Positions 1-64,000 of a DNA stretch of 64,000 nucleotides are shown piece by piece. The stretch covers positions 47,058,001 through 47,122,000 of the forward strand of contig OX597822.1 of assembly GCA_951406725.2 (NCBI GenBank), written 5' to 3'. The position numbers and the translations under genes are program-made. This stretch comes from Octopus vulgaris (taxonomy: Eukaryota). The notes beneath the pieces are model-generated. The model was not told the DNA's origin and searched no databases. It worked only from the letters and a program-made list of their open reading frames with translations. How positions within the stretch are numbered: position 1 is the first letter of the stretch; every line of letters begins with the position of its first letter.

Positions 1-37
1 GATTCTGTAATCAACCTGCTTTTTAGAATATTTGCGC

Positions 38-105
<68 letters not shown>

Positions 106-127
106 GTATACATAATTGTGAATCTAT

Positions 128-548
128 ACTCTTTTACTCTTTACTCTTTTACTTGTTTCAGTCATTTGACTGCGGCCATGCTGGAGCACCGCCTTTTAGT
201 CGAGCAAATCGACCCCAGGACTTATTCTTTGTAAGCCCAGTACTTATTCTATCGGTCTCTTTTGCCGAACCGCTAAGTGACAGGGACGTAAACACACCAG
301 CATCAGTTGTCAAGCAATGCTAGGGGGACAAACATAGACACACAAACATATACACACACACTTATATATATATATACATATATACGACAGGCTTCTTTCA
401 GTTTCCGTCTACCAAATCCACTCACAAGGTATTGGTCGGCCCGGGGCTATAGCAGAAGACACTTGCCCAAGATGCCACGCAGTAGGACTGAACCCGGAAC
501 CATGTGGTTGGTTAGCAAACTACTTACCACACAGCCACTCCTGCGCCT
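128..548 (-). mobile_element. tRNA-derived SINE, family A, full length
   Basis: Minus strand starts AGGCGCAGGAGTGGCTGTGTGG (A box) ... GGTTCAGTCC (B box), has an internal (TA/TG)n tract and a GAAACAAGTAAAAGAG tail; many copies in the window. Confidence 0.9.
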
Positions 549-618
549 ATTCATACATACGTTTATATAAATGCGCTGGTGTGTATGTATAGGTATGTGT
601 ATAAGATAAAAGTACGCA

Positions 619-660
<42 letters not shown>

Positions 661-854
661 TGACAAATAGAATAAGAGATGTCCCTTCTCCCCCAAACAA
701 AAAAAGACAGAGAGAGAGAGAGAGATTCTTATACAGATTGCTAGACACATACTCTCTCTCTTTCTATATGTAAATGTGCGCGAGTGTGAGCGCACGCGCT
801 GTCCAAAAGAAGGACGACACTATTTTGAATTCCTTTCCTAGATACAGCTGTGCG

Positions 855-960
855 GTTAAGATACTTGCTTTACAGTCACATATTTTTGAGTTCGTCCCCT
901 TGAGCAAGTGACTTCTATAGCCCCGGGATGACCGAAGCCCGTCGTATATATATATGCATT

Positions 961-1013
<53 letters not shown>

Positions 1014-1205
1014 GTATTTGTCCTCTCTCCCATTGTTTGACAGCCGACGTTAGTTTGTTTGCATTCTCGTAACTGAGCGATTCGGCGAAAGTGGCCAATA
1101 GTTTAAGTACCAAACTTTAAAATTTCGATATGTTCGACTAAAACCCGCCAAGGCGGTGCCCCAGCATGGCCGTAGTCCAGTGGCTGAAACAAGTAAAATA
1201 TGAAA
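855..1205 (+). mobile_element. Degenerate family A SINE
   Basis: gagttcgtcccttgagcaag, (TG)n, ggcggtgccccagcatggcc and gaaacaagtaaaa tail. Confidence 0.7.
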
Positions 1206-1424
1206 GATAATGGCAATCTTAAATATGTCTAATTTATAATAGCATCAAAATGACATATAAAACATATGTAACAGACAAAAAAAAATGTTTGGTTTTCCTC
1301 TTGTATGTTAGTCTCCATGTCTGCTCTTTCCATTTAGTCAAAACATTCAGTTGCATTTCTCCTTCTCTATGCTTTTTGCTCTTCTCTTTCCTCTCCTCTC
1401 AATGCACCTCTATTTCATTTCTGA

Positions 1425-1504
<80 letters not shown>

Positions 1505-1849
1505 CCTCTCTCTTTCTCTCTCTCTTCTCTCTCGCTCTTTCTCCCTCTCTCTTTCTCTCTCTCTCTCACACACACGCATTCTCTCTCTCTTTCACGCTCT
1601 CTCTCACACACACATTCTCTCTCTCACTCTCTCTCTCTCACACACACACGCGCACACTCACACACATATACACGTACATACACACATACCCACACAAGCA
1701 TATATATATGTACACACACGCACACACATACATACACACAGCCATATACAGGTAAATATTTTCATTCTTGTTTAACCGTACACACAAAAGTGCATCCACA
1801 GATTACTTACATACATAAATACACGCACACATAAACAAAATTCAACACA

Positions 1850-2250
1850 GTCGACTCCATTGAGAATGATGTGTCGAAAATATTGATGGAACTAAAAATT
1901 AAAACAGCCACCACGTTAAAATACAACCGGCGAAATATTCTTTATGGAGGACCACATGACAAAATATGATCCGTTGTCGAAATCATTTGCCCTCTTGGCA
2001 TCGGATTGGTTAGAAAAATATGGGATAAAAATTCGTCTATGGACCTTGATAAGAAGTTTGCAAATCTCAAACTGGATTTGCAAAATCTCACCCCTTATTA
2101 TTGGAACAACAGGATATAGAGCAAAGAATGGCTGAATTTGTGTTCTTGAGGAGAGACTGCAAGTCCTTGGCTCATATGCTATAAATGATCACGGTACCTA
2201 GAACAATAAAAATCTGCAAAACCTAAAGATTTAAAAGGTGATGTACAAAA
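1850..2250 (+). pseudogene. Decayed C-terminal restriction-like endonuclease (RLE) domain of an R2/R4-type non-LTR retrotransposon
   Basis: IKTATTLKYNRRNIL (cf. HNRPDI motif) and PLIIGTTGY; homologous to 46595-46815. Confidence 0.55.
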
Positions 2251-2432
2251 CAAGAGGCTTTCCTTCCTACATAGGCGTGTGTGTGTATTTGCGCGTGTGT
2301 GTGTGTCTGAGTGCGCGTACGCATGTTGCCTGTTCCTCTTCTTAATTCAGAGTTAATTTTCACTGGGCCCCTGCTTGGTAGCAAGGTTACTCTTTTACTC
2401 TTTTACTTATACCCACACACTTACACACACGC

Positions 2433-2471
<39 letters not shown>

Positions 2472-2659
2472 CACACACACATAGAAACATACATAGATTT
2501 AAGAAGAATATGTACTGGTGTGGATTTGTTCCACTAAAACTCTTCAAGGCGGTGCCCCAGTTTGGCCACAGTCCAATGACCGAATCACGTAAAAGAAAAT
2601 AAAAGAAGACAATTTGCAAACCCAGCGACCTCTAAAAGAAATCCGCGTGAAAAATATTC

Positions 2660-3041
2660 TTTTCTACTCTAGGCACAAGGCCCGAAATTTTGGGGGAGGG
2701 GTCCACTCGATTAGATCGACCCCAGTACTCAACTGGTACTTAATTTATCGACTCCGGAAGGATGAAAGGCAAAGTCGACCTCGGCGGAATTTGAACTCAG
2801 AACATGAAGACAGACGAAATACCTATTTCTTTACTACCTACAAGGGTAAACACAGAGAGGACAAACAAGGACAGACAAACGGATTAAGTCGATTATATCG
2901 ACCCCAGTGCGTAACTGGTACTTAATTTATCGACCCCGAAAGGATGAAAGGCAAAGTCGACCTCGGCGGAATTTGAACTCAGACGAAATACGGCTACGCA
3001 TTTCGCCCGGCGTGCTAATGTTTCTGCCAGCTCGCCGCCTT
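2660..3041 (-). mobile_element. tRNA-derived SINE, family B, dimeric
   Basis: Head GGCGGCGAGCTGGCAGAA..GAGTTCAAATTCC and central GCCTTTCATCCTTTCGGGGTCGATAAA domain present twice. Confidence 0.85.
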
Positions 3042-3097
3042 TCGCGTAAAAAATATTATCTAAGTTAGTCTTAGCATATTTAATTCAGGGATCACGT

Positions 3098-3420
3098 GAA
3101 GATGCGTGGCTTAGTGGTTAAGGTATTCAGCTAACGATCGTATGGCTGCGAGTTCGATACCCGTCGGTGCGTTGTGTACTTGAGCAAGACACTTTATTTC
3201 ACTTTGCCCCCGTCCAATCAACTGGTAAAAACGCGTAGTAGCTGTATTTAAAAGGGCCAACATTGTCACATTCTGTGTCACGCTGAATCTCCCTGAGAAC
3301 TACGTTAAAGGCAGGCACATCTGTGGAATGCTCAGCCACTTGCACGTTAATTTCACGAGCAGACCGTTCCGTTGATCGGATCAACTGGAACCCTCATCGC
3401 CGTAACCGACGGAGTACCAC
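3098..3420 (+). mobile_element. tRNA-derived SINE with CORE-like centre and family C tail
   Basis: A/B boxes (tggcttagtgg, gagttcgatacc), ttgagcaagacactttatttcac, tail ...cgtaaccgacggagt. Confidence 0.8.
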
Positions 3421-3489
3421 CAATGCAGGGACCATAAAAAACACTAACTAAAAGGCTGAAGACAAGTACCATTTCTAACTAAAAAAATA

Positions 3490-4034
3490 TTGGGTTGTCC
3501 GGAAAGTTCGTGCCGATTTTTAAAGGAAAGAAAAAGGTCAATAAATATTTGCCATTACATTTTTAATCAACCAAATATGAACCATTTTGTTGCAGAATGC
3601 ATCTCCATCTTTCCTTTAACTTGAAAACACCCTCTTCCCAGAATCGAGGTGGTTTCATGGCAAATAATTCATCAAGGTATCTTTTTACGTCATTCAAGGA
3701 ATTGAAATTTTTACCATTAAAACTATTCTGCAGAGACCTGAATAAGTGGAATATCTGGTGAATATGGAGGGTGGGGGTAACACATCCCAGCCGAGCTGCA
3801 GCAATTTTTGTCTGGTTCCCAAAGCATCAAATGCCGAAAATGAACTTTCTTATCTTCCATTTTAAAGGGTTACAGAAGGTTATAGGAACATAAACCTTCT
3901 TCCACGAAAAAATAGCTTAAACTGTGCTCTAAATGGAGGTGTAGTAAAATCCTATTTTATGGACTCAACCATGTTCTAAAATAAGTCGAAAGGTAAGCTA
4001 CTATAAGTCGGCATGAACTTTCCGGACAACTCAA
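3490..4034 (-). mobile_element. Internally deleted mariner (Tc1/mariner) element
   Basis: ~30-bp TIRs TTGGGTTGTCCGGAAAGTTCGTGCCGA / TCGGCATGAACTTTCCGGACAACTCAA with TA on both sides; minus strand encodes HPPYSPDI..HLFRSLQN..KERW, the mariner transposase C-terminus. Confidence 0.9.
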
Positions 4035-4961
4035 TATATCTGTGCTTTTTTCTTTTTCTTTTCTTTTTTTCTTTTTTTTTCTTCTTTTATCCCTATTGAT
4101 TGAAATATAAAATTACAGTTTGCTTCCACGTAATTCTTTCACCTTGATATTTCACCACATAGAGACAAAGCGAACAACACAACTCTGCTCGTATATACAA
4201 GCATAACTAATTGTTATGTAATCGTTACAGAAGCAGACAGAAATCTCAGAATGCAACACACTTTTACACCAAACCAACGACCCATCAACACTTCAAAGAA
4301 CCCAATATGCCTGAACTGATGCAATGTTGTCCTGAATCCAGTGAGAACAATAGCAATTTCGTTCTTCGATTCAAAATCCTGCGGCCTAACACAGCCAGAA
4401 AGCTTGCTGTCAGATTTGGTAAACTCCCAACCGGATGTTACACGAATCCAAAACCACATGACCATAGAGATGTAAGACACACTATCATTCATTCTGAATG
4501 TTTGTTCAATCATCTTTAATCTTATTTAGTCTGTCACACTAATTTTATCATTTTCTTATCAAGGGAAGCTTCTGATATATTTATTGCTCGTGCCCACACG
4601 AGAGAAAATACTTGATCGTTCATCTATGGGCTTCACCGTGATTATATAAACGCTACGACCTTCCACAATCATAAGCTGAGAGTTCAGCTAAATTTGGCCA
4701 TACTAAACCATTCACACATAAACATACAAACCCATATCCGTCATCATCATCATACATTCTGAGCTTAATTCCCACCGAGGTCAACTTTGCCCTTAATCGT
4801 CATCTGAAGGTCGATAAAATAAAGTACCATTAAAGTAGCGGACTCGGTAGTATCGATATATAACCCCTTCCCTCAAAGCTGCAAGAATTGTGCCAAAATT
4901 AGGAACCATTAAGAGTGGTAGTGCGTCACTACTACCACCATCACTACCACCACCTCTACCC

Positions 4962-5022
<61 letters not shown>

Positions 5023-5689
5023 AACTACTACTACAGCTATCATTATCATTACCACTACTAATACTACTACTACCACCATTATTACTGCTATTGCCACCGC
5101 CACGAACACCACCATCTCACTACAACTACTACTACTACTATTACTGCTGCTGCTGCTACTGTTGCTGCTATAGAAAGCCGCAACACTATTTTTGATTTCA
5201 TAAAAAATATTTCATTATCACTTCACATGCATTGTTTTTGAGGGGAGATTTTTGTTGTTTTTTGTGTTTGTTTCTATTAGTAAATCTTTTATCGCTTATA
5301 ATTTGTACTTTTCCTTTATCTATCCACACCTCTGTATCAAGCTCACTCATTAAATACTTCGTTTTGCTTTCGTTTTTCTTTTTTTTTTTGGAAACTATAG
5401 GCGCCAAACAAACTGAGCTTTGAAACAAAATGGCGTACTTTTAGCGATAATCACCGAGAAATGTATTGTTTTCTCACCTCTCAATACTGTTTATTGATTT
5501 GCATTCAAGAAAACTCGGCCTTCATTTATCATTCCAGCTTCCGCCAATCAAAGATCTTCAACTTCCGGAATTCGTGACGTCGTGCCGACAGCGGGAACCT
5601 AGCACAAAACCAGCAGCTGATCGTATTTATAGCGGCCAGCGTGCGTGACTTCCATTGCTTATTATGTCTATCTACCGCTTTATCTAGTA

Positions 5690-5692
5690 ACA

Positions 5693-5764
<72 letters not shown>

Positions 5765-5791
5765 GTCTGTCTGTCTGTCTGTCTGTCTATA

Positions 5792-5825
<34 letters not shown>

Positions 5826-6110
5826 CCTGTCTCTCGATCGATCGATCGACTCTATCCGTCTATCCCTCTACTTACCTACTAATCAATCTTTCTGTCTATT
5901 TATCTATGTTTCTCTGTCTGCCTGTTTATCTATATATCTATCTATATCTATTCATCTATCTGTTTTGTCTATTTCTCTGTCTATCTATCTGTCTGTATGT
6001 ATGTATTATGTATATCTGTTTGTCTGTATGTATGTCTATCTATTCATCTAATTACCTATATGTTTGTCTATGTGTCTGTCTTTATATATCTCTCTCTCTC
6101 TCTCTCTCTT

Positions 6111-6155
<45 letters not shown>

Positions 6156-6265
6156 TTATTTATCTATGTCTTTCTGTCTGTCTATCTAGCCATCTATATA
6201 TTTATCTGTCTCCTGTCCGCCTCTATTTACCTACTTACCTTCCCATCTACCAGCCAATCTGTCTG

Positions 6266-6352
<87 letters not shown>
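5690..6352. repeat. Compound (TATC)n/(TGTC)n microsatellite
   Basis: Direct reading. Confidence 0.95.
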
Positions 6353-6353
<1 letters not shown>

Positions 6354-6743
6354 ACTGATTCTCCTTTCCTTTTCGTTTTATATGTATAAAAACTCATGCG
6401 TGCGTATGTTATATGCATGCACTAATGTGTGAGTGTGTGTGTGTGTGGTGTATGTTCTGCTAAAAGGATTTCTACCAAGTTTACGAAACTCTCTTTCTCT
6501 CTCTGCTTCTCTGACATGATGTACTTCTGCCAAAAAAACGAAAACGAAAACCCCCTCCGCATATGCTTGCAGTTTTATATCCAACTCTATTTTGTAGACA
6601 CAAAGCAAAATTTTTGCAAAATCACATCCTTTCCACTCTGCATGGTCCATCACCATGTGTAGTACGAAAACACCTCCAGTTGCTCCAAATCAACAAGGCC
6701 ATCGGCTTTGGCATTCTCCTTTTCATTATCTGCAAATGTGGAA

Positions 6744-7092
6744 GCACTCCGTCGGTTACGACGACGAGGGTTCCGGAACAGCCTGCTCGTGAAATTAACG
6801 TGTAAGTGGCTGAGCACTCTACAGACACGTGTACCCTTAACGTAGTTCTCGGGGATATTCAGCGTGACACAGAGAGTGACAAGGCCGGCCCTTTGAAATA
6901 CAGGTACAACAGAAACAGGAAGTAAGAGTGAGAGAAAGAGTACAGCCGGGATCACCACCATCCCTGCCGGAGCATCGTGGAGCTTTAGGTGTTTTCGTTC
7001 AATAAACACTCACAACGCCCGGTCTGGGAATCGAAACCGCGATCCTACGACCGCGAGTCCGCTGCCCTAACCACTGGGCCATTGCGCCTCCA
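6744..7092 (-). mobile_element. tRNA-derived SINE, family C
   Basis: Head GGAGGCGCAATGGCCCAGTGGTTAGGGCAGCGGACTCGCGGTCG..GGTTTCGATTCCC; tail ...GTAACCGACGGAGTGC. Confidence 0.9.
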
Positions 7093-7170
7093 CTATCTGC
7101 AAATACTGTGTGCCAGAGGTAGCCATATTTTTACTATCTCGTCGTCGTTATCGTTGCTATTATTATTATT

Positions 7171-7250
<80 letters not shown>

Positions 7251-7360
7251 CATCATCATCATCATTATTATTTACGATAGTATACGGACATTTCAGATAC
7301 TCTCCTTCATTGCATCTCTTGTTTTGACTACATGCATGTGTGTGTGTGTGTATGTGCATT

Positions 7361-7466
<106 letters not shown>

Positions 7467-7651
7467 CCGTTTGATGTAGGTTTCAAGTTGAGGGAACCGA
7501 TAAAATTTGATGGTGCAGAAGGCAAAAATGTGAATCGGTTTTCCACGCGAAAATCTCCAGAATCAAAATGGGACAGATCGCTGTGTCTGAAGAAAGATCC
7601 TTATCGCTTCAGATACCCAGCTTTTACAGTAAGTCCGGTTCATAGATGAAC

Positions 7652-7747
<96 letters not shown>

Positions 7748-7963
7748 TGTGTGTGTGTAAGTGAGAGAGCTAGTGTGAGTGCTATATGTGTATGTGCGTC
7801 GTATGTAGTGTTGTGCATATGTATGTATGAGTGAGTTTATGTGTGTGTGAGAGAGAAAGTGTGTGTCTGAGTGTTTGTGTGTGACTTTTGCAAGCGTGTG
7901 TGTATGTGCACGTGTGTGTCTTGTATGTGTGTCTGTGTGTGTGTACTATGTACGATATTAGCA

Positions 7964-8547
7964 AACATGCAGTACACCGTCGTAAAAAGTGAAAGTAAAT
8001 TGTCCTAAAAAAAAATGAAATTAAATGACGATATAAACCGGAAGTGACGACATATATATTTAAAATTTTAAAATACCATAAAGTACTTCCTCATTATGTC
8101 ACGTCCGCCGGCAACCTACATGTATATTACATTCTGGTGATGTCTCAAATATTTCAGAAACCCCAGCGTCGTTCTAGCGAACTTGCAGCCTGCAACGAAC
8201 ACTATGCGAAGGCTATTCATTGGCTTGCATGTCGAAGCATAATAGCCAACACAGTCGCATGTGAGCGATACAATAATCCAGGATGATTAATGAGTTATTG
8301 AGAAAGAACCGATAGGAAGCAATGGCGTTGTTCCTGTAGATTCACTCTATAACACGAGCCATTTATTTTTGGGGGGAACTGCCATTTGACTCTACCAAAA
8401 TTAAATCAATAATCTGATTAGCGTACATGTGAGTAAAAGACTGTCCACAGAACGAAATGATTTTCACTTCCGATTTCGATTGCAATTTACTTTAATTTTT
8501 TTAATGACAATTTACTTTCACCATTTTACGACAGTAAACTGCATGTT
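7964..8547. mobile_element. Non-autonomous DNA transposon (MITE) with ~85-bp imperfect TIRs
   Basis: aacatgcagtacaccgtcgtaaaaagtgaaagtaaattgtc vs gacaatttactttcaccattttacgacagtaaactgcatgtt. Confidence 0.75.
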
Positions 8548-8643
8548 AACCCTGCATATATTCTTCTTTCTCCTAGTATAATCCCAGCGACCTCTGCGAA
8601 CACATTTCGTCAATGTTGACAGTAGAGAAAGAAACAGATTATG

Positions 8644-8970
8644 GCACTCCGTCGGTTACGACGACGAGGGTTCCAGTTGATCCGATCAACGGAGCAGCCT
8701 GCTCGTGAAATTAACGTGCAAGTGGCTGGGGAGATTTAGTGTGACACAGAGTGTGTGACATGGTTAGCCCCTTTGAAATACAGGTACAACAGAAACAGGA
8801 AGAAAGAGTGAGAGAAAGTTGTGGTGAAAGTGTACAGCATGGTTCGCCACCATCCCCTGCGGGAGCATCGTGGAGCTTCTAGGTGTTTTCACTCAATAAA
8901 GACTCACAACGGAACCGCGATCCCACGACAGCGAGTCCGCTGCCCTAACCACTGGGCCATTGCGCCTCCA
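8644..8970 (-). mobile_element. Family C SINE
   Basis: Homologous to 6744-7092 with internal deletions. Confidence 0.85.
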
Positions 8971-9199
8971 AGAGAAAGCGATAGACACTGTGGGTATATG
9001 TCAACTTGACAGTTAAGTCTGGTGATTAGATGTTGACTTCACAGTTACGCTGTGTCTGGATGTGAACTGCATAGATAAACACAACGTTCGAACGTTGAGT
9101 TGATATCTAGACACAATGTATAGATATGGACTAGATAGATACACTGTGCAGATGTTCTAAGTGATGTCTACGTGATGGCTGTACAGAAGCAATGTACAT

Positions 9200-9630
9200 G
9201 GCTATGTGGTTGAGAAGCTCACTACGCGCTTTCGGGTTCAATCCCACTGCACGTATATCTAATACAGCTGAATTAGATACGTATATTTAATACAGTCCCT
9301 GGATCGAATCATGCCTTGTCAGCGGATTCAGAACATGGAGACTACTGCGTGAAAGCCCGTAGAATGTGTGTGTGCGCGCGCGCACGTGCGTGCGTGCGTG
9401 TGTGTGAGTGTGTGTGTATGTGTATATGTATACATGTATGTGTTTGCTTTTGTGTTTGTCCTTCACCACCCCTAAGGATTTGTTTACGTCCTCATCACTT
9501 AGCGGTTGAGCAAAAGAGAGCCATATGAATAAATGCCAGACTTTAAATGATAAGTACTGGGGTCGATCAAAACCCTTCAAAGAGGTGCCCCTAAATGGAC
9601 GCAGTCCAATTACTGAAACAAGATAGAAAA
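9200..9630 (+). mobile_element. Degenerate, rearranged family A SINE
   Basis: tggctatgtggt head, cttagcggtt body, gaaacaag tail; middle segment appears inverted. Confidence 0.6.
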
Positions 9631-9954
9631 AAGATTAGTATATTGGTGTGAACCGGACACAGCGCCCACTGGATTGACATAGGGTGCAGATGTTGACTGG
9701 ATTTCAACCCTTTTTTTTTTACTATGGACCCCTTTGGTTTCTATTTTACCCCTATGTTTAAAAAATCTTATTATATTTCTATAATTAAATATTAAGCACT
9801 GTATTTAAAAAGTTCAAATGTTTTGTATATTGTCGATAAATTTTCACAACAAAATCTTTTATAGACCCAGAAGGGCCATGTAGACCCTGGTTGAGAACCA
9901 CTGGGATAGCCACAGTGTGTAGATGTTGATTAAGTATTATCATCAATCAACAAG

Positions 9955-10408
9955 TTCCTTTCACCGATGTAACCAGTCGTACGAGAGAGGCGGGGGAACT
10001 CTAGACGCTTTTGCATTCAGCTGTCGCCAATGGTTTCTGTTTTCTGTCATGCGTAGCAGGGTTACGGTGCTGTGACCTGTCCAGCCTTTGATGTTGTCAG
10101 ACCAAGATTTTCTCTGTCTGCCTCCCTTCCGCCTTCCTTTAACTGTACTCTGAGGAATGGTTTTCGATAAGAAGCTGTGGTGGGATACGCGACCGTATCA
10201 GGCAAGCTTTCATCTTTTTATCGGAGCAAGGAGGTGGTTCATGTCTGCCAGCGTATTTGTTGACCTTGCTGCTTGACAAAGCTGTTTGTTTTCTGCTCTG
10301 TGATTTGGGATATATGGCAGCCTCCTGAAGCACTTGTGCTCAAATACCTGCGTACTTCCCTCCATGTCAGCAGTAAAACTCCACATATCTCACATCCAGA
10401 TAGCAGGA

Positions 10409-10410
<2 letters not shown>
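9955..10410 (-). pseudogene. RTE-clade LINE 3' fragment
   Basis: Minus translation KLA*YGRVSHH..KTIPQSTVKGRRKGGRQRKSWSDNIKGWTG, typical RTE ORF C-terminus. Confidence 0.75.
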
Positions 10411-10453
<43 letters not shown>

Positions 10454-10713
10454 CAATTGCAGCGTGGAAGGTGTTTGTAAGCCATTTAGAAACCGACAAA
10501 AGCCGTTCGATTCACTTCAACATTTAAGTTTAATTTGTCAAAATATTTTCGTCGCTAAAATCCGTGCTGCATCTGAGAAAGTAACAGTTAGTTCGTCATA
10601 TATATGTGCGTATGTATGTGTGTATGCATGCATACACGCATGTATGCATGTATGTATGTATGTATGTATGTATGTATGTATGTATGTATGTATGTATGTA
10701 TGTATGTATGTAC

Positions 10714-10768
<55 letters not shown>

Positions 10769-11184
10769 ATTACAAAAATATATATTTCCTCTTATAAACG
10801 CAGCGTCACCGGCGCCTTGATCGAACTGCTCACAGTGCTCTCTTCGATAGAATACAGATGCGGTTCTTAGAGAAATTGCGGAGCTGATTTGGAGACGATT
10901 GAGTCCAAATTCCTAAGATGTTCCAGTTTAACTTCATTCTTGACCAATTACTTTCCTTTATTCTTGCTGTTGTCAATTTCCTGTTGTTATGAATAAACAT
11001 TGTCATACTATATTGTTCCATTAGTCTTGTAGTTATTGTGCGAGTGTCATGTTTTCTATTTCAGCGGTTCCCAACCTTTTTTGCACCACGGACAGGATTC
11101 ATGTAAGATAATGTTTCCATATTCTGATCATGCTGCGCATAACACAGACACAATAAAATGCATGAAATACAATTTCCTTATTAC

Positions 11185-11455
11185 GTATATTAAGGGTAGA
11201 AGTAAAGGGCCTCTTCGGTCATGAATGACATGGGATTACACCTAGAAACCTCCCCACCGAGGCCCAAGTCCGAGCAAGGTTGTTTTATGGAAAACAAGCA
11301 ATCGCTTATGTATACCAGTCTCCCCTCTCCATGCCACCGATGTTGGGAAAGGCAAAGGCTGATAGAGCTTGGCACCAGTGACGTAAACAGGAGCAACTGT
11401 GCAGCCGAATACCAAATGAACCACAGCCCTGTAATTGGGGATCCTTGCTGTATAC
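11185..11455 (-). mobile_element. SINE/LINE tail fragment related to 39060-39385
   Basis: Shared caagtccg(a/g)gcaaggttgttt...ataccag..cctctcca.gccacc block. Confidence 0.6.
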
Positions 11456-12981
11456 CATAGTCTGGGTAGCTAAGAAGTTCGCTTTCCAGCCATATGGTTT
11501 TGTGTTCAATTCCACTGCGCGACACCTTAGGCAAATGTCCTCTTATAGCCTCAGACCGTCAAATGCCTGAGCTTGCAGCAAAATCGCCCACAAATACTAC
11601 CCTGCTGTCTTCAAAGCTGGTTTAACAGACAAGATAAACTAAAGCTGGATATAAACCATAGCCATCTCTCGTAAGTGGGTATGTCTTGGTAGGATGTATC
11701 ATGCTTTTGTTAATTACTTTAGGTGCCTGTGTAGTCGCGATCAGGCATAAACACCCTCTTCACCTTCCAATGCTGGAAGATGTGACAGCTTGAGGGAAAG
11801 AGGGCTGCCCCAGCCTAGGATGATATTAATTTTCAGCTGAATAGACTAGGACAACGGAGAATGAAGTGCCTTGTTCACGGACGTCACACCCTACCAGGTC
11901 CATGAATCGAACCCACGACGTTAAGATTGTGAGTTCAACACACTAATATGCCACGAGCCTTCACATAATTCTGAATATAATAAATTCGAATTATGCAGTA
12001 GAAACAGTTCCATAATGGAAACATTATCTGTACAACATATTTCATGTTTGTGTTTTGTTTGAACGCCAAAAGCCACGGAAAACGCCCCTTTAAAGCATGT
12101 AGTATTAAAAGATACAATATACTTCAGAGCTAGGCGGAGGACGATTTCGTACACGACATTAAAAGGAATTTTTCCAAGTGGCAAAAACACAGTTCCTGGC
12201 GTTTACACAACTTTTATATCCTTGTATTAGATATACAATATAACGAAGCGGGGTGGAGGAGTATATACGCGATGCACTCCTATTACACGAGACACGCTCT
12301 ATATCAAAGGTTTACAGTGAACTGCTACCAACCCGAAGTCCAAATCATTCACAGTTCTTTGCTTTATAATAATGAGACAGTCCACCTATAGTCACCTGTG
12401 GAGTGGTTGGAATTCTTCCACAACAACAACACACGTTAAAGTATGTAGTATATAAAAGAGTGTGCGTGTGTATGTGTGTGTGTGTGTGTGTGCGTGCGTG
12501 TGTGTGTGTGCGCGCGTGTTCTTTATGTATTCCAAAACCGAGTTGCCGATCTTGACGTATCGAGTATCAAAAGATTCAGTAAGCTTTTGCTTACCAACTA
12601 AACTATATTTTCATTCACATATTTGCATTACAAAAATTTAACATTATAATAATGAATATAACATGCCCTCAAAGAAGACAGGATGATCATAACGAGATTG
12701 TCGGCTGAATGCTGTGTACTTGGCACACGGAGTTATTTCTGACGACGAAAGTGAATGCGGTCAGAGAGCAACAGTGTCTACAAAACTGGTGTCGTTCGAC
12801 TAAGGGCGAATTAAATTAAGCTGGCGTGTGTGGAAGTGAAGCCTTACGGTAGGAACATATATATATATATTCAGTAATCGCTGTGCATTCAAAGCAATGA
12901 ATAATTTTACGAAACCGGTATGCATTTAACTGTCTTTAACAATTCCCAATAATGACTTTTATTACTTTTATTCCTACCTCA

Positions 12982-13717
12982 GTAACTTAGCGGTTCACCA
13001 ATCGAGCTCGATAAAATAACTTACCGTTTCGCCAAAGGTGATCGATAAAATAACTTAGAGGTTCGCTAAAGGAAATTGATAAAATAACTTGGCGGTTCGC
13101 CAAAGTAGATCGATAAAAAACTTAGCGGTTCGCCAAAAGAGAAAGATAAAATAACTTAGTGGTTCGCCAATCGAGATCGTTCGCCAAAGAAAATCGAAAA
13201 ATAACTTAGCAGTTCATTAATCGAGATCGATAAATTAACTTAGCGGTTCGCCAAGGAAGTTCGACGAAGTAATTTAGCGGTTCATCAATCGAGATCGATA
13301 AAATAACTAAGCGTTTCGCCAAAAGAGATCGATAAAATAACTTAGCGGTTCGCGAAAGGAGATCGATACAGTAATTAGTGCTTTGCCAATCGATATCGAT
13401 AAAATAACTTAGCGGTTCACCACTTGTGATCGATAAAATAACATAGCGTTTCGCCAAAGGAGTTCGAGAATGTAACCGAGCGGTTCGACAATCGAGATCG
13501 ATAAAATAACTTAGCGGTTCGCCAAAGGAGATCGATAAAATACCTTAACGGTTCGTCAATCGAGATCGATAAAATAACTTAGCGGTTCGCCAAAGGTGAT
13601 CCATAAAATAACTTAGAGGTTTGCCAAAGGATATCGATAAAATAACATAGCGTTTCGCGAAAGGATATCGATAAAATAACTTAGCCGTTCGCCAAAGGAT
13701 ATCGATAAAATAACTTA
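12982..13717 (+). repeat. ~34-bp minisatellite (~21-22 units) derived from family A SINE body
   Basis: Unit AATAACTTAGCGGTTCGCCAAAGGAGATCGATAA vs SINE A GTAACTTAGCGGTTCGGCAAAAGAGACCGATAGAAT. Confidence 0.9.
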
Positions 13718-14273
13718 TCTCTCTCCCATTCAAAGGCTGGCGCAAATTTTTTAACAGAAAATTCTTAAACACCCCCTCCTGTATATTTTAATCCTCTTCC
13801 AGCCCAATTTAGATTTCTTTTCACATAAAAATCCAATTTGTATCAACGTAATAATTCACCGTTCAAAAAGACCTGTGGCGGGAATATTTAAACATTTGCG
13901 GCTGTCAACGCTTTCTCTCTATAGATACAGACAGACGTACAGTGAGAGATGTGGTGGGAGAAAGTGTGACAGAGAGACGGCGAAGCTGTCAAACGTCGTT
14001 ATAGAGAGAATGTGAAGGGAAGGAAGGAAAGAGGGAGATGGAGGAAGAGAGGATGATATGCGAAAGAGAAAAACGACAAACACTTGTCAAAGTGTAAGTT
14101 TTGTTGCCCTAATAACCACAGCTTTTGAGATAGGGGCTTCTAGTCTACTCGCTTCCTCGCCTCTTTTTACGTGTCCCTGTAAATTTTGGAGCCAATCCAA
14201 CCCCATCTAGTGCCCCTTAACCCGTTCCAATCCCAAAATGAGACAAACATTTTTCGCATTTCAGCTTTATAGA
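13718..14273 (-). mobile_element. Non-autonomous Helitron, 3'-truncated copy
   Basis: 5' TCTATAAAGCTGAAATGCG on minus strand; homologous to 14690-14768 and 15630-16059. Confidence 0.65.
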
Positions 14274-14279
14274 TATTGA

Positions 14280-16189
<1,910 letters not shown>

Positions 16190-16324
16190 TGTTAACGTGT
16201 GTATGCCGGATGCATTTCAGCCATTTAGAGCCTTTTGAATGGCGTGCACTGGCAACCCGGAATTACATGGTTGCAAAACGAGCTTCGTAACTGCACAGCC
16301 ATGCTTACGCAATTCTTTCTAATT

Positions 16325-16700
16325 TCTGGTGCAAGGCCAACAATTTTTTGAGAAGAGGAAGTCGATTATATCGATCCCGGTGCTCATTTTATCGACCCTA
16401 AAGAGAGAAAATGCAAGGTCGACCTCGGCGGAATTTGAACTCAGAACGTAGTGCAGACGAAATACCGCTAAGCATTTTACCCGGCGTGCTAACGACCCTG
16501 CCCGTTGATCCCCTTAATTAGTAGCAAATTTGAGAAGTGAGGAAGTCAATTACATCGATTCCAGTGTACAACTGGTATTCATTTTATCGACTTCGAAGAA
16601 ATGAAAAGCAAAGCCGACCTCGGCGGAATTTGTACTCAGAACGTAAGGACGGACGTAATATCGATCAGCCTTTGCCCGGAGAGCTAACGGTTCTGTCACT
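16325..16700 (-). mobile_element. Two degenerate family B SINE units
   Basis: gtcgacctcggcggaatttgaactcagaacgt block twice. Confidence 0.75.
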
Positions 16701-17734
16701 CCCCAAATTATTGTAATAAATTATAATAGGAAAATGTTTAAAATTACCGTGAAAATAGCTTCACTTCTTGACTGGCCTCATTCGGTGACAGTAGGTTTCA
16801 ATATGGCCGTCATACATGAAATACGTTTCTTACCCCTAAATACATTGAACACATGTCTTTTATTCTTTAACCACAATACAGCGTTCGAGTGTATGTGTGT
16901 ATCCGTTGTATGTATCCGTTATATACAATAGACGCATTATTAAATTAAAATAGCCATTCTATGTATCATAGTAAAAAATTTGCCTTTCAACGATGTAGTT
17001 ACATTAAATATGATACATCTCTCTCTCTCTTATATATATATATACAGAGAGATGGGGTGGAAGCGTCATCTATGCATCATATTTAATGTAACATATACAC
17101 ACACACACACTTCACATACATATACTTCATATACATATAGATAGGCATTAGTAGGGAGAGAGAGAGTGTGTGTGTGATTGTATTGTGTATACACTTGAGT
17201 GCATTTGTTCTTGTGTCGGTAAGGGGGTCGGTAGATTACGCCTCGGTACACCGATGATGAGTTTGTCACACGCACACACGCACACACTCACACCCTTACA
17301 CGCACGCACGCACACTCACACACAAGCACACATGCACACTTACACACACGTGCTCATCTCTATCCACTGCCAGTCCATAAGTGCGAACATCGTAACAGCC
17401 ACCAAAACACCGAAAGCCTTGAACATCAAAAGCACATCAAACATAATGACGGGTGCTCTATGCGGCCGCTCATCGTGCTAGAAATAGCAACCAAATCTCC
17501 TTTAAATTACATCCTATTGTCTTATAGCATGCTGGATAATGCACTGCCGAGTTCACCACCGATAGGAAAAAGAGGGAATGGCCACGGCAGGAAAGCCTTT
17601 GATCATATTTCAACTCGCTAGAGCTGACACGGGAGTTAAGCAACAACATCAAAGAATATCTCCATCTCCCTCCCTCTCTATTTTTCTCTCTCTCTCTGTT
17701 TCTCTGTCTGTCTGTTTCTCTTTCTCTATCTGTT

Positions 17735-17769
<35 letters not shown>

Positions 17770-17826
17770 GGGGCATTTTTTATTTTTTCTCTCCCCCCCT
17801 CCCTTTCTCTCTTCCTCTATCTTTTA

Positions 17827-18632
17827 TAAGTTGTGCGTTGAAAAAGGATCCATTCTTATTTTTTCCCGCCAAAACTAATGCCACGTTGCCAAAATCCTCT
17901 GCGTGGCATATAACGCAAACCTTTCTGAGCCTGCGTGAAAATTTCCACGCCGGTAAGCCGCGCCAGTTCCTGGCTGTTACGCCTAGAGTACAAACGTGTA
18001 GTGCACGCTCGTCGGATTTTCGTTTGCACACAAGATAGCCAAATGCATCGAGTAGAGACCACAAACCCTTGTTTCATCATAGGTGATGATGGTCTTCATG
18101 AATGTTGGGTCGTGGTTTGCTCAGTCCAACATGTCCTGAGTGATTTCCATGCGAAGTTGCTTTCTCTGCTCTGCTAGCACCCGAGGACGAATTTCGCCGA
18201 CACTCCGCGTGTACAAATCCTCCGTTAAAATGAGATGCACTGATCTTTTGCTTATTCCTACTTCGTGAGGAATTTCCTGGATTGTTACACGACGGTCTTC
18301 TATGGCTATTTGCCAAACCCTCTCAATCGGCTCCTCGTTTCGCCTTGGGAATTGCCTACCAGAGTGTATCCCGCTCTCCACTGAGGTACAGATATGTTTG
18401 AAGCGTTTGTATCATCGCCAAAGGCCTACTAAATCTTCTTGATGGCTTGAGCTTTTGGCAAAACTTGATATAATATTTCTGCTCGATGCGTTGGGTGAAA
18501 CCGAAAATCCGACAAGTGTGCACAACACATCTGTACACTCTAGACGTAACAGCTGAGAACTAACGCAGGAAGGGTGGCGTCATCTCCCACCCGTAAGATT
18601 TTGCCCACGGATCCTTTTTGAACATTCCTCAT
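17827..18632 (-). mobile_element. Decayed mariner element with duplicated, inverted 5' end
   Basis: TIR core GTT(C/G)AAAAAGGATCC; minus frames EQKYYIKFCQKL, EDRRVTIQEI..VGISKRSVHLILTEDL, KTIITYDET (cf. ITGDETW). Confidence 0.85.
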
Positions 18633-18749
18633 ATATATGTGTGTATGCGTGCAAGCGTGTGTATGTGTGTGTGTGTGTGTATACATATATACACTAAGAT
18701 ACATATGCACACATACATAAACACATATATACATAGACAGCTATAAAGG

Positions 18750-19012
18750 TTGCACTCCGATTAACGGGAAAACCTGCTCGTGAAATTAGCGCTAAAGTAG
18801 TTGAGCACTCCACAGACACGCGTAACCTTAACATAGTTCTCAGGGAGATTCAACGTGACAAGGTTGGCCCTTTGAAATACAGGTACTATTCTGTTTTGCC
18901 ACCAGAGTAGGCTGAAGAAACGTGAAATAAAGTGTCTTGCTCAAGGAAACAACACCGGAAATCGAACTCACGACCGCGATCCGAATACCCTAATCGTTAA
19001 GCCACGCGCCTT
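18750..19012 (-). mobile_element. SINE of the 3098-3420 type
   Basis: gaaataaagtgtcttgctcaag CORE-like block plus C-type tail. Confidence 0.7.
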
Positions 19013-19015
19013 GTC

Positions 19016-19074
<59 letters not shown>

Positions 19075-19352
19075 TAGAAACAACTTTATGACATCTGAAG
19101 AAACTCAATTTATTTTAAAGCTCGGGGTCGCGTCAGACCCTGTAAGTGGAACAGAATATGCGGAAACTATGCAGAGACCCATCTGGGACTGATAGTCTCT
19201 GAAATGCAAAAAGTACTGCCTTAGAATTTCGTTAAGAATGCATGTTTGTGGAATATTCAACCATCTATATGCTAAGTCAATCAGTTGATCAATTAACTGA
19301 ATGCTCGTCGTTGAATGACGGAGATCCGGTACCATTATCTGTCTGTCTGTCA

Positions 19353-19420
<68 letters not shown>

Positions 19421-19501
19421 GCTTGCCTGTCTGTCTGTCTATCTATCTGTTTGTGTGTGTATTTGTATATGTATGTATGTATGCATGTATGTCTCTCCCT
19501 A

Positions 19502-19576
<75 letters not shown>

Positions 19577-19740
19577 GTGCGCGCGCGTGTAATACAATAG
19601 AAATAGTTTCTCCTGATAATTTTTTTCCACTTTAATTCGATGTTTACAAATCGTAATGTGTTTACTACTTATTTTATGTATGTATATATATGTATATATA
19701 TGTATGTATGTATATATGTATGTATATATGTATATATATG

Positions 19741-19817
<77 letters not shown>

Positions 19818-20220
19818 CACAATGCAACAACAACAACAACAACAACATAACGCAACATGACATACTGACATAAAAGTAAGCAGGTGTTTTCAAGCAGACG
19901 ACTGGAACCGAAGCTACAACTATTTTTGCGCCTGTGCGCATGCGTCAAATTCTATTGCCAGGTCAGCACAGTTCACTCATCGCTCTGGTATGTGGATGTT
20001 TGTAGGTTAATGTTTCGGTACTATGTGACGACGATCCCCTTGTCTCTTGTAGTCCTCGTGGTTGTTGTTTTCTATTCTCAATCCGCCATGGGATGTTAGT
20101 GGGTGTGTGTGTGTGTGTGTGTGGTGTATATTTTTAACAACTGAATTAACACACAATCACACAACATACTCGCGCAAATACACCAGCTGTGGCATCTAAC
20201 CACAAATATGCACTCCTTTG

Positions 20221-20265
<45 letters not shown>

Positions 20266-20349
20266 GTAGTAGTAGTAGTAGTAGTAGTTTAAAGTGAAGA
20301 TCAAATAATGCATATGTTTAATTAGGAAATGATGACCGTCCCTAAATAT

Positions 20350-20394
<45 letters not shown>

Positions 20395-21349
20395 TAGAGA
20401 GAGAGAGAGAGAGAGATAGTTAGATAGATAGATAGATACATACATACATACATACATACACACATACATACATACATACATACATACATACATACATACA
20501 TACACATATATATATATATGTTTATTTATTTATTTATTTATACATTGTGTATGTATGTAGTAGAACATTAAATATGGGTGCAGGGGTGATTATACTTTTA
20601 AAAAAACGAACTCGGGAAAGTACAGGACTGGAAGTGTAAGCTTAGATATTGCAGATGAAGTTGGAATGTTAATTCGAATCGTATGCCTGTTGGTTGGGTT
20701 TCAGATTGAGGAGCGGGGAGTAAAAATAGAGGGGAGAAGAAGAGCAGGGTTCGCTTAAACTGCATAATGGTAATGTGGTTAAATTACAAATATTAACCAC
20801 ACGTGCTATTTTCAGGATATTGACAACTAAATGTGCAGTCACACACTTCTAAATCCTATGTTTCCCTGACTGAGTAAAAATGATCAAACTTTAAACCTCT
20901 ATAACTTTTTGAAAACATTTTTCTAGAAAAAGTTAAGTAGCTCCAGCAATTCAGCTTGAAAAAGTATATTATTGTGCCAAATTTTAAAATTCTCGATAAA
21001 CTTTAATTTTTGAAATGTTGGCAGTCAAACTAACGAGATCCGAGCCATTTTCTTTCCGATGTACTATCTTCTCACGTGTATGTCTGAGGTCATACTCAAC
21101 CGTTTATGCTGAGTTTGAGCGAGGTAAATCAAATTTTGTGCACTTAGAGGAAGGAAAGTTTGCAGGTCATGCTTTATACAAGACATGAGTTAAAGTAAAA
21201 GAACCTCTTTTTTAAAAAAAAATTTCGTTGTTTCAATCATTCAACTGCGGCCATATTGGTTCACGCCTTAAAGAATTTGCAGACGAATGAATTGTACTTG
21301 GTACTTGTAATTCTTCTTTTTAGTGGTCGCGGGGAACAAACACAAGCAG

Positions 21350-21392
<43 letters not shown>

Positions 21393-21949
21393 CGCACCAC
21401 TCGGATGCTTTCCTGAGGTTTGGTAAGAAGTCTCTTCAAATGTCAAGAATCTTTCTTTGGATTCTGGTAGAATGCAGGATGGCATTTTTTTTTTCAGGTC
21501 GACAGTGCTAGTCTCAATTCCATCCCATCCCAACCCCAACACCAGCAGTTTATGTATTGTATTGATGCACCAATTACTACAGAAACAATTTTCATCTCTA
21601 TGTTTCACAATGTCTTCGTGCCTCTGGCTAGATTCTGATATTTCTCTGTTACTTTGATATCCACTCTATTACCAAGTCTATGATCTTAAACTTTAGTTTC
21701 TATTCCCTACGATCATGCCTAGTCTTCTTGCTTAAAATCCTGTCATTATCATTCGCCATATCAGCCTCTAACTCGTGTTTTTACCGGTTTTTCTGAAAGA
21801 GTGTATTGGGATGTTTGACATACCTACTTCTATGTTCTTTCTGTGCTAACTTACTGCACTCACTTAGGAGATGGTTAATACTTTCATTACCTTTCCTATA
21901 CGTTCTGTGTTTGCTGTCTGCCTGAGTTTTATCAACCTTTGCCTTTATC

Positions 21950-23900
21950 AAGTTAGTTCTATTAGTTTCCTCCCTAACAACTATAATCAGTGATTCAGTT
22001 TTTCATTTGTTAACCACAACCAACATTCTCAGTTTGTTATATAAATTGGGCATGTAATTCCTTCTCTTTTCAGCTATATGCCTTTTGTCGTTTTCCCTAC
22101 TGTTTCTGAATTCTTTTACCATTTCAGTGACTTCTTTGTTGTTTCAGGCTGCAGATAATATTCTCTGTTCACTACGCACAATATAGTTTTTCAAAGCGAA
22201 CATCACAGTACTGACGGTCTCTTCTGCATTTAACAGTCTTCTGCTTTTTTTCCTTTCTGGGTAAGTAGAGCCTGCCAATATTATTTTTAGGGAGGAATAC
22301 GTTATCCATTATAGGAAGCTTTCTAGTTCTTCTATTTAATTCCTGTTGCTCTGTCTTTGTCCACTTTAGAAAAGGAAGAGAGTATCTCGAAACTCTGACA
22401 TGGCTTACATATCGATAGCCTTGATTGGCATTACTTCCGGTTAGTTCTGTTTTGAGCACCTTCCTAATCTTTCGTTTATACGCTTTGGAGACTCTCTCCC
22501 CCCTCTCTCTCTCATTTCTCTTTCTATTACCTTATCATCCTGTGGCATCCCTAGGGATTTGTATCATTCATTATGTCTCAGCGATCTAATGGTATCAGCT
22601 TATGGTATATTTATATCATCAGATTTGCTAAATCTTTTAACCTCTCTTCATTATTAAAATTCTGTACTTATTCACCCCAAACTACAGATCGATATCCTCG
22701 CGAAAGATTCCTAACTGTTTGAACAAGAAAACCCAGAAATTTTTCATTTACGGTGTATATATTTTGAGATAATCCCAATAATTTATTTTCACAAATGATT
22801 TATTTTCACCTAGCCAAGTTCGTGGACAGGACTGGATTTTCTCAATATGCTTCGCAGATGAGTTAACGCAATAACAAAAAGTAATGGAGAGAGTGAGACA
22901 TATATATATATATATAAAGAGAGAGAGAGAGGGGGTAGAGTGAGAGAGAGATGGGGGGGGGAAGGAGAGGGTGAATTTCCTTTAAATATTCCTTCCGTAG
23001 TTTCACTTTTCCTAATCTACTTTCTCATGTTACATCCACTTCCAATGACCTGAAAGCTGTTTCTAAAAGACTTTTTAATCTTCTCATTGACCCCCGAGTA
23101 TCCTCAGTCACTTCAAAAGCCAATAGTCTACTACATTAACGAATACCTTTAAGAGGTTAATCCAATCAGCAGCTAAGTTCTTTCTTATTCGTATCTCACA
23201 TAATATCAGACTATCAATACACAACAGACCAGCAGTTCTTGACGTTTTTGGTTCTTATGATAATGCATTCTCTTTTTCCGGAAAGCGAAACACTTCATCT
23301 GCTATGAAACCAATTAATAATTTCCAAAGTAATTATAAGCATGTAATAGACCACTAATTATTGACATCCTTTCTCATTTCTTTGTCCTTCTGTATTAAGA
23401 CTATCCTTCTTTTTGTCATCCATGTTGGTGTTCTAATTTCTATACAACCAGTAAAAAACGGTTGTATATAACTCTGCATGCTGGTGAGGCTTTTAACCCA
23501 GAATTCCCGAACACAATCTTGTCCAGAGGCTTTCCAATTTGGTATTTACTTAGGCATCTTCAGTTTCTTTTCTGTAAAAGTTATTATTCTCTTGTTTTAT
23601 TCCATTTTCCAATTTCTCTTTTAAATTTCCGTAACCAGTCCGCTTTCGTGTTATGCTGAACCTCTTTATTCCAAATATCTGAGCGAAAGTTACTTGCTTC
23701 TTCGACATTTGGTGTATCATTCACATGATGTTCATTCTCTTTTCAATGCTTCTGAAGAGCCTCTTCTATTAATTGGTTTATTCTTTGTCGGTACTTGCAT
23801 TCCTTCTTTTTTTTTTTTGTTTTATTAACCTGACGTTGCTTTATTTCTATATTATTTCCTCTTTGACTCTCCGTAACCCCATGTATCTGTTATACTTTAT
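21950..23900 (-). pseudogene. Decayed reverse transcriptase region of an R4/Dong-type non-LTR retrotransposon
   Basis: RYSLPFLKWTKTEQQELNRRTRKL..PKNNIGRLYLPRKE matches the R4-clade post-RT motif; many stops and frameshifts; boundaries approximate. Confidence 0.75.
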
Positions 23901-24084
23901 GTAGAGCTTGTTCCTATGTTATATTTATTTCGGCTTTCTGTACTCCGAGTTCAAATCCCGTCGCGGCCAACTTTGCCTCCATCGACCCGGTGTCCATGAA
24001 ATAAAATATAAATGAATTACTAGGGTCGGTTCAAACGACTAAATCCCTTCCACAAATTTTCTAGTGGGCATCTATCTTTGTAGG

Positions 24085-24246
24085 TGAAGGCGTGGCCAAG
24101 TGTTAAGAAGTCTGCTTCTAAACTACATGGTTCCAAGTTCAGACCCACTGTATGACACCTTGGGCAAATATCTTCTACTATAGACCTGGGCCGACCAACA
24201 ACTTGTGTGAGAATTTGATAAACGGCAACTGAAAGAAGCCCGTCGT
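24085..24246 (+). mobile_element. Family A SINE 5' half
   Basis: A/B box head, ccttgggcaaa, ctgaaagaagcccgtcg. Confidence 0.8.
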
Positions 24247-24455
24247 GTGTGTGTATGTGTGTGGTCTGTGTGTGTGTGGGTGTGTTTGTGTGTGTGTGTA
24301 TATGTGTGTGTGTGTCAGAGTAAGCACGTAAATGTGAAATAAGGTGGAAAAAATAGTGCTCGAATACCGGAGGTAGAGTAATATGCTTTATTAATGAAGC
24401 TGCAAATACATCAGAAAAACAGTTTTTGTGATGTCTTTGCAGCTTCATTAATATA

Positions 24456-24503
<48 letters not shown>

Positions 24504-24518
24504 ATATACACACACACG

Positions 24519-24601
<83 letters not shown>

Positions 24602-24910
24602 TACATATATATCTGTACATGTGTGTCTCTGTTTCGGTGTTTAGATAATATACATGTATACATACATACATTTCTCTGTAAAAGTTATTATTCTCTTGCT
24701 TATGTGTAACACACTGCCTAGATACCAACATTGAGAAAGTAGGCAAACAGACTCACAACATATAAGTACTAGTTTTATTTAATGAGTTATTTCTTCAATA
24801 CATACACATTTTGTTAAAAGAAATATATATGTACTAGTTATATATATATATATATATATATAACAAAACTAGGAGGAAGGGAAGTGGGACGAAACGACGA
24901 ATCGAATCGA

Positions 24911-25163
<253 letters not shown>

Positions 25164-25194
25164 TCAGTCCATGGCTCGAAATAAGGTGAATAAG

Positions 25195-25597
25195 ATCAAA
25201 ATAAGCAACAGGATATCAAGTAGTAATGCAGTACGACCGTTACAAGTGGCTCCATTTAATTGAATAATGCTATCATTACATCAATTTAAATGCAGTGCTA
25301 TCTTCACCTGCGCAAATAAAGAAATGGAATTTTAACAAGTAGGACACATTAATATAATTTTAATATAATTTTAATATAATTTATTTTTCTTGAATACTTT
25401 AACAGAGTAAGAAGATGGAAGAAATTCTTGTTGTCGCTATTGTAGCTCCTCCTACTTGTTAAAATTCCATTTATTTATTTGTGCAGCTGAAAATAGCACT
25501 GCATTGAAATTGATGTAATGATTGCATTGTTCAATTAAATGGAGCCGCCTGAAACGGTTGTACGGCATTACTACTTGATATCCTATTGCTTATTTTG

Positions 25598-25599
<2 letters not shown>
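25195..25599. repeat. 150-bp inverted repeat (arms 25195-25344 / 25450-25599) holding a degenerate canonical type I hammerhead
   Basis: Arms are reverse complements; consensus TGCAG-CTGAAGA...GAAACGGTCGTA-CTGCA. Confidence 0.75.
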
Positions 25600-25665
<66 letters not shown>

Positions 25666-26253
25666 TACACATATGTACATACGTATGTATGTATGTATGT
25701 ATGTATGTATGTATGTATGTATGTATGTATGTATGTATGTACGAGTTTTATTTAATGACTTATTTCTTCAATACGGGCACATCTTGCTAATACACGACCT
25801 ACATTTGTAATAAAATACCAGGTAAGTTATAAATTAATTTGTCGTAGTAGAAAGCTATGTTTAAGGAGGATGCTGGACTGTTCTATTCAGTCGACCTCCT
25901 GATCTCTTGTGACAATGGTTATTAGGGAACAGAAACTATGCAGATACAAACATGAGGCAAATGATATGTTTCAGCTGTATATGCTTTTTTCCCACGTTTA
26001 CTATTTGTTTTCTTCAGCACACATTTTCTCGATCGGCTGAACTGTAGATGCGGTTTACAATCTGATGGTGTTTGTTTTTATTTGAAAAGTGATAAGATAA
26101 TGAAATTAGTGTAATAGAATCGACGTGAGGAATACATTCCGCAGAATATGGTTTAATTTAACAGACCCTTTTCCGTTCACACCTGAAGTATCTTCGCTTA
26201 CCAAAGCTACTAAAATAATACTGATGCGATAAATTATTTAATATAGTTAATAT

Positions 26254-26414
26254 AGGCACAGGCGTGGCTGTGTGGTAAGTAGCTTGCTTACCAACCACAT
26301 GGTTCTGAGTTCAGTCCCACTGCATCGCACCTTGGGCAAGGGTCTTCTACTATAGCCTTGGGCCGACCAAAGCCTTGAGTGGATTTGGTAGACGGAAACT
26401 GAAAGGAGTCCGTC

Positions 26415-26417
<3 letters not shown>
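26254..26417 (+). mobile_element. Family A SINE 5' half
   Basis: Homologous to the reverse complement of 385-548. Confidence 0.85.
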
Positions 26418-26456
<39 letters not shown>

Positions 26457-26932
26457 CAAATACAAAAGATAAACAATACAACGAAGTAGAAATGTTACAG
26501 CAAGAAAGTAGAAAGGCTACTGGATAATTTAGAAAATTTGAACCTGTTTCATTTAGCATTATGAGACAAGTGCAAAAGGATAAACAAAACGACTCCAAAT
26601 CGTGTTGAATGATTTAGAAAATAAATCTTAAATAAAGTGGGATAAATTAAAACAGCTTCAAACGGTGTTTGCATTACTCACAAAAACAAAAAGAGTAGTG
26701 TATATATATCACCGTGGTCACCGTGACCGACCAGGCTATCAGATGTTCTTACACATCGCTGGTCACAATGCGCTTCGCATCGATTAAGAGCATTAGATAC
26801 CTTGGAAGAAAGCAGCGAATGTAAACAAAAACAAGGACGAAAAAAAACGGACAATGTTACACAATATATATATATATATATATATAAACTTACTTGGAGA
26901 ATAAGAAACGACGCGAGGCGCTCAGTCATATT

Positions 26933-27009
26933 ATAACAATTTAACAAATAAAACACATGCATACATACATACGTATATGTACATACCTACATCTATATGT
27001 ATATATACA

Positions 27010-27075
<66 letters not shown>

Positions 27076-27717
27076 TACAGGACACCACAAATAAACGTAG
27101 AACACAACGAGAAACGAAACTATAAAAACAAACAAGGAAACGGACTTTTTTTAACAACGAAAAACAGAGTACAAGACAAACAATACAAGGAATATTCCCC
27201 TTCATCAGCTGCCCCTGGTTCGACTCAATGCGTGTTTCAAAGGTAAGGGCAGAACACGATCCGGCCGAAGCAGTCCTTCCTGCAAAATGAATTAAATAAA
27301 ATTCTTTTGCAGAGGAGCAAAAAAGGAAAGAAAAAAAGAACAGGACGTAAAAGCAATACAAATAAAAATACAGTACACATAAAGAATAAAAACGGGACAA
27401 GGAAACCAACATTGAGGGCTGTTTTTAAGCCTAGACGGTGGAAAAATTCGTTTGAAACACGCATTGAGTCGAACCAGGGGGCAGCTGATGAAGGGGAATG
27501 TTCATTGTATTGTTTGTCTTGTACTCTGTTTTTTCGTTGTTAAAAAAGTCCGTTTCTTTGTTTGTTCTTATGGTTTCGTTTCTCGTTGTGTTCTACGTTT
27601 ATTTGTGGTGTCCAGTACTCATATATATATATATATATGCATGTATATATACATAGAGATGTAGGTTGTACATATACATATGTATGTATGCATATGTTTT
27701 ATTTGTTAAATTGTTAT
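26933..27717. mobile_element. Palindromic non-coding (PLE-like) element, arms 26933-27241 / 27451-27717
   Basis: ~270-310-bp inverted arms embedded in (TA)n; homologous to the direct repeats at 27893-29137. Confidence 0.75.
27195..27258 (-). ncRNA. Putative hammerhead ribozyme with non-canonical strand order
   Basis: CGTGT-T-CTGCCCTT-a-CCTTT-GAA-ACACG-14nt-AGGGGCAG-CTGATGA-AGGGG; stem III 5 bp, stem I 8 bp. Confidence 0.7.
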
Positions 27718-28038
27718 TATATATATATATGTGTGTGGCTGTGTAGTAAGTAGCTTGCTAACCAGCCACATGGTTCCGGGTTCAGTCCCACTGCGTGGCA
27801 TCTTGGGCAAGTGTCTTCTGCTATAGCCCCGGGCCGACCAATGCCTTGTGAGTGGATTTGATAGACGGAAACTGAAAGAAGCCTGTCGCATATATTTTTC
27901 CACTGTTTATATATATATTTTTTACTGTTTATATGTTTGTACTGTCGTTACCGTCTTTCTTTTTTTACCCCTCTGCGAAAAGATCTCAGAATTTTAATTG
28001 ATTTGCTTTTCGCAGGAAGGAAGTTTTCTTCGAAGTAT

Positions 28039-28101
28039 ACGTCTCGCTTTTATCCTTCGAAACGTTTAGTAGATGAAACCTTAGCGACTGAAGAAGGGGA
28101 T
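28039..28101 (+). ncRNA. Putative hammerhead ribozyme with non-canonical strand order (copy 2a)
   Basis: ACGT-C-TCGCT-ttt-ATCCTTC-GAA-ACGT-17nt-AGCGA-CTGAAGA-AGGGGAT; GUC cleavage triplet. Confidence 0.72.
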
Positions 28102-28876
28102 TTTTCGTTGTGCTTATTGTCCTGTATCTCTTTTTTTGCTTGTCTTGTTCCTTGGTTTGTGTCTATGTTTTTCGTCTCTCTATGTGTTCGACGTCTTTTT
28201 GGTGTCCTGTACACATATATGCGTGTATATGTACATGTAGAGGTAGGTACGTACATATATGTTTATATATATGCATATGTTCTATTTTATTAACATATTA
28301 TACGACTAAACGCACGCACCCTATTAAGTAAGATTGTTCTGTTTATCAAGTTAGCCTTGATATTAACTCTCACGCGACTCTGCATCTTTCTTTCTTTCTC
28401 TCCCATTCCCTTTTTCGTCTTTTTTCCCTCACTTAACTTATCTCTTCCTCTCTCTCTCCCCCTCACCGTTCTTCATGGTCTCCTCGCACCATTCCCCTTC
28501 TTCTCTCTCTTCCTCTTGCTCCTCCTCCCCCATTCCCGTCGTCCATCTGCGACGATACTTCCGTCGTAACTGCTATCCTGTCTTTTCTCGCCCGCCTTCT
28601 AAGGCTACTGGTCGACATTCTTTCTCTCTCGTCGTCCACTATAATCCAGCGTTTGCAATACTTTTTTCGTCTGGCGTTAACAGCCCTTCTTATCTTGTTC
28701 TCCTTGTCCTGTCTCTCACTGTTATATATTTATTTTTCCACTGTTTATATATATATTTTTTACTGTTTATATGTTTGTACTGTCGTTACCGTCTTTCTTT
28801 TTTTACCCCTCTGCGAAAAGATCTCAGAATTTTAATTGATTTGCTTTTCGCAGGAAGGAAGTTTTCTTCGAAGTAT

Positions 28877-28939
28877 ACGTCTCGCTTTTATCCTTCGAAA
28901 CGTTTAGTAGATGAAACCTTAGCGACTGAAGAAGGGGAT
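28877..28939 (+). ncRNA. Putative hammerhead ribozyme with non-canonical strand order (copy 2b)
   Basis: Identical to 28039-28101. Confidence 0.72.
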
Positions 28940-29130
28940 TTTTCGTTGTGCTTATTGTCCTGTATCTCTTTTTTTTGCTTGTCTTGTTCCTTGGTTTGTG
29001 TCTATGTTTTTCGTCTCTCTATGTGTTCGACGTCTTTTTGGTGTCCTGTACACATATATGCGTGTATATGTACATGTAGAGGTAGGTACGTACATATATG
29101 TTTATATATATGCATATGTTCTATTTTATT

Positions 29131-29217
<87 letters not shown>

Positions 29218-29417
29218 TTGTTTGTCTGTGTTTGTCCCCCTAGCATTGCTTGACAACCGATGCTGGTGTGTTTACGTCCCCGTAACTTAGCGGTTCGGCA
29301 AAAGAGAACGATAAAATAAGTACTGGGCTTACAAAGAATAAGTCCTGGGGTCAATTTGCTCGACTAAATGCGGTGCTCCAGCATGGCCACAGTCAAAGGA
29401 CTGAAACAAGTAAAAGA

Positions 29418-29458
<41 letters not shown>

Positions 29459-29485
29459 CAAAAACAAGTAGCGTATCATATACAA

Positions 29486-29962
29486 CTAGCGGGACCCGTG
29501 AATATTTCACGGAATTAATGGTAACTTTATTGGGTCATTTCTGAAAACTTCATGCAAAATACCTGAAAACCTACCCTGTGTTTTGTCAGTATCAAAGGAT
29601 AGTCGCTCATCTACTAATCATTGAAAAATGAAGGAAATTGGAATACGATGATTATTTAAGACACTTTTATATATACATTTTATGCGCAATTTTATAGGCT
29701 TAATACATAACACAATTCCTTTTTGCCTTACCATCTTTTTCTCTCTCCTTTTTCTTTCGCTTTTCGCCTTTCCCTTCAACTAATCAGGCGTTACAGACGG
29801 GCTAAGTAACTGAAAAAAAATTAGCTAAAAAACAAAAAAAATTACACATTTCACTCACTACCACCTTCACCTCCCATCCCATCTCATCCCCGATTCAGCT
29901 AATCACGTGGAAGCATTACGGACGGGCGAAGTAACGGAGTGACAAGCAGAATTACTATAAGA
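29486..29962 (-). mobile_element. Non-autonomous Helitron
   Basis: Minus 3' end CCGTGAAATATTCACGG hairpin then CTAG|T; candidate TC 5' end at ~29962. Confidence 0.55.
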
Positions 29963-30129
29963 TGATATTTCGGTAATAATCTTCTGGTAAAGTGGAAATG
30001 AAACAATTGTAGAAAAATGTGTTTGCTCAATCCATATATTCTGCGGCTATTCACGGACATTCGGATCTATTTTCAGTAATACGATCAGTTTTCGTTGTAA
30101 AACTAACTGGTAGCCGGTACCCATAAACA

Positions 30130-30362
30130 AGGCGGCGAACTGGCAGAATCGTTAGCACGCCGGGCGAAATGCTTAGCTGTATTTCGTCTGCCACTACGTT
30201 CTGAGTTCAAATTCCGCCGAGGTCGACTTTGCCTTTCATCCTTTCGGGGTCGATTAAATAAGTACCAGATACACACTGGGGTCGATATAATCGATTAATC
30301 CGTTTGTCTGTCCTTGTTTGTCCTCTCTGTGTTTGGCCCCTTGTGGGTAGTAAAGAAATAGG
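30130..30362 (+). mobile_element. Family B SINE
   Basis: ggcggcgaactggcagaatcgttagcacgccgggcg...gcctttcatcctttcggggtcg. Confidence 0.9.
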
Positions 30363-30416
30363 TACCCATAAACAGGCTTTATAAAGCAAACTACAAGTTT
30401 CACAAACAAATTGAAT

Positions 30417-30451
<35 letters not shown>

Positions 30452-30482
30452 CTGTGTGTATGTGTGTGACTGTGTGTGTGTC

Positions 30483-30521
<39 letters not shown>

Positions 30522-31169
30522 TGAACGAGGGCGAATAAGTGACAGGAAATGTGATGGATAGAGAGAGAGAGAGAGGGGGGAGTGAATGCGTTCATTGAGA
30601 ATGAATGAGGGTAACAATGGAAGAGGTGATGGGGAGAGGGTAAAGAAACCTCAATTTACATCAGGAATTGTAAACTGATTTCATTGTTATATAATTTACT
30701 ATTCACCTCATGAGGTCGGACAACGATAGTACTCATACTGTATGTGTGTGTATGTGTGTGTGTGTGTAGTTGTATGTGTATGTGTGTGTAGGTATGTGTG
30801 TGTATTTGTGTCCGTGCCTCTGTGTGTATATGTGCGTGTAGCTATGTCTGTCTTTATCTATGTGTAGTGTGTGAGCTGGTTGTATGTGTAGATGTGTGGA
30901 AGGGTGTGTATATATATATATATATATATGTGCACACGAGTGTTTGTGTATGTGACTATATATATCTGCGGATGTGTGTGTAAGTAATATAAAACCTGCA
31001 TGCACACACGTATACACCTCCTCCCGGATATATCAAAATACATGTGTGTGTATGCGTGTGTGTGTGTGCGTGCGTGTGTGTGTGTGTGTGTGTGTGCGTG
31101 TGTGTGTGTGTGCGTGTGTGTGTACGTATGTATGTTATATCGCTCCAAACCGAGTTTACAGAGAACTCA

Positions 31170-31560
31170 AGTGGATTCCTGTTTTAAAGCATGGCGTCCA
31201 TTCTCGCCCAGAAATCTCATTCTCAAAGATCGGACAGAAGCGCCTCCGTCATATATTACTGTCTGACCATCGTCCTGTTCACTTCCCACTAGACTGAAGT
31301 GCCGGCAATTCCACGCAAAGGACGCGTTCCACTGGGCAGGCAGTCCATTTGTTGTCAATGCCCATTGATTAGAAGGCTGGGCTGATTATACATGGACATG
31401 CGCAAAGGCTGCGACATCTTCAGCGTTTCCTTGGCGGTGAGCAGTTATTGCTATTTGTCAAACTCGCTTTCCACAATTTGTTTCGTTGACAAAGCTGCAG
31501 CCACCGAAGCAAGGTGACTGTTTACCTGCAGTGTCACATCCCTCTGTCAGATGAACAATG
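31170..31560 (-). pseudogene. Possible RTE-type LINE 3' remnant
   Basis: Minus DNKWTA..E..SGK*TGRWSD resembles DxRWT..EW.P..GRP..RWxD. Confidence 0.4.
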
Positions 31561-31879
31561 CGGTCGGTGGAAGTTTCAGTAAATTTGTTGAATAGTGAGA
31601 CTTGCAACGGTAGACCATGGGAACAGGCCTACTTTGAGCGTGAACCTGTAGATTGAGGAAGGAGGATAGCGAGAAGGCACTTACCCTAACGGTCAACTGG
31701 CTGTAGGTTTGCGGGGATTCAACGAGCAAACCTTGGCTGTTTACTCTGTTTTGGAGAATTGTTTCTGCTATTTTAGTTTTACGCGCTTTTATATAACTCC
31801 AACCTATGCATTGTATTGTGTAGTCCGGCATCGTCCTCGTTTAGTTTGTAAACCTTTAGTGGTTGCAAGAAAACCACAT

Positions 31880-32144
<265 letters not shown>

Positions 32145-32145
32145 A

Positions 32146-32368
32146 AGGCGGCAAGCTGGCAGAATCGTTAGCACACCGGACATAATACTTGGCGGTATTT
32201 CCCTCGTCGCTACGTTGTGAGTTCAAATTCTGCTGAGGTTGACTTTACCTTTCATCCTTTCGGGGTCGATAAAATAAGTACCATTTGAACACTGAGGTCG
32301 ATGTACTCAACTCACCACCACCCACCAAAAAAAAAATTGCTACCCTTGTGGCAAAATTTAAAACCATT
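32146..32368 (+). mobile_element. Family B SINE within (TTA)n
   Basis: Homology to 30130-30362. Confidence 0.85.
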
Positions 32369-32379
32369 ATTATTATTAA

Positions 32380-32439
<60 letters not shown>

Positions 32440-32447
32440 CATCATCA

Positions 32448-32785
32448 AGTGAGAGAGCAGTGCATGATATCAAGAGAGGGCAATACATGACACTGGGGTA
32501 CAAATATATGAAGCCCTGTATACCCATCATGACTACCCGTTTGATAAGTGTATACAAGGCACATGCATCATAATAATATGTACGCGAGATAGTGATTTCC
32601 TATCAAGATAAACAGCTCATGACCTTGAAGGTGGGGCTCAGTTAGAATTTTCTTCAGGTCGAGTAACCCATCCCGCTCAAAAGGTCACTGAATAAGAGTT
32701 GTTTAAGGATGTTGAATGAAACGCCCATGTTTCCAAAGATGAATTATGCAAACCCCAAAAATTCCTCTCAAAATATGGCAATACA
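32448..32785 (-). mobile_element. 3' end of an RLE (R4/Dong-like) retrotransposon
   Basis: Minus ORF end HILRGI followed by a UTR running into (TAA)n. Confidence 0.45.
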
Positions 32786-33609
32786 TGGTTTTCATTGCAA
32801 CCACTAAGGGTTTACAAAATGAACGAGGCCGATGCCGGACTACACAATACAATGCAAGGCTTTTATTAACCAACTTGTCATCTTCTATTGAAAGAACTGA
32901 ACAGCTGTATAGATGTAAACACAATTTTCTTCCTTTCTTCCTTTATTTTTTTCCTTTATTTGACACTTCTTTCAGATAGATAGGCAAGCAAGCAAGCACA
33001 CACACACACATACAAACACACACACACACTCTCTCCTTGGACAATGATGATGACGATGATAATAAATCCAGACAATTTTTTGAAAAATAATTTTTATCAA
33101 AACAAGACCCATCCTTAGAGTAGCCACCTGGTTTTGCCATTTTTAAAGGCCAAGAATCAACTCATCACTTTCTATTGAAAGAACTGACCAGCTGTATAGA
33201 TGTTAACACATTTTTTCTTCTTTCTCTCCTCCTTCTTTCTTTCCTTCTCTTTTCCATTGACACTTCTTTCAGGTACACAGGCACACACACACACACATGC
33301 ACATACACACACACACACACTCTCTCTCTCTCCCTCTCTCTCTCTCTCTCACTTTCTCCCCATTCCTTACCCTCATTTACTATTCTATATCTCTCTCCAC
33401 CTCTACACACTCAATAATACTATAAAAACTGACGAATCCCCTCAAAAAATTCAAATCTAAGAATCTACTAGAGTAGATGCAAGCGCTAATATATGATTTC
33501 TAAAAACATGATATATTAATAAAAATCTGTAAATATATAACCATCCAGATTTCTGAGTACCTTACTTTTTCTAGTATATAATACCTGTACATCACCTCCA
33601 AATCTTCTA

Positions 33610-33673
<64 letters not shown>

Positions 33674-33739
33674 ATTGATTGATTGATTGATTCCAGTTCC
33701 AGCCTATGAGCTGTGGCCATGCTGGGGCATATATATATT

Positions 33740-34040
33740 AGAAGGTTTGGAGGTGATATATATACACGTCTGCATAACAGCCTACTAACAAATCTACCAG
33801 TGTATGTATAAACTGTGGGTATTGGGATATCTCTACCTTGTACGTGTTTCTCCTATTTAGTACTGGGGATGTTTCATTTATGAGCAAATACTCCTGTATT
33901 TGCCGGAGTATTGGGCCCTTCGGATGCTTGGATAAAATGCAGATGTCAAGTCGACCCATTACGCTCCTCTTTATACTTGCTCAGTTTTTGGTAGGTCTTG
34001 AAAGATACAGTTATGTCGATCGGGACAGTCATATCAATGA
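33740..34040 (-). pseudogene. Penelope-like element GIY-YIG endonuclease C-terminal remnant
   Basis: ICILSKHPKGPILRQIQEYLLINETSPVLN fits the PLE IL....R...E...I....P.LN pattern; next to (TA)n. Confidence 0.6.
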
Positions 34041-34051
34041 GGCATTATCAT

Positions 34052-34098
<47 letters not shown>

Positions 34099-34100
<2 letters not shown>

Positions 34101-34312
34101 GGCAGAATCGTTAGCACGCTGGGCGAAATGCTTAGCAGTATTTCGTCTGCCGCTACGTTCTGAGTTCAAATTCCGCCGAGGTCGACTTTGCCTTTCATCC
34201 TTTCGGGGTCGATTAAATAAGTACCAGATACGCACTGGGGTCGATATAATCGACTTAATCCGTTTGTCTATCCTTGTTTGTCTCCTCTGTGTTTAACCCC
34301 TTGTGGGCAGTA
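34099..34312 (+). mobile_element. Family B SINE
   Basis: Homology to 30130-30362. Confidence 0.9.
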
Positions 34313-34349
34313 AAAAAAAAAAATTATTATTATTATTATTATTATTATT

Positions 34350-34735
34350 GCCTTTGCACAGCTTCTAACGCTGGAGATGTACTACGGTGTCAGCTGTTCA
34401 CTACCAGTGAACTAAGGTAACACCTCTTATTTTTCGAGCACCTTCCGGAGTTTTCGAGCGGTTCTAAGCAATGCTGTTTTCTGTAAGTGCTCCACCCTTA
34501 TTGCAGCCCCTATTTGTTCCACGTACTTCTCGAGATTTTTGCTCACTGTTCTCAGGGCTCCGACAATGATTGGTACTACTGCTACCTTTTTCATCGACCA
34601 CCACTGTTTAACTTCCCAAGCTAACCTGTCATATCTCTCAACTTTTCTTTCTTCCTTATCGCATACCTTGTCGTCAGCTGAGCATGCTATATCTATGATC
34701 CAGCATAGTTTGTTTTGTTTTTGTTTGTTTATCCA
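34350..34735 (-). pseudogene. 3' end of an R4/Dong-type non-LTR retrotransposon (RLE domain + 3' UTR)
   Basis: WIIDIACSAD..KEERKVERYDRLAWEVKQWW..VVPIIVGAL..LQKTALLRTARKLRKVL*; ends in (TAA)n at 34323-34349. Confidence 0.9.
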
Positions 34736-34813
34736 CATCGACGTACAACGTTATTAAAGACGCCTGTGTACACACTCTAGCGCACAAAAATATCTATTAT
34801 GTGTATTGATATA

Positions 34814-35225
34814 TGCTGTGTGGTAAGTAGCTTGCTAACCAACCACATGGTTCCGGGTTCAGTCCCACTGCGTGGCATCTTGGGCAAATGTCTTCTGCTT
34901 TAGCCTCGGGCCGACCAAAGCCTTGTGAGTGGATTTGGTAGACGGAAACTGAAAGAAGCCTGCCGTATATATGTATATATGTATGTATGTATGTGTGTAT
35001 ATGTTTGTGTGTCTGTGTTTGTCCCTCTAGCATTGCCTGACAACCGATGGTGGTGTGTTTACGTCCCCGTCACTTAGCGGTTCGGCAAAAGAGACCGATA
35101 GAATAAGTACTGGGCTTACAAAGAATAAGTCCCGGGGTCGATTTGCTCGACTAAAGGCGGTGCTCCAGCATGGCCGCAGTCAAATGACTGAAACAAGTAA
35201 AAGAGTAAAAGAGAGTAAAAGAGTA
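34814..35225 (+). mobile_element. Family A SINE, near full length
   Basis: Reverse complement of 128-548. Confidence 0.92.
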
Positions 35226-35236
35226 TATACATACAA

Positions 35237-35276
<40 letters not shown>

Positions 35277-35639
35277 GAGGGAGAGGGAGAGGGAGAGAAA
35301 GAAAGAGAAAGAGAGAGAGAAAGTGAGAATTGTTTTATATATGATTGTCTCCATCCGTTCTATGTTATAACTCTAAGTATTTTTTTTTCATTGATTTTTA
35401 ATTTTTCATGGAGCACTCCCGCTGCAAAACACTTGGCTCTTGAGGTGAGTTGAGATGTATACTCTGAAGCACATGTGGATCAATTACACACACACATACA
35501 CACAAACACAGATGCACGCACGCACACTCACACACACATACAAACATATATATACATATACGCACACTTAAATACAAATGTATATATACAAATATATATT
35601 CTCGTAGGTACGCGTCTCTACGTCTGTCTTTCTCTGTGT

Positions 35640-35683
<44 letters not shown>

Positions 35684-35800
35684 ATCCTCATATATGCTCA
35701 TCCACACATACTGGTGTATAATTACATCCGGTATACAGAATACAATTTGTGTATGTGTATGTAGGAATGTCTGTATATATGTTTGTATGTGTGTGTGCGC

Positions 35801-35845
<45 letters not shown>

Positions 35846-36238
35846 TGTACATAAGAATGAGTACTGTTGAACTTCCCACGCAAAGCAGGTTACCAAAAAC
35901 GGACAACAGTAGCTTTTCTATCTTACGTGGCTGTCTCGCACCACTGGTTTCTTTTGTTACTTGCTGCTGTAAGACAGCTGACAGATCTATTCATAACATT
36001 CCACCAAAGCTTGTCAACTGCTTTTACTTTCTTTCCTGCTATTCTTCTCAATTCTTTCTGTTCTTTTATTTATACTATTTTGTTATCGTTTGTTTTCATT
36101 TCTCTTCATTCTCCATTGTATCTTCTTGTTCCCTTAATGTCATTCTGTCCATCTTAGATTTGCCGAGGGTTTCTTTTTAAAGGGCGTGTATAATTCTCTA
36201 TGCTAATTTCCTTTTCGTTTTCTTTCTTTCATTCTTTT

Positions 36239-36302
<64 letters not shown>

Positions 36303-36337
36303 GTTTGTCTGACTGTCTGTCTGTCTGTCTCTCTCTG

Positions 36338-36382
<45 letters not shown>

Positions 36383-37334
36383 ACGTATATCTTTATCTAT
36401 CTATCTGTCTGTTTGTCAGTCTATCTCTCTGTTTATCTATTAATCAATCTACATACTTCTCTCTCTCTCTCTCTCTCTCTCTCTTTAGCTACCAACCTAT
36501 CTATATATCTATATATCTACGTATCCACACCTAACTACCAATCTGTCTACATCCCTACCATTATATCTATCAATCGATCGATCGATCGATCTATCTTTCT
36601 GTTGGAGTTATTGATATTGTTGTAGCCAATGATTGTTGCTGTTGTGACTAAAGTTATTTAGCTCCAAGTCAGCCCCGATCCACTAACTTTACGATGAAAT
36701 TTGCTCCAGCCATCCGTGACAACTTTCTCTTTTCTATTATTTATTCTTTGTCTCTTCCTTTTCATTTATTATTCAAACACTGAATCTAGGACTCCCGTTA
36801 TCCAATGTATCCTTTTCTAAAGATGCTAAGATGTGAATTGAAAGAGATTTAGTTGGCATTTCTAGCAGGTTTAGTGACCACGTGGTTGATCTCTCGTTTG
36901 CATCACAGTTATGAAGTTCAGGATTCAAGTCGTCTGCACGGTATCTCACTGCTAAAAGAATCTTGGGTCGACCCAAGACATGCGAATGAAATCTGAGTCG
37001 ATGGAAACTGAAAGGCATCAGTCGACTGTACCTGTAATTAAAATAGAGTTAAATTAGTCATGTTGTGTTACAAGGAGTCTGTCTGAGGACGACAAAAATG
37101 ATACAGGTGTCTATAGAGTACTCGGCTATTTAAAAAGTATAATATAAGGAGTAAGTTCCGTTGAGGTCAACTTTGCCTTTCACCATTTCGGGCTCGATAA
37201 AATAAATACCAGTTGATAAATATTGGGGTTGATGTAATTGGCTTAGTCCCAAACCCCGAAATTCATGGCCATGGGCCAAAATTTGAAACCAAAGTAAGGA
37301 GTTAGTACCACTTATTTAGAATATTTATGTATAT

Positions 37335-38093
37335 CAGAGGCGACTCCGGGTCATCAGCGTCACTCGGGCTCATCACAGATTTCGCAAAAGACACATGCCT
37401 GCTCGAAGTATTTCACGTTTTTCTGCAATATTTCTTGCCCCAATGGCTTATTTTTTATATCTAGCACTATGTCTTTCTCCATTTCTAAATTAAGGGTAAT
37501 AATAAAGCAACCCTGCAAAACACAACTGATCTTTACATTGAATAACATTTTACATAGAATAACAGTATTCAAATAACGACAGCAGAGTGCACAACAAACA
37601 TCAGCACCTGTACTCTTGACAAGAGATGCCAGTTAGTCTTTTACACCTATCAGATTCATTCGTATTAGCTCGAGTTGCTGGATAATTTTTCGTTCCTTTA
37701 AGAATATTGTAGAACGGAAACTTTTCATAGATTAGAATTTAAATCCTAAACTCTATAGAAATTTATTGTTTCAAGAATACATTGAATTTGAATTACTTTT
37801 GATTTTTACGATTATCGATAACAACTCTGGCTGTAACTTCTGAGCCCGAGTCAGGCGCGTGTGAACGATGTCGAGAGAACGTCTGCTACAAATGATATTT
37901 TTTGACTTAGAGCACTTCTAAGATGACCGCCAGACGCTGAACGAAAATAAATAAACTGCGACCAGGTTCAATAAAAGGTGCCCGGGTCATTGGCTACAAT
38001 TACGTAGAAATTAAATCTGTTTGCAAATACACGTTCACTTTATTTAATTTATCCTCGGGCTAAGACCGAACAACCCGAGTACCTCTGCCGCCA

Positions 38094-38096
<3 letters not shown>
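37335..38096. mobile_element. Possible hAT-like non-autonomous element
   Basis: Ends CAGAGGCG.. / ..CGCCACTA and repeated subterminal CCCGAG/CTCGGG motifs. Confidence 0.3.
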
Positions 38097-38138
<42 letters not shown>

Positions 38139-38143
<5 letters not shown>

Positions 38144-38449
38144 CGTGATCACCGTGTCCAACAAGGCTATCAGATGTTGCTTCACATCGCTGGTCACAAT
38201 GCGCTTCGCATTGTTTTAGCCTTCAAATGACGCCACCCCGCTGGCTAAGCGAGCAGGCTAACAGAAGAAAGTGAGAGAAAGTTGTGGCGAAAGAGTACAG
38301 CAGGGATCGCAGCCACCCCCTGCCGAAGCCTCGTGGAGCTTTAGGTGTTTTCGCTCAATAAACACTCACAACACCCGGTCTGGGAATCGAAACCGCGATC
38401 CTATGACCGCGAGTCCGCTGCCCTAACCACTGGGCCATTGCGCATCCAC
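38139..38449 (-). mobile_element. Family C-head SINE with an alternative 3' tail
   Basis: Same tRNA head as 6744-7092 but tail ..gcgaagcgcattgtgaccagcgatgtg..cacggtgat(TA)n; tail fragment also at 26708-26780. Confidence 0.85.
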
Positions 38450-38680
38450 ACACACATACATATTTGTGTGTTTGTGTGTGCGCGCGCGCGTGTGGCTATG
38501 TGAAGCTTCGCAATCACGTGTTTTTGAGTTCGGTCTTAAGCGCGGCACCTTCGGCAAGTTTCTTCTAATATAGTCCCGCGCCGACTAACACCTTGTGAGT
38601 GAATTTGGTAGACAGAAACTATGTGGAAGCCCACATCGTTTGTGTGTGTGTGTGTGCGTGCGTGCATGCGTGTGTGCGTG

Positions 38681-38721
<41 letters not shown>

Positions 38722-39059
38722 CTCTGAGATGGCTGTGCATGGATCCTTGAAACACAAAGCTCCAACTACAGAAGGAGAAAATTACACAAAAAAAACCGAC
38801 GAGTTTATAACAACCCTACTTTGAAGTTACCTCGTTGCAAATTTAGGAATAAGGTATCTCCATCGCACCCAATAAGAAACTTTCTCGCAGAAGTCAGAAA
38901 CCATTGGCTGACAGCAAAAATAGGCTATGCAAAACCCAAACCGAAGACATCAACCACAGCAGCGTAACAAGAATGTGTAACAGTGGCGTAACAAGAGAGT
39001 GTGCCAACCTGGGAAGCGCTTGAGTAGCCGCTTTTACCCCCACAAGCCGATTCAGGCTT

Positions 39060-39385
39060 ATACAGCAAACCCAAAAGTTCCGTCTTCATAAAAGTGTCCC
39101 CGGAGTGGAACTCTCCACCGCAGCCCCTCGACAAGTCCGGGCAAGGTTGTTTAAGGACGACCAGCAGTTGCCCATGCATACCAGCATCTCCTCTCCAAGC
39201 CACCAGTGTTATTCAAGAGAAAGGCAAAGAGGCCAATACGTTGCAGCTCATTTCTACAGCTGAGTGAACTGGAGCAACGTGAAATAAAGTGTCTTGCTCA
39301 AGAATACAACACGCAGCCCGGTCCGGGAACCGAACTCTCTACCTCGTGATTGTGAGCCAGACGCTCAAACCACTGAGCTATGACT
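39060..39385 (-). mobile_element. tRNA-derived SINE with CORE-like domain (family D)
   Basis: Head tagctcagtggtttgagcg..gagttcggttccc; gagcaagacactttatttcacgttgctccagttcactcagctg. Confidence 0.75.
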
Positions 39386-39820
39386 ACGCTACTGATTAAC
39401 CACGTTGTCAACAACTGCGAAACAATGTTTTCTAGATTTAGCGTTTTACAATGATATTGGGTCCCGTGCACAACTTCGATTTTCTGGGAAGATAAGTATG
39501 CCACATCAGGAATGTTGGTGTTGATAAGACACACTCTAAAGACGGCGAAGTTTATGTTAGTGCTCTTTGGCAATTGGTCAGCAATCATTTTCATAGTCGT
39601 CATCTTCATCATCGTCGTCGTCATAGTTCTCCTCCTCCTCCTTCTCTTTCTCCTCTACCACATCATCGTCATTATCATCATCAATGTTGTCATCATCGTT
39701 ATCATCATCATCAAGTGTCGTCAGCATTCTCTGCAGTTTAAATGCTGTCCTGCCCCTCATACATTTCAATTTATTTTAAATCCGTCCAATTCCACCAACG
39801 GAATTCTGGGACTTCCGTTT

Positions 39821-42470
39821 CCTCTTTGATCTTTTTCGGCACCCTCTTTGATCTTTTTCGGAACCCTCTTTGATCTTCGTCGGCACTCCTCTTTGATCTT
39901 TTTCGGCACCCTCTTTGATCTTTTTCGGCACCCTCTTTGATCTTTGTCGGCACCCTCTTTGATCTTTTCGGCACCCTCTTTGATCTTTTTCGGAACCCTC
40001 TTTGATCTTCGTCGGCACTCCTCTTTGATCTTTTTCGGCACACTCTTTGATCTCTTTCGGCACCCTCTTTGATCTTTGTCGGCACCCTCTTTGATCTTTG
40101 TCGGCACTCCTCTTTGATCTCTTTCGGTACCCTCTTTGATCTTTGTACAACCTCATCTTTGATCTCTTTCGGCACCCTCTTTGATCTTTGTCGGCACCCT
40201 CTTTGATCTTTTTCGGCATACTCTTTGATCTTTGTCGGCACCCTCTTTGATCTTTGTCGGCACTCATCTTTGATCTTTTTCGGCATCCTCTTTGATCTTG
40301 GTCGACACCCTCTTTGATCTTTGTCGGCACCCTCTTTGATCTTTTTCGGCACCCTCTTTGATCTTTTTCGGCACCCGCTTTGATCTTTATCGGCACTCCT
40401 CTTTGATCTCTTTCTGTACCCTCTTTGATCTTTGTAGGCACTACTCTTTGATCTTTTTCGGCATCCTATTTGATCTTTGTCGGCACCCTCTTTGATCTAT
40501 TTCGGCACCCTCTTTGATCTTTGTCGGCAACCTCTTTGATCTTTGTCGGCACCCTCTTTGATCTTTGTCGGCACTCCTCTTTGATCTATTTCGGTACCCT
40601 CTTTGATCTTTTTCGGCACCCTCTTTGATCTTTGTCGGCACTCCTCTTTGATCTCTTTCGGCACCCTCTTTGATCTTTGTCGGCACTACTTTTTGATCTT
40701 TTGGGCATCCTCTTTGATCTTTTTCGGCACCCTCTTTGATCTTTGTCGGCACTCCTCTTTGATCTCTTTCGGCACCCTCTTTGATCTTTGTCGGCACCCT
40801 CTATGATATTTGCCGACACTCCTCTTTAATCTCTTTCGGCACCCTCTTTGATCTTTGTCGACACTCCTCTTTGATCTCTTTCGGCACCCTCTTTGATCTT
40901 TGTCGGCACCCTCTTTGATCTTTGTCGGCACCCTCTTTGATCTTTGTCGGCACCCTCTTTGATCTTTGTCGGCACCCTCTTTGATCTTTGTCGGCACTCC
41001 TCTATTATCTTTTTCGGCACCCTCTTTGATCTTTTCGGCACCCTCTTTGATCTTTTTCGGCACCCTCTTTGATCTTTGTCGGCACCCTCTTTGATCTTTG
41101 TCGGCACTCCTCTTTGATCTTTGTCGGCACCCTCTTTGATCCTTTCGGCAGCCTCTTTGATCTTTGTCGGCACTCCTCTTTGATCTATTTCGGCACCCTC
41201 TTTGATCTTTTTCGGCACTACTTTTAAATCTTTTCGGCATCCTCTTTGAATTTTTTCGGCACCCTCTTTGATGTTTTTCGGCACCCTCTTTGATCTTTGT
41301 CGGCACTCCTCTTTGATCTCTTTCGGCACCCTCTTTGATCTTTGTCGGCACCCTCTATGATCTTTGTCGGCACTCCTCTTTAATCTCTTTCGGCACCCTC
41401 TTTGATCTTTGTCGACACTCCTCTTTGATCTTTTTCGGCACCCTCTTTGATCTTTGTCGGCACCCTCTTTGATATTTGTCGACACCCTCTTTGATCTTTT
41501 TCGGCACTCCTCTTTGATCTCTTTCGGCACCCTCTTTGATCTTTGTCGGCACCCTCTTTGATCTTTTTCGGCACCCTCTTTGATCTTTGTCGGCACTCCT
41601 CTTTGATCTTTTTCGGCACCCCTTTGATCTTTGTCGGCACTACTCTTTGATCTTTGTCGACACTCCTCTTTTATCTTTTTCGGCCCCTCTTTCATCTTTT
41701 TCGGCACCCTCTTTGATCTTTGTCGGAAATCCTCTTTGATCTTTTTTGGCACCCTCTTTGGTCTTTTTCGGCACCATCTTTGATCTTTGTCGGCACTCCT
41801 CTTTGATCTTTTTCGGCACCCTCTTTGATCTTTGTCGGCATTCCTCTTTGATCTTTTTCGGCACCCTCTTTGATCTTTTTCGGCACCCTCTTTGATCTTT
41901 GTAGACACTCCTCTTTGATCTTTGTCGGCACTCCTCTTTGATCTTTTTCGGCACCCTCTTTGATCTTTTTCGGCACCCTCTTTGATCTTTTTCGGCACCC
42001 TCTTTAATGTTTCTCGGCACTCCTCTTTGATCTTTTTCGGCACCTTCTTTGATCTTTGTCGGCACCCTCTTTGATCTTTTTCGGCACCCTCTTTGATCTT
42101 TTTCGGCACCCTCTTTGATCTTTGTCGACACTCCTCTTTGATCTTTGCCGGCACTCCTCTTTGATCTTTTTCGGCACGCTCTTTGATCTTTGTCGGCACC
42201 CTCTTTGATCTTTTTCGGCACCCTCTTTGATCTTTGTCGGCACCCTCTTTCATCTATGTCGGCACTCCTCTTTGATCTTTTTCGGCACCATCTTTGATCT
42301 TTGTCGAACCTCCTTCTTTGATCTCTTTCGGCACCCTCTTTGATCTTTTTCGGCACCCCCTTTGATCTTTTTCGGCACCCTCTTTGATCTTTGTCGGCAC
42401 CCTCTTTGATCTTTTTCGGCACTCTCTTTGATCTTTGTCGGCACCATCTTTGATCTTTGTGGGCACTCCT
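39821..42470. repeat. 2.65-kb minisatellite of 22/23-bp units (~120 copies)
   Basis: Unit ACCCTCTTTGATCTTT(T/G)TCGGC with ACTCCTC.. variant; source of the KIKEGAEKDQRG pseudo-ORFs. Confidence 0.95.
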
Positions 42471-42684
42471 TTGAAATACAGGTACAACAGAAACAGGAAG
42501 TAAGAGTGAGAGAAAGTTGTGGTGAAAGAGTACAGCAGGGATCACCACCATCCCCTGTTGGAGCATCGTGGAGCTTTAGGTGTTTTCGCTCAAAAAACAC
42601 TCACAACGCCCGGTCTAGGAATCGAAACCGCGATCCTACGACCGCGAGTCCGCTGCCCTAACCATTGGGCCATTGCGCCTCCAC
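42468..42684 (-). mobile_element. Family C SINE 5' part, fused to the minisatellite
   Basis: Homologous to 6890-7092; junction at a shared CTTTGA. Confidence 0.9.
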
Positions 42685-42685
42685 C

Positions 42686-42716
<31 letters not shown>

Positions 42717-43274
42717 GGTTTTACCATATAGACACCACGACAACAACATCGCAAACACTCTTGTTTTGTATCCTATAAATTCCGCGTACATGCACAACAC
42801 CATCTTTTCATGCACCGACGGTCCGAAATCTCTTATAATCCGCTCAAATTTATGAGCAGAAACTTCTAATTCTCACCTGCCTCGGACTAGTTTATTGGTA
42901 CTTTGCGCCGTGCAGCACCAATAAACTTGTATCATTCAGATCAGGGGTTCTCAACCAGTTTTTTTTAATTTTTATCTATGGAGCCTTTTAATTACTATAT
43001 TATTCTGGTGGACCCTCATAGCTTTTGAAGTTCAAACGCTAGCTTTATAGAAACTTATTCCAAAATTCCTATTTTGTTATCCCTTCCCTTTACCTTTTAT
43101 TAATAGTGTCTGTAAAACATTTTTTCTAATTAAGTCTGACAAGCAGAAATCAATAATGTACACACACACACACACACGCTTATATAGACACCTTTGTACG
43201 TGAATACTTATATATACATTATATATATTGATACTTTCGTACAGTCATACACACTTATACATATATTATATACT

Positions 43275-43354
<80 letters not shown>

Positions 43355-43426
43355 TATATATATACATATATATATATGTTTACGCATATGTATATATGTG
43401 TGTGTGTGTGCGTGTTTATGTATATG

Positions 43427-43471
<45 letters not shown>

Positions 43472-43759
43472 ATTCATCAGGAGGTCGTTGTGGCAGTAAC
43501 ACAGACAACAAAGAAGTGAAGCAGTTCATTTGTAGTGAAAGAGCATGTCGTGTTTTGCCGAGTGGATCTTTGCCAATGAAGGGAGCCCTCTTTTAGATGT
43601 GGTATACGGAAGCTTTGGATGTATGCCAGAAGGACCGACACAGATGCATGAAATGTGTGCAATAGTCTGTAGGCCTTTGTAAAGGATTAGTAACTAGTTA
43701 GGGTTTAAATATTTCTTGGGCCTAACACGAAAGCTCAGTCTTTGGCTATAGTGTCAGTG

Positions 43760-43809
<50 letters not shown>

Positions 43810-43810
<1 letters not shown>

Positions 43811-44100
43811 TGTATATATATATTTATTGTTTTTACGTATTTTTGTATTTTTATTCGTGTACATCGTCCGTTTTCCGCCCTTGTGTTGCATACATTCGAG
43901 GCTTTCTTCCAAGGGATCTAATGCGCTTGGCTTAGATTTCCCTTGGGGGCTGCCCAGATCGGAGCAATCTCAAGATTAATCAGCCGAAATTGCGAAGATA
44001 ATCCTGTTCTTGACTGATGATTGAGGGCTTCGAATGTCCCGTCCTGTGTTTCTCGTGTCGTCTTCTAGGTGTTTCACGTTCTTGTCCCAGTTTGTATATA
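43810..44100 (+). mobile_element. (TA)n-embedded non-coding repeat carrying a hammerhead-like core
   Basis: Homologous copies at 57556-57810 (-) and fragment 26785-26865 (-). Confidence 0.7.
43964..44029 (+). ncRNA. Putative hammerhead ribozyme with non-canonical strand order (copy 4a)
   Basis: GCAAT-C-TCAAGA-ttaatc-AGCC-GAA-ATTGC-14nt-TCTTGA-CTGATGA-ttgag-GGCT; perfect stems III and I, AUC triplet. Confidence 0.72.
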
Positions 44101-44259
44101 TTTTTTTAACTTTTACATATATATATATTCCCTTCTTTCCTGAGCGTCAATAATACTTTAATTGTTCCACGTCCTGCGTTGCTGTGTTTTTTCCCTTTTT
44201 TTCTCTTTTTTTCTGTGTTTTCTTGTTTGGATTAACTTTATATACATATATATATATAC

Positions 44260-44375
<116 letters not shown>

Positions 44376-44656
44376 GTATTTATATAGGTGTGTGTGTGTG
44401 TATTCATTCACACACAGGATTTTAATGTGGGACTCTATTAGTTTCATCCTTCTGATAAAATAATGGTCGAACAGGTCACGCCATACATGCTTGTTCGTCT
44501 ATAGTGTTTTTAGAGACATTAACAGGTCGCGTTTAAATGCTGAGTATATTAAATGATATTTATCTCACACTGGCTGGAGTGCATTTTAGCTGTGTTCTCC
44601 AATAACGGAAGAGTACACTATGAATGTGTGTGTGTGTGTGCGAATGCGTGTGTGAA

Positions 44657-44729
<73 letters not shown>

Positions 44730-45062
44730 CAATGAGTTGGCAGAGTCGTTACAATATCAGAATAACTATTGGTCATTCGTTTCGGTTTCTTCGTTCTGAG
44801 TTCAACTCTCACCAAAGTGATATTGATTTCTCACCTTTTTCGAGTTGATAACCGCTAGAGCCTCAAATCACATTCTACTATCTTCAAAAACAAAAGGAAA
44901 AAAAATGGAGAATGTAAGCTTGGATGCTACAAACACGACGAGATGGTCACTGATGGAACACCTTTGATCTCAAATTTGTTCAACCATGTTCACTCGGTGG
45001 GTGGAACATAAACAATAACAAGAGCAACAAGTACAGCATCCAGTTTTATGTAAATTCATATT

Positions 45063-45507
45063 TATTTCCTTATTGCCCGCAGGGGGCTAAACATAGAGGG
45101 GACAAACAAGGACAAAGGGATTAAGTCGATTACATCGACCCCAGTGCGTAACTGGTACTTATTTAATCGACCCTGAAAGGATGAAATGCAGAGTCAACCT
45201 CGACGGAATTTGAACTCATGACGTAAAGAGAGACGAAATACCGCTAAGCATTTCGCCCGGCATGCTAACGTTTCTTATTTCTTTGCTGCCCACAAGGGGC
45301 TAAACATATAGGTGACAAACAAGGACAAACAAACGGATTAAGTCGATTACATCGACCCCAGTGCGCAACAGGTACTTAATTTATCGACCCCGAAAGGATG
45401 AAAGGCAAAGTCGACCTCGGCGGAATTTGAACTCAGAACGTAACAGCAGACGAAATACGGCTATGCATTTCGCCCGGCGTGCTAACGTTTCTGCCAGATC
45501 GCCGCTT
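45063..45507 (-). mobile_element. Tandem/dimeric family B SINE
   Basis: Two consecutive B units. Confidence 0.88.
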
Positions 45508-46594
45508 TTAAACAGTAATTTATATTGCCTGTATTGGGGTTTGTATTCACAAATTTATGCTCCGTTGGAACCCAATGACGTAAATAAAACGGGAGCAAGG
45601 GAAGCAACCTCTCCCCCACTGAGCTCACTTTTCAAAATTGACACCTTTTCAACCATTTTGTTAAACTCTGTAGTTCACTTGTGCGATAGAAGTTGAACCT
45701 CATATTTTTGTGTTGTTAATCGCATGGCCTTGGAAGGAATTTCTAGAATCATTACTTTATTTGACCAACTTCTTGTTTTGTTTTTTTTTAATTGTCAGCT
45801 CAGTTTCCCGTGATCTGTTGCTGACCGCTGACACCCGAAGAACCAGAACAAACCCTGACGTCCATAACCTCTCAACACTGGACGGTGCCGTAGAGTTTCA
45901 TCTTTTTCATGTTACATCGATATCTGTTAAGTAGCTGTTAAGTTACATATTTAATGAAAGACATTGTTACTGAAGTATGAGATTACCGAATGTAGAATAC
46001 AATTATAAGAGAAATGAGTTTAGAATTGTTTGGTATGTGTCATGGTGCCTTTTTTCTTATGTGCTCTCTCCCTCTAACTTTAGAACCTGGTTACGCCTCT
46101 GTTGGAACCATAATCATTACCATTAATCATGATTCCAATAAATAAAGTTTCAATATCAACAATGCCCGTGAAAATAAATGTCTGTAAAAAAGCAAGGATT
46201 TGTATCATCTATCAGTGAGTCATCGACCTTGGGAACTTAGTGAAAGGAATACTTTGGGAACCGGATATCAGGAAATCCTTTGACCATACTTGACTCCTAG
46301 TTATTTTGCTCCCTAAGGCTCTACAACTGCCTCTCTTTCTTCAGGTAGGAAACTTCATATCAAGGTGCATCATTGGAGAGTAGGAACGTGAAACTTCATC
46401 CAAATTCTATTTTAATAAACTCTGATGCACTCCAAGATTCAGTAATATCTCCCGTACTCTTCTTTCTGTGAAAGTGAAACGTACGCCTTCACACTTTTAA
46501 CAACACAAGCACACTCACATACACACGCACACACAAACACAGGCACAAACACACACGCACAAACGCATATGTACAAACACATACACACACTTCT

Positions 46595-46815
46595 ATGCGA
46601 ATGATACAAATCTCGTAGCCTAAAATATTCACTTTTAGCTTTATACCAATCATTTTTGGTGCAATAGGATATGTACCAATCCACCTGGAGCAAACAAGGC
46701 GAGAATGTGTGTTCTTGGGTAGAGAATGCAACCTCATAGTCCATACGCTACAAATGATCACGACATTTGGGAAAATAAAAATCTGCAAAATCTTTTTAAG
46801 ATGTAAAGAATGAAC
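46595..46815 (+). pseudogene. RLE-domain C-terminal remnant of an R2/R4-type retrotransposon
   Basis: FSFIPIIFGAIGYVP..LQMITTFGKIKICKIFL..; homologous to 2050-2250. Confidence 0.6.
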
Positions 46816-46904
46816 AAAGCAAATGCTTTCCGGCACAACCTTATTTCTTACCAAGCAGCCGGCCAGTTAAATTTAACTCTAAATTAAAGAGAAAAATGCA
46901 TACA

Positions 46905-47315
46905 TGTATGTATGTATGTATGTATGTATGTATGTATGTATGTATGTATGTATGTATGTATGTATGTATGTATGTATGTATGTATGTATGTATAAATGTG
47001 TGTATGTATGTATGTATGTATGTATGTATGTATGTATATACGTATGTATGTATGTATGTATATACGTATGTATGTATGTATGTATGTATGTATATACGTA
47101 TGTATATATATATACGTATGTATATACGTATGTATGTATGTATATACGTATGTATGTATATACGTATATATGTATGTATGTATGTATATACGTATGTATG
47201 TATGTCTGTATGTATATACGTATGTATGTATGTATTCATGTATGTATGTATGTATGTATTCATGTATGTATTCATGTATGTATGTATGTATGTATGTATG
47301 TATGTATGTATGTAT
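46905..47315. repeat. (TATG)n microsatellite with TATATACG variants
   Basis: Direct reading. Confidence 0.95.
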
Positions 47316-47819
47316 GTGCATGCATATATATACATGTTACTATATTTGAATTTTGCGAGATGAAACGAAGCAAACATAGACGGACAAACATAGATATTTG
47401 CATCTATCTGTTTTTATACATAACTGCTCCACCACCAACACACAAGCTCACACAGACGTACGATCATAAAAACACATATAGAAGAACCAGTACACACGCA
47501 CGCACGCACACACACACACACATACACACACACACAATACACACACAAGTACACAACTACAAAGCTTCTCAATACAAACTGGCTAAACATAACCATTAGA
47601 CAAACGATATCCCGTCATTTCGCTATTCCATTATTCCAGTAATTCAATATTCCACAACACTGCTATTCTTCTATTCGGGGGTTGAGCATACATTTTCTTC
47701 ACGTTTTCCCCTTCATTTAACTTTTATCACATTATCCCAACTATTTCTTTTTTCTCTTTATATTGAAATGGTGATTGCGGTGGTGATGGTGACGGTAATG
47801 TTGTTGATGTTGTTGTAGA

Positions 47820-48105
47820 TGATGATGGTGGTGGTGGTGGTGGTGGTGTTGGTGGTGGTGGTGGTGGTGGTGGTGGTGGTGGTGGTGGTGGTGGTGGTGG
47901 TGGTGGTGGTGGTGGTGGTGGCAGTTGTGGTGGTGGTAGTGGTGGTGGTGGTGGTGGTGGTGGTAGTGGTGGTGGTGGTGGTGGTGGTGGTGGTGGTGGT
48001 GGTAGTTGTGGTGGTGGTGGTGGTGGTGGTAGTGGTGGTAGTGGTGGTGGTGGTGGTGGTGGTGGTGTATATGTTGGAAGTGGTGGTGATTATCGTGGTG
48101 GTGGT
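47820..48105. repeat. (GGT)n microsatellite
   Basis: Direct reading. Confidence 0.95.
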
Positions 48106-48547
48106 CATGGTCGTACTGGAAGAAGTAAGAGACAAATAAAGGAAAAGTGAAAAATGGAGAACACGTTTGAGAGGTGAAAGAGAAAGAGTATAAGAGAGAG
48201 AGAGAGAGACAGACAGAGACAGAGGAGGAGACATAAAGACAGAGAGAGAAAGAGAAAAAGAGAAAGAAATAAGGAAAGGTAGTGAGAGGGGGAGAAAAGT
48301 AGAAAGAGAAAAAGAAATAAGAAAAGGCAGAGACGCGGGAAAAGAAAAGAGATATTGTGGAGATCGTCTGCCTGTCAAAATCACACACATAAACACACAT
48401 ACACATACAAAACACGTAAAACTCAAACACACTCACACACACACAGACGCTCGCGCACGCACCCACACATACACAACATATATATATGTATATATTCAAA
48501 GTACGGGCGCATGCAAACACACACATACACACACAAATACACATAAA

Positions 48548-48585
<38 letters not shown>

Positions 48586-49144
48586 CTCTCTCTCTCACAC
48601 ACACGCGCGCACAGACACATACATGTAGAAACACACAACGTAGACATGTATTTGCACACATGCGAATACGCAAATTACATAAATGCGAGCGTGTGCATTT
48701 ATAGATGATTGTTTAAAAGTTGTTGCATGTGTGTGTGTGTGTGTACATACGCATTCATGCACACTCACACACGTACTTATACAAAGAGACAGACAGTGAG
48801 ATAGATGTACAGAAAGAGAAAGAGAGAGAATGACTTTGTATGGAAGTAGTTCCGGATGGAGCAACGAGTAAAAAATGCTTTAAATTAAGTGGTGCATGAA
48901 GAAAAATGCAATAGTTGTAAAGTGTCAGATGTGATATATTGTTATTTGTGTGACTTGGCTGACTGACGCAGACTGGTTGATTACAGTTAGACAAACAGAC
49001 AGACATATATACATGCAGATATGCAGATATTTATATATATATACATGTATGTATATATGTATGTATGCATGTATGTATATACAGAGATAAAGAGAGACAT
49101 ACATACAGTCAGACAACCAGATAGACAGACAGACAGACAGACAA

Positions 49145-49257
<113 letters not shown>

Positions 49258-49404
49258 AAGAAAGACATACGTCGGTAGAAATGATAGAGTCACTTAAGGG
49301 CCTAGAGTTTCGTGCATTGTTATCAAACTTCTGATTGATAATGTATGTATATATGTATATATATGTGTAGGTATGTATGTATGTATGTATGCCATGTATG
49401 TGTG

Positions 49405-49473
<69 letters not shown>

Positions 49474-49729
49474 GTATATATGTGCATATATGTATATATA
49501 TATATCTATGTATTTATGAATGTGTATGTGTGTATATATTTATATATATAATGATGATGATGATGATGATAATTTCTTATTATTATCTCAACTAACACTG
49601 CGAAATTCCTGAAGTAGATCCAACGGAAGTATACCCCGACTGTGGATGACACCAGATAGCCCAAACTGTGCCAGTACTCTATTCAACCATTCAACACACT
49701 AATCAACATATGCCCATTAGTCCCAAAAC

Positions 49730-49795
<66 letters not shown>

Positions 49796-49992
49796 ACATA
49801 TTGATAATAAAAGGGTAAAATTAATTAATCAAATTAATTAATCAATCAATCAATTAATTAGTAATTTTACCAAGTAAATCGGTATGTTAAAATAACCTTT
49901 ATAGGTAAAATTATACAAATATTCTATAATTATAAATATATAATTATGTTCATAATTATAGAATATTTGTATAATTTTACCTATAAAGATTA

Positions 49993-50802
49993 TCTACTAC
50001 ATATATGGGAAATTCTGTCTGTGGAGTCGTTTTATCGATTTTGATGAAACTTGACACGTGAGTAGAACTCGTGTCTGGAAACCTCATGGCATACATAGAT
50101 TGTTCGAAAAAAAAATCGATAATAGGTCCCCTGGATGGGATCATTATATATCTCATATATTTTATTTTAAAAACCAAGGGAAATAATATATTTACCCCTT
50201 GAAGGGATCCTTACATATAGCCCAGGGAAGTAACCCATTCATTTTCCTAAATTATTTGGTAAAATGAAATTGAGTATGCATATTTCTTGGTATTTGAACT
50301 GTTTTTCCTAAACAATAGACCCACTTATTTCGGTTAGTGACTTATTCACGAATATACCAGTATTAGCAGTCCTGAGGGTAATAATCTCTGGGAACGCACA
50401 AAAGCTCTTTTCAGAGCTATTTACTTTGAATTGTTATTATCTCATATCTGATTACCCTGTTATTAGTAACATGCTTCACGATTTTAGAATACACACCTTA
50501 TAAGTACTTCCTCCTATATTCTATATACTCTGGGAACGCATTAAAGCTCTTTTCGAGGCTACTTTATTTGAATTATTTCTATCGGGTAACTAGTTTCGTG
50601 TTATTACAAAAATGACTTCACTATTTGGGTATTCATAACTTGGGAATTCCTAAAAATAAGATCCTGTGTTAGACAGTTCGGTATTCTCTGTAAATACACA
50701 AAATCTGTTTTAAGGGCTACATACTTTGTAGTGTTGTTATTGGAATAGCGAAACAATTATGAGAACGGAACCCCGGGAATTACCGTGTACGTCATCAGCT
50801 AG
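49993..50802 (+). mobile_element. Non-autonomous Helitron
   Basis: A|TCTACTAC start, weak GC hairpin then CTAG|T; 5' part shares the gatgaaacttgacac block with 15030-15415. Confidence 0.6.
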
Positions 50803-51212
50803 TATATATATATATATATGCTTTATCTGTGTATTAAGAAGGCTACCATTGGTTTCATGCAATGACAGATCTTTTTACAATTTACAAGCGTACCACATGG
50901 GAACGTTTTCACTCATTTCAATTTTGGATGGGAATATATTCATATATTCATCATTGAAGTTATTTTCTCGTTTGCATCTATCTATCCATCTTTTCGTGCA
51001 TATATACATACATACATGCATACATATCTATATACATTTATACACACTCGCACTCAGACACACGCATATATACACACATATAAACACATATACACGCAGA
51101 TAGATATATAGAAAGTAGAGATGTAAAATTTATAGAAACAAAAACACTGTCAGGGTGGCGGCAGATTAAAAACAGGGAAACCTAGCTCAGGATGCTATTA
51201 AATTATATTCAT

Positions 51213-51246
<34 letters not shown>

Positions 51247-51589
51247 GCGCGCGCGCACGCATATACACACACACGCACTCACGTACACACACACACACAT
51301 AGTCAATTTAAAAAAACAGAGAAAAAAGGAAAAGAAATAACAAACAAACGCGAGGATTTAGCATAAGCAATGTATTAATATGACGCTCGGAGAAAGAAGA
51401 GAGTTGTTGTCTTACGTTTCGAGTATAGCTCTTCATCGGAAACAGGAAAAACGGGAAAGGCGAAAGGGAAAGAAGGAAGAAGGAGGGAAAATCGCCAACA
51501 GTCGACGTGCGGTTACATTTCTGACTGAAGTTAACGGAAGTAGAAGGAAGAAGGGAAAGTGCTTTCTGGGACAGAAGAGTGTGAAGATG

Positions 51590-51646
<57 letters not shown>

Positions 51647-51799
51647 TGTGTGTGCGCGCGCGCTGTTGATAGATGGGAATGGATTCACAATTATTCGATC
51701 GTAGTTCAAGTAATTGCGATTAATGGCTGTTCGACCATCTTGTGAGACCAAGAGTATTGAGTGGGATGACCAGGCTGCCAGTATTATTGAATGGGTTTT

Positions 51800-52130
51800 G
51801 TTAGATGCTCTGGTAATGTCCTGGTGCTTAGTGAAAGGATATGGATAGCCATTCTCCATCAAGACTTTTCTGAATTGCATGGTATTCGTGTTCTTGCTTC
51901 ATTTCTCGCTACTTCTACTGCATATCCTGTAAATCCCATTTCTAATGTAAGCCATCTTAGTTCTGATGGGCAGAGATGAATTATAGTGTACAAATAGACC
52001 CCTGGATGCTGATTTTCTATAAAAGTTAGCGGAGATGGTTCCTCTCGCTTCAAAATTAAGCAGAATTAAGGAAACGGTGTTATTGGGGTACTCTACTTAA
52101 AATTTTATATGTTCATCGATGTTACTTGTT
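51800..52130 (-). pseudogene. Penelope-like element reverse transcriptase thumb fragment
   Basis: FYRKSASRGLFVHYNSSLPIRTKMAYIRNGIYRICS..*..QFRKVLMENGYP matches the PLE YRK..H..S.HP...K..NGYP motif; in-frame stop. Confidence 0.8.
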
Positions 52131-53164
52131 TTACAAGTGTTTTGGCTCAGAACTCTAGGCCCTTAAGTCACTTCTTTAGCAATCTCAGCTAATAAAAAAT
52201 TATATGAACATGGTGGACTCTCCTCTTGTAGTCGACAGATGGAGACTCTATAATTATGTGCTGAGCAATCTACACAAATGGTTTGTTCATAGTGCTCAAA
52301 TATCTGTGTTGTACATTAACTTATACTCTCCATCAAATCCACATTGCCTGTACAGGCGCACGGTGTGTCACATGTCAGATCAAAGTAAAACAGTGTTTTG
52401 TTTAAGAATACAACGCACTGTCCGGTCTGAGAATCGAAATCACGATCTTACCCTCACGGTGTTAACAGCCTTACATATGTAAACTTGATCCATGGCAAGA
52501 CTTCGACGTTTGGTGGTTAGTAGACGTAGTCGAACGGATATGATGAGGCATTCAAAGGCTTTTTGACTCGATGTTAAACCTCCGTCGTTGTTTTCGTCTT
52601 GAAAAAAGACAATCAACAATTATCATTGCAGTTCATGATGAAATTTCTGGTACGGGTTAACAATTGTCGGTGTTTAACATCAATAGTTCGGAGCGTCAAA
52701 TCACGCGATGCAAATGTTGGTATAAGCACTGGTACAGCAAACACGTTGTGGGTTATCGATCTATTGCATGCGGAAAGTTCCGAGGAACATATTTTATTTA
52801 CCCTGATGTTGCTCTTTCTTTATCACAGGTTCCATCATAGGAAATATTTTTTTAACTCTATTTTTAAGTGCATGTAGCAATCCTCATCAGACATCGGAGA
52901 AATATATGCACAAAAACATATGAACAATTACATCAATACTAAGAGACAGAACAGCTAAATATATGGATAAAAACTGAATACCAACAGACAGACGGTCAAG
53001 GAGAGAGTCGCGCCATCAGACGATGTTAGGAAAGCAATCATTTGACTCGAGTATAATACTGTCTCGACTAGGTCAAGCGACTGCATCGCCCTCTGGCCAA
53101 ATCGATAATGATTGTCCGCCTTGACTTGTTATGTTCGTCTGTCTCCTTAACATCATTGACGATA

Positions 53165-55280
<2,116 letters not shown>

Positions 55281-55977
55281 ATACCAATGTGACCTCACTT
55301 CTCCAAGCCGGTTAAATCTGTCAAACTACCTAAGCAGAACACAACACTGCAGACGATGATGCAAGCAAAGGATGCACCGATAGCAAGAGAAGGGACTTAA
55401 AATCATTTGTTGTAGAATAGAATGCAGTTGTTGATGTTGCCGTCAGAAGGGGAGAAGCTATCGTCTGCTCTACTGGAATTTTTTCCCGGTGACTCTGTCT
55501 ATATATATGTATGTTATGTCGAGTAGCAGACGACATGGTTTCATAAACTGCAGACGGAGAAGATGAGGGGTGGGAGGCAACAAACTGCTACGATGTATGC
55601 ATAGATGTGTGTGATTTTGAGAATATGTAAGTAGTATGCATATGTATGCATATATAAGTGCATACAACATGTGTGAGTATGTATGTATAAGAATGTAAAT
55701 ATCTCTGCGCATGCATGTGTATATGTGCACATAATAGAGAAAGCTGCTTATTAATTAGTTAAAATTATGTAACTTGATTGAAGTCACCATAGCTGTCGTA
55801 AGTTTCCGCCGGTTAAACCATCGTCGCACTGCTTCAACTGGCCGAAACGTCGAAGTCACTGTCAATGGTATTCTCCTTTAAGAATAATAAATTTGTTCTC
55901 TACAAAAGTATGAAGTAGCCTATCATATTAATGTAAAATTGTTTTTATTGTGGCTGAACATAGAAGCAAACATCGAC

Positions 55978-56150
<173 letters not shown>

Positions 56151-56603
56151 CAGATGTATTTGCTGTTTTGTTTGTGCTAATTTTAGTAATATAGTGTTCG
56201 CCGTTAGTCGCTCTCAGTGTCGAATACCCAGGCTTTCCCTCTCGTCAGGGTGGTTTAGATGAGAGATCTGTTTTCCTGAACGAAAGTGAATTTCAACGGA
56301 GAAACTTTCAGTAGCTACCTGCATAGACAAAATTACAATGAAGGTTTCAAATTTTTGGCACAAGGCCAGCAAGTTCAGGAAAGAAGCTTGACTGGTACTT
56401 ATTTTATCGATCACAAAACAATGAAAAGCAAAGTTGACCTCATCGGAATTTGAACTCAGAACGTAAAGACGGACACCGCCACCACCACCAACACTTAAGA
56501 ATATATAATGAGAGTTTGTGTCTATGTTCGTGCGTGCGTGTGTGTTTTTGCACGCACATACACACACACATATACGCATACATACATATGTATGCATGTG
56601 TAC

Positions 56604-56636
<33 letters not shown>

Positions 56637-56952
56637 TGTATGTATGTATGTACGTATGTATGTATCTATACATATACATACATACATACATACATACATA
56701 CATACATACATACATACATACATACATACACACTGTATATAGTTAACGAGAAGCCTGCGATATTCTCAATCGAAAGGGATTTTTAATCTATTTACACCCT
56801 ATTAGATATAGCCTTGTCTGCTTCGAGTCTCATTGCTTCCAAAAATAATTATTTGATATACATACACGCACACACATGCGCGTGCATACATGCATGTGTA
56901 TGTTTTTCGTGGATACTTATTTCAATGTATGCGTATATGTGTGTATGTTTGT

Positions 56953-57098
56953 AGGCGCAGACGTGGTTGTGTGCCAAGAAGCTCGCTTACCAAGTACATG
57001 GTTCAGGGTTCAGTCCCATATGCGTGGCACCTTGGGCTAGTATCTTCTATAGCCTCTGGTCAACCAAAACCTTGTGAGTGGATTTGTTAGACGGAAAC

Positions 57099-57168
<70 letters not shown>

Positions 57169-57375
57169 TGCGAGTTTGGGTCTGTCCCCCACCACCGCTT
57201 GACAATTGGTGGTGGTGTGTTTACCTCCCCGTAACTTAGCGGTTCGCCGAAAGTGACCGATAGAGTAAGTACCAGAATTAAATATCAAAATACTAGGGAG
57301 GATTCATTCGACAAAAAAATTCTTCAAGGCAGTGCCCCAGCATGGCCGCATTCTAATGACTGAAGCAAGTCAAAG
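56953..57375 (+). mobile_element. Family A SINE (diverged)
   Basis: Head, (TG)n, gtaacttagcggttcg and tail. Confidence 0.8.
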
Positions 57376-57396
57376 ATGTATGTATATCTATATCTG

Positions 57397-57500
<104 letters not shown>

Positions 57501-57515
57501 ATGTTTGTATGTATG

Positions 57516-57557
<42 letters not shown>

Positions 57558-57622
57558 AAATGGGACAAGAACGCAAAACATCCAGACAAACGATACAAAG
57601 AAAACTAGGACGGGTCATTCGA

Positions 57623-57688
57623 AGCCCTCTATCCTCATTCAAGCACCAGATTATCCTCGCAATTTCGGCTGATTATTCTTGAGGTTGC
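57623..57688 (-). ncRNA. Decayed copy of the 43964-44029 hammerhead-like motif
   Basis: GCAAC-C-TCAAGA..AGCC-GAA-ATTGC..GCTTGA-ATGAGGA-tagag-GGCT; two core substitutions. Confidence 0.55.
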
Positions 57689-57804
57689 TCCAATCTGGTC
57701 AGCCCCAAGGAAAAACTAAGCTAAGAGCATTAGATTCCTTGGAAGTAAGCAGCGAATGCATACAAAAACAAGGATGGAAAAAACAAAGTTACACAAATAT
57801 AAAT

Positions 57805-57885
<81 letters not shown>

Positions 57886-58359
57886 CATACATACATACAC
57901 ATACATATGCATAAACATATATATATATATACATACATAGATGCACACGTGTATGTGTGTGTGTCTTCTATTCTAGACTTATATATATTTCTATACATGC
58001 ATATAATTGCACGTTCTCACAATTATTCATGATTGTGAGAATGTGCATGCATATGTTTACCTGTGCGTCCATGTGTTCGTGTGCATGCCTGAACGTGTGT
58101 TTATGTGTACGTGTGTTTGTTAGACAGCGAACTCCGTGCGTGTGTGCACTTAAGGAAATGTAATCGTACATTGGACTGTATGTATGTGTACGTGAATGCG
58201 CTTGTGTGTATGCGTGGTACACGAGTAACCACACGTGTTCATTCGAGCATGTTGGCAGTGAGCTGTTGTTTCGCCCCAGATCAGCCCGGATCAAGCACTG
58301 CAATGATGACAGGCATTCCAACCGTGAAAACACTGATGCTTTTTTATGAAAACTAAGAA

Positions 58360-58670
58360 GTCCATCTATGCATCTCTCTAACCATCCACCCAACCATCCA
58401 TGACCCCTGTCTATTATTCCTGGAAGGGACGCTGCGGGTAGAGGCCTCAAGTACTTCCTACATAGGATCCTATCTTAAGTAACCGTCTTTACATTCCCCG
58501 GCTGGATTACTAAGCGTGACCAACGGAATCTATGGTTATTATCCAGCCATTTCATTCTTGGCCTTTACTCTTAGGTCTCCTGCCCGTTGGCTCGGCTTGA
58601 AGAATCCGTTTTGCGATTCTTTCCGGTGACATTCTAATCACAAGTCCGTTGAACGGGGAGATGTGTTCTC
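58360..58670 (-). pseudogene. RTE-clade LINE 3' end
   Basis: GLVIRMSPERIAKRILQAEPTGRRP plus a (GGAT)n-like tail. Confidence 0.65.
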
Positions 58671-58925
58671 TCAATATATATTCCAAGAAAGTTAGAGGTT
58701 GTGAATCCAACCAACTAAGGGATAATATATATCCAATATACTGCTGGTAGAATACCCAATTATTAATACATAAGTGTTTTTTTATTGCATTGTAATTAAA
58801 TTTCCGAGTGTACTAAATGGGTGAAGGTAAAGATATATTATATATATATATATATGTGTGTGTGTCACCAACTGTGCAAACAACATGAAATACGTAAAAG
58901 CAGGACAAGTAAACACGGAGAAGGG

Positions 58926-58986
58926 ACCCTTCATCAGTTGTCGACTGTCTACCTGCTCCACATTTCGAGCATTCAACGACAATGTG
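58926..58986 (-). ncRNA. Degenerate hammerhead-like motif with non-canonical strand order (copy 3)
   Basis: CACAT-T-GTCG..GCTC-GAA-ATGTG-15nt-CGACAA-CTGATGA-A-GGGT; flanks resemble the 27-29 kb elements. Confidence 0.55.
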
Positions 58987-59174
58987 AGTCTTCAAAGACA
59001 GTTGCTTTCATAAATTCTAAAATAAAATTCAGGATTTATGGATGGTCAAAGTTGGGAACAAAAACACGACAGTGGAAACATACAAGGAAACCGAATAAAA
59101 ACAAACATGGAGGGTCGTTAAACCAGAACGAGAGGAAAATAGTGAACGCTGGATATATATATATATATATATTC

Positions 59175-59377
59175 TTTTATCCTTTTATTTGTTTTAATAA
59201 TTTGACAGCGGCCATTCTGGAGCACCGCATTTCGTCCAACAAATCGACCCCAGGACTTATTTTTTGTAAGCCTAGTACTTATTCTATCGGTCTCTTTGCC
59301 GAGCCGCTATGTTACGGGGCTACGTCAACACACCAACATCGGTTATCAAGCGATGGTAGGGCGACAAACAGAGACAA

Positions 59378-59467
<90 letters not shown>

Positions 59468-59592
59468 TCCGTCTCTCAAATCCAGTGACAAGATCTTGGT
59501 CGGCTCGAGGCCATGGTAGGGGACACTCGCCCAAAGTTCCACATAATGGGACTGAACCCAGAACTACTTACCACACAGTCACTCCTGCGCCT
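59175..59592 (-). mobile_element. Family A SINE
   Basis: Homologous to 128-548. Confidence 0.85.
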
Positions 59593-59648
59593 ATAAGCCA
59601 CATATGTGTGTGTGTGTATGTGTGGAAGCCACATATATGTGTGTGTGT

Positions 59649-59704
<56 letters not shown>

Positions 59705-59733
59705 TAGGCGCATGAGTGGCTGTGTGGTATATA

Positions 59734-60797
59734 TCTATAATATAAATTGGACATGGGCGATCGTTGTATTCTTTCTTGTCTTGAGGTTCACAGCCAAACG
59801 GCTGGGTGGATTCGCGTGAAAAATGGCACACATGTGCAGACTGGTGCATACATTGGAATGCGGTTTGTATTTTACCCTAGCTCCCATTCTTACCAAGAAA
59901 ATCAATCAAAACTTTTCTAATGGAATTCCCCTGTTTGTTCCGCCATTAAAACAACCAACTGCTCACACAACCAACATTTGCCATTTCGCTAGCAACAAGG
60001 GGAGTACAAGGTGACATCAGCCAAAACTTTCGCTATGCTGTCTCTCTTCTTCTCTCTCACATACACACGCGCAAGCACGCACACACACACATACGCACAC
60101 ACATACACACACATACACACACGCATCCATTTCATATATCTTCTTTCAATTTCTGCTCTCTGCAAATAAAATTTTTACGGATACAACTGCTTACGAAATA
60201 GGGATTAATGTATAATTTCTTTCTATGTTCATAATTAAATCAATGTTTTAATGATTAGACTGAGGTCCAATAAAATAGCTCTCAGAAACAGACTACGTAC
60301 AAATTCTTTCTTCACAACTCCTGAAGTTGTTTTCTGAGGGGAGGGGCTCCAATCAAATCAGGGGACCCGAAATGATATGGTTGAGAAACGCTGTTATAAA
60401 TTATGCCCAACTGAAAACGATCATAGCCACATCATCCAAACAGACCGGGTGAAACCGGGCTTAGCTGCTAGTCTATAGATATAAATTTGACATGGGCGAT
60501 TCTTTCTTCAAGACAAGAAAGAATTTTTGTTTTATTTTTTATGTTTGTTTCTGTTGTTTTGCATCTTTATGTGTTGCATCTGTGTTCGCTTAGTATTTGG
60601 GTTTATTTTTGATTTGGTTGAATCTTGGGTGTTTTTCTTTTTTTAGGTTAGTTATTTTTAGCGTTTTGACAGAAAAAAAGTCATTCTAAAATTGTATTTT
60701 AACGTAAGCGTGCCCAAACAAGTTGAATGCTTACACAGAGCAGGTTTTACAGCCACATCATCCAAACCGACCGGGTGAAACCGGGCTTAGCTGCTAG
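59734..60797 (+). mobile_element. Head-to-tail tandem of two non-autonomous Helitrons (59734-60471, 60472-60797)
   Basis: Both start TCTATA..ATAAATT.GACATGGGCGAT and end GACCGGGTGAAACCGGGCTTAGCTGCTAG; outer flanks A and T. Confidence 0.85.
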
Positions 60798-60808
60798 TAT
60801 ATATATAT

Positions 60809-60863
<55 letters not shown>

Positions 60864-61151
60864 CACAAATAATACATAGCTGTTTTTAAATATATATTTG
60901 TAAGTTTTCTCTTAAATTTTTTAATTTCATGGAGTAAGCTACTCCAAATAACCCAGTACAATAAATTTAACTGACATAATGACGACATGATGGTATTTCA
61001 AAAAAATTACTGCAAACAACAACTATAGCTTTATTGCATTTTATTAATCTTTCTCATCTTATTTTGCAACAGACCGTAACATTTATTATTATCATCATTA
61101 TTATTGTTGTTGTTGCTGTCGTCGTCGTCGTCGTCATCATTATTATTATTA

Positions 61152-61530
61152 AGGCGGCGAGCTGGCAGAAACGTTAGCACGCCGGTGGAAATGCTTAGTG
61201 ATATTTCGTCTGCCGTTACGTTCTGAGTTCAAATTCCGCCGAAGTCGACTTTGCTTTTCATCCTTTCGGGATCGATAAATTAAGTAGCAGTTACGCACTG
61301 GGGTCGATGTAATCGACTTAATCCGTTTGTCTGTCCTTGTTTGTCCTCTCTGTGTTTAGCCCCTTGTGGGTAGTAAGGAAAAAGGTATTTCGTTTGCCGT
61401 TACGTTCTGAGTTCGAATTCCGCCGAGGTCGACTTTGCCTTTCGTCCTTTCGGGGTTGATGAAATGAGTACCAGTTAGGCACTGGAGTCGATCTAATCGA
61501 CTATCCCCCTCCCCCAAATTTTAGGTCCTG
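61152..61530 (+). mobile_element. Dimeric family B SINE in (TTA)n
   Basis: Reverse complement of 2660-3041. Confidence 0.9.
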
Positions 61531-61557
61531 TACTTATAATAGATAATTGATATTATC

Positions 61558-61625
<68 letters not shown>

Positions 61626-61627
61626 CA

Positions 61628-61682
<55 letters not shown>

Positions 61683-61683
<1 letters not shown>

Positions 61684-61910
61684 AACTCACATCTTATTTT
61701 GTTGGGTATGATGGAAAGTGTCAGCTGTCCGCAGCCAGCAGACTAAGGTGACACTTGTTTACTGGTCATGCTTCAAGAGCCCTGCGAAAAATTCTTGCAG
61801 TTCCAAGCGATGCTGATTTTTGTAGGTGTTCTACCTTCACACTTGGACCGATCTTTTTTCAGCCAAGCTGGTAGCTGAGTGCTGATATTTCCAAGTGTAC
61901 CAATTACTAT
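61683..61910 (-). pseudogene. R4/Dong-type 3' end abutting (TAA)n
   Basis: VEHLQKSASLGTARIFRRALEA* plus a UTR similar to 34350-34430. Confidence 0.75.
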
Positions 61911-61955
61911 TGGTATCACGTCTACTTAGTAGTAGTAGTGGTGGTGGTGGTGGTG

Positions 61956-61988
<33 letters not shown>

Positions 61989-61989
61989 A

Positions 61990-62047
<58 letters not shown>

Positions 62048-62069
62048 TGTAGGAGGAGGAGGAGGAGGA

Positions 62070-62103
<34 letters not shown>

Positions 62104-62499
62104 CATATGATGTGGAAAGATATGACTTACCGCGTCGCAGAATTTGTTTTAGGACAAGTGTAACTAAAGGGGAACCTTTCTGGAAGGTTGCTGATTATCT
62201 CATCCATAGTTGTAGAGAATTGAGGTTGGTTATTTAAAAATATTTTTCAACATAAATTTGTTGCGTTTCCGTTCAACCAAAAATAATAACGAGGGATGAG
62301 GCTAAAATCCCATTTCAAAGAAAAAAAAAAAATCAAACGAACACTACAACACAGAAAAAAAATGGTGACACGAACATATATTTTGCAACCCGGCGAACGC
62401 GTTTTGAAAAAGGAGAAATAATATTTCTGCAAACTTTAAAGGGAAAACAATTGGAACGACGCTTTTGCCGGCAGTAACATACCAACGTACATTTTGTTG

Positions 62500-63760
62500 A
62501 TGATCAAAACTGTCAGTGGTTGGAGTTTTGTTCCAAGTTAAGTGTTAAACACAGGCAATTTTTATACGTGGGTAGAATGCAGTCAAAGAAGACAGCTTAG
62601 TAGGGCTGTGTCACAAAGTGTGTGTTTCCTTGTCCGAGAAATTTGTTCAAGAGCGAGTAAGGGGAAAAGTGACTACTCACACCTCAAGGAAAGCAGGGGA
62701 ACACGCATTGGATCATCAAAGGAGCGACTGAAGGTGGCTTTGGGTGGTTTGTGGAGCAATGTGTGTTAGCCATCGATCAGAGCAAGGCATGCAGAAATCT
62801 TTGCCAGATTTTCAAGACTGAGAAGGAAACGAAATGATGAGCAGAATTTGTGAAACATACCTGCCGTGAGTCTGATACTGCAATAGATTGGCAAGTACAG
62901 CATAAGAGTAACAACCAGAATCATGAGTAATGACATTGACTTCTGGCTCATTCTCGCTTTTGTCGTGCAATATGGATGGGTGACGAGTACAGAGCGAACA
63001 AAAAATGCTATCTGGTTGGGAAAAGTCAGTGTGGATTTATAAATTTTCATAACATTCGAATATCACGAGGCCATTCTGGAAATATAATTTGGAAACAGCG
63101 CCAGTGAGATTGAAGACTGGGAAAGCAGATTAGAAAGTTCAGCTGTTACACTTCTAGCCAAAAGTTCCACTTAAAGTATTTCTGCTTTGAGGAGTTGCAA
63201 TCTTCTCATTAAAAAGACGACTGCAGCTCGTCTCTTTAACGGAACTGCAATCCTGGATCAAACGAAGTTTGAAACAGGACATTCTGCATCCGGAATATCG
63301 TCAAGCGCTCACAATCCTCTTGTAGAGCAATGCGGTTGGTGGAAGTCCCACGTTGGCTTCCTACAGAAGATTAGTGGCGGGTAAAAGCGACAGTAATCTC
63401 GAGCAAACTCTGAACGTTGATAAAAACCAATAGGGTATTCTATTCCGAAGAAGTTTCGGGTCGAGACCATGGATAATTTCCAGAAATTCCGGACCTAGCA
63501 GTACTAGTGAAGTGAAGTTGGGCGTTGTTGATTAGAGATAAACTCTAGCGACATGGATGTGTCGTCAGGCACCTGTCCCAGGTTCGCGCAGAGTATCGAA
63601 ACCATTCTGTATTCGCTCCTCTGGTGCCCCAAACATTGCTGACTTGAGGAAGTTATATCGACCAGCAGCTGCCATGTATGGGACGGATCCAGCTATCAGT
63701 TGAATCCACTGTAAAGATCGTCTCGCCATTTTCGTTTGACCGGAAAGAGAAGCCATTCTT
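62500..63760 (-). pseudogene. Possible very old CR1/L2-type LINE remnant
   Basis: Weak motifs LQEDCERL, IYKS..FVRSVL, FYPR..WNK in the expected order. Confidence 0.25.
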
Positions 63761-64000
63761 TATCTGTCCTGTGGTTCTGTCGGAAGACGTTGTGTGGTGG
63801 GTAAGAATGAAAAGATAGAAAGCAGACCTCATTTTTGTTTAAAATATTTTGTTTGTCGTTGTGATTTTCTGATCGAGCAGATTTATAATGAAAAGTTTCC
63901 TATCTATGACTACTCTGTTTTGTTGTTGCAGATCTTCAGATAATTTAGCTGCTATTTCTAACAGTTTAGTGACCACATAAGGCTCTTTATTTGGACCGTA

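Follow-up and report, generated by a model that had tools for sequence, protein, structure and literature searches.

A split-core, non-circularly permuted hammerhead ribozyme predicted in a young non-autonomous Penelope-like element of Octopus vulgaris

Judged from sequence, an insertion at 27893..29137 of a 64,000-nt stretch of the Octopus vulgaris genome (the window; contig OX597822.1, positions 47,058,001 to 47,122,000, forward strand) is probably a non-autonomous Penelope-like element (PLE) of Naiad ancestry, whose 839-nt unit is predicted to carry a working hammerhead ribozyme of a topology that appears to be undescribed. By its predicted features the family, here called F1, is a non-autonomous Penelope-like (retrozyme-type) element, a type of element already known. 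The insertion and its surroundings are laid out as follows:

27735..27888, + strand: host dispersed repeat (family D9), which we take to be a SINE; its TA tail received the F1 insertion
27893..29137, + strand: whole F1 insertion, 1.48 monomers, putative non-autonomous Penelope-like/retrozyme-type element
27893..28298, + strand: upstream copy, 5'-truncated (the first 'repeat')
28299..29137, + strand: full 839-nt monomer; 5' half pyrimidine-rich, 3' end fixed
29138..29161, + strand: (TA)n target at the fixed 3' end of the insertion
28043..28044, + strand: predicted cleavage site 1 (GUC^U), by analogy with hammerheads
28881..28882, + strand: predicted cleavage site 2, by the same analogy
28044..28881, + strand: predicted excised monomer RNA, 838 nt, 40% GC

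The locus comprises 1.5 head-to-tail copies of an 839-nt non-coding unit inserted in (TA)n. Two near-identical direct repeats of about 406 bp had been described here by the first-pass annotation, and they are present: 27893-28298 (406 nt) and 28731-29137 (407 nt) differ by no substitution and by a single 1-nt indel in a T run, and the match reaches back to 27890 with one mismatch at 27892. At 30 fetched F1 loci the unit had the same length of 839 nt and the same terminal base, in most cases with further units, or a partial copy whose length varied, in front of it, and most of the 30 other loci shared the partial-tandem layout with different 5' ends. Because the unit is fixed at 839 nt and the preceding copy varies in length, the repeats are best understood as the overlap of a 1.48-mer. 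A reading of the 406-nt repeats as LTRs was rejected, as they are merely where a 5'-truncated second copy overlaps the first, and their length differs at every locus. The annotated retrozyme or PLE partial-tandem architecture thus survives as a Penelope-type partial tandem, but the repeat is only the overlap with a truncated copy. Downstream of the 3' end lies (TA)n, in which a target-site duplication around the insertion is not readable, and other copies of the host repeat continue into (TA)n at 27883-27895. Tandem copies share one constant junction between units, and arrays contain up to four units, those exceeding the fetched locus length being undercounted. In one four-unit array (L140-L143; G000:C1:18814867-18820400) the scanned cores have a C11.1-to-U change in common, so its units probably came from one template. 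Consistent with the annotated absence of coding capacity, no Pfam family was found in the longest reading frame of the element, nor was a PLE-type ORF (N-terminal GIY-YIG, CxC, DKA, RT) found within it.

F1 is young and present in at least 1,300-1,700 copies. In the 2.8-Gb genome searched, the core pattern had 1,297 exact matches and the 3' 38-mer 1,725, with none in controls; a 428-nt middle part had 1,157 candidate copies, of which the 40 scored were 98-100% identical over their whole length. The monomer in the window differs from the 29 closest other copies at 2-14 positions, compared with no substitutions between the two local repeats; the median divergence within arrays, one substitution (23 pairs, badly aligned pairs included), carries no weight here. 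Recent insertion had been deduced from the identity of the repeats; the family is indeed young, but such identity is expected if a single insertion event copied both, and youth is therefore better shown by the 40 dispersed copies. The monomer junction was present in contigs from three of four public runs, and contigs of one run, which we guess to be RNA, follow the monomer through the junction, where a circle, a tandem and DNA look alike. That an assembly duplication or chance resemblance accounts for these observations is scarcely credible: the exact core matches without control matches, the same layout at many loci and the covariation of stems across families (below) effectively refute it at the level of the family, and a duplication at the locus itself is unlikely.

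The predicted ribozyme occurs once in each repeat, with the following parts:

27968..28099, + strand: predicted split-core permuted hammerhead, copy 1
28806..28937, + strand: predicted split-core permuted hammerhead, copy 2 (identical strands, +838)
27968-72, + strand: copy 1, helix IV 5' strand
27973-28015, + strand: copy 1, hairpin V
28016-21, + strand: copy 1, P (stem II 5' strand), G10.1 = 28016
28022-38, + strand: copy 1, Y
28039-42, + strand: copy 1, stem III 3' strand
28043, + strand: copy 1, C17
28044-48, + strand: copy 1, stem I 3' strand
28053-58, + strand: copy 1, stem II 3' strand
28059-62, + strand: copy 1, GAAA
28062-65, + strand: copy 1, stem III 5' strand
28066-82, + strand: copy 1, Z
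28083-87, + strand: copy 1, stem I 5' strand
28088-94, + strand: copy 1, CUGAAGA
28095-99, + strand: copy 1, helix IV 3' strand

The annotated GUC sites do end at 28043 and 28881, and the predicted monomer between them (28044-28881) is 838 nt as had been stated; it is predicted to be about 46% paired as a circle, with z = -4 for the linear fold. The blocks occur in the order cleavage site (S), GAAA (G), CUGANGA (C), which is non-circular. A descriptor covering the six block orders matched three times on both strands of the 64-kb window (twice in F1 and once in a neighbouring element), against 0.2 matches in each of ten shuffled windows; all three motifs were in the order S-G-C, and over 50 loci there were 63 SGC, two CGS and one CSG matches. 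Rfam gave no hammerhead at the F1 locus, either at gathering score or at E<=10, and in the window as a whole nothing at gathering score; relaxing the threshold to E<=10 added only sub-threshold matches, of AT-repeat miRNA type and others. Given the block order and the lack of an Rfam match, a type I, II or III hammerhead was rejected. Of the intact-looking core reported by the first-pass annotation, the predicted cut sites stand, but the motif is not the canonical hammerhead of retrozymes and PLEs; it is predicted to be non-circularly permuted with a split core.

The case for the split core comes from pairing across 14 families, six from the octopus genome and eight from metagenome Naiad-type contigs. 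Pairs were counted by descriptor, without a covariance model, because MAFFT failed to align the upstream helices across families. Stem I has 68 Watson-Crick pairs, two G-U pairs and no mismatch in 70 cells; stem III has 53, three and none in 56; and stem II, when built with the upstream strand P, has 70, none and none in 70, a score partly built into the descriptor, which required four Watson-Crick pairs. Positions in all three stems show up to four pair types, the pairs G10.1-C11.1 and A15.1-U16.1 are invariant, and so are the core nucleotides of CUGANGA, GAAA and NUH. When P was not required it was still found 21-32 nt upstream of the cut in all seven representatives, with a chance of 1-6% each, and it always begins with the G10.1-C11.1 pair to the strand before GAAA. 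Hairpin V lies flush 5' of P, and flush 5' of V lies the helix IV strand, which pairs with the bases right after A9; helix IV was better than random strands (p<=0.05) in seven of nine representatives and failed in two. The Y/Z helix at the distal ends of stems I and II beat shuffles in two of seven own-genome representatives and is clear by eye in several metagenome loci.

The conserved pairing, then, indicates that CUGANGA is not joined to stem II, two extra helices lying between A9 and G10.1. A bridging form occurs in two metagenome loci, L257 and L273, where C is followed by two hairpins and then by P, S and G, the hairpins falling exactly between A9 and G10.1. The octopus linear order is IV'-V-P-S-G-C-IV and, given those two loci, would represent the same molecule opened in helix IV; on this predicted structure the motif is what results when two helices are inserted between A9 and G10.1 of a type CSG and the chain is opened inside helix IV. 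Two further loci missed by the descriptor are, by eye, a bridging form like that of L257 (L267) and a split-core-like form with a G-U-rich stem I (L261).

A plain type-SGC hammerhead in the sense of Eckert et al. (2023), with stem II formed by the AGGGG strand directly after CUGAAGA and the upstream helices serving as accessories or belonging to another state, was our first reading, dropped when Naiad tails showed an upstream partner for stem II. The order S-G-C and the short linker agree with it, and in F1 a stem II of 4-6 bp with G-U pairs (-5.2 kcal/mol) is possible with the strand after A9. Across the 14 families, however, this canonical partner gives 26 Watson-Crick pairs, 15 G-U pairs and 29 mismatches in 70 cells; within F1 it is the strand after A9 that drifts, P and II' being constant; and a better partner for that strand is the one flush 5' of hairpin V (-9.2 kcal/mol). 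We consider this alternative quite improbable. More improbable still is a conventional circularly permuted hammerhead spanning both repeats, for example a type II made of the GAAA of copy 1 together with the cut site and CUGAAGA of copy 2. A tandem formally allows such an arrangement, and PLEs are reported to contain dimeric hammerheads, but it requires an 800-nt loop and the weak stem II, and leaves unexplained both the covariation of P, IV and V and the finding of the motif as a single copy in 3' regions of Naiad type.

Elements with the split-core motif or similar to those that carry it lie elsewhere in the window:

27030-27663: F2, an inverted pair of 3' ends; full split-core motif predicted on the - strand, cut site 27253
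about 43810-44260, + strand: F3a, same predicted fold with different stems, cut site 43969
about 58870-59150, - strand: degenerate copy resembling family F4, with a better copy in L065

F2 has 382 exact core matches in the genome, its copy in the window having C11.1 changed to U, and a relative of F3a is found in L107. The window also contains a long minisatellite (39766-42600), with open frames on the - strand and pyrimidine-rich on the +, and an inverted repeat (25195-25599) with 150-nt arms that are 91% complementary, which may represent a MITE or the end of an inverted PLE. The octopus genome likewise contains a type I hammerhead family of the conventional kind (L018, L021).

The 5' ends of dispersed F1 insertions bear indirectly on cleavage. 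We mapped 75 insertions from the first 100 matches listed for the 3' 38-mer, with the last five rows left out, two groups unanchored and arrays collapsed. Twelve of the 75 begin 4-13 nt after the predicted cut, where 1.7 would be expected (P = 2e-7), and the best other 15-nt window holds six; none begins exactly at the predicted cut, and half of the twelve map to a TAT microhomology with the target. Read-through is frequent, as 48 of 60 insertions pass the first site (80%) and seven of seven pass the second. By subfamily, the pile-up comprises nine of 31 copies in a sister subfamily (b) and one of 24, equal to background, in the subfamily of 27893..29137; five copies are left unassigned, two of them ending in the pile-up window. 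The pile-up fits cut linear templates combined with frequent read-through, although stalling of the reverse transcriptase in stem II could be another source of these ends.

The extent of read-through and the absence of a pile-up in the subfamily of 27893..29137 lend some weight to a different account, in which a real, conserved fold cleaves hardly at all in this subfamily, and the element moves as uncut linear transcripts by template jumping, with no circle. A competing inactive fold is predicted in the same subfamily, where pairing of Y with the GAAA strand (-8.5 kcal/mol) rivals that of P (-8.9), and PLE hammerheads are reported to be often slow in vitro. This account has difficulty with the invariant monomer junction and the arrays of three to four units, which would be hard to regenerate from ever-shorter linear templates, and with the full fold being retained in 21 of 30 sampled cores, several of the misses being visibly 5'-truncated. 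We judge it unlikely and prefer a ribozyme that cleaves.

The connection to Naiad elements begins with the octopus Naiad itself. In the portions of the Naiad description available to us (PMC8557442), Naiads are reported to lack canonical hammerheads and bear only the marks 'HHR_core' or 'HHR_half_core', the latter in eight Naiads including Naiad_Ovul; their target is (TA)n, and cephalopod Naiads are called long inactive. The 3' tail of Naiad_Ovul has the same predicted ribozyme fold as F1, and a motif taken from that published element has 244 exact matches in the genome and none in controls. By eye, the supplement of that paper contains the split-core form in nine records (six distinct) and, in six, a clean type CSG whose bridging helix is long, among the positions inspected there (occurrences 26-60 of 62 of CTGATGA and places 5-14 of three other core words); of these only Naiad_Ovul was inspected in full, the others being assigned from adjacent headers (Aacu, Anas, Movir, Hcon, Nbra) or from their position in the file. 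Several Naiad records in the same supplement have a C-run directly 5' of CUGANGA for which the excerpt shows no partner close by, perhaps a variant with longer-range pairing.

A script-based test used 80 metagenome Naiad-type loci chosen by N-terminal GIY-YIG, CxC and DKA motifs. Where at least 150 nt followed the match, the motif was found in six of 65 3' regions, in none in antisense and in none over five rounds of shuffling; scans of whole loci found it in nine of the 80, seven split-core and two bridging. The remaining 71 loci gave no match, many of these loci being incomplete, and a scan of the 80 for a U3-A8 core variant returned one implausible match, inside an ORF. In a quick reverse transcriptase (RT) tree, with SH-aLRT support only and the octopus row as a long branch, motif-bearing loci fall in three branches, one of them with the octopus Naiad, and two large clades have none. 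At the level of predicted folds, the motif marks many, not all, Naiads. In the octopus genome a degenerate RT pattern had eight matches, all on the forward strand and all broken, and the motif lies about 1.4 kb downstream in three of these eight loci of old Naiad RT remnants. The domains of a Naiad-type ORF are found in the metagenome relatives and are broken in an octopus family (F5).

F1 shares with Naiad PLEs the (TA)n target, 5' truncation and partial tandems, features also common to other PLE clades. Its monomer had no BLAST match to the Naiad tail or to two young Neptune-type families, and no intact Naiad was found in the octopus genome (best candidates scored among 140, 54 and 135 protein matches); the link between F1 and Naiad is consequently one of RNA fold and target only. 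On balance we lean towards a wider interpretation, in which many Naiads carry non-circularly permuted hammerheads, including an active form with two helices between A9 and G10.1 and a plain CSG in apparently nematode records; the CSG could be the source of Eckert's two orphans, and in octopus the ribozyme would drive several non-coding retrozyme families via self-clamped circular RNA, the 5' ends of insertions recording cleavage in vivo. The published CSG-1 and CSG-2, described from DNA metagenomes only in the portions of PMC10085705 at hand, have a layout like that of the CSG motifs of Naiad tails and may come from Naiads.

Under the mechanism that we propose, read-through transcripts would be cut after GUC, and the 5' part of the monomer (I', GAAA, CUGANGA) and its 3' part (V, P, III') would be clamped together by stems II, III, IV and Y/Z, so that ligation to a circle would be favoured. 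A PLE reverse transcriptase/endonuclease acting in trans would prime at (TA)n, always starting from the point that lies 256 nt beyond the cut; run-off on cut linear templates would give inserts of about 250 nt, and continuation past uncut or ligated sites would give one to four units. Circular templates for PLE tandems were proposed by Cervera & de la Pena (2014). A search with the GIY-YIG family yielded a young, intact Neptune-type PLE family as a candidate helper, and a second such family is also present:

L316-L321 (e.g. G000:C16:20835500-20841500): young intact Neptune-type PLE, 781-aa open frame, copies 91-99% alike, candidate helper
L339, L341-L345: second young Neptune-type PLE, long open frames, pyrimidine-rich tail

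The split-core ribozyme is absent from both. In the first, a motif resembling a minimal type I hammerhead, its core of the U3-A8 kind, lies near the 3' end in two of six loci matched; the second has a motif resembling a minimal hammerhead, which L343 and L344 each contain twice. As a point against predicted cleavage, Li et al. (2026; 10.64898/2026.07.22.740005) report, in the part of their text available, that only one of nine predicted retrozyme dimers cleaved.

Measured against the accounts of non-LTR retrozymes available to us in part (PMC7229834; 10.64898/2026.07.22.740005), F1 is alike in its non-coding head-to-tail units with one hammerhead each, its low GC, its lack of LTRs and its predicted excised monomer, and retrozymes are thought to ride on PLEs. 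Those elements, however, are defined by type I hammerheads, of which the F1 unit has none; their units are mostly 150-450 nt (51-972 in Li et al.) as opposed to 839 nt; and their circular RNA is abundant and highly self-paired, whereas F1 is only about 46% paired by prediction, mostly dispersed and 5'-truncated. Descriptors for type I miss its non-circular, split-core ribozyme. The plant LTR retrozyme has fixed LTRs and a type III hammerhead, in contrast to F1, where repeat length varies by locus. With the types SGC and CSG of Eckert et al. (2023; PMC10085705, in the portions seen) F1 shares the cyclic block order, a short linker between strands of stems I and II and, as a candidate feature, a helix bridging the distal ends of those stems. 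There, 1-2 nt are held to be the most that can separate CUGANGA from its stems, and the genomes of known organisms supplied no example of SGC or CSG; in F1, by contrast, the link between CUGANGA and stem II is interrupted by two helices, and the carriers are animal retroelements in more than 1,000 copies. The Naiad PLEs of PMC8557442, as far as the excerpts go, resemble F1 in the (TA)n target, partial tandems and inverted truncated copies, and differ in that F1 has no ORF, no sequence similarity to the Naiad tail and a young age, where cephalopod Naiads are long inactive. The PK hammerhead (Zhan et al. 2024; PMC11300833) also tolerates extra helices around stem II, but in the portions consulted the short stem of one loop there still consists of A9-G12 and G10.1-C11.1, and no break after A9 is described. 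A literature search with subscription journals outside its scope, and with sources seen in part, found no hammerhead with helices between A9 and G10.1 and no permuted hammerhead in Naiads; as far as these sources reach, the split-core architecture and its presence in Naiad tails appear undescribed.

Current descriptors and Rfam miss these motifs, and counts of invertebrate retrozymes are therefore probably too low. If our reading is true, it would extend hammerhead topology beyond the six permutations proposed in 2023, through a break in a link assumed to be unbreakable, and would place non-circular permutations in animal genomes at high copy. It would also answer the puzzle of Naiads apparently devoid of hammerheads, and thereby inform the question of whether self-cleavage is needed by PLEs. 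The many F1 insertions would moreover let cleavage and read-through be followed in the genome itself, for use with the circular-template model proposed for partial tandems of PLEs.

Follow-up and report, generated by a model that had tools for sequence, protein, structure and literature searches.

A candidate hammerhead ribozyme with its core opened between A9 and G10.1 in a high-copy Penelope-like element of Octopus vulgaris

The locus and its carrier element

A hammerhead-like motif lies on the plus strand at positions 43964-44029 of the window, by which we mean the whole 64,000-nt stretch of Octopus vulgaris DNA analyzed. It sits within a 5'-truncated copy of a repeat family, family A, in (TA)n (Table 1). 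This copy matches positions 437-726 of the unit of a tandem locus (L061) at 93%. The tandem locus holds four full units and one partial unit of ~722 nt with five motifs, and such tandem non-coding units with a ribozyme motif each are a retrozyme-like trait. The unit appeared non-coding by reading, as distinct from an ORF scan, and the predicted cut lies ~145 nt from the 3' end of the element. Thirty close copies (L001-L030) have a common 3' end before (TA)n and varying 5' ends. A 17-mer from the motif gave 4,841 exact matches, versus 1 for the reversed control; at first look the stretch had given 4,836 candidate matches.

An inverted copy with a tail was seen at L017/L030/L033, tails at L045 and L054, and partial tandems at other loci. 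Among the Naiad-clade traits, family A has 5' truncation, partial tandems, an inverted 5' copy, a tail, and a (TA)n target; Craig et al. 2021 (PMC8557442), in the sections available, describe 5' truncation, partial tandems, inverted copies, tails, and (TA)n targets for Naiads. Naiads have an ORF with an N-terminal GIY-YIG and a C-terminal reverse transcriptase. Among ~160 family A loci with 0.3- to 1.5-kb flanks, none combined an ORF with the 3' end of family A, and the link of this family to Naiads therefore runs through architecture (and target) only. The 3' consensus 25-mer of the octopus Naiad (Craig et al. 2021) had 187 exact matches. At one locus of family D (L172), the apparent end of a reverse transcriptase (RT) frame lies upstream of the Naiad 3' motif in the same orientation. 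A second family D locus (L194) carries a GIY-YIG remnant with an E value of 0.0015, which is below the Pfam cut-off, and at 1980-2596 a Naiad 5' part (GIY-YIG region) broken by unrelated sequence. When an intact autonomous Naiad was sought, a single 5' motif match was found, interrupted after the endonuclease. The orientation of the RT frame, together with the GIY-YIG remnant, makes the plus strand most likely the sense RNA. By analogy with the traits of the clade, the family A element may be moved by Naiad retrotransposons.

The same architecture recurs in the window in families B and C (Table 1). Family B (27890-29130 and L102-L131) is a tandem element of 838 nt. Its copies, spread over many contigs, are 99-100% identical, from which it follows that it was recently mobile; it is our best candidate for an intact ribozyme. 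Family C has an inverted, 5'-truncated partner with CUGA at 27485 on the plus strand. The earlier note, made from the letters of the DNA, held that the flanks of the motif at 43964-44029 differ from the family at 27-29 kb and that it is a largely independent instance, and no BLAST match of family A to those families appeared among the matches listed.

Several other repeats were observed. A decayed family A-like copy with a mutated CUGA is found at 57549-57813 (minus strand), a motif without one base at the cut site at 58900-59000 (minus strand), and an upstream fragment of a relative at 26786-26889 (minus strand). A 22-nt minisatellite of ~119 copies occupies 39821-42474, a 34-nt tandem array 12983-13717, and a 217-nt dimeric repeat 45062-45492. 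The minus strand of locus L091 carries a pair of hammerhead-like motifs in type I order, with CUGA near 1953 and 2212 and a distance of 259 nt between them; they may represent an ordinary retrozyme.

Table 1. Coordinates (in the window) of the family A copy, the elements of its hammerhead-like motif, and related copies
Feature	Position	Strand	Remarks
Same architecture, family C	27190..27320	-	Stem I identical to published octopus Naiad 3' end
Same architecture, family B	27968..28099	+	Second copy 838 nt downstream, CUGA 28926
Family A copy, 5'-truncated, in (TA)n	43824..44117	+	Last ~290 nt of ~722-nt non-coding Penelope-like element
Outer helix P0, 5' strand	43893..43906	+	Pairs with 44023-44036; MFE and centroid; pair probability 0.71-1.0
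Hairpin P4	43909..43946	+	Ends 1 nt before G10.1; folding and alignment
Stem II 10.1-10.5 strand, GGCTG	43948..43952	+	Upstream of cut site; G10.1 = 43948
Helix U2, 5' strand	43954..43960	+	Pairs with 44000-44006
GA, non-bulged strand of predicted kink-turn	43962..43963	+	Between U2 and stem III; partner 43994-43998
Block S	43964..43975	+	Stem III 3' strand, C17, stem I 3' strand
Block G	43981..43993	+	Stem II 11.x strand CAGCC, GAAA, stem III 5' strand
Predicted kink-turn bulged strand (GAA, GA) and U2 3' strand	43994..44006	+	
Half of block C	44008..44020	+	Stem I 5' strand and CUGAUGA; no stem II next
P0, 3' strand	44023..44036	+	Holds GGCT and most of the insert proposed in the earlier note; folding

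The motif and the position of stem II

In the window sequence, stem III is formed by GCAAT (43964-43968) and ATTGC (43989-43993) and stem I by TCAAGA (43970-43975) and TCTTGA (44008-44013). They surround an AUC site with C17 at 43969, and the predicted cut lies at 43969/43970. The core letters are GAAA (43986-43989) and CTGATGA (44014-44020), with A9 at 44020. The hammerhead features found are thus a CUGANGA, GAAA, and NUH core and covarying stems I and III around the cut site. The core, both stems, the AUC site, and the reverse (S-G-C) order of the blocks all agree with the reading of the earlier note. Its description of this copy as the cleanest was overstated, since substitutions at 44000 and 44005 weaken the helix adjoining stem I relative to the family. 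The block order and the full, non-palindromic stem III confirm that the minimal dimeric type I hammerhead does not apply here, and the minimal-dimer reading was ruled out on these two grounds.

We counted matches to a descriptor covering the six block orders, with a stem I of at least 5 bp and a stem III of at least 4 bp, in 462 kb (the window and 40 genome stretches) and in 10 shuffles. The S-G-C order gave 5 matches versus 0.2 per shuffle, and 4 of the 5 were inside the window; the other orders with matches were C-G-S (3 versus 0 per shuffle) and G-S-C (1 versus 0.2 per shuffle). Over three sequence families, the S-G-C matches keep a near-constant spacing, 15-17 nt between G and S and 28-30 nt between C and G. 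Rfam gave no match at the gathering score in the 64-kb window, and around the motif at E values of up to 10 only (TA)n artefacts and no hammerhead. Rfam models are unable to represent this strand order.

We assembled 167 distinct copies in seven families, A to G, of which 166 had a locatable core. The exact CUGANGA is present in 152 of the 167 copies, GAAA in 159, and C11.1 in 158, the last two counts concerning letters that belonged to the anchor by which copies were picked. For base pairing we aligned 40 copies, 10 each from the four related families A, E, F, and G, whose cells are not independent events.

The earlier note placed stem II at GGCT/AGCC, after a TTGAG insert. AGCC (43982-43985) is indeed complementary to GGCT (44026-44029), and TTGAG separates A9 from GGCT, but the pairing is unsupported next to P0, in the alignment, and in families B to F, and this placement of stem II is probably wrong. 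GGCT falls within the 14-bp outer helix 43893-43906/44023-44036, for which folding gave -18.9 kcal/mol against -4.2 kcal/mol. In a pseudoknot-free model, the pair probability of GGCT with AGCC was 0.000, and that of GGCTG (43948-43952) with CAGCC (43981-43985) was ~0.53. Across the 40 aligned copies, pairing of the GGCT/AGCC helix after A9 amounts to 74%, and 17 copies lack an intact closing G10.1-C11.1 pair. For the upstream stem II, pairing reaches 97%, three positions are compensated, and nearly all copies have the closing G10.1-C11.1 pair with the upstream strand (35 G-C, 3 G-U, and 2 unpaired). After A9, 62 of the 166 copies, all in two of the seven families, have a stem II with 4 or more Watson-Crick pairs (48 of 54 A copies and 14 of 15 G copies), while an upstream partner of at least 4 pairs was found in 137 of the 166 copies and all seven families, 35-43 nt from G12 at a distance constant per family; the search covered 18 positions upstream versus 7 downstream. 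In the divergent relatives, the GGCT after A9 is gone, and a partner upstream of block S is retained for the strand preceding GAAA.

A conventional hammerhead of type SGC, in which 5 nt are inserted after A9, AGCC/GGCT forms stem II, and the upstream pairing is an inhibitory alternative, would account for the helices possible in families A and G, and its S-G-C order, short linker between stems I and II, and extra helix fit the types of Eckert et al. 2023 (PMC10085705) as far as the accessible text goes. We regard it as improbable. A downstream stem II of at least 4 Watson-Crick pairs is absent from all 97 copies of families B to F, the GGCT strand is locked in P0, and U2 follows the upstream strand, as the helix of types SGC and CSG follows the 10.x strand. 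In the sections available, Eckert et al. report no insertions of more than 1-2 nt at this place (PMC10085705). Type SGC has an uninterrupted block C as a defining feature, and here it is interrupted: in families A and G, 5 nt separate A9 from a stem II that would have to compete with P0. The motif is therefore a variant and not a member of type SGC. A better reading of the 5-nt insert in this copy, and of the extra A that the earlier note saw in other copies, is that an outer helix begins there as it departs from the core past A9. A rejoining of A9 with G10.1 by back-splicing was rejected, none of the seven families having GT after A9.

On the models of pairing and folding, the break in the RNA chain appears to lie between A9 and G10.1, with two outer helices closing it. 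Folding without pseudoknots recovered P0, P4, and the upstream stem II; stems I and III had probabilities of <0.01, as expected for crossing helices. In the 40 copies, stem III is 99.5% paired with three compensated positions, stem I 97.5% with two, and U2 90.7% with two, although the window copy itself has only 4 of the 7 U2 pairs. P0 is 92.5% and 88.4% paired, with few two-sided changes (0 and 2 positions); the helix is long in A and has ~8 bp in E, and in B, C, D, and F it is short or varies. P4 is 82% and 89% paired in alignment A1, with a register blurred by indels. The full eight-helix model is 91.8% paired versus 26-54% for slid controls, and its pair-type counts showed no excess over shuffles.

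A kink-turn consists of a 3-nt bulge followed by tandem G-A/A-G pairs between two helices. Both strands of this consensus are present in 103 of 147 copies in six families (50/55 A, 13/20 E, 14/15 F, 21/30 C, 5/12 D, and 0/15 G), with family B not scored.

The upstream stem II, stems I and III, and U2 are supported by covariation, and the S-G-C order occurs above shuffles. Chance complementarity in an amplified repeat is therefore already largely refuted by the covariation, and we consider it scarcely credible, even though copies of one family are not independent and Rfam has no hammerhead match. The enrichment over shuffles, compensatory changes in four helices, and the equal geometry in sequence-distinct families and in other phyla (see below) all speak against it.

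Copy 5' ends and the predicted cut

We scored the 5' boundaries of the first 100 listed copies on C1, all of which were anchored on the motif itself. Eighteen boundaries fell at +1 to +7 of the predicted cut, or 17 after one internal deletion was dropped; 5 scored exactly +1, with a sixth by eye. Upstream of the cut, there were 2 boundaries at -1 to -6 and 24 in total at -1 to -96, with some deletions kept in. The per-base start rate is ~7-fold higher after the cut (binomial p = 4e-8). A pile of boundaries at -97 to -196 reflects subfamily divergence from the references and was left unused. In a partly overlapping list anchored on (TA)n and scored by eye, 17 of 21 loci start at +1 to +9, versus 4 in the preceding 22 nt. 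In family D, the signal by eye has the same direction but is weak: 3 of 32 copies start at +1 to +7, and the 70 nt upstream hold about 6-7 starts. Some of the starts at +3 to +9 may be due to TA microhomology. In the explanation that we prefer, the excess of starts would be an indirect footprint of cleavage.

A conserved fold without cleavage of the monomer could produce the same excess by stalling of reverse transcription or by microhomology. Such a fold would need a strand-swapped dimer or an element protein, or would have a binding or priming role. Metazoan Penelope hammerheads cleave poorly in vitro and act as dimers (PMC4209133), and 8 of 9 retrozyme dimers were uncleaved (bioRxiv 10.64898/2026.07.22.740005), according to the available parts of these reports; here, too, tandems exist, and the low pair probabilities of stems I and III in the pseudoknot-free model fit such a reading. 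We nevertheless think it unlikely. The catalytic letters and the NUH triplet are retained across families whose stems turned over, stem III is a full 4-5 bp and non-palindromic in family A, and the step in starts coincides with the scissile bond, whereas a structural stall would be expected at the P4 base, ~23 nt upstream.

We therefore favor, as the probable explanation, that the motif belongs to the 3' part of a high-copy, non-coding, Penelope-like element whose sense RNA forms a hammerhead opened between A9 and G10.1, with the predicted cut after C43969. From 5' to 3', the RNA would run P0, P4, the 10.x strand of stem II, U2, block S, the 11.x strand of stem II with GAAA and stem III, the U2 partner, stem I with CUGAUGA, and the P0 partner. 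The A9/G10.1 site binds metal in the standard hammerhead fold, and no tested hammerhead that lacks the A9-G10.1 link was found in the literature covered. P0 and P4 could stack into a four-way junction that holds A9 beside G10.1 and replaces the backbone link, and the kink-turn would bend stem III into U2. Cleavage after C17 would leave a 5'-OH as a defined 5' end of the RNA, where a reverse transcriptase that had started from a nicked (TA)n target would often run off. Cuts in tandem transcripts would release unit-length RNA, which possibly circularizes, and uncut, multimeric, or circularized RNA would give rise to longer copies, partial tandems, and tails. Five of the 16 upstream partial copies listed reach past the cut; a linear cut monomer therefore cannot be the sole template. 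Assembled contigs of four runs presumed to be RNA cover the stretch and, as contigs, carry no information on RNA ends, strand, or circles.

Naiad 3' ends and known hammerheads

Of the 54 Naiad consensus sequences of Craig et al. 2021 (supplement S5), we inspected 49 by eye over their final 330-450 nt. The split form was found in 10 of the 49: Bfor, Chem-3, Amil, Aacu, Anas, Movir-2, the entry before Ppla taken as Dst-4, Obim, Ovul, and Esco. G10.1-C11.1 is present in all ten, and none has a stem II following A9; the stem II of Esco contains a mismatch. The ten represent ~7 independent lineages, with a ctenophore, cnidarians, an ostracod, and cephalopods as hosts. By eye, Bfor and Amil have P0-like helices of 8-10 bp. 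An intact type CSG, with a long helix between stems I and II, is present in six nematode Naiads (Naiad-1/2/3_Nbra, Hcon, Hpol, and Asuum). The spider Naiad_Ptep has the S-G-C order and a local hairpin before GAAA, a possible stem II, and is a further wiring variant. No hammerhead was found in the 330-450 nt read of the other 32 of the 49 Naiad ends (about two thirds). Naiad-1_Movir carries what we take to be a twister-like signature. Oyster, clam, and acorn-worm Naiads have a common structured 3' UTR motif that may be another ribozyme.

In terms of strand order, opening type CSG between A9 and G10.1 would yield the octopus order exactly. As read from the sequence, the octopus order is type CSG/SGC circularly permuted between A9 and G10.1, which places it outside the six permutations of Eckert et al. 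2023. In the text available to us, Craig et al. 2021 (PMC8557442) describe Naiads without canonical hammerheads, with unexplained 'HHR_core' and 'HHR_half_core' flags, and call the role of Penelope ribozymes unclear. We hold it about evenly balanced whether the core-opened, seventh permutation, in which a four-way junction would stand in for the A9-G10.1 link, is the missing ribozyme of many Naiads, from ctenophores to octopus, being active in vivo, defining where the template RNA begins, and supplying a circular intermediate, with nematode Naiads retaining the intact type CSG from which it can be derived.

If true, hammerhead architecture extends past the six block orders thought possible, to a catalytic strand that is itself broken open and kept in place by a helical junction, and non-circular hammerheads are no longer confined to environmental sequence but occur in thousands of copies in animal genomes. 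It would be a candidate answer to the apparent lack of hammerheads in Naiads, and the pile-up of 5' ends would give a genomic handle on the function of Penelope ribozymes. Standard descriptors and Rfam miss this form, and hammerhead counts in invertebrates may therefore be much too low. In the literature covered, with most subscription journals outside it, no permuted hammerhead in Naiads and no core opened at A9/G10.1 is described.

A precedent for slack at this site is the CChMVd (+) hammerhead, which is said to have an extra nucleotide between A9 and G10.1 (reportedly by De la Pena and Flores in 2001). This case would show that the 9/10.1 link tolerates insertion; it would differ from the octopus motif in being a type III hammerhead with one bulged nucleotide, where the octopus motif has two helices and the ends of the molecule. 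Penelope hammerheads, according to the part of the report available, often carry a nucleotide between 9 and 10.1 (PMC4209133), and no helix insertion at 9/10.1 is described in the accessible part of Perreault 2011 (PMC3088659).

As far as the accessible sections go, the minimal type I hammerheads of Penelope elements and non-LTR retrozymes (PMC4209133; bioRxiv 10.64898/2026.07.22.740005) are like the octopus motif in having the ribozyme in a terminal repeat or tandem derivative, a conserved G10.1-C11.1, and slack between 9 and 10.1. They differ in their C-G-S order, weak palindromic stem III, and action as dimers, whereas the octopus motif has a full stem III and the reversed order. Naiad elements (PMC8557442, available sections) are alike in element traits, and the fold is readable in their 3' UTRs; family A differs in being non-coding and ~722 nt long.

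The closest likeness is with types SGC and CSG of Eckert et al. 2023 (PMC10085705), again from the text available. Those RNAs were absent from known organisms' genomes, with the exception of one bacterial GCS candidate, and type CSG came from two metagenomic sequences. They share with the octopus motif the non-circular, pseudoknotted order, a short linker between stems I and II (5 nt here and typically 3 in their type SGC), a helix between the strand that precedes stem I and the one that follows 10.x, and identical core letters. In types SGC and CSG, stem II follows CUGANGA immediately, and the assumption was that block C cannot be broken, whereas here it is opened at A9/G10.1. The octopus motif further differs in its two extra helices and frequent kink-turn, and while the types of Eckert et al. 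come from metatranscriptomes and metagenomes, it is present at thousands of copies in an animal genome.
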